Source: an uncultured Muribaculaceae bacterium
GTDB lineage: Bacteria > Bacillota_I > Bacilli_A > RF39 > UBA660
Assembly: GCA_964404455.1 (NCBI GenBank)
Contig: CAYOJY010000002.1
Span: 1 to 32,806 of the forward strand
Reading direction: 5' to 3'
Length of the DNA: 32,806 nucleotides
Positions 1 through 32,806 of the stretch are shown in pieces (within the stretch, counting starts at the first letter, position 1; the number at the start of each line of letters is the position of its first letter). The notes under the pieces are model-generated. The model did no database searches, was not told the origin of the DNA, and saw only the letters and a program-made list of their open reading frames with translations. The translations under genes and the position numbers were made by a program.

Positions 1-270
1 GTTTAAAGCTTCTGTTAATTTGCTTCCAGCTTTAAATGAAGCCACAGTCTTAGCAGGGATTTTTAGGGGTGCTTTTGTTAATGGATTAATTCCATCACGA
101 GCTGCTCTTTTTTTAGCTGCGAATGTTCCAAAACCAACTAAAGATACTTTTCCTTCCTTTTTCAATCCCGCAGTAATACCTGCGATTGTAGCATCTAATG
201 CTTCTGCAGCTGCTTTTTTTGATAAATCAGCTTCTTTGGCAATAAATTCTACCAATTCTGTTCTAGACAT
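1..270 (-). CDS. hup: DNA-binding protein HU (3' end cut by the window edge; the stop codon lies just outside)
   Basis: Manual reverse-strand translation from the ATG at 270-268 gives MSRTELVEFIAKEADLSKKAAAEALDATIAGITAGLKKEGKVSLVGFGTFAAKKRAARDGINPLTKAPLKIPAKTVASFKAGSKLTEALN, a typical full-length HU sequence. A GGGAGG Shine-Dalgarno site lies upstream. The ORF track lists only the antisense ORF 20..322. Confidence 0.9.
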   Translation of the reverse strand, partial: MSRTELVEFIAKEADLSKKAAAEALDATIAGITAGLKKEGKVSLVGFGTFAAKKRAARDGINPLTKAPLKIPAKTVASFKAGSKLTEALN

Positions 271-402
271 GTTTCTACCTCCCGTACATTTCTATTTTGT
301 AAGAATTGTTCCTACATATTAAGATTAGCAGAAATATTTTTCAAAATCAATATAATTTGTTAAATTATTTCATTTTAATCGCAATTTTGCACTTTTTTTC
401 TT

Positions 403-428
403 AAAAAAACATGAAATTTCATGTTTTT
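403..428 (-). terminator. Palindromic AT-rich hairpin (AAAAACATGAAA/TTTCATGTTTTT) downstream of the 444..1064 gene; symmetric, so possibly bidirectional
   Basis: A perfect inverted repeat flanked by A/T runs, read directly. It lies 16 nt past the stop of the upstream minus-strand CDS. Confidence 0.5.
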
Positions 429-443
429 GAGGTTATTTTTTTC

Positions 444-1064
444 TTAAATTAAATTAATAATAGCATTACTTTCTATAAATGCTCCAATAAGCATTAATAA
501 AAAACCGAATATTATTAATAATTTTTCAGCTTTTAAAAATTTTAGTTGTTTAAAATTTTTAGTTGTAGTTATTTTTCCATTAGTCATAACTAAATATTTA
601 TTGGCTAGGGAAGAAGCAATAAGCAACTGACCAATCATTTCAAGCAAACCAGCATGTTTAAAAATATTAAACGTTTGAAAAATTCGTTCAAATATACTAG
701 GCACTGAACCAACATTAACTGTAAATGACCACGTTCCCAATGTTATTGCATTAATAGATATTAAAACAAAAAAACATAGGTATCCAAAAGAATAATATTG
801 ATTATCTTTTTTGTTTTTTTGAGCAAATAAACTACCTATAAAAATTGAAAGTACTGATATCATATTAAACATAAATATTTGAATAGCGCTTATAAATAAA
901 CTTGGCGATGTATCAAAATCTAAAACTGAATTTTTGTTTAAAAGAAATTTTTCAGGTAATATCAAATAACTTAAAATAGTTATTGAAAAAAAAGTAATAA
1001 AAAAAATAATTAAAGCACTGCCAACTCTTACCCCAACTTTATCAGACATTAATTTTGCTTTCAT
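444..1064 (-). CDS. Polytopic membrane protein, SpoIIM-like (DUF95 family)
   Basis: Several hydrophobic segments. Motifs recalled from the SpoIIM/DUF95 family are present: IFMFNMISVLSIFIGSLF, INAITLG, KHAGLLEMIGQL (cf. the HG..E motif) and LIGAFIES. A GGAGAG RBS lies 5 nt before the ATG. The family call rests on remembered motifs, not on an alignment. Confidence 0.45.
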   Translation of the reverse strand: MKAKLMSDKVGVRVGSALIIFFITFFSITILSYLILPEKFLLNKNSVLDFDTSPSLFISAIQIFMFNMISVLSIFIGSLFAQKNKKDNQYYSFGYLCFFVLISINAITLGTWSFTVNVGSVPSIFERIFQTFNIFKHAGLLEMIGQLLIASSLANKYLVMTNGKITTTKNFKQLKFLKAEKLLIIFGFLLMLIGAFIESNAIINLI

Positions 1065-1158
1065 AAAAACTCTCCATTTCTATTTTATCATGGATAAATT
1101 TTCATTTCCATAGATTTATTTACAACCTTAGGTTTTATTTGCAGTTTTAATTTATCAT

Positions 1159-1184
1159 AAAAAAAACATGAAATTCATGTTTTA
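1159..1184 (-). terminator. Palindromic hairpin (AAAACATGAA/TTCATGTTTT) overlapping the spoIVA stop codon
   Basis: Inverted repeat with flanking A and T runs. It is nearly identical in sequence to the hairpin at 403..428. Confidence 0.5.
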
Positions 1185-2669
1185 TAATACTACTGCTATT
1201 AATGTATTTGAGCCTTTATTAACTATTTTTGTAATAGTATTTCCTAATTTAAAGCGAGTGTTTTCCGGCATCATGCTTAATTTAGCTTTAATTCCTTCAC
1301 CTACTACATTCTCCAGGCTTCGCCCAAATATTTCACTTTTCCAAATACTACTTGGATCTGTTTCGTAATCTTTCATTAAAAAGTCAATTAATTCTTTTGA
1401 TTGTATTTCACTTCCAATAATAGGTTCAAAGGTGGATTCAACATCAACTTTAATTAAGTGAATAGAAGACGCTACTGCTTTTAATTTAATCCCGAAACGA
1501 GAACCTTGTTTGATAATTTCGGGTGCCGTTAACCGCATATCCTTAGTACTAGGATATACAACTCCATAACCTGTTGCCCGTGCCATTTTTAGAGCGACTT
1601 TAATACTTTCAAATTCATCATGTCCTTCTTTATATGAAGTAAATAATTTTAACAATCCTGCTTTACTCATAACAGATTCGCCCATCATTTCTTTTAATGT
1701 ATCATTATATAATTCATCCGGACTTTCTAAATTAATTGTTACAATTCCCGTTGAAGCATCTAATTGGCTAATATATGATTTGTGGATATATTCACTATTT
1801 TCAAAATGTTTGGTAATATATTCAATATCTTTAACTTTTTCGACACTGATAACGCTTTCTTTAATGGATTCTAAATAATGCAATTTTATTATATGATCAT
1901 TTGGTAATATATGAACCCATTCTGGAATCGAAATTTTAATATCTTCAACTGGAAATTCATATAAAGCTGTCCTTAAAACTTCAATTATTTCGGGTTCCTG
2001 CATTTTTTCAACACTTATTGGCATAATTGGAACATTATATTTTTCTTCTAATTCTGTTTTTAAATTATAAACTCGATCACTTCCCGGATTATTTGTATTT
2101 AATACAACAATAAAAGGTTTTCCAAATGTTTTTAATTCATTAATAACTTTTTCTTCTGCTTCAATATATGACTCTCTTTTGATTTCCCCAAAAGAACCGT
2201 CAGTTGTTACTACAATTCCAATTGTTGCATGATCCTTAATTACTTTTTCCGTTCCAATTTCAGCGGCTTCCACAAAAGGAATCGCATCTTCAAACCAAGG
2301 ACTTTTCACCATTCTCGGATTTCCATCTTCATCTATAAAACCATTCGCCTCAGGAATAACAAAACCAACGCAATCAACTAACTTAATGCTTGTTGTAAAC
2401 TCATTAACTTTAATTGTCGCTCCACTTGATGGAACAAATTTAGGTTCAGTTGTCATAATTGTTCTTCCCTCAGCACTTTGAGGTATTTCATCTAAGCATT
2501 TTTTCTTTTCATATTCATCTTCAATATTAGGAACAACTAAATTTTCAATAAAACGTTTTATAAAAGTTGACTTGCCAGTTCGAACTGCTCCGACTACACC
2601 TAGATAGATTTCTCCATTTCCTCTTTTTGCTATGGAAGAAATAATTTGTTCTTTTTCCATAAACACCAT
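1182..2669 (-). CDS. spoIVA: Stage IV sporulation protein A (spore coat morphogenetic ATPase)
   Basis: The N-terminus MEKEQIISSIAKRGNGEIYLGVVGAVRTGKSTFIKRFIENLVVPNI closely matches B. subtilis SpoIVA, including the Walker A motif GAVRTGKS. The length is about 490 aa. The true start is probably the second ATG at 2660 (MEKEQ...), not 2669. Confidence 0.95.
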   Translation of the reverse strand: MVFMEKEQIISSIAKRGNGEIYLGVVGAVRTGKSTFIKRFIENLVVPNIEDEYEKKKCLDEIPQSAEGRTIMTTEPKFVPSSGATIKVNEFTTSIKLVDCVGFVIPEANGFIDEDGNPRMVKSPWFEDAIPFVEAAEIGTEKVIKDHATIGIVVTTDGSFGEIKRESYIEAEEKVINELKTFGKPFIVVLNTNNPGSDRVYNLKTELEEKYNVPIMPISVEKMQEPEIIEVLRTALYEFPVEDIKISIPEWVHILPNDHIIKLHYLESIKESVISVEKVKDIEYITKHFENSEYIHKSYISQLDASTGIVTINLESPDELYNDTLKEMMGESVMSKAGLLKLFTSYKEGHDEFESIKVALKMARATGYGVVYPSTKDMRLTAPEIIKQGSRFGIKLKAVASSIHLIKVDVESTFEPIIGSEIQSKELIDFLMKDYETDPSSIWKSEIFGRSLENVVGEGIKAKLSMMPENTRFKLGNTITKIVNKGSNTLIAVVL

Positions 2670-2793
2670 CTTTCTTTTTTACTATTAAATATTATTCTAT
2701 AAATTTTATTATATTACTAAATTATTATTAAATTTTAATACCTAAAAAAAAGACATTGCTATGAATATCTTAAAAGTAAAGTTATTTTTTTTC

Positions 2794-2901
2794 TTATAAT
2801 TGATTGAATAAATATTCCTTTTCATCTTCAATTATAACTTCTGGATATGTTTTAGGATTATTTTCAAATATTTCATCACCTAATACAAAAATATCTTTCA
2901 T
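2794..2901 (-). CDS. Small hypothetical ORF (35 aa), not in the ORF track
   Basis: Manual translation gives MKDIFVLGDEIFENNPKTYPEVIIEDEKEYLFNQL. AGGGGTG lies about 10 nt upstream of the ATG. It sits in the 274-nt gap between the nucleotidyltransferase gene and spoIVA, on the same strand. No family recognised. Confidence 0.3.
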   Translation of the reverse strand: MKDIFVLGDEIFENNPKTYPEVIIEDEKEYLFNQL

Positions 2902-2943
2902 TTATTAAAAACACCCCTAAATTAATAATTAACTTTTTAAAAA

Positions 2944-3843
2944 CTAATCCCACAAATTACGTTTATATATTTGCTTATTTTCTAATTCTTGAATTTTTTT
3001 CTGTAAATCAATAATATCCTCTTTATAAGTCATTCCAGACCAAATGCCATCAGAAATAATATTTTTTAATTTTATTTTTTTTTCTTTAATTAAATCACAT
3101 AATAATTCAGGTAATAAAACTTCATTATTTTGACGATTATCTGAAGATTCTAAAAAATCATTTATATATTTTTCTAAATAACCAAATATATTAGGATAAA
3201 GAACAAAAAAATTTACCGCAACGAGATGATTTAGTTCAAAAGTAAATTCCTTATTTTCTTTTAAAGACAAACAATAGGCTTTATTATCTTTTATTTCAAC
3301 TTTACTTTCTGTAATAGCTGTAACATAGTCATTTTCCACTTGAACAAAACCTCTTTTAACACTGCCATATTTACTGGCTGTTTGGATGAACGGATAATTA
3401 ACTGTGGCATAAATATCTTCATCTTTATTGTTATTTATGAATTCACTAGCTTTATAAAATGACTGATAACTATTAAAATCATCAGCATTAATTACTACAA
3501 AAGGTGTATCCACTTTATCTTTTACTGCGTATAAAGCATGGGCAGTTCCGAGTGGTTTCTCCCGTTTTTTTAAATCCGGATATTTATCAACAAATTCATC
3601 TATACTTTGATAAGCATAATCTACCTTGATATATTTACTGATTCTTGAACCAATAGTTTCTTTAAACAAATCAGCATGTTCCTCTTTAATTATAAAAACT
3701 ACTTTGGTAAAACCATTTTTAATAGCATCAAATATTGAATAATCAATAATAAATAAACCAAATTCATTAATTGGCGTTATTTGTTTTAATCCTCCAAAAC
3801 GTGATCCTAATCCAGCGGCCAGTACTACTAAAGTTTTTTGCAT
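2944..3843 (-). CDS. Sugar-phosphate nucleotidyltransferase family protein
   Basis: The N-terminal MQKTLVVLAAGLGSRFGGLKQ is the G-x-G-x-R nucleotide-binding signature of NTP-transferase-fold enzymes. AAGGAGA RBS. The substrate cannot be assigned from the sequence. Confidence 0.6.
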   Translation of the reverse strand: MQKTLVVLAAGLGSRFGGLKQITPINEFGLFIIDYSIFDAIKNGFTKVVFIIKEEHADLFKETIGSRISKYIKVDYAYQSIDEFVDKYPDLKKREKPLGTAHALYAVKDKVDTPFVVINADDFNSYQSFYKASEFINNNKDEDIYATVNYPFIQTASKYGSVKRGFVQVENDYVTAITESKVEIKDNKAYCLSLKENKEFTFELNHLVAVNFFVLYPNIFGYLEKYINDFLESSDNRQNNEVLLPELLCDLIKEKKIKLKNIISDGIWSGMTYKEDIIDLQKKIQELENKQIYKRNLWD

Positions 3844-3857
3844 ATTTTTTTCTCCTT

Positions 3858-4100
3858 TTAAAACATTTTATCTACAGTTTTAGGAACTTCATCCTTTACA
3901 ACTTTTTTAATAATTTTATCAACTTGTTCATCACTAATATTTTTTCCTGTTGCTTTACTTAAAACATTAATAACTTCTTTAATTGTTTTTTCGTTTTTCA
4001 TATTTCCTTTTTGCAACTTTTCGGCTAAGGATAAAATAGTCTTTTTATCTACTTTTGTCTTTTTTTCCACTTTTTCAAAAAAATCATCACTAAATTTCAT
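3858..4100 (-). CDS. Stage VI sporulation protein F-like (SpoVIF family)
   Basis: An 80-aa protein, FFEKVEKKTKVDKKTILSLAEKLQKGNMKNEKTIKEVINVLSK. Its size and pattern resemble B. subtilis SpoVIF (FF..IEKKTGV ... LA..LQ ... DE.T.R.VI). AGGAGG RBS. Confidence 0.5.
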   Translation of the reverse strand: MKFSDDFFEKVEKKTKVDKKTILSLAEKLQKGNMKNEKTIKEVINVLSKATGKNISDEQVDKIIKKVVKDEVPKTVDKMF

Positions 4101-4139
4101 AGGTATTCCTCCTAGAATTATTATATGATTGTTAATTTT

Positions 4140-4343
4140 TTAGTCGACATAAAATAAATCATCAGGTTTTAATTCAAATATTCTAGCAATTTTTACTGCC
4201 ATTTTATAATATAAATTTCTTTTACCAGTTTCTAATTGGCAATAAAAAGATGGACTAATTCCTAGCATTTTAGACATATCATGAATTGTAAAGCCTTTAC
4301 TTTTTCTTATTTCTATTAATTTTTGAGTATTTATTCCGTTCAT
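4140..4343 (-). CDS. XRE-family helix-turn-helix transcriptional regulator (67 aa)
   Basis: IRKSKGFTIHDMSKMLGISPSFYCQLETGKR is a typical Cro/C1-type HTH. AGGAGA RBS. Confidence 0.75.
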   Translation of the reverse strand: MNGINTQKLIEIRKSKGFTIHDMSKMLGISPSFYCQLETGKRNLYYKMAVKIARIFELKPDDLFYVD

Positions 4344-4386
4344 TTTCTATCTCCTATAAATATAATAAGTATTAGTTAACTTTTTG

Positions 4387-5691
4387 TCAACCTTCATTTT
4401 TGTTTTTAAATTGTAAAATAATTGGTGTACCCGTTAAATCAAGGCTTTCTCTAATTTTATTTTCTAAATATCTTTCATAACTAAAATGAATTAATTTTTT
4501 ATTATTGACATCTAAAGTAAATTTTGGAGGCATCTTACCCGTCTGACTAACAAAATAAATTTTTAAGCGTTTTCCTTTATATGAAGGGGCTGGATGTAAA
4601 AAATAAGCCTCTTCAATTATTTTATTAAGAACTGATGATTTAATTTCTTTTTTACTATTTTCATAAGCCGTAATTATTTCTGGCATTAAAGTATGCAGTC
4701 TTTTTTTAGTTTTAGCAGATAAATAAACATATTGAGCATACGGTGCGAATTTAAAGTGTTCTTTTAACTCTAATTGCCATTTTTTAAGATCAACATTAGG
4801 GTTTTCAACCGTATCCCATTTATTTACAGCTATAACAACGGATTTTCCCGCATCAATTGCATATGACAATATATGTTTATCATGTTCAATTACGCCATCT
4901 TCAGCACTAATTATTAATACACATACATTACTTCTTTCAATCGCTTGCATACTTCTAAGTAAACTATATTTTTCTATATTTTCATATATTTTTCCTTTTT
5001 TACGCATTCCCGCAGTATCAATCATAATATAATCATTACCATTATATTTAAATTTAGTATCAACCGCATCACGAGTAGTTCCCGCTTCATTATGAACAAT
5101 AACTCTTTCTTCATTTAATAAGGCATTAACTAAACTGCTTTTTCCTACATTAGGGCGACCAATGAAACAAAATTTTAAAATTTCTTCTTCTTTTGAAATA
5201 ATCACTTTAATATCCTGGGTAATTTCTTCTAATAATTCATTAAAACCTAAATTATGTTCAGCACTTATGCCAATAATTTTTTCAAATCCTAATTCATAAT
5301 AATCAAAAATGTTTTCTTTTCTTTTTTCATTATCAATTTTATTAACTAAAACAATCACCTTTTTGTTGGTTTTTCTTAATAAATCCCGAATATAATAGTC
5401 TGTTGCATCAGGACCGGTCATCCCATCAACAACAAATAATATTTTATCCGCTTCATCAATAGCTAAGCTCGCTTGCATTAAAATATCTTTATCAATTTCA
5501 TCATTTTCAAAAGAAATGCCCCCAGTGTCAATTAAATGAAAAGCCTTATCTTTATAATTAACGGTTCCATAAATTCGATCACGAGTAATCCCTGGAGTAT
5601 CTAAAATAATTGATTTTTTCTCTTTAACCAAACGATTAAATATTGTTGATTTACCCACATTTGGTTTACCAATTATACATATTGTCTCCAT
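4387..5691 (-). CDS. der: Ribosome-biogenesis GTPase Der (EngA), with two tandem GTPase domains
   Basis: Two G-domains are present (GKPNVGKST...DTGG and GRPNVGKSS...DTAG...NKWD) followed by a KH-like C-terminus. I moved the start to the ATG at 5691 because AAGGAGG lies 6 nt upstream. The track's start at 5694 is a TTG. Confidence 0.95.
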   Translation of the reverse strand: METICIIGKPNVGKSTIFNRLVKEKKSIILDTPGITRDRIYGTVNYKDKAFHLIDTGGISFENDEIDKDILMQASLAIDEADKILFVVDGMTGPDATDYYIRDLLRKTNKKVIVLVNKIDNEKRKENIFDYYELGFEKIIGISAEHNLGFNELLEEITQDIKVIISKEEEILKFCFIGRPNVGKSSLVNALLNEERVIVHNEAGTTRDAVDTKFKYNGNDYIMIDTAGMRKKGKIYENIEKYSLLRSMQAIERSNVCVLIISAEDGVIEHDKHILSYAIDAGKSVVIAVNKWDTVENPNVDLKKWQLELKEHFKFAPYAQYVYLSAKTKKRLHTLMPEIITAYENSKKEIKSSVLNKIIEEAYFLHPAPSYKGKRLKIYFVSQTGKMPPKFTLDVNNKKLIHFSYERYLENKIRESLDLTGTPIILQFKNKNEG

Positions 5692-5702
5692 CAAATACCT
5701 CC

Positions 5703-6275
5703 TTACAAATTTAATTCTATTAATTCGTGAATTTCTTGTTTGCCCTTTTTAGTAATTGTAGAAAATGGAATAAATTCCTCAATTCCCAATGTTTCTTTTA
5801 TTAATTTATCTTGTTTTATTCGACCATTTTTACTTATTTTATCATATTTAGTAGCTACAATCGTAATATCTTTATTATAATATTTTAAAAATTCATACAT
5901 TAAAACATCATCTTCGGTAGGTTTATGACGATAATCAATTAATAAAAAAACTTTTTGTAAGTGTTCCCTACTTTTTAAATAATCCTCAATCATTAACCCA
6001 TATTTTTTTCGGGATTCTTTACCAGTTGAGGCATAACCATACCCTGGAACATCTACCAAATAAAATTTATTATTAATTAAATAAAAATTTAAAGTTTGGG
6101 TTTTTCCGGGTTTTGAAGATGTTCTAGCAAAATTTTTTCTTTCAATAATTGTATTAATAAAACTACTTTTTCCCACATTACTTCTTCCCACTAATAAAAA
6201 TTCTAATTTATCATCCTGGGGATATTGACTTAATCTAACAGCTATTACAGGGTCAGATACTTGATCAATTTGCAT
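5703..6275 (-). CDS. engB: Ribosome-biogenesis GTP-binding protein YsxC/EngB
   Basis: LVGRSNVGKSSFIN, DVPGYGYA and TKYDK motifs. About 190 aa. Confidence 0.9.
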   Translation of the reverse strand: MQIDQVSDPVIAVRLSQYPQDDKLEFLLVGRSNVGKSSFINTIIERKNFARTSSKPGKTQTLNFYLINNKFYLVDVPGYGYASTGKESRKKYGLMIEDYLKSREHLQKVFLLIDYRHKPTEDDVLMYEFLKYYNKDITIVATKYDKISKNGRIKQDKLIKETLGIEEFIPFSTITKKGKQEIHELIELNL

Positions 6276-6405
6276 AAATTTTAATCACCAAAAATATTAT
6301 AATAAAAATAAGAACAAAAAGCAAATTTTAAAATTTTAATACTATAATTTAAAAATATAGTCAAAAATTTAGTTAGCAAACTATGTATTTTTGATATATA
6401 AAAAG

Positions 6406-6738
6406 TTATAAAAATAATAATTTTATAACTTTAATTGCTTCTTTGAATCCCGAATTAACTACATATAATAATTCATTATTTATTTTATCTCCAGTATTAG
6501 TAAATATATTATCATATTCTTTTTCTTCTTTTTTAATATAATTATTTATATCAACTTGTTTTCCTTCCATTAAATCTTGTTCAAATTTTTTAATTGCTTC
6601 ATTTGTTAAAGCTGTTTCTTTATTAATTTTAGCTTCATAATAGCCACTTATACCAATAATATAAACTATTAAATAAATAATAAATAAAAATGTTATTGTT
6701 CTTAAAAAATAATTCTTTTTCTTTTTTTTCTCTTCCAA
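6406..6738 (-). CDS. Small membrane-anchored protein, YqxA-like by position (TTG start)
   Basis: A lysine-rich N-terminus, then one TM segment and a soluble tail, 110 aa. It lies immediately downstream of spoIIP, as yqxA does in B. subtilis. The start codon is TTG, preceded by AAGGTGG. The call is mainly positional. Confidence 0.35.
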   Translation of the reverse strand: MEEKKKKKNYFLRTITFLFIIYLIVYIIGISGYYEAKINKETALTNEAIKKFEQDLMEGKQVDINNYIKKEEKEYDNIFTNTGDKINNELLYVVNSGFKEAIKVIKLLFL

Positions 6739-6740
6739 TT

Positions 6741-7640
6741 TTATTCAACCACCTTTGCAATCGCTTTTGCTAAATAAATGATTGTATTATTAATTTCTTC
6801 GATAGTATTATATTGTCCACCTATTTCAATAAGTATAGCCTGTTCACTAAAATTTTGATTATATATTCCATTTACGCCAGAACCCTCTTTAGTCATAATT
6901 CCCCTACTAAATTCGGTATTAGTATTTTTTAATTCATTATTTATTTTTTTAGCAAATTCTAAGTTTTTTTCATAATTTTCATGTTCTTTACCAACCACAA
7001 ATAAAATTTTAGCATAATCTTTTTTATCCCAATTAAAAGTTGTTTTTTCTTTAGGACTAGAATCCCGGTGAATATCAAAAAAATATTTAATCGTTTCATT
7101 TTTAGCCGCAGCTTCTTCTAATAAAATTCGACTGGCGCGATAACTATAACCATAACTCCACTTATTTGCTTTTAATATATCATTCACGCTTCTTTGTTCT
7201 ACTATTGCTAAAATATTATGTTCCTTTAAATATTCTTTTAAAATATAAGCTGCAGTTATAACCGTCGGATTAATGTTAAAAAGTTCAAAAGATTGATAAT
7301 TATATTTTTCCCCAGGATGAGTATTATATAAATAAATAATTGGTTCTAAATCAGTTTCTTTTTTTTGATTTTCTTCTTTAAGAACTAAAACCTCCTTTTC
7401 TAAAGGCGAGCCTAGAGTATATCTAATTAAAAACTCAGGTGATTTTAATTTATTTAAAGATAATGATTTATTATCAATATTTAAGATCATTTTAATTATT
7501 TTTTCATTATTTAAATCAATAATCATATTTTTTAAGCAAAAAAATACAGCACAATAAAAAGTTGTAATAAAAATAAATACTACTAAAAAAGGTTTAATTA
7601 TTCTAAAAGTTCTTTTTTTTGATCTAAATTTTTTTTCCAT
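6741..7640 (-). CDS. spoIIP: Stage II sporulation protein P (engulfment amidase/peptidase)
   Basis: N-terminal TM segment plus the motifs IYLYNTHPGEKY, FFDIHRDS, ILFVVGKEHENYEKNLEFA and QAILIEIGG, which are typical of SpoIIP. It is divergent from rpsT, as in B. subtilis. Confidence 0.85.
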   Translation of the reverse strand: MEKKFRSKKRTFRIIKPFLVVFIFITTFYCAVFFCLKNMIIDLNNEKIIKMILNIDNKSLSLNKLKSPEFLIRYTLGSPLEKEVLVLKEENQKKETDLEPIIYLYNTHPGEKYNYQSFELFNINPTVITAAYILKEYLKEHNILAIVEQRSVNDILKANKWSYGYSYRASRILLEEAAAKNETIKYFFDIHRDSSPKEKTTFNWDKKDYAKILFVVGKEHENYEKNLEFAKKINNELKNTNTEFSRGIMTKEGSGVNGIYNQNFSEQAILIEIGGQYNTIEEINNTIIYLAKAIAKVVE

Positions 7641-7772
7641 AAAATATCACTTTCTTTATAAAATTATATTATAAAATTATTAAAAAAAATGTCATAATGA
7701 AGGAATTATAATTTATGTTGCGAAATAAAATTTTAATATAATCAATTATTTTTTTGAATCTTTATTTTTAAC

Positions 7773-7801
7773 TTGATAAATCTAGGATTGTTTGATAAAA
7801 T
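7773..7801 (+). promoter_or_regulatory. Putative sigma-A promoter of rpsT (TTGATA-17 nt-TAAAAT)
   Basis: The hexamers were read directly, with a 17-nt spacer. The element lies about 30 nt upstream of the rpsT RBS. Confidence 0.5.
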
Positions 7802-7832
7802 TAACTAGTACGAAAAGGAAGGAGACTAAAAA

Positions 7833-8099
7833 ATGGCAAACTTAAAAAGTTCTAAAAAAGCAATTAAAGTTATTGCTAAAAAAACAAATCATAATCACGA
7901 AATTAGAATGAGAGTTACAAATATTATTAAAAGTTTAGAAAAATGCATTGCTACTAATGATGTAGAAAAAGCTAATAGCTTATTAAAGGACTTGCAAAAA
8001 TACATTGATAAAGCTACCTCTAAAGGTTTAGTATCTAAAAATACAGCTGATCGTCAAAAATCAAGATTAAATAAAAAAGTTAAAAATATGGAGGAATAA
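7833..8099 (+). CDS. rpsT: 30S ribosomal protein S20
   Basis: MANLKSSKKAIKV... is a basic 88-aa protein with a typical S20 N-terminus. GGAAGGAG RBS. Confidence 0.95.
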   Translation: MANLKSSKKAIKVIAKKTNHNHEIRMRVTNIIKSLEKCIATNDVEKANSLLKDLQKYIDKATSKGLVSKNTADRQKSRLNKKVKNMEE

Positions 8100-8146
8100 T
8101 TGTTTACTTCATTTTTTTTTGATATTATTAAATTGGTGAATATAAT

Positions 8147-9100
8147 ATGAAGAAAATAATCATACCAACTATATGTTTATTATTAGTGTGTTTAATTTTA
8201 ATTAATATAAATAAAATAACTAATTTAATTGTTAATCAGGTAGTTCAAAAAGAACCTATTATAATTGAAAATATTAGTATTTATAAAAAAGAAAACATTT
8301 TATCTTATGTAAAAAATACCGATACTTTTATTCCTTATTCCTACCAAGATTTATTAAATATTATCTTTACAACAATTAATAACGGTTGGAACAATTTTAC
8401 TTTTTATTGTAAAGAAGAATACACAGAATGCGTCAATGATGTTACGAAAATAAGCAACGATGATATAACCCTTACCCACATTAATAATTTTGTTCATCCG
8501 TATAATAGTTTTACAAACATTAAAATGGTTATTGCTGATTCTGGGGAAATTAATTTAAAAATTAATTATTTATATAATAAAGAGCAAATTGATAAAATTA
8601 ATGACAAAGTAAAAGAGTTAATTAAAAATTTGATTAATGAAGAAATGGATGAATACGATCAAATTAAAATAATTCATGATTATATAATAAATAACACTAA
8701 ATATGACATTGAACGAAATAACGAAAATTTAAGTCAGTATAATTCTTATATTGCAATTGGACCATTATTTGAAGGCTATGCCACCTGTAATGGCTACACT
8801 GATTTAATGGCTATCTTTTTAACCGAACTTGGCTTTAAAAATTTCAAAATAGCTACAACTCCGAATGAATTAAATAGCCTATCCACCGGTCATGTTTGGA
8901 ATGCGGTTTATTTTGATAATAACTGGTCTCATCTTGATTTAACTTGGGATGATCCAGTAAGTAATGATGGAAAAGATTATTTATATCACACTTACTTTTT
9001 AATTAAAAGTAAAGAATTAAAAGAAATAGATAGTGGAAAAGTAAAATTGGAAGAACATAAATTTAATACTTATATTTATAACGAATTAAAAAGCAATTAA
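8147..9100 (+). CDS. Membrane-anchored transglutaminase-like domain protein
   Basis: N-terminal TM segment. CNGYTDLMAIFL ... GHVWNAVYF ... HLDLTWDD has the Cys-His-Asp arrangement of the transglutaminase-like cysteine protease fold. Confidence 0.7.
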   Translation: MKKIIIPTICLLLVCLILININKITNLIVNQVVQKEPIIIENISIYKKENILSYVKNTDTFIPYSYQDLLNIIFTTINNGWNNFTFYCKEEYTECVNDVTKISNDDITLTHINNFVHPYNSFTNIKMVIADSGEINLKINYLYNKEQIDKINDKVKELIKNLINEEMDEYDQIKIIHDYIINNTKYDIERNNENLSQYNSYIAIGPLFEGYATCNGYTDLMAIFLTELGFKNFKIATTPNELNSLSTGHVWNAVYFDNNWSHLDLTWDDPVSNDGKDYLYHTYFLIKSKELKEIDSGKVKLEEHKFNTYIYNELKSN

Positions 9101-9117
9101 AATTACTTTTTAATTGC
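9093..9117. terminator. AT-rich hairpin (GCAATTAAAA-ttact-TTTTAATTGC) spanning the two convergent stop codons
   Basis: A 10-bp inverted repeat, read directly. The convergent genes are only 2 nt apart. The stem is weak and AT-rich, so function is uncertain. Confidence 0.3.
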
Positions 9118-9969
9118 ATCTAAATAACTAATTATTTCGTTAAGAGTAATATTTAAATCCTCAAAATTAACCTCAAACCAATTAATATTCATCTTATTAT
9201 TAAACCAAGTATATTGCCTCTTAGCATATCTTCGACTATTTTTTTTAATACGATTAATAGCTTCTTCCAAACTAATTAATCCCTCTAATTGTTGAATTAT
9301 TTCTTTATAACCAATCGCACTATTTAATACTCTACTTTTATTTTTATATAAATATAAGCTTTTTACTTCATCAATTAAGTCTTCCTCAATCATATGATCT
9401 ACCCGTTGATTAATTTTTTCATATAAGATATCTCGTTTAGTAGTAAGCCCAATAAATTTTACATCATATAATAATTTATTTCCATTTTGAGAACTATTTT
9501 CTTTTTTTAAAAAACGGATTAATCGTAACCGATTATTAATATGAATTTGCATATTAGAATCTTTTTTTAAAGCTAATTCATATAATTCCTCATTTGAAAA
9601 ATTTTCATAATTAATATTATTTGTTTCCCTTTTAAATTCATAATCATATAAACCAGCCATTAAATAAAGACCGGTTCCGCCAACAATTATAATATTTCGA
9701 TCTTCATTTAACTTTATTATATTTCGTAAATCTTTTTGATAATCAATGACGTTATATTCTTCAGTAATACTTTTTATATCAAATAAATAATGTTCTAAAC
9801 ATGATTTTTCTTCTTTTTTAGGTTTAGCACTACCAATATTTAATTCCTTATATATTTGAATAGCGTCCGCATTTATAACAATTGCCTGGTATTTTTGAGC
9901 CAGCAATTCGCTTATTTTAGTTTTTCCAACCCCAGTTGGCCCCACCACTGCAATAATCAATTTAATCAC
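9103..9969 (-). CDS. miaA: tRNA dimethylallyltransferase
   Basis: VVGPTGVGKT P-loop, GGTGLY motif, about 288 aa. The start at 9969 is a GTG. The TTG at 9960, preceded by AAGGTGA, is an alternative. Confidence 0.9.
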   Translation of the reverse strand: MIKLIIAVVGPTGVGKTKISELLAQKYQAIVINADAIQIYKELNIGSAKPKKEEKSCLEHYLFDIKSITEEYNVIDYQKDLRNIIKLNEDRNIIIVGGTGLYLMAGLYDYEFKRETNNINYENFSNEELYELALKKDSNMQIHINNRLRLIRFLKKENSSQNGNKLLYDVKFIGLTTKRDILYEKINQRVDHMIEEDLIDEVKSLYLYKNKSRVLNSAIGYKEIIQQLEGLISLEEAINRIKKNSRRYAKRQYTWFNNKMNINWFEVNFEDLNITLNEIISYLDAIKK

Positions 9970-10039
9970 CTTAAAATTATTATAATATATCTTCTTGTAA
10001 TTAACAAATAATTTTGTTATATTAAATTTGGTGATTTTA

Positions 10040-11158
10040 ATGCAATCAATTGGGATAATTTGTGAATTTAATCCCTTTCACAATGGCCATCATTATTTTA
10101 TCAATGCGATTAAAAAAGCTTATCCTAACCATTTATTAATTTTAATATTAAATGGTTATTTTTTAGAACGGGGGGAACCATCAATTATTTCTAAAAAAGA
10201 TAAAACAAGGCTATCTCTTTATTACGGTATTGATATAGTTTTGGAATTACCTTTTGTTTATGGAACTCAAAGTGCTGATGTTTTTGCTGAAGCCTCTTTG
10301 AAAATATTAAATGAATTCCAAATAGAAAAATTGATTTTTGGAAGCGAAACAAATAATAAGGAAATATTAATAAAAATTGCTAACTACCAATTAAATAATC
10401 AAACATTTAATAATGATGTCCGCTTAAATTTAAAAACCGGAATTAACTACCCTACAGCAATAGCTAAAGCTCTTAATTTAAAAGATTTTTCCTTTATGCC
10501 AAATGATTTATTAGGAATTTCTTATACCAAAGCAATAATAAAAAACAATTTTAAAATAGATATTGAAACTATAAAAAGAACTAATAATTTCCATGATAAT
10601 CTGAGTGATAATTATATTATAAGTGCCTCAAATATTCGTTTGAAAATTAAAGAAAAACAAAATATTAATAAATATGTTCCTAATAAAACATTAAAATATA
10701 TTGGGAAAATTGATGAGGAAAAGTTATTTTCATTACTTAAATATAAAATAATAGCTTCAAATAATTTAAGTGATTATTTAGATGTTGATGAAGGAATAGA
10801 ATATCGGTTAAAAAGCATTATTAATGATGCTCAAAATTATCAAGATTTAATTCAAAAAATTAAAACTAAAAGATATACATATAATCGAATAAATCGGATG
10901 TTGGTTCATATATTAATTGGTTTTACTAAACAAGATAATAATATAATTGAACTTGATTATATTAAAATTTTAGGTTTTAATGAAAAAGGAAAAAATTATC
11001 TTAACAAAATTAAAAAAGAAATTAATATTCCATTAATTACCAATAAAAGCTCTTTAATTTATAATTATGAATTAAAATCAGCTTTAATATATGATTTAAT
11101 AACCAATTCTGATACATTTAATTTTGAAAAATTCAATAAACCTGTATATTTTGAATAA
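10040..11158 (+). CDS. tmcAL: tRNA(Met) cytidine acetate ligase (YlbM/UPF0348 family)
   Basis: GIICEFNPFHNGHHYFI is the HxGH-type nucleotidyltransferase signature of the family. About 370 aa. The start is set at the ATG at 10040 (GGTGA RBS) rather than the TTG at 10028. Confidence 0.8.
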   Translation: MQSIGIICEFNPFHNGHHYFINAIKKAYPNHLLILILNGYFLERGEPSIISKKDKTRLSLYYGIDIVLELPFVYGTQSADVFAEASLKILNEFQIEKLIFGSETNNKEILIKIANYQLNNQTFNNDVRLNLKTGINYPTAIAKALNLKDFSFMPNDLLGISYTKAIIKNNFKIDIETIKRTNNFHDNLSDNYIISASNIRLKIKEKQNINKYVPNKTLKYIGKIDEEKLFSLLKYKIIASNNLSDYLDVDEGIEYRLKSIINDAQNYQDLIQKIKTKRYTYNRINRMLVHILIGFTKQDNNIIELDYIKILGFNEKGKNYLNKIKKEINIPLITNKSSLIYNYELKSALIYDLITNSDTFNFEKFNKPVYFE

Positions 11159-11205
11159 CTATGGTTATACTATTAGAGTAGTGAAAGAATATTTCACTAC
11201 ATAGT

Positions 11206-11235
11206 AAGCTGGCAATGATCTTGCCAGCTTTTTTT
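11206..11235 (+). terminator. Rho-independent terminator of tmcAL (AAGCTGGCAA-tgatc-TTGCCAGCTT followed by a T-run)
   Basis: A 10-bp GC-containing stem followed by a T run. A second 8-bp hairpin precedes it (GTAGTGAA/TTCACTAC, 11178-11200). Confidence 0.75.
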
Positions 11236-11258
11236 ATTTATTTTAATTGTTATAATAT

Positions 11259-12236
11259 TTATAATAATCTTTTTTTTAAATCAGATTCCTCTTTAGGCGA
11301 CAAATAAGATAGCGGTAAATCAAAAATAGTAATAGCCCCCGTTTTGCCTTCTTTAGCCATTTTAAATGTTGCTCGCGCACAAGACAATAATACATTGGCA
11401 GTAAATTCAGGATTACTTTCCAATTGTAAGAAAAATTTCATTAATTGTTTAGTATTTTCGTCGGTTATGCCTTGAGTTAAAACTATCCCACCATGAGGCA
11501 TTTTATTATGCTTTTCTTTTAATTCAGTTAAAGAAACAAAATTTACAATTGTATCATAATCAGCAAAATAATTTGGCATTGTTTTAATTGATTTTTCAAT
11601 TTCATCTTTATTAATCTCATTTTCAATAACAACATAACATTCGCGTAAATGCTTTTCTCTAGCAATTAAGTTTGTTTTACCTTCCTCAGCTTTTTCAATA
11701 GCTTCTTTTATAGGTATGGTATATTGTATTGCATCAATAACTCCCGGTATTTTTCTAATTGCTTCTGAATGTCCCTGAGATACTCCTGGTCCCCAAAAAG
11801 TTTCAGTATGGCTTTTTGGTAAAATTGTTTCAAATAATAATCTCATTATAGAGAACAATCCAGGATCCCAGCCAATAGATATTAAACCTAATTTACCACC
11901 AGCAATTCCCGCTTGATTCATTTTAGCGTAATATTCCGGGATTTTTGCATGATTATCATAACTATCTATTGTATTAAAATGACACAACAAATCTGGTCCT
12001 TGAATCGGTAAATCTATTGCTGAACCCCCGCAAAGTATTAAAATATCTAATTTACCTTTCCAATCTAAAATATCTTTAGTATTTAGAACTTTTACATCTG
12101 AAATAGTTTTTATATCCTTAACATTCCTTCTTGTAAAAATACCTATTAAATCAAAATCAGGGTTTTGTTTAATTGCTTTTTCTACCCCTTTACCTAAATT
12201 ACCATAACCTACTATTCCTACTTTAATTTTATTCAT
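11259..12236 (-). CDS. ddh: meso-Diaminopimelate D-dehydrogenase
   Basis: MNKIKVGIVGYGNLGKG Rossmann motif. The 325-aa length and overall pattern match Ddh (one-step lysine/DAP branch). Confidence 0.8.
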   Translation of the reverse strand: MNKIKVGIVGYGNLGKGVEKAIKQNPDFDLIGIFTRRNVKDIKTISDVKVLNTKDILDWKGKLDILILCGGSAIDLPIQGPDLLCHFNTIDSYDNHAKIPEYYAKMNQAGIAGGKLGLISIGWDPGLFSIMRLLFETILPKSHTETFWGPGVSQGHSEAIRKIPGVIDAIQYTIPIKEAIEKAEEGKTNLIAREKHLRECYVVIENEINKDEIEKSIKTMPNYFADYDTIVNFVSLTELKEKHNKMPHGGIVLTQGITDENTKQLMKFFLQLESNPEFTANVLLSCARATFKMAKEGKTGAITIFDLPLSYLSPKEESDLKKRLL

Positions 12237-12313
12237 TTTTAACTCAACCTCCTTTATTTAAATATATTAACTATTTCCTAAAAATTTATGTATTTTTTTA
12301 ATAATTTTTAATT

Positions 12314-12390
12314 TGGCGTCCTCGAAGGGATTTGAACCCTTGACCAAATGCGTCGGAGGCATTTACTCTATCCAGCTGAGCTACGAGGAC
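12314..12390 (-). tRNA. tRNA-Arg (anticodon CCG), with an encoded CCA end
   Basis: The reverse complement GTCCTCGTAGCTCAGCTGGATAGAGTAAATGCCTCCGACGCATTTGGTCAAGGGTTCAAATCCCTTCGAGGACGCCA folds by hand into a cloverleaf. It has a 7-bp acceptor stem, a GCTC/GAGT D stem, an AATGC/GCATT anticodon stem with loop CT-CCG-AC, and an AAGGG/CCCTT T stem with a TTCAAAT loop. Confidence 0.95.
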
Positions 12391-12455
12391 ACACCATTAT
12401 TTTAGCATAAAAAATAGCTTTTAAAAACTAATTAAAAACTATTTTGGTAAATATC

Positions 12456-13505
12456 TTAAAATAATCTAATAATATCCTGAATTGCCACATAAATCATCAA
12501 AAGAATTAAGAAAGCAAAACCGACAAGATGAAAGGCGTTTTCTACTTTAGAATTTATAGGACTTCCTTTAATTTTTTCAATTATTAAAAATATTATTCTT
12601 CCGCCATCAAATGCTGGAAAAGGCAATATGTTAATAAAGCCGACATTAATAGATAAAAATGCGGTTAAATATAACATATATGATAAACCATGACTTAAAG
12701 AACTATCGACTACCTGATACATCCCGACTGGTCCAGCTAAGGAATTAAGGCCTATTTTACCACTAAATAAACCATATATTGTTAAAGACATTGTATCAAT
12801 AATACTTTGAAACTTTACAAAAGCATATTTTACACAATCTACCACTGTTTTAGTTTCTTGACTAGTAACTTCAATTCCAAATACTTTTGATGTTTTACCA
12901 CTTTCATCTGTAACTTCTTTTGGCTCTATATTATAAACTTTACTATTTCCACTCTCATCTTTTATTTTAAACTCATAAACACCATCAGCGTCTTTCATAT
13001 GTAAAATAATTTGAGCTGAATCCCAATTCCGAACCTTATAGCCATTTATAGCCTCTATTGTATCTCCAGCCTGAACTCCAGCTGCCGCAAAAGGATGGTT
13101 TTCTAAAACCGTTTTAATTTTAGGTGTAAGTATAACTCCTCCCCAAATTAAAGCAATACTAAAAAAAATAATAATAGCTAAAATAAAGTTGTTAATTACC
13201 CCAGACGCTAAAATAACTATCCGTTGATACCACTTTTTATTACACATAAAGGCTTCAAGCGGTATTTTGTTATCATCTTCGTATACTTCACCGGCCATTT
13301 GAACAAATCCACCAATGGGGATTGCCCGAACGTTATATTTAATATTATCTTTACCCAACTTACTATAAACAATTGGTCCCATTCCAATAGAAAATTCATA
13401 AATGTGAACTTTGTATTTTTTAGCCCAGAAAAAATGTCCCAGCTCATGAACTAAAATTATAACTCCTAAAATTAATATTAAAATAATTAATGATAATAAA
13501 TTCAT
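12456..13505 (-). CDS. rseP: RIP site-2 zinc metalloprotease (RseP/RasP family)
   Basis: HELGHF zinc motif in TM1, a central PDZ-like region, and a C-terminal LPFPAFDGG motif. Confidence 0.9.
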   Translation of the reverse strand: MNLLSLIILILILGVIILVHELGHFFWAKKYKVHIYEFSIGMGPIVYSKLGKDNIKYNVRAIPIGGFVQMAGEVYEDDNKIPLEAFMCNKKWYQRIVILASGVINNFILAIIIFFSIALIWGGVILTPKIKTVLENHPFAAAGVQAGDTIEAINGYKVRNWDSAQIILHMKDADGVYEFKIKDESGNSKVYNIEPKEVTDESGKTSKVFGIEVTSQETKTVVDCVKYAFVKFQSIIDTMSLTIYGLFSGKIGLNSLAGPVGMYQVVDSSLSHGLSYMLYLTAFLSINVGFINILPFPAFDGGRIIFLIIEKIKGSPINSKVENAFHLVGFAFLILLMIYVAIQDIIRLF

Positions 13506-13514
13506 ATTCTCTCC

Positions 13515-14297
13515 CTATAAAAAAACTCGTAAAATCATAAACAATATTGTTACGATTAAAATGCTGTCTAAACGATCTAATATTCCACCATGGCCAGGCA
13601 TAATATTTGAAAAATCTTTTATCTTATTATCCCTTTTTATTTTACTAAATATTAAATCACCAATTTGCGCAAAAACAGCTAATAATGCCGTTACTATCAA
13701 TAATTGGTAACTAAAATCACCAATTAAATTAATATAAATAATAATTGGAACTACTAAGGCGATTAAAAAGCCGCCAATACTTCCTTCAACTGTTTTTTTC
13801 GGACTAATATTAGGTGCTAATTTATGCTTACCAATTAGTTTTCCAAATAACATCGCAAAAGTATCTCCTAAAATTGTTATTGAAAATAAATATATTAATA
13901 AATATATATTTTGCCCAATAAAAATTAATCCATTAAAACCTAAGCCAATAAATAATATTAATCCTATTAAATAAAAGGCATCTGTAGAATTATAATTTTT
14001 TTGATAAAAAATTGTTGGTGTTGATAATAACAATAGCGGAATTAATATTTGAACGTAACTAATACTATTAAAACTTTCACTTTCAAAATTAATAAATACT
14101 AAACATAACAATGATATTACCCCTAATATTTTAATTAATATTGGCATTTTTTTATCAAATATACTTAAACTTAATATTTCTTTGTAAGCTAAAAGTGCTA
14201 AAACACTAATTAAAAAAATATAATATTTACCACCTAAAATTATTATTGGAACACATATTAAAATAGCAATTATTGCACTTATTATTCTTTGTTTCAT
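13515..14297 (-). CDS. cdsA: Phosphatidate cytidylyltransferase
   Basis: A polytopic membrane protein with the C-terminal signature SKIKRDNKIKDFSNIMPGHGGILDRLDS. It is adjacent to rseP, as is typical in Firmicutes. Confidence 0.9.
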   Translation of the reverse strand: MKQRIISAIIAILICVPIIILGGKYYIFLISVLALLAYKEILSLSIFDKKMPILIKILGVISLLCLVFINFESESFNSISYVQILIPLLLLSTPTIFYQKNYNSTDAFYLIGLILFIGLGFNGLIFIGQNIYLLIYLFSITILGDTFAMLFGKLIGKHKLAPNISPKKTVEGSIGGFLIALVVPIIIYINLIGDFSYQLLIVTALLAVFAQIGDLIFSKIKRDNKIKDFSNIMPGHGGILDRLDSILIVTILFMILRVFL

Positions 14298-14349
14298 AAT
14301 TTGTTTTTTTATTCCTTCCTTAATAATTATATACTATTTTTAAAATTTA

Positions 14350-14384
14350 ATAAAGAAAATATGAAGTTTTCTCGCTTCATATTT
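14350..14384 (-). terminator. Hairpin AAATATGAAG-cgagaaaa-CTTCATATTT followed by T-rich sequence, downstream of the DivIVA-domain gene
   Basis: A 10-bp inverted repeat, read directly. It overlaps the stop codon, and T-rich sequence follows on the minus strand. Confidence 0.4.
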
Positions 14385-14808
14385 ACAAGTGTTCTTCAAA
14401 TTTTTCTATTTCTTCTAAACTATCTTCTACCATATTTCTAAAACGTTTTTTAAATATAACAACTTTTCTTCTTAAAACTTCAGCTTCATGTTCAACTTTT
14501 TCAGCCCTTAATAAAGCATTATTAACAATACGGGAAGCATTTTTTTTAGCATCCTCAATTAATAATTTTGATTCATCAAAAGCAACCTTTTTAATCGTGT
14601 TACTTGATTCTTCAGCAAGGATTATTGCCCGATTTAAAGTGTTTTCCAAATTACGATATTTTCCCAATTCTGATGACAAAGCTAATCGTTTTTGATCACA
14701 ATCCTTAAGCTTATTTAAAACTTCTTCATATTCACGAATAACATCATTAACAAATTTATTAACTTCTTTTTTAGAGTATCCTGGAATACTAGTATTAAAC
14801 TTCTCCAT
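14383..14808 (-). CDS. divIVA: DivIVA-domain cell-division protein
   Basis: The N-terminal F..S..GYSKKEVNKFVNDVIREYE is the DivIVA lipid-binding domain signature, and the rest is coiled-coil. It lies downstream of sepF. Confidence 0.8.
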   Translation of the reverse strand: MEKFNTSIPGYSKKEVNKFVNDVIREYEEVLNKLKDCDQKRLALSSELGKYRNLENTLNRAIILAEESSNTIKKVAFDESKLLIEDAKKNASRIVNNALLRAEKVEHEAEVLRRKVVIFKKRFRNMVEDSLEEIEKFEEHL

Positions 14809-14823
14809 ATTTTACTCCTTTTT

Positions 14824-15237
14824 TTACCAATTTAATTCATCTTCAATGTTTGTTTTACTATTATTTTTCTCATTATCATCTGTAATTTTACCTTGAACAC
14901 TAACATTTTTAGGTGCACAAATATATATACCAACGCCTATTTTTTGCATTGATCCGCCAATTGAATATATGCATCCGCTTAAAAAATCAATTATTCTTTT
15001 TGCTTGATCAGAAGTAACTCTTTTTAAATTAACTACTACACTGTTACGATTTTTTAAATGATCGGCAATTTGTTGAGCTTCGGAAAAAGCCCGTGGTTCC
15101 AACAATATCATTTTATTTCCAGTTTTATTTGCTTCTTTAATCATTTCTGTTTCCGACATATTATAATATTCATCTTCAGTTCCTATTAAATTGTCTTCAT
15201 CTTCTTCTTTAAAAAATTTTTTAAAATTAAAGGCCAT
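14824..15237 (-). CDS. sepF: Cell division protein SepF
   Basis: ILLEPRAFSEAQQIADHLKNRNSVVVNLKRVTSDQAKRIIDFLSGCIYSIGGSMQKIG matches the conserved SepF core. The start is set at the ATG at 15237 (MAFNFKK...), preceded by AGGAGGAATA. Confidence 0.85.
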   Translation of the reverse strand: MAFNFKKFFKEEDEDNLIGTEDEYYNMSETEMIKEANKTGNKMILLEPRAFSEAQQIADHLKNRNSVVVNLKRVTSDQAKRIIDFLSGCIYSIGGSMQKIGVGIYICAPKNVSVQGKITDDNEKNNSKTNIEDELNW

Positions 15238-15304
15238 ATTTATTCCTCCTATTTTCTTACTATTTAATAATATCAAAGAATTAATTAACTTTCAACTAAT
15301 TTTA

Positions 15305-16681
15305 TTAAAATTCAACTTTTTCTTTAATATAATCAACTAATTTATCAATATTTAAAGAAATTTGCTCCATCGTATCACGATTTCTTAATGTTACAATATC
15401 TTTTTCTAAACTATTATCATCAATAGTAATTGCAAAAGGAGTTCCAATCGCATCACTTCGGCGATATCTTTTGCCAATACTTCCGGCATCATCTATTTGA
15501 CAAGAAAAATATTTAGTCAATTTATTATAAATCTCATAAGCTTTTTTACCATGAATTTTTTTAATTAATGGTAAAACACTCACTTTTATTGGCGCTAATG
15601 CGGGAATTAACTTTAAAACAATTCTTTCATCTGAATTATTAATTTTTTCTTTTTCATAAGCATTTACTAATATTGCTAATAATAATCGATCTAAACCAAC
15701 CGAAGGCTCAATCACATATGCTAAATATTTTTCATTAGTTTCAGAATCAATAGTTCTTAAATCAACTTTTGATTTTTCCATATGGACGTTTAAATCATAA
15801 TCAGTTCGATCAGCTATACCCCATAATTCACCCCAACCCATTGGATATAAAAACTCAATATCAGTTGTAGCTGCACTGTAAAAGGATAATTCTTCTTTAG
15901 CATGATCACGATATCTTAAATTTTCTTCTTTAATCCCTAATTCAATTAAAAAATCCAGACAATATTTTTTCCAATATTTAAACCATTCCAAATCCGTACC
16001 AGGCTTACAAAAAAACTCCAATTCCATTTGTTCAAATTCTCTTGTTCGAAAAATAAAATTACCCGGGGTTATTTCATTTCTAAAAGCTTTACCTGTTTGA
16101 GCTACCCCAAAAGGTAATTTTAAACGCATACTTCTTTCAATATTTTTAAAATTAACAAAAATACCTTGAGCCGTTTCCCCACGTAAATAAACTAAATTCT
16201 TATTTCCTTCAGTAACCCCTATGGAAGTTTCAAATAATAAATTAAATTTTCTAATTGAAGTATAATCTAATTTTTCACATTTGGGACATAAAATATTATT
16301 TTCATTGATATATTTTTCTAATTCTTCATTAGACCAGCCATCCGCGGTTATTTTGCCTTTCGTAAAATCTTCTACTAGTTTGTCCGCCCGATGTCTTGCT
16401 TTACATTTTTTACAATCAATTAAAGGATCGGCAAAAGATGCGACATGACCAGAAGCAACCCAAACATCAGGATTCATAATAATTGCTGCATCCAGCCCTA
16501 CATTATATTCACATTCCTGAATAAATTTTTTCTTCCAAGCATTTCTAATATTTTCTTTTAAATTAGTCCCTAATGGACCATAATCCCAAGAATTAGCTAA
16601 ACCATTATATATTTCACTTCCTTGAAATATAAATCCATACTGTTTACAATAATTAACGATTTCTTCCATTGTTAGTTTCAT
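15305..16681 (-). CDS. glyQS: Glycine--tRNA ligase (single-chain, class II, alpha2 type)
   Basis: YGFIFQGSEIYNGLANSWDYGPLG, FRNEITPGNFIFRTREFEQMELEFF and GLDRL motifs. The start is set at the ATG at 16681 (MKLTMEE...), with GAGGTGG 6 nt upstream. Confidence 0.95.
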   Translation of the reverse strand: MKLTMEEIVNYCKQYGFIFQGSEIYNGLANSWDYGPLGTNLKENIRNAWKKKFIQECEYNVGLDAAIIMNPDVWVASGHVASFADPLIDCKKCKARHRADKLVEDFTKGKITADGWSNEELEKYINENNILCPKCEKLDYTSIRKFNLLFETSIGVTEGNKNLVYLRGETAQGIFVNFKNIERSMRLKLPFGVAQTGKAFRNEITPGNFIFRTREFEQMELEFFCKPGTDLEWFKYWKKYCLDFLIELGIKEENLRYRDHAKEELSFYSAATTDIEFLYPMGWGELWGIADRTDYDLNVHMEKSKVDLRTIDSETNEKYLAYVIEPSVGLDRLLLAILVNAYEKEKINNSDERIVLKLIPALAPIKVSVLPLIKKIHGKKAYEIYNKLTKYFSCQIDDAGSIGKRYRRSDAIGTPFAITIDDNSLEKDIVTLRNRDTMEQISLNIDKLVDYIKEKVEF

Positions 16682-16731
16682 ACTATCCACCTCTTTCATA
16701 ATTATACAAAAAAAAAAGCATTTCTTCTACT

Positions 16732-17370
16732 TTAATTAACTGTTTCCACTAATTTTGACAATTTTATTATAACTAAACTTTTTAATTTAACGTTTTTTAA
16801 ATAACAATCACCACATAAAGGCACGTATTCAACACTATTAGCAGAACCATCAATTATAATAATTTCACCTTTATCCGTAAATTTATCATTTTCTTTTCTG
16901 GCATTAAATATTGCTTTCTTCCCGCAACTGCATATACTGATACTACCTATTTCTTCAATTTCATCAGCTAAAGAAAATAAAGATGCTATCGCACCAGAAA
17001 ATATTTTTCCGGCAAAGTTACTCTTAAGACCATAAGTAATAACGGGAATATTTATTAAATGAGCAATAGCCCAAAGTTCTTCAATATGACTTTCCTCTAA
17101 AAATTCTACTTCATCAACTAAAATTATTCGAGCATTGTAATATATTTTATAATATTCTTCTTTTAATAAAGACTCATTTTCTGAAAGTAAGATATCAACC
17201 TTTCGATCAATCCCAATACGGGATAAAATATGATCAGCACCTTTAGTATCTTTTTCAGGTTTGATGATTACAAATTTAAGTTTTTTTTCTTCATATCCAT
17301 TAGCTGTTTGCAAAATATTAATAGATTTACCACAATTCATTGGTCCATATTTAAAAACTAAATTAGCCAT
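16732..17370 (-). CDS. tdk: Thymidine kinase
   Basis: MANLVFKYGPMNCGKS P-loop, VDEVEF Walker B-like motif, and C-terminal zinc-ribbon cysteines (CSCG...CGDC). The start is set at the ATG at 17370 (GGTGA RBS). Confidence 0.9.
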   Translation of the reverse strand: MANLVFKYGPMNCGKSINILQTANGYEEKKLKFVIIKPEKDTKGADHILSRIGIDRKVDILLSENESLLKEEYYKIYYNARIILVDEVEFLEESHIEELWAIAHLINIPVITYGLKSNFAGKIFSGAIASLFSLADEIEEIGSISICSCGKKAIFNARKENDKFTDKGEIIIIDGSANSVEYVPLCGDCYLKNVKLKSLVIIKLSKLVETVN

Positions 17371-17445
17371 TACTATCACCATTTTAATATTAACATGAAT
17401 AAATTTTAATTACAAATTTATATTTTCCAATTGCATTTTTTTCTA

Positions 17446-18177
17446 TTATATATTTATAATATTTTTTAAAAAACTTTTACTTTTTAAATAAAGACCGGTA
17501 TAATTATCATAATAATTATTTAAAAATATATTAATTTCTGTTTTAATATCATCATCTATTTTTATTTTAGAAATACTTTTTATATCAACTAAATAATACA
17601 TTCTTAATAATTTTAATACTTTAGGATTCATTATTTTTTGGCCCCTATAACATTTTTTACAAATTAACCCCCCATTTGTGGCATCTATTGTAATAATTTC
17701 TTTTTGATTATTACAAATCACACAAAAATCCAGGTTTATTCCTACTCCAATAAATTGAAGATATTTTACTTCTAAGATATTTGTCAGGATTAATGGATCT
17801 AAATTAGAGTCTAATTTTAATATAGCTTGAATAAACAAATCAAATATTTTTTCATTATTTGTTTCTTTTAAAATTTGATTTGTTAAATCAGTAATATAAG
17901 TTAAATAACTAATTAAAATTAAATCATTTTTAATATTTTTCAATGGATTAATTATATCTACTGATACAAGTGTCGAAAGTTTATTTTCTTTATAATAAAT
18001 TTGAAAAAAACCATAAGTAAATTTAATTGTTGAACTTCGCAAAGTAGATTTCATAGATTTAGCGCCCTTAGCTATAATCCCTAATAAACCGTATTCCTTT
18101 GTGAAGACATTAATTATTTTAGAAGTTTCTCCATATGCTGTTTCATTAATTATAAAACCTTCAACACATTTTAACAT
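17446..18177 (-). CDS. recO: DNA repair protein RecO
   Basis: N-terminal OB-fold-like region (EGFIINETAYGETSKIINVFT), a central Cys-x2-Cys ... Cys-x2-Cys zinc motif (CVICN...CKKC), and the conserved era-yqzL-recO position. Confidence 0.85.
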   Translation of the reverse strand: MLKCVEGFIINETAYGETSKIINVFTKEYGLLGIIAKGAKSMKSTLRSSTIKFTYGFFQIYYKENKLSTLVSVDIINPLKNIKNDLILISYLTYITDLTNQILKETNNEKIFDLFIQAILKLDSNLDPLILTNILEVKYLQFIGVGINLDFCVICNNQKEIITIDATNGGLICKKCYRGQKIMNPKVLKLLRMYYLVDIKSISKIKIDDDIKTEINIFLNNYYDNYTGLYLKSKSFLKNIINI

Positions 18178-18178
18178 T

Positions 18179-18268
18179 TTAACCCTTCTTTGCTGCTTTT
18201 TTATATTCTAAATAATCAGATACTTTTCCAGTTTTAGCAAACTTATCCCAAGCTTCCTTTTTATTCAT
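18179..18268 (-). CDS. yqzL: YqzL-family small protein (29 aa), not in the ORF track
   Basis: Manual translation gives MNKKEAWDKFAKTGKVSDYLEYKKAAKKG. AAGGTGA RBS. It sits exactly between era and recO, like B. subtilis yqzL. The W..F..TG....YL.YK pattern fits that family. Confidence 0.6.
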   Translation of the reverse strand: MNKKEAWDKFAKTGKVSDYLEYKKAAKKG

Positions 18269-18312
18269 TCATATCACCTTTCTATTTATATTGTGATATG
18301 TTTTTTCGTTTT

Positions 18313-19197
18313 TTATTCAAAATTTTTAAAACCTAATTCTAAAAAGTATTTTTCTTTATCTTTCCAATTTTCAATTTTTTTCACATAAGTTTCTAAATAT
18401 ACTTTTTTTTCAAATAAATTTTCTAAATCTTTTCTTGCTTCAATTCCAATTTGTTTAATTTTTTCTCCATGTTTTCCAATAATAATTTTTTTAATTGAAT
18501 CTCTTTCAACAATAATATCCACAAAGATATTAATAATATCTGCCTTATTTTCAAATTTAGTAGTATAACAAGTGACGCTGTGGGGAACTTCTTCACTTGT
18601 TGAATTAAGAATTTTTTCCCGAACAATTTCACTGGCCATGAAGGAAGATGTTGAACTTGTAAACTCATCTTCATTAAAGTATTTTACATCATCATATAAA
18701 TACTTTTTAATAACATAAATTAATCTTTCAATATTATCATTATGGGTAGCCGATATAGGTACAATTTCCGCAAAAGAATATTTATCTTTAACTTCGTCAA
18801 TTTTTTTAATTAATTCTTCATTATTTATTTTATCTATTTTATTTAACACTAAAATAACTGGTACATCATTATTTTTTAAGGATTCTAAAATGTATTGATC
18901 CCCTTTTCCAAATCCTGATGCAATATCAACTATAAATAAAATCACATCAACATCTTTTGTTAACGCAATAGCCTCTTTATTTAAAAACTTGCCTAAACGA
19001 TCAATCGGCTTACCAATTCCCGGAGTATCAACAAAAACTATTTGATAATCTTCTTCATTATAAATTCCTTGAATAATATTTCTTGTTGTTCCCGCTATTG
19101 GAGAGGTAATAGCTACTTTTTCATTAATAATTGTATTTAATAAGGTACTTTTACCTGTATTTGGTCGACCGATTAAACTAACAAAACCACTTTTCAT
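18313..19197 (-). CDS. era: GTPase Era
   Basis: GRPNTGKST, DTPG and NKID motifs plus a C-terminal KH domain (IIGKHGEKIKQIG). Confidence 0.95.
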   Translation of the reverse strand: MKSGFVSLIGRPNTGKSTLLNTIINEKVAITSPIAGTTRNIIQGIYNEEDYQIVFVDTPGIGKPIDRLGKFLNKEAIALTKDVDVILFIVDIASGFGKGDQYILESLKNNDVPVILVLNKIDKINNEELIKKIDEVKDKYSFAEIVPISATHNDNIERLIYVIKKYLYDDVKYFNEDEFTSSTSSFMASEIVREKILNSTSEEVPHSVTCYTTKFENKADIINIFVDIIVERDSIKKIIIGKHGEKIKQIGIEARKDLENLFEKKVYLETYVKKIENWKDKEKYFLELGFKNFE

Positions 19198-19200
19198 AAA

Positions 19201-19611
19201 TCACCCTAATATTATGATTATCTTTTGAATAAAAATAAATCCACAAATAACCGCAAATGCTAAACTTGATACAAAAGCTGCTGCTGAGGCACAATCTTTG
19301 GCTATTTTGGCATATTCATTATAATCTTTGGTAAACATATCAACGGTTGCTTCAATTGAAGTGTTAAGTAATTCAATACTAAGCACAACAACAGAAGATA
19401 AGATTATTATTGCCCATTGAATAAAAGAAATATCTAAAATTAAGCCAATAATTATAACACTAATTGTGCCAAAACCATGTAACCATAAACTCTGTTCATT
19501 CGCATAAGCATAAGTTAAACCATTAATGGAATATTTAATACTATCAATAAATCTTTTAAAACTAAATTTTTTATTTTGATTCTTTGGTACTTCTTGTTTC
19601 TTTAAATTCAT
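19201..19611 (-). CDS. dgkA: Diacylglycerol/undecaprenol kinase (DgkA family)
   Basis: A small three-TM protein with the ELLNTSIEATVD motif. It lies between ybeY and era, as in B. subtilis. Confidence 0.85.
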   Translation of the reverse strand: MNLKKQEVPKNQNKKFSFKRFIDSIKYSINGLTYAYANEQSLWLHGFGTISVIIIGLILDISFIQWAIIILSSVVVLSIELLNTSIEATVDMFTKDYNEYAKIAKDCASAAAFVSSLAFAVICGFIFIQKIIIILG

Positions 19612-20029
19612 TTAAAATCAACTCCTGTTTTTCAAACATATTTTTTTCTTCATTTTCATTTTGATGATTATAACCTAATAAATGAAGTAACCCATGAACT
19701 GTTAAGAAACATAATTCTCTTACTTCACTATGACTATATTCTTTTGCCTGATTTACCATTTTAGGGATGCATATATATATTTCTCCTAAAAGGCGATAAC
19801 CATTTACTTTCTTGCCCCCATTATCCTCAAATGCAAATGATATAACATCTGTTGTTTTATCAATTTTACGATAATTCCGGTTAATTTTTTTAATTGCTGC
19901 CTCATCGGTAAAAATAATTGTAAAAACACTTTTTTTTATTTTTTCTAATTTTAAAGTTTTTTTTATAACCTTTTCTAAAATTTCGGGATAATTATAGTTA
20001 TATTCATTAATAATTTCATAGTAATTCAT
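19571..20029 (-). CDS. ybeY: rRNA maturation endoribonuclease YbeY
   Basis: HGLLHLLGYNH zinc-binding motif, 152 aa. Confidence 0.9.
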   Translation of the reverse strand: MNYYEIINEYNYNYPEILEKVIKKTLKLEKIKKSVFTIIFTDEAAIKKINRNYRKIDKTTDVISFAFEDNGGKKVNGYRLLGEIYICIPKMVNQAKEYSHSEVRELCFLTVHGLLHLLGYNHQNENEEKNMFEKQELILNEFKETRSTKESK

Positions 20030-20645
20030 TTATATTAATAACCCCCATAAAACCGAGAATATAAGCAATTAAAGTAAATATTATTATAATACACAAAACA
20101 TCATAAAGTCCATCTTTTTGAAAAATTTTAGGTAATCTACATTTTACGGCATTTAAACCTACAAATATTAAATAACCGATTGAAGAACCTAAAACATTTA
20201 AAATAACATCATCAATGTCAAATGCTCTGCCAATATTATATTGAATTAATTCAACTGAAAAACTAACAATTAAGGTTGCAGTAAACACTGTAAAAATAGT
20301 TTTAGGTTTAATATGATAAGCAATATAAAGACCAAATGGTAAAAAGGCGACAATATTACCTAAAATATTAAAGGCAAATAATTTACTTCCAACTGCATAG
20401 CGAGTTATCTCAGCAAATGGAATAAAGTTAAATCCCCGTATTATATTAATATCAGTTTTACTTAAAAAGGTAAATAAGATTAAAATATACAAAATAAATA
20501 ATAAATCGAGTGTTTCTTTATAAAAACAAGTTCTTTGCCGACTATTTTTTAAATAGTAAAATCTAATAACAGTTAAAGTAACAATAAACATTAATAGGAT
20601 TGGCCATATATCTTTAATTGTTTCTTCAAATAATTGTACAAACAT
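20016..20645 (-). CDS. VanZ-family membrane protein
   Basis: A polytopic protein. SVELIQYNIGRAFDIDDVILNVLGSSIGY is the conserved VanZ-like segment. Confidence 0.7.
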   Translation of the reverse strand: MFVQLFEETIKDIWPILLMFIVTLTVIRFYYLKNSRQRTCFYKETLDLLFILYILILFTFLSKTDINIIRGFNFIPFAEITRYAVGSKLFAFNILGNIVAFLPFGLYIAYHIKPKTIFTVFTATLIVSFSVELIQYNIGRAFDIDDVILNVLGSSIGYLIFVGLNAVKCRLPKIFQKDGLYDVLCIIIIFTLIAYILGFMGVININELL

Positions 20646-20661
20646 TACTTTTCCTCTTTTC

Positions 20662-21771
20662 TTAATTAATTATTTCTTCAGTTACAATAAATACCTCTAT
20701 ATCTATTTTACTATCATTTATACTTTTTTTCAAAACTTTTTTACTAATTATCTTTTCATTTGCCTTTAATTTTAACTTTATTTTGTTTTCTGCCTCTAAA
20801 AGGGCTTTTTGAAGTCCCGTTTTTTCATCATAAATATATTTTTTTCTAATGATTTCTTCTTCTTTTTCTAAATACAAACGATAATTAAATAAATCAAATA
20901 AAATCTTATAGCTACTTTGACTATTTTTTATTCTTTTTCTTAAAATTCTTTTTTTATAATTAAGATGCTGAAATAATAAATTATATCTACTTTTTCCACT
21001 TTTTTCATCAATAAAATACTCTAAGGGCAAACTAACACTTACTTCATACCAACGTTCAGCATTAATTATTCCTTCCGCACAAACTTGAGTTTTTAAGGAT
21101 TCGTTATATACAATATTACCTGTAATTAATAAATCTCCTTCTTTAACATAATCACCAATTGTAACTAAATTTACCCCTTTAAGAACATTTAATCCAGTAA
21201 TTACCCCATTTTTTTTAGCATAAACATCACAAAATAAAACTTTTTCTTCTTTCTTCGTAATAATTCTTTCTTCAGCTCGAACTATATATTTCATTCCTTT
21301 ATTTTCAATTTCCAACCAATCTAATTTATCAGGATATTTTTGTAAAATTTTTTCTTTAATTTTATTTATTTTTTGATAACTTTTTTTAAAAGTTAATGGC
21401 TTTAAATTATTTTCCAATAATTCTTCTTTAATAATATTTTTAATTTCTTTTTTTTCATGAATTATTTGAATATCAATAATTACATTATTAAATATCAAAA
21501 AGAAAATTAATCCACTTAAAGAAATAATAAAAAATAATAAATTTTTGTGAATTAATTCAAAAAAATAATTAATACCGGTTTTTTTATCAATTGTAAATTT
21601 ATAACTAATAATATACTTTTTAACTTTTATATAATCACTTAAACTTATTTTTAAAAAAACATATTTTTTTGTTTTTTTAATTTCATAAACATTAATATAT
21701 AAATTGTTTAATTTATTTATTAATTTATAATAATTATTATTTTCTGTTTTAATCCAAATAATATCATTCAT
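20662..21771 (-). CDS. yqfD: Sporulation protein YqfD
   Basis: About 370 aa with a central TM segment. It lies immediately downstream of, and overlaps, the yqfC-like gene. The N-terminal pattern is typical of YqfD. Confidence 0.75.
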   Translation of the reverse strand: MNDIIWIKTENNNYYKLINKLNNLYINVYEIKKTKKYVFLKISLSDYIKVKKYIISYKFTIDKKTGINYFFELIHKNLLFFIISLSGLIFFLIFNNVIIDIQIIHEKKEIKNIIKEELLENNLKPLTFKKSYQKINKIKEKILQKYPDKLDWLEIENKGMKYIVRAEERIITKKEEKVLFCDVYAKKNGVITGLNVLKGVNLVTIGDYVKEGDLLITGNIVYNESLKTQVCAEGIINAERWYEVSVSLPLEYFIDEKSGKSRYNLLFQHLNYKKRILRKRIKNSQSSYKILFDLFNYRLYLEKEEEIIRKKYIYDEKTGLQKALLEAENKIKLKLKANEKIISKKVLKKSINDSKIDIEVFIVTEEIIN

Positions 21772-22009
21772 GATTATAATTTAAACTTTTAATTGTTCCT
21801 TTAATTAATACCTCATTCTTCAGCATTTTTTTAATTAAAAGTTTTTCCCCTTTTACAATTAAAACAAAATCAACAAATTGAAATATCATTTCCTCATTAT
21901 TAAATTTTTGAATTTTTTCAAAATTATATATGTGAATATAATTCTTATACAACGATACAAAGTATTCTTGATCATATAAAAAATTTTTTATATTATCTTT
22001 TAAATTCAC
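21764..22009 (-). CDS. yqfC: YabP/YqfC-family sporulation protein
   Basis: 81 aa. The pattern IHIYNFEKIQKFNNEEMIF...LIVKGEKLLIKKMLKNEVLIKGTIKSL fits the YabP/YqfC repeat pattern. Its position between rpsU and yqfD matches B. subtilis. Confidence 0.7.
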   Translation of the reverse strand: MNLKDNIKNFLYDQEYFVSLYKNYIHIYNFEKIQKFNNEEMIFQFVDFVLIVKGEKLLIKKMLKNEVLIKGTIKSLNYNHE

Positions 22010-22038
22010 ATTATCACCATTTAAATTATATGAAAATT

Positions 22039-22064
22039 AAAAAAGACTATTGCAAAAGTCTTTT
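22039..22064 (-). terminator. Rho-independent terminator of rpsU (AAAAGACT-loop-AGTCTTTT followed by a T-run on the minus strand)
   Basis: An inverted repeat, read directly, about 20 nt past the rpsU stop. On the minus strand it reads GAAAAGACTtttgcaatAGTCTTTTTTAATTTT. Confidence 0.6.
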
Positions 22065-22084
22065 CAAAAACCATTAAATCTTAA

Positions 22085-22276
22085 TTAATAACGATCTTTT
22101 TTAGATTTACGAGAATTTTTAATGCCTTCTTTAATTTCATTTCTTTTCTTTACGCCAGGTTTCTCGTAATGTTTTCTTTTTTTTACTTCAGAAAGGACGC
22201 CGCTTTTAGCTACCTTAGCTTTTAGTTTTCGTAATGCACCATCAACGTTTCCATTTTGAACTACTACTTTTGTCAT
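22085..22276 (-). CDS. rpsU: 30S ribosomal protein S21
   Basis: A basic 63-aa protein with GALRKLKAKVAKSGVLSEVKKRKHYEKPGVKKR. GGGAGGG RBS. Confidence 0.95.
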   Translation of the reverse strand: MTKVVVQNGNVDGALRKLKAKVAKSGVLSEVKKRKHYEKPGVKKRNEIKEGIKNSRKSKKDRY

Positions 22277-22305
22277 TTTCCGCCCTCCCTTCGTTTCTGT
22301 AAGTT

Positions 22306-22334
22306 ATTATAGCACTATTTCCCCCAACACACAA
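22306..22334 (-). promoter_or_regulatory. Putative sigma-A promoter of rpsU (TTGTGT-17 nt-TATAAT with an extended -10 TG)
   Basis: The minus strand reads TTGTGT gttgggggaaatagTGc TATAAT, about 30 nt upstream of the rpsU ATG. Confidence 0.45.
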
Positions 22335-22467
22335 CTAAAAATAACTGCAATAAGCTTCCTTTTTAAAATTAATTTTACAATTTAACTAAGTAATAAAAGA
22401 ATCATTTTCTTTTTTACGGTTAGTGTTAATCAAAAATTTTATATTTTAGAAAATATAATTTTATTAT

Positions 22468-22497
22468 AAAAACTGTTGACTTTTAATCAACAGTTTT
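22468..22497 (-). terminator. Rho-independent terminator closing the bacteriocin operon
   Basis: The minus strand reads AAAACTGTTGA-ttaaaag-TCAACAGTTTTT, starting about 10 nt after the stop of the second peptide gene. The element is symmetric, with an A-run on the other side. Confidence 0.65.
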
Positions 22498-22507
22498 ATC
22501 TTTTAGT

Positions 22508-22669
22508 TTAACAATAATTTTTTCTAATACTATTTTTTATTGCTGAACCAACTAACTGCCCAAGTAATAAGAACGTTGAAGCTAATCTAGAAATTGCATT
22601 TACCATTGTTGAAGAAATACTGGCTCCGCCATTTATTTCTTGTAATTCAATATTATTTAATACTATCAT
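22508..22669 (-). CDS. Double-glycine-leader peptide B (53 aa), putative class II bacteriocin precursor; not in the ORF track
   Basis: Manual translation gives MIVLNNIELQEINGG/ASISSTMVNAISRLASTFLLLGQLVGSAIKNSIRKNYC. The 15-aa leader fits the consensus (L)..EL..I.GG. The mature part is amphipathic and cationic, with a GxxxG motif (GQLVG). The ATG lies 2 nt after the peptide A stop, which suggests translational coupling. Confidence 0.75.
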   Translation of the reverse strand: MIVLNNIELQEINGGASISSTMVNAISRLASTFLLLGQLVGSAIKNSIRKNYC

Positions 22670-22671
22670 TT

Positions 22672-22812
22672 TTATTTACGACATTTAAACGGATTTAAAT
22701 AACCATCAATAATCCCTATCAAAAATGCTCCTACACCAATTAATGCTAAAGCTAATCCTATACTAGCGCCACCTTTTATTTCAGTTAATTCAGTACTTGC
22801 TAATTTATGCAT
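22672..22812 (-). CDS. Double-glycine-leader peptide A (46 aa), putative class II bacteriocin precursor; not in the ORF track
   Basis: Manual translation gives MHKLASTELTEIKGG/ASIGLALALIGVGAFLIGIIDGYLNPFKCRK. A strong RBS, GAAAGGAGAAACG, precedes the ATG. The leader is 15 aa and ends in GG. The mature part is a hydrophobic, small-residue-rich helix with a cationic tail. The gene starts 12 nt downstream of the accessory gene. Confidence 0.8.
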   Translation of the reverse strand: MHKLASTELTEIKGGASIGLALALIGVGAFLIGIIDGYLNPFKCRK

Positions 22813-22824
22813 CGTTTCTCCTTT

Positions 22825-23217
22825 CTATGTTATTTTTTTAATTATTCTTTCTTCTTGATAATATACTTTAATTTTCACAATTTCATTTTCTAATAATTTT
22901 TTGGGCATACTTATTTGATATTTTTGGTAATTAATTAAATTTATTTCATCAATTAATAATTCACTAATATTTAAGATTTTAAAATCATACTTTTGATTGT
23001 TTACCATAACATAATTAGCGTTATTAATTTTATCAACATCTTTAATTGGTATATTAATAAAGTATTTGCCTTCCGCACAATATAAAATTGATTCATAAAC
23101 AGAATATATTTTTATATTTAAAACAAAAATCACAAAAATAATTAATACCAAAGTTACAATTATTAACGGATATTTTTTTAACTTTATATTTAATAAATCC
23201 TGATAATTATCAAACAT
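22825..23217 (-). CDS. Membrane-anchored 130-aa protein; putative minimal HlyD/LcnD-type bacteriocin export accessory protein (an immunity role is not excluded)
   Basis: A short cytoplasmic N-terminus (MFDNYQDLLNIKLKKY, cf. MFDKKLLESSELYDKRY of LcnD), one TM segment, and about 85 aa of beta-rich sequence. Its start overlaps the ABC gene stop by 8 nt (ATGTTTGA). The long coiled-coil of canonical accessory proteins of about 450 aa is absent. Confidence 0.4.
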   Translation of the reverse strand: MFDNYQDLLNIKLKKYPLIIVTLVLIIFVIFVLNIKIYSVYESILYCAEGKYFINIPIKDVDKINNANYVMVNNQKYDFKILNISELLIDEINLINYQKYQISMPKKLLENEIVKIKVYYQEERIIKKIT

Positions 23218-25246
23218 TTATTACCTGTTGAAAATAATTATCTAAGTTTTTATGACTAACATATATAATTGTTTTATCTTTAAATAAATTCTTAAGATTA
23301 TTTATTATTTTTCTTTCAGTAAAAATATCCACTTCACTTAATGCTTCATCAATAATTAATATTTTAAAATCATTAAGACACGCTCTTGCTAAGACGATTC
23401 TTTGCTTCTCTCCTCCTGATAAATTATTTGAATCAACATTAATATAAGTCTCATATCTCAATGGTTTATTTTTAATTATTTCATCGACACAGCAAATTTT
23501 GCAAATTTCAGTAAATAATTTCAAATTTAAATTCCGAAAAAACAAAATATTATTTTTTAATGTATCAGAATATAAATATTCTTTTTGAGACACATAAAGT
23601 ATATTTTTCTTAATTGTTGATAAACTAAGATCATTTATAGAAATATTTCCAATAGTCAGATTTCCTTTTTCTAGCTTTTCACATTTGGCAATTAATTTAC
23701 AAATTGTACTTTTACCACAGCCACTTTTACCTTTTATTAAAATATGTTCTCCCAACTTAACATTTAAATTGAAATTATTTAAAACATAATTTATTTTATT
23801 ATAACTAAAACTCACATTTTGCAATTTTATATCAAAATTATCAATTTTTTCTTCTTGGCCTAATACTTCTTTTTCAATATTCATAAATTCACTTAATTTA
23901 TGAATTGATGCTCTTACAAAATTGTATTTAGGTATATTATTTATAATATTTTTAACTGGATCAAGAAAAAAAATCATTAACGAATTAAAAGTTATTAAAT
24001 TTGGTAAAGTTAATTTATTTTGATAGACTAAAATAAATCCTACGGTATTAACTAAATAAAACCCTATTTCATTGACATATGTTTTTAAACTTATTTGTAA
24101 ATTACTAGTTTTAATTAAACGGTAATTATCATACATAAATCTACTAACATTTTTCTCAATGTAATTTAATATTTTACCAGTTATAGATAAATTTTTAATA
24201 CTGCTGATCATCGTTATGCTTTCTACAAATATTGAACTAAACTTATCTTCTAATTCCATATTTTTTAAAATCTTTTTGTATAACACTTTTTTAAAGGTTA
24301 TACCTAAAATTAAATAAATTAATAAAATTCCTAAAAGAATAAAAAATAAAATCTTATTAATATAAATCAAAACTGGAATTAAAAAGATGATTAATAATGA
24401 GTCTAAAATTAAAGATACAAATATTTCTGAAAATAAATTTTTAAAATTGTTTAAATCATTTATTCTGGCAATAATTTCTCCAATAGTTCTAGACTGAACC
24501 ATCTTTAAAGGAAGGTTTAATATATGATTTATAAAATCTTTAAATAAATGAACATCAATATTTTTGTTTAAATGATTTTCATAATACAATCTAAGTTGAC
24601 TTAATATTGCTTTGAATAATGTTACTATGAAAAAAAGCAAAAAAATTATTTTTAAAAATTTAAACCCATTATCTAAATTTTCTAAACTAACTTTAAAATA
24701 ATATCCATTTATTATAGTCAAAATCATTAAAATAACACTAGCTAAAATAATTTGCCAAACTAAACCTTTTTCTGTTTTTATTATTTTGATAAATAAATCT
24801 ATTAATTTAGTTTCTTTTTTAAAAAAGACTATTTCTCTTGATGGATAAAATTCTATTATTTTTTTAGTCCATATTTTCAAAAATTCATCTTTTGATAATA
24901 CTTTTTTCCCAAAAGCTGGATCCATTATTATTGCTTTTTTATTATCTAGATGATATAACACAACAAAGTGCTGCAAATTATTTAAAACGACATGACAGAT
25001 AGCTGGTAAGGTCAAAGAAACATTATTAATTTCGGTTTCTTCAATTTGAAATCCTGCAGAATCAAAACCATACTTTTTAGCCGAATCAATTATATTGAAT
25101 GCTGTGGTGCCTTCCTGATTAGTACAGGTATCTGATATAACTCTTTCTAAAGTTATGTTCCCACCATAATACTTAATAATTGACAAAAGCGCTGCCGCAC
25201 CACAATCTTTTAAATTATGCTGTTTAACAACAATGACTTTTTTTAT
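23210..25246 (-). CDS. Peptidase C39 domain-containing bacteriocin ABC exporter (ComA/LcnC/LagD family); start inferred at a non-canonical ATA codon
   Basis: The C39 catalytic motifs are Q-HNLK-DCGAAALLSIIKYYGG, HFVVLY and IIMDP. There are six TM segments. The ABC motifs are GKSGCGKST, LSGGEKQR, ILIIDEALS and YVSH. The track ORF (23210..25186, TTG start) begins after the catalytic Cys. The frame stays open for 22 more codons back to a TGA. The GGGAGG RBS is 8 nt from an in-frame ATA at 25246. Confidence 0.85.
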   Translation of the reverse strand: MKKVIVVKQHNLKDCGAAALLSIIKYYGGNITLERVISDTCTNQEGTTAFNIIDSAKKYGFDSAGFQIEETEINNVSLTLPAICHVVLNNLQHFVVLYHLDNKKAIIMDPAFGKKVLSKDEFLKIWTKKIIEFYPSREIVFFKKETKLIDLFIKIIKTEKGLVWQIILASVILMILTIINGYYFKVSLENLDNGFKFLKIIFLLFFIVTLFKAILSQLRLYYENHLNKNIDVHLFKDFINHILNLPLKMVQSRTIGEIIARINDLNNFKNLFSEIFVSLILDSLLIIFLIPVLIYINKILFFILLGILLIYLILGITFKKVLYKKILKNMELEDKFSSIFVESITMISSIKNLSITGKILNYIEKNVSRFMYDNYRLIKTSNLQISLKTYVNEIGFYLVNTVGFILVYQNKLTLPNLITFNSLMIFFLDPVKNIINNIPKYNFVRASIHKLSEFMNIEKEVLGQEEKIDNFDIKLQNVSFSYNKINYVLNNFNLNVKLGEHILIKGKSGCGKSTICKLIAKCEKLEKGNLTIGNISINDLSLSTIKKNILYVSQKEYLYSDTLKNNILFFRNLNLKLFTEICKICCVDEIIKNKPLRYETYINVDSNNLSGGEKQRIVLARACLNDFKILIIDEALSEVDIFTERKIINNLKNLFKDKTIIYVSHKNLDNYFQQVINV

Positions 25247-25377
25247 TACATAAACCTCCCTTCACTCAAATTATTACATTAAAATATTATTTATCCTTTT
25301 ATTGATTCGAATTTTTAATTTTTGAGCATAAGTCAGAATAATTAATCATAGGATTTATTGATAATTGGAGGATATAT

Positions 25378-25866
25378 ATGATTAACAAAGAAAATTTATG
25401 GTTTATAACCCTTTTTTCATTAATATTAGTTTTAGGAATTTACTATGTCACAATGAAAGATGACGAATTAAAAGTTTCAGCAGTTAAAAATAATTCATCA
25501 TTAAAATTAGATGTTACGGAAGTTGATTCCCTTGTAGCACTTCGAGTTGAAGAAGAAGAAATGTCTTTAAAAGAAATTGAAGAATTACAAACAATCTTAT
25601 TAGATGAAAAAACAACAATTGAAGAAAAAAACGATGCTTATGAAAATTTACAAGCATTAAATACACAAAAAGGAAAAGTTGAGGAAGTTGAAAAGTTAAT
25701 CAAAAATAAATTTTCACTTGACTCATTCGTCAAAATTAAAAATGATCAAATAAATATCGTTATTGCCGGTAAAAATCATGATACTAGCTTGGCAAACGAA
25801 ATAATTCGCTCAGTTCAGGAAAAATATACTAACCAAATGTACATAACCGTTAAATTTCAGCCATAA
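25378..25866 (+). CDS. spoIIIAH: Stage III sporulation protein AH-like (SpoIIIAH family)
   Basis: The N-terminal KENLWFITLFSLILVLGIYYV parallels B. subtilis KQTVWLLTMLSLVVVLSVYYI. The C-terminal ALRVEEEE...EEKNDAYENLQAL...VEKLIKNKFSLDSFVKIKNDQINIVIAG...ITVKFQP parallels the SpoIIIAH YscJ-like domain. GGAGGA RBS. Confidence 0.75.
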   Translation: MINKENLWFITLFSLILVLGIYYVTMKDDELKVSAVKNNSSLKLDVTEVDSLVALRVEEEEMSLKEIEELQTILLDEKTTIEEKNDAYENLQALNTQKGKVEEVEKLIKNKFSLDSFVKIKNDQINIVIAGKNHDTSLANEIIRSVQEKYTNQMYITVKFQP

Positions 25867-25873
25867 CATCATC

Positions 25874-25901
25874 ACCACTTTTTCTTCACATTCATAAAAT
25901 A
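25874..25901 (+). promoter_or_regulatory. Sigma-K-like promoter upstream of gerE (AC-17 nt-CATAaaaTA)
   Basis: The sequence tcACcactttttcttcacattCATAAAATA matches the B. subtilis sigma-K consensus AC / CATA---TA with a 17-nt spacer. It lies about 35 nt before the gerE ATG. Such a short motif is weak evidence in AT-rich DNA. Confidence 0.3.
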
Positions 25902-25935
25902 TTATGAGGCAATTATAAAAAGAAAGTGAGGAAAA

Positions 25936-26142
25936 ATGAAAAAAAGCATATTAACCCCAAGAGAAAAACAAGTATTTGAGTTATTAATTATAAATAAATC
26001 TACAAAAGAAATTGGAAAACTATTAAATATAAGCGAAAAAACTGTTCGCAATCACATATCAAATACAATGCAAAAATTGGAAGTAAAAGGAAGATCGCAA
26101 GCTATAATTGAATTACTTAAATTAGGTGAATTAAAATTATAG
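25936..26142 (+). CDS. gerE: LuxR-type HTH sporulation regulator GerE
   Basis: [63 protein letters not shown] is nearly colinear with B. subtilis GerE ([63 protein letters not shown]). Confidence 0.9.
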   Translation: [68 protein letters not shown]

Positions 26143-26158
26143 ACTTCGGTCTTTTTTG
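26141..26158 (+). terminator. Short AGAC-UUCG-GUCU hairpin followed by a T-run after gerE
   Basis: A 4-bp stem with a UUCG tetraloop followed by TTTTTT, overlapping the gerE stop. It is marginal as a terminator. Confidence 0.3.
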
Positions 26159-26203
26159 GTGATATAAAAAAGTTTTTAAAATATAATTTAATAGGGTGTG
26201 CTA

Positions 26204-27109
26204 ATGCTAAAAGAAAGTGCTTTTAAAAGAATATTTATAGCCACATTGGCTTTATTTACATTAATATTTTTATATTTATTTCCTATTAAAAATAATAATG
26301 AAGTTAATGAATCAATTACTTATATTAATGCCATAAAAATGCCAATATATTTAATTGATGAAAATAATTATGTAGCTAGAGTTCATATTTTAAAAAATAG
26401 TGAAAATATTAATGATAATATTAAAGAAATAATTAAAAATTTAACTATTAATGAAAAAAACGAAGATTATTTACCTGAGGGTTTTAAAGCTATAATACCA
26501 TCAAATACTAAAATAAATAGTTTTTCTTTAAATAATGGTTTATTAAAATTAGATTTTTCCAAAGAATTTTTAAACATAAGCAAAAATAAAGAAGTTAAAT
26601 TAATAGAAACTTTAATATTTTCTTTAACTGAACTTAAGGAAGTTAAAAAAATTATGATTTTTATTGATGGTGAAAAACTAAATAAATTACCTCATAGTAA
26701 AATTTATTTACCAGAAAATCTAGATAAATCTTTTGGAATAAACAAAGTATATGAATTAAATTCTTTTAAAAACATTGTTCAAACAACGACATATTATATT
26801 GCTAAAAATACTGATGAAACTTATTATATTCCAATTTCAAAATATAGTAATGATAGTAATGAAAAAGTAGAAATAATTATCAAAAATTTAAAATCATCGC
26901 CTATTAATCAAACTAATTTAATTAGTTATTTAAAAGCATCTGCTTCATTAAAATCTTATCAAATATTAGAAGAAGGTATTATACTCAGCTTTGATAATAA
27001 CTTAATTGCTGATTTATCCAATAAAAACATTATTGAAGAAGTAAAGTATTCAATTTATTTATCTTTAAGAGATACATATAACATTGAATCTGTTAGTTTT
27101 AATATATAA
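26204..27109 (+). CDS. gerM: GerMN-domain protein (GerM-like germination/sporulation lipoprotein)
   Basis: An N-terminal signal/anchor, then two repeats with the GerMN pattern (LLKLDFSKEFLNISKNKEVKLIETLIFSLTELKEVKKIMIFIDGEKL). The start is set at the ATG at 26204 (AGGGTG RBS) rather than the GTG at 26198. Confidence 0.6.
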   Translation: MLKESAFKRIFIATLALFTLIFLYLFPIKNNNEVNESITYINAIKMPIYLIDENNYVARVHILKNSENINDNIKEIIKNLTINEKNEDYLPEGFKAIIPSNTKINSFSLNNGLLKLDFSKEFLNISKNKEVKLIETLIFSLTELKEVKKIMIFIDGEKLNKLPHSKIYLPENLDKSFGINKVYELNSFKNIVQTTTYYIAKNTDETYYIPISKYSNDSNEKVEIIIKNLKSSPINQTNLISYLKASASLKSYQILEEGIILSFDNNLIADLSNKNIIEEVKYSIYLSLRDTYNIESVSFNI

Positions 27110-27112
27110 AAA

Positions 27113-27141
27113 TTGACAAAAGCCAAATAAATATATATAAT
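27113..27141 (+). promoter_or_regulatory. Consensus sigma-A promoter of rpsD (TTGACA-17 nt-TATAAT)
   Basis: Both hexamers match the consensus perfectly, with an exact 17-nt spacer. Read directly. Confidence 0.65.
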
Positions 27142-27287
27142 AATTATGATGTTTTTGGCAGGATTTATATTTGGTAATAAAGTGTTTATTGAAAAATAAA
27201 GTAATTAGGACTGCCCTAGTGAAATTAAATAAACTCCCTATTATTCAAAATAAACAATTAGCTTTAAATATTAAGAAAGGAGAACAA
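27142..27287 (+). promoter_or_regulatory. Long 5' leader of rpsD, a candidate S4 autoregulatory leader
   Basis: About 140 nt separate the promoter from the RBS. GGCAGG (about 27157) and CTGCC (about 27213) are complementary over a long range. B. subtilis rpsD is known to be autoregulated through its leader. No structural model was verified here. Confidence 0.35.
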
Positions 27288-27890
27288 ATGGCAAGATATA
27301 CTGGACCAGCTTATAAAAAATCAAGAAGATTAGGTTTTTCTACTTTAGAAAACGGAAAAGAATTAGCTAAAAAACCTTATCCCCCAGGAGCTCATGGACA
27401 AGATCGTAAACGTAAACTTAATGACTATGGAATTCAGCTTCAAGAAAAACAAAAAGTGCGAATTATGTATGGCTTAACTGAAAAACAATTTAAAAAGACA
27501 TTTGAAAAAGCTGCTAAAATGAAAGGTATTGCCGGGGAAAATTTATTAACTTTATTAGAGTCTAGATTAGATAATTTAGTTTATCGCATGGGTTTGGCTA
27601 GAACCAGACGCTCATCAAGACAAATAGTTAACCACGGTCATATTTTAGTAAATGGAAAAAAAGTAGATATACCATCATATACGTGTAAAATTGGCGATGT
27701 TATTTCCGTTAAAGAACAATCTCTTAATCATCCGGCAATAATTGATGCGTTAGAAGTAACGGTTTCAAACCCCGCTTTTGTGGAATTTGATAAGAAAAAG
27801 TTAATTGGTAAATATATTAGATTACCAGAAAGAAACGAATTAAATGCCGAAGTTAATGAACAATTAATTGTTGAATTTTACAATAGATAA
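27288..27890 (+). CDS. rpsD: 30S ribosomal protein S4
   Basis: [18 protein letters not shown]..., 200 aa, with an S4 RNA-binding domain ([42 protein letters not shown]). AAGGAGA RBS. The track ORF begins far upstream at a non-ATG codon. Confidence 0.95.
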
Positions 27891-27918
27891 AAAAAAGATA
27901 TTTAAACTAAAAAATACC

Positions 27919-27943
27919 AAAACTGCAAGTAAATTGCAGTTTT
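27919..27943. terminator. Bidirectional terminator between the convergent rpsD and M16 peptidase genes (AAAACTGCA-agtaaat-TGCAGTTTT)
   Basis: A 9-bp inverted repeat flanked by A-runs and T-runs on both sides. Confidence 0.6.
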
Positions 27944-29221
27944 TTAATTATTTTCATGAGGATCCATCACAAAAATAGAAATATTATTAGTTTTTAAATA
28001 AGCTATCATTTTATTTAATTTTACATAATCAATTTTTTCATATTCTTCTTTAATATTGTCAATAATTTTATTATAAGTAATAATATTATTCTGAATTATA
28101 TAATTAACTTTTTCGACCCCTTCAAAATTTAAAATTAAATAAGCAATTTGGGCTTTTTGTTTACGTTTTACTTCATCTTCTGTTACTTCTAATTTTTTTA
28201 ATTTTTCTTTAATTAATTTAATAATTTCTTCTTTAAATCTAGTTTCAAATGATATAACTATTATAACATAATCATCGTATATATTGCCACTAGCAGATAA
28301 GGATGTAACTAAATTATTTTCTAATAAAAAATCGTTAAATTCACTGGTTAAGCCAAAATTAATATTTAAAATTAATGATAAAAATATTCTGATTTCCAAA
28401 TCACTTAAATTTTTAAATTTTGCTTTAGAAATTTTTAAACCTACTTTAACTTTGGGCGCAACTATATTTGCTTTAATTTCTTTATATTTTTCATTTACTT
28501 TTTCTTTTTCTTTAATCTTAGTTATTTTAGATTTTTTAAAAATATCAAATTCTTTAGTTGCTTGATTTTGTTTTACTATTTCAAACATTTCATGAGGATT
28601 AAAATTACCAGTTATACATAAAAACATATTTTCCGGATGATAAAAACTATCAAATACATTTTTTACATCTTCAATCGTTATTTTTTTTATATTTTCAATA
28701 TTTCCAATTATCAAATTTCGATAATTGGATTTTTCAAATAAATTTTTAAAAATACCAAAATAATTTACTAAATTAGAATCATCTTCACCCATTTTTTCTT
28801 CTTCAACAATAATTCCTTTTTCTTTAGCTATCATTTTTTGAGTAAAATATGGAGTTTGCACAAAATCCAGCAAATGATTTATGTTTTCTTCTATTTTATC
28901 CATCGCATAAACGTGATAACATGTATATTCAAAAGTGGTAAAAGCATTAACTTCAGCTCCATTTTTATAAAAAAAATCATGAGCAGTCGTTCCGTCTTTT
29001 TCATTAAATTTAATATGTTCTAAAAAATGAGCTACACCCTCAGGTGTTTTAATTCTTTTATTATTAACATTAAAATCAGTATGAATTGAACCATATTTAA
29101 TTGATAAACTCATAAATACCGAATTAATTTTATCATTAACCCACATATAGACATCTAATCCGTTGGCGCATTTCCCATAATAAACAATCTCATCTAAACC
29201 TTTTATATTAATTTCTTTCAT
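27944..29221 (-). CDS. M16-family zinc peptidase (insulinase-like), active-site-bearing subunit
   Basis: The inverted zinc motif HFLEH (GVAHFLEHIKF) with a downstream NAFTTFEYTCY segment. 425 aa. Confidence 0.85.
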   Translation of the reverse strand: MKEINIKGLDEIVYYGKCANGLDVYMWVNDKINSVFMSLSIKYGSIHTDFNVNNKRIKTPEGVAHFLEHIKFNEKDGTTAHDFFYKNGAEVNAFTTFEYTCYHVYAMDKIEENINHLLDFVQTPYFTQKMIAKEKGIIVEEEKMGEDDSNLVNYFGIFKNLFEKSNYRNLIIGNIENIKKITIEDVKNVFDSFYHPENMFLCITGNFNPHEMFEIVKQNQATKEFDIFKKSKITKIKEKEKVNEKYKEIKANIVAPKVKVGLKISKAKFKNLSDLEIRIFLSLILNINFGLTSEFNDFLLENNLVTSLSASGNIYDDYVIIVISFETRFKEEIIKLIKEKLKKLEVTEDEVKRKQKAQIAYLILNFEGVEKVNYIIQNNIITYNKIIDNIKEEYEKIDYVKLNKMIAYLKTNNISIFVMDPHENN

Positions 29222-30486
29222 TTAACTACCTCACTTTTTAAGGTATAAATAGTATTAATTTTAATTTTTTTGGCAACCTCTACAATTTGTTTTTTATTTA
29301 TTTGTTTTAATAATGCCATTCTATCTTCAATAGGCGGTAAATTATCATACACATTAAAAACATAATTATTTAAAATTGAAATATTATTATCCAAAGAAAT
29401 ATTTAAAGAAAACAATAAATTATTTTTAGCATCTTCTAAATTTTCTTCACTAAAATTACCTTTAATCATCTCTTTTAAACAATTCATTATTAATTTAATT
29501 GCTTTTTTTCTCCCCGACTCATCTAAGGAAACTTGAACAATTAACAAATTATCATATTTTAAATATATACTATAAATACCATAACATAAAGAATTTTCTT
29601 CCCGAACTTTTTGATACAGTTTTGAAGATAATCCCCCACTGCCAAAAATATAATTAAAGACTTGAATATTTATATTTTTTTCTTCAATCGTTAAGCCATT
29701 TAAATTAAAAATCAAATTTAAATTAGATTGAACAAAATTAGCGTTATCAATAATTGTTAAAGGTTTTTTTCTTAATTTATTTTCAATATGTAATGAGAGC
29801 TTACTAGTTTTTATTGTTCTTAATTTAAATACTTTCGAAATAATTTTATATACCTCATCAAAATCGATATTTCCTATTAAAAATACATCACAATGATTAT
29901 TATTAATCATATTTTGATATTCTTTATATAAAGTAACTGGCGTAATGTTTTCTAATTCTTCTAAAGTTCCTAAAACTGAATAACTTGTTTTACTATCTTT
30001 ATCCATTTTTTGTAAAGCATTATTAATTGATAATTTTGTAGGATCTTCATTAATACTTTCAATACTTCTTTTCATTCTTTCTTTAATAATATTAAAAGTT
30101 TTTATTTCAAATTCATTATTAATGACTTTAGGCTTTAAAATCATTTCAAAAGGAAGCATTAATGCTTTTTCTAAATAACCTTCTTCTGAAATATAATGCG
30201 GCGCAATAAAATCATATATAAACATTGTATTAATAATCCCACCGGTTTTACTAGCTGTGCCGTAGAAAAAAGCTTTATACAATTCTTCTAATTTAATAAC
30301 AACATCTTTTCTGGTACTATATATCTTTGAACAATCTGTTAATATATCACATAAAAAAGTTTTGAAATTTAAATTTTCTTTTTTAACTTCATCTCTAAAA
30401 TGTATTTCCATATGACAAACTTTTGATTTATCAGTTTTTATTAAATGCAACTTATATGAATTTAAATCATAACTTCTGATTTCCAT
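29218..30486 (-). CDS. M16-family peptidase homologue lacking the HxxEH motif (probable non-catalytic partner)
   Basis: The size and position are the same as in the paired YmfF/YmfH-type genes, with a 4-nt overlap with the downstream M16 gene. No HxxEH was seen; only HMEIH is present. The family call rests on architecture and context. Confidence 0.65.
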   Translation of the reverse strand: MEIRSYDLNSYKLHLIKTDKSKVCHMEIHFRDEVKKENLNFKTFLCDILTDCSKIYSTRKDVVIKLEELYKAFFYGTASKTGGIINTMFIYDFIAPHYISEEGYLEKALMLPFEMILKPKVINNEFEIKTFNIIKERMKRSIESINEDPTKLSINNALQKMDKDSKTSYSVLGTLEELENITPVTLYKEYQNMINNNHCDVFLIGNIDFDEVYKIISKVFKLRTIKTSKLSLHIENKLRKKPLTIIDNANFVQSNLNLIFNLNGLTIEEKNINIQVFNYIFGSGGLSSKLYQKVREENSLCYGIYSIYLKYDNLLIVQVSLDESGRKKAIKLIMNCLKEMIKGNFSEENLEDAKNNLLFSLNISLDNNISILNNYVFNVYDNLPPIEDRMALLKQINKKQIVEVAKKIKINTIYTLKSEVVK

Positions 30487-30488
30487 TT

Positions 30489-31631
30489 TTATCCCTCTTT
30501 TTTATTATTACCATTATATTTTTCTTTATTTATTTTTTTATATTCATTCATAAAATATTCATCAGTCATACCCGCAATATAATCAATTACTATTCTAGCT
30601 GGAGTATTTTTATTATATTCTTCAGTCATATTTTTTAAATAAGAATAAAATATTGGCGAAGTCATATTTTTTCTTTCTAAAACCTTTAAATAATATTCAA
30701 ACATTTCATTAAACATTTTTTCAATGTTTTTGCGTTCTTCCTCGTTGTAGGCATAAAAATAAATATGATTATAATTAAATTTTTTTAATTCCATTATGGC
30801 ATTATAAATATTATCACTTAATTTAATATAATTTTTATCATAACTATTTTTTAAAATATCCATAATAATAGTATTAACAATTTCTTTATTATTAGTACCT
30901 AAAATTTGCGAAATATTAAAAGGAATATCTGATTTTTTTATTAAGCCTACTCTTATTCCATCCTCAATATCTCTTCCCAAATAACCAATTAAATCGCTAA
31001 TTCGAACAACACAGCCCTCTAATGTTGAGGGTCTTAATTTCAAATCTTTATTTGTATAACTTTCAAAATATTCTTTTAAAAATATCTCTTTTGTTTTTTT
31101 AACTGGAACATATATAAAATCAGCAATTTCTCCATTATGACACATAATAGCGTCTAAAACCTGATAAGTAATATTTTTACCTTGACCATAATCTTCAATA
31201 TTCATTAATATTCTAATACTGTGAATATTATGATTAAAGTACCCCTCTCCATGCTTTAAACTTAAATTATTTAAATGAATTTCTCCAACATGACCAAAAG
31301 GAATATGACCTAAATCATGACCTAAAGCTGCCGCCTCAATTAAGTCTTCATTTAAATTCAAAGCTCTACCAATAGTTCTGGCAATTTTACTAACAAATTG
31401 AACATGACTCATTCTTTTACTTAAGTGATCATTTTTTTGATATGAAAAAACTTGTGTTTTATCAATATATCTAATATAGGAAAGTGAATATATTATTCGA
31501 TCAATATCTCGGAAAAAAGGGGTTCTGATATCATCAGTTTCTTCTTTAAACCTTTCTGCCATACTATCTAAACAGGCATATTTATTCAAATTATTATTTT
31601 GCTTCATCATATTTTTTTTAATTTTTTCCAT
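30489..31631 (-). CDS. HD-domain dGTP triphosphohydrolase-like protein
   Basis: RTPFFRDIDRIIYS, then HVQFVSKIARTIG...AAALGHDLGHIPFGHVGE, the HD motif arrangement of the dGTPase family. A C-terminal DYIAGMTDEY is also present. Confidence 0.85.
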   Translation of the reverse strand: MEKIKKNMMKQNNNLNKYACLDSMAERFKEETDDIRTPFFRDIDRIIYSLSYIRYIDKTQVFSYQKNDHLSKRMSHVQFVSKIARTIGRALNLNEDLIEAAALGHDLGHIPFGHVGEIHLNNLSLKHGEGYFNHNIHSIRILMNIEDYGQGKNITYQVLDAIMCHNGEIADFIYVPVKKTKEIFLKEYFESYTNKDLKLRPSTLEGCVVRISDLIGYLGRDIEDGIRVGLIKKSDIPFNISQILGTNNKEIVNTIIMDILKNSYDKNYIKLSDNIYNAIMELKKFNYNHIYFYAYNEEERKNIEKMFNEMFEYYLKVLERKNMTSPIFYSYLKNMTEEYNKNTPARIVIDYIAGMTDEYFMNEYKKINKEKYNGNNKKEG

Positions 31632-31773
31632 AACAACTCCTACAAAAATTATATCCTATTTAATAATATTTTTAAAGACGAACTTTTTTACATACATAAA
31701 ATTCCGTAAATAAATATGACGAAATATAAATATTACTCTTTAAATTATTAATTTAATCCCATTTATTACGTTC

Positions 31774-32331
31774 TTATCTTTCAAAAGAAAACGGTACTTC
31801 ATCAAATATAGTGTATTCTTTAATAATATCCCATATAGTTTCTTCATTTGCGTGATCCATAGCCCAAGAACTCATACAAATACCATTTCCAAATATATTC
31901 CATACAATCATATATTCCATATCAATCGCATCAGGGTCTTTCATTTTAAGATACATATTTGTTAAATTAAAAATATCAAGCATTTCTGTATTTGTTTCTC
32001 TTAATATTTTCTCAATACAAAAATCTATTAAATCTTTATTTTCTTCATAAAAATAACGTATTTCTTTATTAGAAGAAAAATCAGTTAATAATTCTTTATT
32101 ATCCATCAATAAAATCAATAAAAGTATTTCATAAGTTTTAATATTTACATTTTCAATTGAATTTAGAAACAAAAGGGATAAACCTTGTCTATAAATTTCT
32201 TCATTTAATTCAAATAATTCTTCATCTGCTGATTTACAAATAAAGTCACTACATGATCCAGTTGTAAATACATATGGAATATTTTTTACTTCTACCATAT
32301 AATTTTTATCATTTTTTACTTTTATTTTCAT
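31774..32331 (-). CDS. Hypothetical acidic cytoplasmic protein (185 aa), no recognisable family
   Basis: An intact ORF with a strong RBS (CAGGGAGGTAATTA before the ATG). There is no TM segment and no motif I recognise. Confidence 0.5.
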   Translation of the reverse strand: MKIKVKNDKNYMVEVKNIPYVFTTGSCSDFICKSADEELFELNEEIYRQGLSLLFLNSIENVNIKTYEILLLILLMDNKELLTDFSSNKEIRYFYEENKDLIDFCIEKILRETNTEMLDIFNLTNMYLKMKDPDAIDMEYMIVWNIFGNGICMSSWAMDHANEETIWDIIKEYTIFDEVPFSFER

Positions 32332-32651
32332 TAATTACCTCCCTGTTTCATAATTACATTTTACCTTTTTTAAAAAGAAAAGTAAATCTTTTTAAAAAAG
32401 TTATTTTAACAGATATCAAAAATAAAAGTATTAAAAATGCTATTACTGCAACGGAAATTCACTTTAACAATTTATTAATTTTTTAGTATTTAAATAATTA
32501 TGAAAAAAAACTCATATCCATTTATAGTGTTCATTAACCCCAAAATTTTGTTTTATACTTTTCATACCACTTGTTAGATTACTTTTACCTAGTGGTTAAT
32601 AATTACGACCACAGCAAACTTTCACTGCTTAGCTAAATACCATGCATGGCA

Positions 32652-32687
32652 CAAAAAAACTCCTCAACCAATAAATTGGTTGAGGAG
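32652..32687 (-). terminator. Strong rho-independent terminator (CTCCTCAACCAA-ttt-ATTGGTTGAGGAG followed by U7 on the minus strand)
   Basis: A perfect inverted repeat of at least 10 bp, followed on the minus strand by TTTTTTT (the A-run at 32653-32659 on the plus strand). Confidence 0.7.
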
Positions 32688-32806
32688 AAGGGTTTTTCAA
32701 CCTTCTTTCTCTAAAATTTGATTTTTCGACTGCGACGAGGCGGGGCATCGTCGCATATATTCAGATTGACGACAGGGCTTTTTCTCTCGATATTAATTTA
32801 TCAAAT
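32688..32806 (-). other. Unidentified GC-rich structured element upstream of the terminator (truncated by the window edge)
   Basis: An 8-bp GC-rich hairpin, TGCGACGA-(9 nt)-TCGTCGCA, lies at 32731-32755. A second hairpin, AGAAGG/CCTTCT, abuts the terminator. The segment GGTTGA (32697-32702 on the minus strand) is complementary to the 5' arm of the terminator. Local GC content is clearly above the surroundings. Its class is not identified. Confidence 0.3.

What the first reader, a model, noticed from the sequence alone, without database searches (positions are those of the whole stretch)
22508..22812. Two unannotated double-glycine-leader peptide genes: a putative two-peptide class II bacteriocin
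The apparent intergenic gap between rpsU and the 130-aa ORF holds two tandem small minus-strand ORFs that fall below the ORF-track cutoff. Peptide A is MHKLASTELTEIKGG/ASIGLALALIGVGAFLIGIIDGYLNPFKCRK. Peptide B is MIVLNNIELQEINGG/ASISSTMVNAISRLASTFLLLGQLVGSAIKNSIRKNYC. Both have 15-aa leaders that fit the double-glycine consensus (EL..I.GG). Both predicted mature peptides begin with ASI, and both are hydrophobic or amphipathic with cationic C-termini and G-x-x-x-G-type small-residue motifs. Peptide A has a strong RBS. Peptide B starts 2 nt after the peptide A stop, which implies coupled, roughly equimolar synthesis as expected for a two-peptide (class IIb) bacteriocin. I do not recognise either mature sequence as a named bacteriocin.
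Basis: partly seen in the sequence, partly recalled or inferred. Interest (0 to 1): 0.8.

Follow-up and report, generated by a model that had tools for sequence, protein, structure and literature searches.

The report
Conserved two-peptide bacteriocin-like export operon
Two small genes next to a peptide-cleaving export pump encode a conserved pair of secreted membrane-type peptides, most likely a two-peptide bacteriocin of a new sequence family; this is a routine kind of locus with a few unusual details.

Summary
Two minus-strand ORFs, 22672-22812 (46 aa) and 22508-22669 (53 aa), each carry a textbook 15-aa double-glycine leader. They are the only two such ORFs in the window, against 0.02 expected by chance. 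They end a four-gene operon: a C39-peptidase ABC exporter, a 130-aa membrane protein, pepA and pepB, followed by a strong terminator.

Both peptides matched only themselves in a 5.8-billion-protein index. Context searches nevertheless recovered the same A-then-B pair in about ten other uncultured low-GC lineages. Across these lineages the order is fixed, the genes are tightly coupled, and dN/dS is about 0.2-0.3. Each peptide has an invariant GxxxG motif and one invariant Cys at a fixed distance from it.

Three A-type relatives pass NCBIfam TIGR03949 (class IIb bacteriocin, lactobin A/cerein 7B family). The window's own peptides pass no curated family.

It differs from canonical class IIb loci in four ways:
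- No immunity gene was found next to any locus.
- The accessory protein is a 130-aa member of an uncharacterised family, not a HlyD-type protein of about 450 aa.
- The cassette is vertically inherited upstream of rpsU.
- The exporter's start codon here is ATA where a relative has ATG.

Verdict: a real, probable class IIb-like bacteriocin and a new member of a known kind. Activity is untested.

The parts
23210..25246 (-). Peptide-cleaving ABC exporter (678 aa if started at ATA 25246-25244), with an N-terminal C39 peptidase domain, a six-helix ABC membrane domain and an ATPase domain
   Evidence: Pfam gives C39 1.7e-31, ABC_membrane 6e-29 and ABC_tran 2e-24. NCBIfam TIGR01193 scores 387 bits (cut-off 524) and NF045998 (Mbov_0121 family) 291 bits. 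Q9/C15/H93/D109 are invariant in six orthologues. The first canonical start (TTG 25186) lies after the catalytic Cys. ATA aligns with the ATG of L006 and sits 8 nt after GGGAGG. The sequence is identical in three independent assemblies.
25255..25260 (-). Shine-Dalgarno GGGAGG of the exporter gene, followed by an out-of-frame ATG-TAA (25251-25246) that overlaps the in-frame ATA
   Evidence: Read directly from the sequence and aligned to orthologues.
22825..23217 (-). 130-aa single-pass membrane protein (TM helix 15-33 plus an extracytoplasmic all-beta domain), either a putative minimal accessory/adaptor or an immunity protein. It overlaps the ABC stop by 8 nt.
   Evidence: Exhaustive phmmer finds 158 cluster representatives, all about 130-145 aa and full length. 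There is no Pfam family. The NF045999 MAG1140 family match is weak: 5.9e-5 for the window protein, and 10 of 102 relatives match. The AF2 model has pLDDT 93. The best PDB fold matches are weak and are mostly membrane-fusion/periplasmic adaptor proteins (BesA E 0.03 with TMq 0.41, ZneB, MacA, MexA, AcrA, Spr0693), interleaved with leukotriene A4 hydrolase entries at similar E-values.
22818..22821 (-). Shine-Dalgarno GGAG of pepA, 5 nt before the ATG
   Evidence: Read directly from the sequence.
22672..22812 (-). pepA precursor (46 aa): leader 22768-22812 (15 aa) and mature 31-aa hydrophobic peptide 22675-22767 (3204.9 Da, pI 9.2, GRAVY 1.16), with GxxxG 'GIIDG' and the motif DGYxNPxKC
   Evidence: The family alignment has G33/G37 invariant and Cys in 9 of 10 sequences. 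dN/dS is 0.25 for the L015/L019 pair. Relatives from L009, L015 and L019 score 22.4-27.9 bits against the TIGR03949 cut-off of 21.5.
22508..22669 (-). pepB precursor (53 aa): leader 22625-22669 (15 aa) and mature 38-aa amphipathic cationic peptide 22511-22624 (4028.7 Da, pI 10.3), with GxxxG 'GQLVG', GSAI and a C-terminal KNYC
   Evidence: The family alignment has G37/G41 invariant. dN/dS is 0.18-0.33 in four of six pairs; the other two give 0.56 and 0.80. tblastn gives 47.5% identity over 40 aa (E 0.02) to a Streptococcus suis plasmid peptide annotated as class IIb, lactobin A/cerein 7B family.
22469..22497 (-). Intrinsic terminator of the operon: a 13-bp stem followed by UUUUUAUAAU, starting about 10 nt after the pepB stop
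   Evidence: The fold has dG -12.8 kcal/mol and z -5.4, with 0 of 200 shuffles as stable. It is the only terminator-like site in 22000-25500.

Best explanation
This is a four-gene operon: ABC exporter with a C39 peptidase domain, a 130-aa membrane protein, pepA and pepB, ending at a terminator. It makes and exports two unmodified peptides.

Shown by sequence: both precursors carry 15-aa double-glycine leaders. pepB is translationally coupled to pepA, which favours near-equimolar synthesis. The exporter has an intact C39 catalytic set (Q9, C15, H93, D109) and intact ATPase motifs.

Inferred from the established mechanism of C39-ABC (PCAT) exporters and class IIb bacteriocins (PMC2850506): the C39 domain binds the leader, cuts after Gly-Gly, and the transporter moves the mature peptides out. 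These are A (31 aa, very hydrophobic, cationic tail) and B (38 aa, amphipathic, cationic).

Inferred further: outside the cell, A and B insert into a target membrane as helices and pack through their invariant GxxxG motifs. Their cationic, Cys-bearing C-termini would lie on the same side. The pair would permeabilise the membrane of related bacteria, probably through a membrane-protein receptor.

The 130-aa protein has an N-in TM helix and an outside beta domain with weak resemblance to the membrane-fusion-protein barrel. It most likely assists export as a minimal accessory protein, or confers immunity.
For: - The ORFs, leaders, RBS and coupling are as described. The leader pattern is unique to these two ORFs, with 0.02 expected by chance.
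- The exporter domains and invariant catalytic residues are present.
- A terminator follows directly after pepB, and no known RNA family lies in the region.
- The same A-then-B pair sits next to an orthologous exporter in L006, L007 (two tandem A-B pairs), L008 and L009. Those four loci were found through the exporter and are therefore unbiased with respect to the peptides. The pair also occurs in L015, L018, L019 and L020, and in L016 with an A-like ORF that lacks the GG.
- Purifying selection is indicated: dN/dS is 0.18-0.33 in most pairs.
- GxxxG is invariant in both families. One Cys sits at a fixed spacing, 7 residues after the second Gly of GxxxG in A and 12 residues after it in B, including in the very divergent L007 peptides.
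- The A and B profiles share only the leader (hhalign E 3e-9 over 15 columns), so they are two different peptide families, as in class IIb.
- A-type relatives pass TIGR03949, the class IIb family. pepB is weakly similar to a TIGR03949-annotated S. suis peptide.
- The accessory protein belongs to a real family with a high-confidence fold, and its best PDB matches are dominated by membrane-fusion proteins.
- The defining features of class IIb are taken from PMC2850506.
Against: - No immunity-type gene lies next to the peptides in the window or in any related locus. The review states that one is always in the operon.
- The window's own peptides reach no curated bacteriocin model. Their only hits are sub-threshold, and where a matched stretch passes on its own it is the leader.
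- The 130-aa protein is missing from L009 and L018. Its fold matches are not significant: no match has E<=1e-3.
- The exporter gene has ATA instead of ATG at its start in this organism. Translation of the full-length, Cys-containing exporter may therefore be weak.
- The cassette is inherited vertically at a fixed core-genome position across relatives whose Era proteins are only 64-71% identical. This is not typical of bacteriocin islands.
- There is no expression or activity data.
Confidence: 0.6

Rival explanations
1. The two exported peptides are not toxins. They would be signalling or other cell-cell or self-directed peptides, for example pheromones or kin-directed factors, using the same double-glycine export route.
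For: No immunity gene accompanies any locus. The cassette has been kept at the same chromosomal site upstream of rpsU in six lineages with genus- or family-level divergence, like a housekeeping trait rather than a variable weapon. Double-glycine leaders are shared with ComC/BlpC-type pheromones, and the leader gives weak hits to such models.
Against: No histidine kinase or response regulator lies next to any locus. The mature peptides are 31-38 aa, strongly hydrophobic or amphipathic, with invariant GxxxG motifs. That is the pattern of membrane-inserting bacteriocins, not of known pheromones. A-type relatives pass the class IIb model TIGR03949.
Confidence: 0.15
2. pepA and pepB are two independent one-peptide (class IId-like) bacteriocins that merely share an exporter.
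For: L007 carries four double-glycine peptides in a row, so such loci can accumulate peptides. L017 shows a B-type gene with no A-type gene upstream on a short contig. The mature parts of A and B are unrelated in sequence.
Against: One A and one B co-occur, always in the order A then B. They are separated by -4 to +26 nt in nine loci, and in L007 they appear as two alternating A-B pairs. Each peptide has an invariant GxxxG and a single Cys at fixed spacing, which suggests a shared interface.
Confidence: 0.1
3. The locus is silent or decaying in this particular organism. With ATA in place of the ATG start, the exporter is either barely translated or starts at TTG 25186 without its catalytic Cys, so the peptides are not processed or exported.
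For: The ATA aligns with the ATG of L006. The only canonical start lies 19 codons after the catalytic Cys codon and has no Shine-Dalgarno sequence. The same sequence occurs in three independent assemblies, so it is not a sequencing error.
Against: The rest of the 678-codon frame, the accessory gene and both peptide genes are intact. The GGGAGG is correctly spaced for ATA. ATA and ATT are accepted rare initiators in bacterial table 11 (general knowledge). The locus is 99.96-100% identical across five metagenomes, so these data are too similar to show whether decay is under way.
Confidence: 0.12
4. The two ORFs are chance open frames in an AT-rich intergenic region.
For: They are short and have no Pfam domain. 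Only self-hits were found in the indexed protein search.
Against: The leader pattern is far beyond chance. Homologous pairs are conserved with dN/dS well below 1 in most pairs. An RBS, translational coupling and a terminator are all present.
Confidence: 0.01

Closest known systems
Class IIb (two-peptide, unmodified) bacteriocins such as lactococcin G, which carries structural, ABC and accessory genes in one operon (PMC2850506)
   Same: Two different adjacent peptide genes are present, each with a 15-aa double-glycine leader. A dedicated C39-ABC exporter and a small accessory-like protein lie in the same operon. Both peptides have GxxxG motifs and cationic ends, and there are no modification enzymes.
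   Different: There is no immunity gene. The gene order is exporter, accessory, then peptides. The accessory protein is 130 aa and belongs to an uncharacterised family. The mature sequences are unrelated to any characterised or structurally solved bacteriocin. Each peptide has one invariant Cys near its C-terminus. The locus lies in the core chromosome and is inherited vertically.
NCBIfam TIGR03949, class IIb bacteriocin, lactobin A/cerein 7B family
   Same: A-type relatives from L009, L015 and L019 score 22.4-27.9 bits against the cut-off of 21.5, over model positions 2-44 of 45. pepB is 47.5% identical over 40 aa to an S. suis pBM407 member of this family.
   Different: The window's pepA and pepB give no hit at E<=1. 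B-type peptides match the model only in the leader. The S. suis peptide lacks the C-terminal Cys tail.
Mycoplasma 'Mbov_0121 family peptidase domain-containing ABC transporter' (NF045998) with 'MAG1140 family protein' (NF045999)
   Same: It has the same two-gene core: a C39-ABC exporter followed by a membrane protein of about 130 aa. The window's exporter scores 291 bits and its 130-aa protein 23 bits (E 6e-5) to these models. Ten of 102 relatives of the 130-aa protein also hit NF045999.
   Different: Both scores are below the curated cut-offs (500 and 35 bits). I found no publication on the function of the Mycoplasma pair. I could not check whether Mycoplasma loci carry A/B-like peptides.
Lactococcin B (one-peptide bacteriocin whose single Cys must be reduced for activity; recalled from the literature, not checked here)
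   Same: It has a single functionally important Cys in an otherwise unmodified double-glycine-leader peptide.
   Different: It is a one-peptide system with an unrelated sequence. The relevance is only as a precedent that a lone Cys need not form a disulfide.

Membership tests
Class IIb two-peptide bacteriocin (definition in PMC2850506) | Two different peptides encoded by adjacent genes in one operon | tested here: met
   pepA and pepB are 2 nt apart on the same strand, with a single terminator after pepB. The order A then B is conserved in relatives.
Class IIb two-peptide bacteriocin (definition in PMC2850506) | [quoted passage not shown] | tested here: met
   Both leaders are 15 aa and fit the consensus positions. 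The pattern is unique in the window. The leader profiles of the A and B families align at E 3e-9.
Class IIb two-peptide bacteriocin (definition in PMC2850506) | Dedicated ABC transporter that cleaves the leader (C39 domain) and exports the peptide | tested here: met
   C39, ABC_membrane and ABC_tran domains are present. Q/C/H/D are invariant. The caveat is the non-canonical ATA start. Cleavage itself cannot be tested here.
Class IIb two-peptide bacteriocin (definition in PMC2850506) | Immunity gene in the same operon as the two peptide genes | tested here: not met
   There is no additional gene between the exporter and the terminator other than the 130-aa protein. No CAAX/Abi or other small multi-TM gene lies next to the peptides in any locus. 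The 130-aa protein could fill this role, but that is unproven, and it is absent from L009 and L018.
Class IIb two-peptide bacteriocin (definition in PMC2850506) | Accessory protein encoded with the ABC transporter | tested here: inconclusive
   A 130-aa TM plus beta-domain protein overlaps the ABC stop codon. It has no HlyD/Pfam match and only weak fold resemblance to membrane-fusion proteins.
Class IIb two-peptide bacteriocin (definition in PMC2850506) | GxxxG motifs in the peptides for helix-helix packing | tested here: met
   A has G33xxxG37 and B has G37xxxG41, invariant in all 10 and 12 aligned sequences respectively.
Class IIb two-peptide bacteriocin (definition in PMC2850506) | [quoted passage not shown] | not testable with these tools
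   This needs synthetic or expressed peptides and indicator strains.
NCBIfam TIGR03949 (class IIb bacteriocin, lactobin A/cerein 7B family) | Score at or above the curated cut-off of 21.5 bits | tested here: not met
   The window's pepA and pepB give no hit at E<=1. Orthologous A peptides from L009, L015 and L019 do pass at 22.4, 24.6 and 27.9 bits, and the L008 peptide scores 20.4.
Pfam PF10439 Bacteriocin_IIc; NCBIfam lactococcin G alpha/beta families (NF038035/NF038034) | Score at or above the curated cut-off (27.1 and 37 bits) | tested here: not met
   The scores are 13-14 bits. The PF10439 match to pepB covers only the leader region; the lactococcin G-family matches have no stretch that passes on its own.
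NCBIfam NF045999 MAG1140 family / NF045998 Mbov_0121-family exporter | Score at or above the curated cut-offs (35 and 500 bits) | tested here: not met
   The scores are 23.2 and 291.4 bits. These are distant relatives, not members.

The most novel reading that the evidence does not exclude
The A/B pair may define a distinct subclass of double-glycine two-peptide systems. Each mature peptide carries one invariant Cys at a fixed distance from its GxxxG motif, and these may link A and B into a covalent disulfide heterodimer of about 7231.6 Da, or make activity thiol- or redox-dependent. In this reading the system is immunity-less and part of the core genome of a clade of uncultured low-GC anaerobes, which points to a role beyond ordinary strain-level warfare. 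It would be exported with a previously uncharacterised mini-adaptor family shared distantly with Mycoplasma.
Probability: 0.15. Interest if true: 0.65.

Novelty: new member of a known kind. Interest (0 to 1): 0.38.

Why it matters
If active, this would be a first look at bacteriocin-type peptides from an uncultured, spore-forming, roughly 25% GC Bacillota lineage. That lineage was seen in digestate from full-scale biogas plants (PRJNA533495; PMC7842101). The peptide sequences are unrelated to any characterised bacteriocin.

The comparative set assembled here gives ready-made hypotheses for structure-function work. It comprises about ten A/B pairs with invariant GxxxG, a DGxxxPxxC motif in A and a GSAI-x5-K-x2-C motif in B, and a lone Cys in each peptide.

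Three features make it a slightly atypical case that could inform how such systems are kept without self-killing: the systematic lack of an immunity gene, the vertical inheritance, and the 130-aa accessory family (158 sequence clusters, no Pfam, confident beta-barrel model, distant link to Mycoplasma MAG1140).

As it stands, it is one more genome-mined putative class II bacteriocin.

Tried and rejected
- Indexed homology searches with pepA, pepB and the 130-aa protein returned only the queries themselves. Relatives had to be found through context instead: an exporter-based genome scan and a hand-made degenerate DNA pattern.
My first DNA pattern had a miscounted spacer and matched nothing.
- A PADLOC scan gave no defence-system match.
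- An Rfam scan of 21500-26500 found no RNA family. The 'gap' is therefore not a known riboswitch or leader RNA.
- A viral-contig scan with the pepB pattern gave no hit. tblastn of an A-type relative and of the 130-aa protein against plasmids gave no hit. pepA against plasmids gave only noise.
- Profile searches of the A, B and accessory families against PDB sequences gave nothing beyond a leader-only match to precarnobacteriocin B2.
- A RiPP or modified-peptide reading was rejected. No modification enzymes lie in the window. The M16 peptidase pair at 27944-30486 sits in a housekeeping context several genes away.
- A sporulation-specific role was considered because of the neighbouring genes (SpoIIIAH-like, GerM, YqfC/D). 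It was rejected because L006 keeps the cassette between rpsD and rpsU without those genes, and L009, L015 and L019 carry it in other contexts.
- A search for regulatory direct repeats upstream of the exporter found none.
- Literature searches found nothing on the Mycoplasma MAG1140/Mbov_0121 pair or on disulfide-linked two-peptide bacteriocins.
Full report
**1. The observation**

The minus strand between the 130-aa ORF and rpsU holds two ORFs exactly as described.
- pepA is 22672-22812, 46 aa.
- pepB is 22508-22669, 53 aa.
- pepA has a GGAG 5 nt upstream of its ATG.
- pepB starts 2 nt after the pepA stop and has no Shine-Dalgarno sequence of its own, so the two are translationally coupled.

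Both N-termini match the double-glycine leader consensus at every diagnostic position: hydrophobic at -4, -7, -12 and -15, Glu at -8, Gly-Gly at -2/-1. A strict regular expression for this leader, applied to every 30-100 aa ORF in all six frames, hits only these two ORFs. One hundred Markov-1 simulations of the window give a mean of 0.02 hits and a maximum of 1.

A 13-bp hairpin followed by a U-run starts about 10 nt after the pepB stop. It has dG -12.8 kcal/mol and z -5.4. No Rfam family matches the region.

'Unannotated' is only partly right. Both peptides already exist as unnamed predicted proteins from NCBI and Logan in the protein collection.

**2. The operon**

Three genes lie upstream on the same strand and form one unit with the peptides.

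The exporter (23210-25246) has C39 peptidase, ABC membrane and ABC ATPase domains. Its best NCBIfam hits are below their cut-offs: TIGR01193 'peptide cleavage/export ABC transporter' at 387 bits (cut-off 524) and the Mycoplasma NF045998 family at 291 bits (cut-off 500).

The 130-aa protein (22825-23217) overlaps the exporter's stop codon.

The catalytic Cys motif (KDCGAAALL) lies upstream of the first canonical start, TTG 25186. The frame is open back to a TGA at 25264-25262, and the only plausible initiator is ATA 25246-25244, 8 nt after GGGAGG. This ATA aligns with the ATG start codon of the 60%-identical orthologue in L006. The sequence is identical in three independent metagenome assemblies, so it is a real ATG-to-ATA difference. 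In an alignment of six orthologues, the oxyanion Gln, Cys, His and Asp of the C39 domain (Q9, C15, H93, D109) and the ATPase motifs are invariant.

**3. Relatives**

Indexed searches with pepA, pepB and the 130-aa protein found only themselves. The same locus, at 99.96-100% identity, occurs in five public sequencing runs. Three of these runs are digestate metagenomes of full-scale biogas plants, PRJNA533495 (PMC7842101).

A genome-collection scan with the exporter protein recovered relatives at 60%, 49%, 46% and 33% identity: L006, L007, L008 and L009. Each carries, directly downstream, an A-type and then a B-type double-glycine peptide. L007 carries two alternating A-B pairs.

A degenerate DNA pattern built from pepB (GG-x21-G-x3-GSAI-x5-K[NS][YI]C) found six more metagenome contigs.
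- Four of them (L015, L018, L019, L020) also encode an A-type peptide just upstream.
- L016 has an A-like ORF that lacks the GG, on a contig assembled at 2x coverage.
- L017 shows a B-type gene alone near a contig end.

**4. What is conserved**

| Feature | A family | B family |
|---|---|---|
| Mature region | Hydrophobic and Gly-rich | Amphipathic, with a basic tail |
| Invariant GxxxG | G33xxxG37, 'G[IV][IL]DG' | G37xxxG41 |
| Other motif | [NR]-P-x-[KR]-C, then 1-4 mostly basic residues | G[ST]AI |
| Spacing of the single Cys | 7 residues after the second Gly | 12 residues after the second Gly |

The Cys spacing holds even in the very divergent L007 peptides.

There is an ascertainment caveat. 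My metagenome pattern required the B-type Cys. The exporter-derived loci (L006-L009) and all A-type peptides are unbiased, and they still show the Cys.

Profile-profile comparison of the A and B families aligns only the 15-residue leader (E 3e-9), so the mature parts belong to two different families.

Nei-Gojobori estimates give dN/dS of 0.18-0.33 for most pairs (two pairs give 0.56 and 0.80), with synonymous sites close to saturation. The intergenic distance between A and B ranges from a 4-nt overlap to 26 nt.

**5. Properties of the predicted mature peptides**

| Property | Mature A | Mature B |
|---|---|---|
| Length | 31 aa | 38 aa |
| Average mass | 3204.9 Da | 4028.7 Da |
| pI | 9.2 | 10.3 |
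| Other | GRAVY 1.16 | Hydrophobic moment 0.47 over residues 2-19 |

**6. The 130-aa protein**

- An exhaustive HMMER search found 158 cluster representatives, nearly all 130-145 aa and aligned end to end.
- None of 102 members has a meaningful Pfam hit.
- Ten of the 102 hit NCBIfam NF045999, 'MAG1140 family protein' of Mycoplasma.
- The AlphaFold2 model is confident (pLDDT 93). It shows an N-terminal TM helix (residues 15-33) followed by an all-beta domain.
- Foldseek against the PDB finds nothing at E<=1e-3. Membrane-fusion/periplasmic adaptor proteins are prominent among the best matches (BesA E 0.03 with TMq 0.41, ZneB, MacA, MexA, AcrA, Spr0693), but leukotriene A4 hydrolase entries fill most of ranks 2-22 at similar E-values.
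- The protein is absent from L009 and L018.

I therefore read it as a minimal accessory/adaptor of the exporter, with immunity as an open alternative. The class IIb review itself notes that accessory proteins may serve either role (PMC2850506).

**7. Comparison with known families**

- The window's peptides give only sub-threshold hits to PF10439 and the lactococcin G alpha/beta models (13-14 bits). The PF10439 match to pepB covers only the leader.
- A-type orthologues from L009, L015 and L019 pass the curated cut-off of TIGR03949, 'class IIb bacteriocin, lactobin A/cerein 7B family'. They score 22.4-27.9 bits against 21.5, over leader plus hydrophobic core.
- pepB is 47.5% identical over 40 residues (E 0.02) to an S. 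suis pBM407 peptide carrying that annotation.
- No structurally solved bacteriocin is related beyond the leader.
- Measured against the definition in PMC2850506, the locus meets these features: two adjacent genes, double-glycine leader, dedicated exporter, GxxxG.
- It fails one feature: no immunity gene in the operon.
- It is inconclusive on the accessory protein.
- Synergy cannot be tested here.

**8. Genomic setting**

The window is core chromosome of a spore-former with about 25% GC. It encodes SpoIVA, SpoIIP, Der, MiaA, RseP-type M50, DivIVA, SepF, RecO, Era, YbeY, YqfD, YqfC and RpsU, then the cassette, then SpoIIIAH-like, GerE-like, GerM and RpsD.

The cassette sits upstream of rpsU in the window and in L006, L007, L008, L018 and L020. 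The flanking proteins are only moderately similar: Era 64-71%, YbeY 46-58% and RpsD 80% identical. This implies long vertical inheritance rather than a mobile island.

L006 keeps the cassette although yqfC, yqfD, spoIIIAH and gerM are missing around it. L009, L015 and L019 carry it elsewhere. A sporulation-specific role is therefore unlikely.

**9. Conclusion**

It is a double-glycine two-peptide export system of the class IIb type, from a new peptide sequence family.

What is shown:
- gene structure;
- leaders;
- exporter domains and catalytic residues;
- conservation, pairing and purifying selection.

What is inferred:
- cleavage after GG;
- 1:1 action through GxxxG packing;
- membrane permeabilisation of competitors.

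The unusual points are the absence of an immunity gene, the lone invariant Cys in each peptide, the mini accessory family, the vertical inheritance and the ATA start. They keep open a more novel reading, either a covalent or redox-dependent heterodimer or a non-warfare role, which I rate at about 15%.

Noticed in passing
window 25244-25264 (minus strand): The exporter gene has ATA where the L006 orthologue has its ATG start. An out-of-frame ATG-TAA mini-ORF sits between the Shine-Dalgarno sequence and the ATA and overlaps the ATA by one base. The sequence is identical in three independent assemblies. This is either a non-canonical start or an early step of gene decay.
   Followed up: partly
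L006, L008, L009 (record titles): The public record titles call these MAGs 'uncultured Muribaculaceae bacterium'. The two checked here, L006 and L008, show close synteny to the ~25% GC window, and L008 carries endospore genes (SpoIIIAH-like, GerM). These are features of Bacillota, so the titles look mislabelled.
   Followed up: no
L007 10447-11020: There are four double-glycine peptide genes in a row, arranged as two alternating A-type/B-type pairs. The second pair is shorter and its B-type peptide lacks the Cys.
   Followed up: partly
window 22825-23217 and alignment A2: The 130-aa protein belongs to an uncharacterised family of at least 158 sequence clusters with no Pfam model. It has a very confident predicted TM plus beta-barrel fold and a distant link to the Mycoplasma MAG1140 family, which is encoded next to a C39-ABC exporter.
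   Followed up: partly
L018 2007-2798: In L018 the 130-aa accessory gene is absent, and a 263-aa multi-pass membrane protein lies directly upstream of the exporter on the same strand. It is a possible alternative accessory or immunity candidate.
   Followed up: no
L016 ~975-1080: The A-type ORF here (MILKEQELLEATLGAIGIFIAGVVDGILRPLRCN) lacks the Gly-Gly of the leader. The contig has only 2x coverage, so this may be an assembly error or a degenerate copy.
   Followed up: no
L006 7000-12200: This relative has the cassette between rpsD and rpsU but lacks the spoIIIAH-like, gerM, yqfC and yqfD genes that flank it in the window. This suggests loss of sporulation genes in that lineage.
   Followed up: partly
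window 25342-25385: A perfect 9-nt inverted repeat, TTAATCATA/TATGATTAA, with a 26-nt spacer spans the start of the divergent SpoIIIAH-like gene. It could be chance in AT-rich DNA.
   Followed up: no
window 27171-27890: The longest rpsD ORF starts at a TTG 40 codons upstream of where the S4 profiles begin. The true start is probably the ATG near 27288.
   Followed up: no
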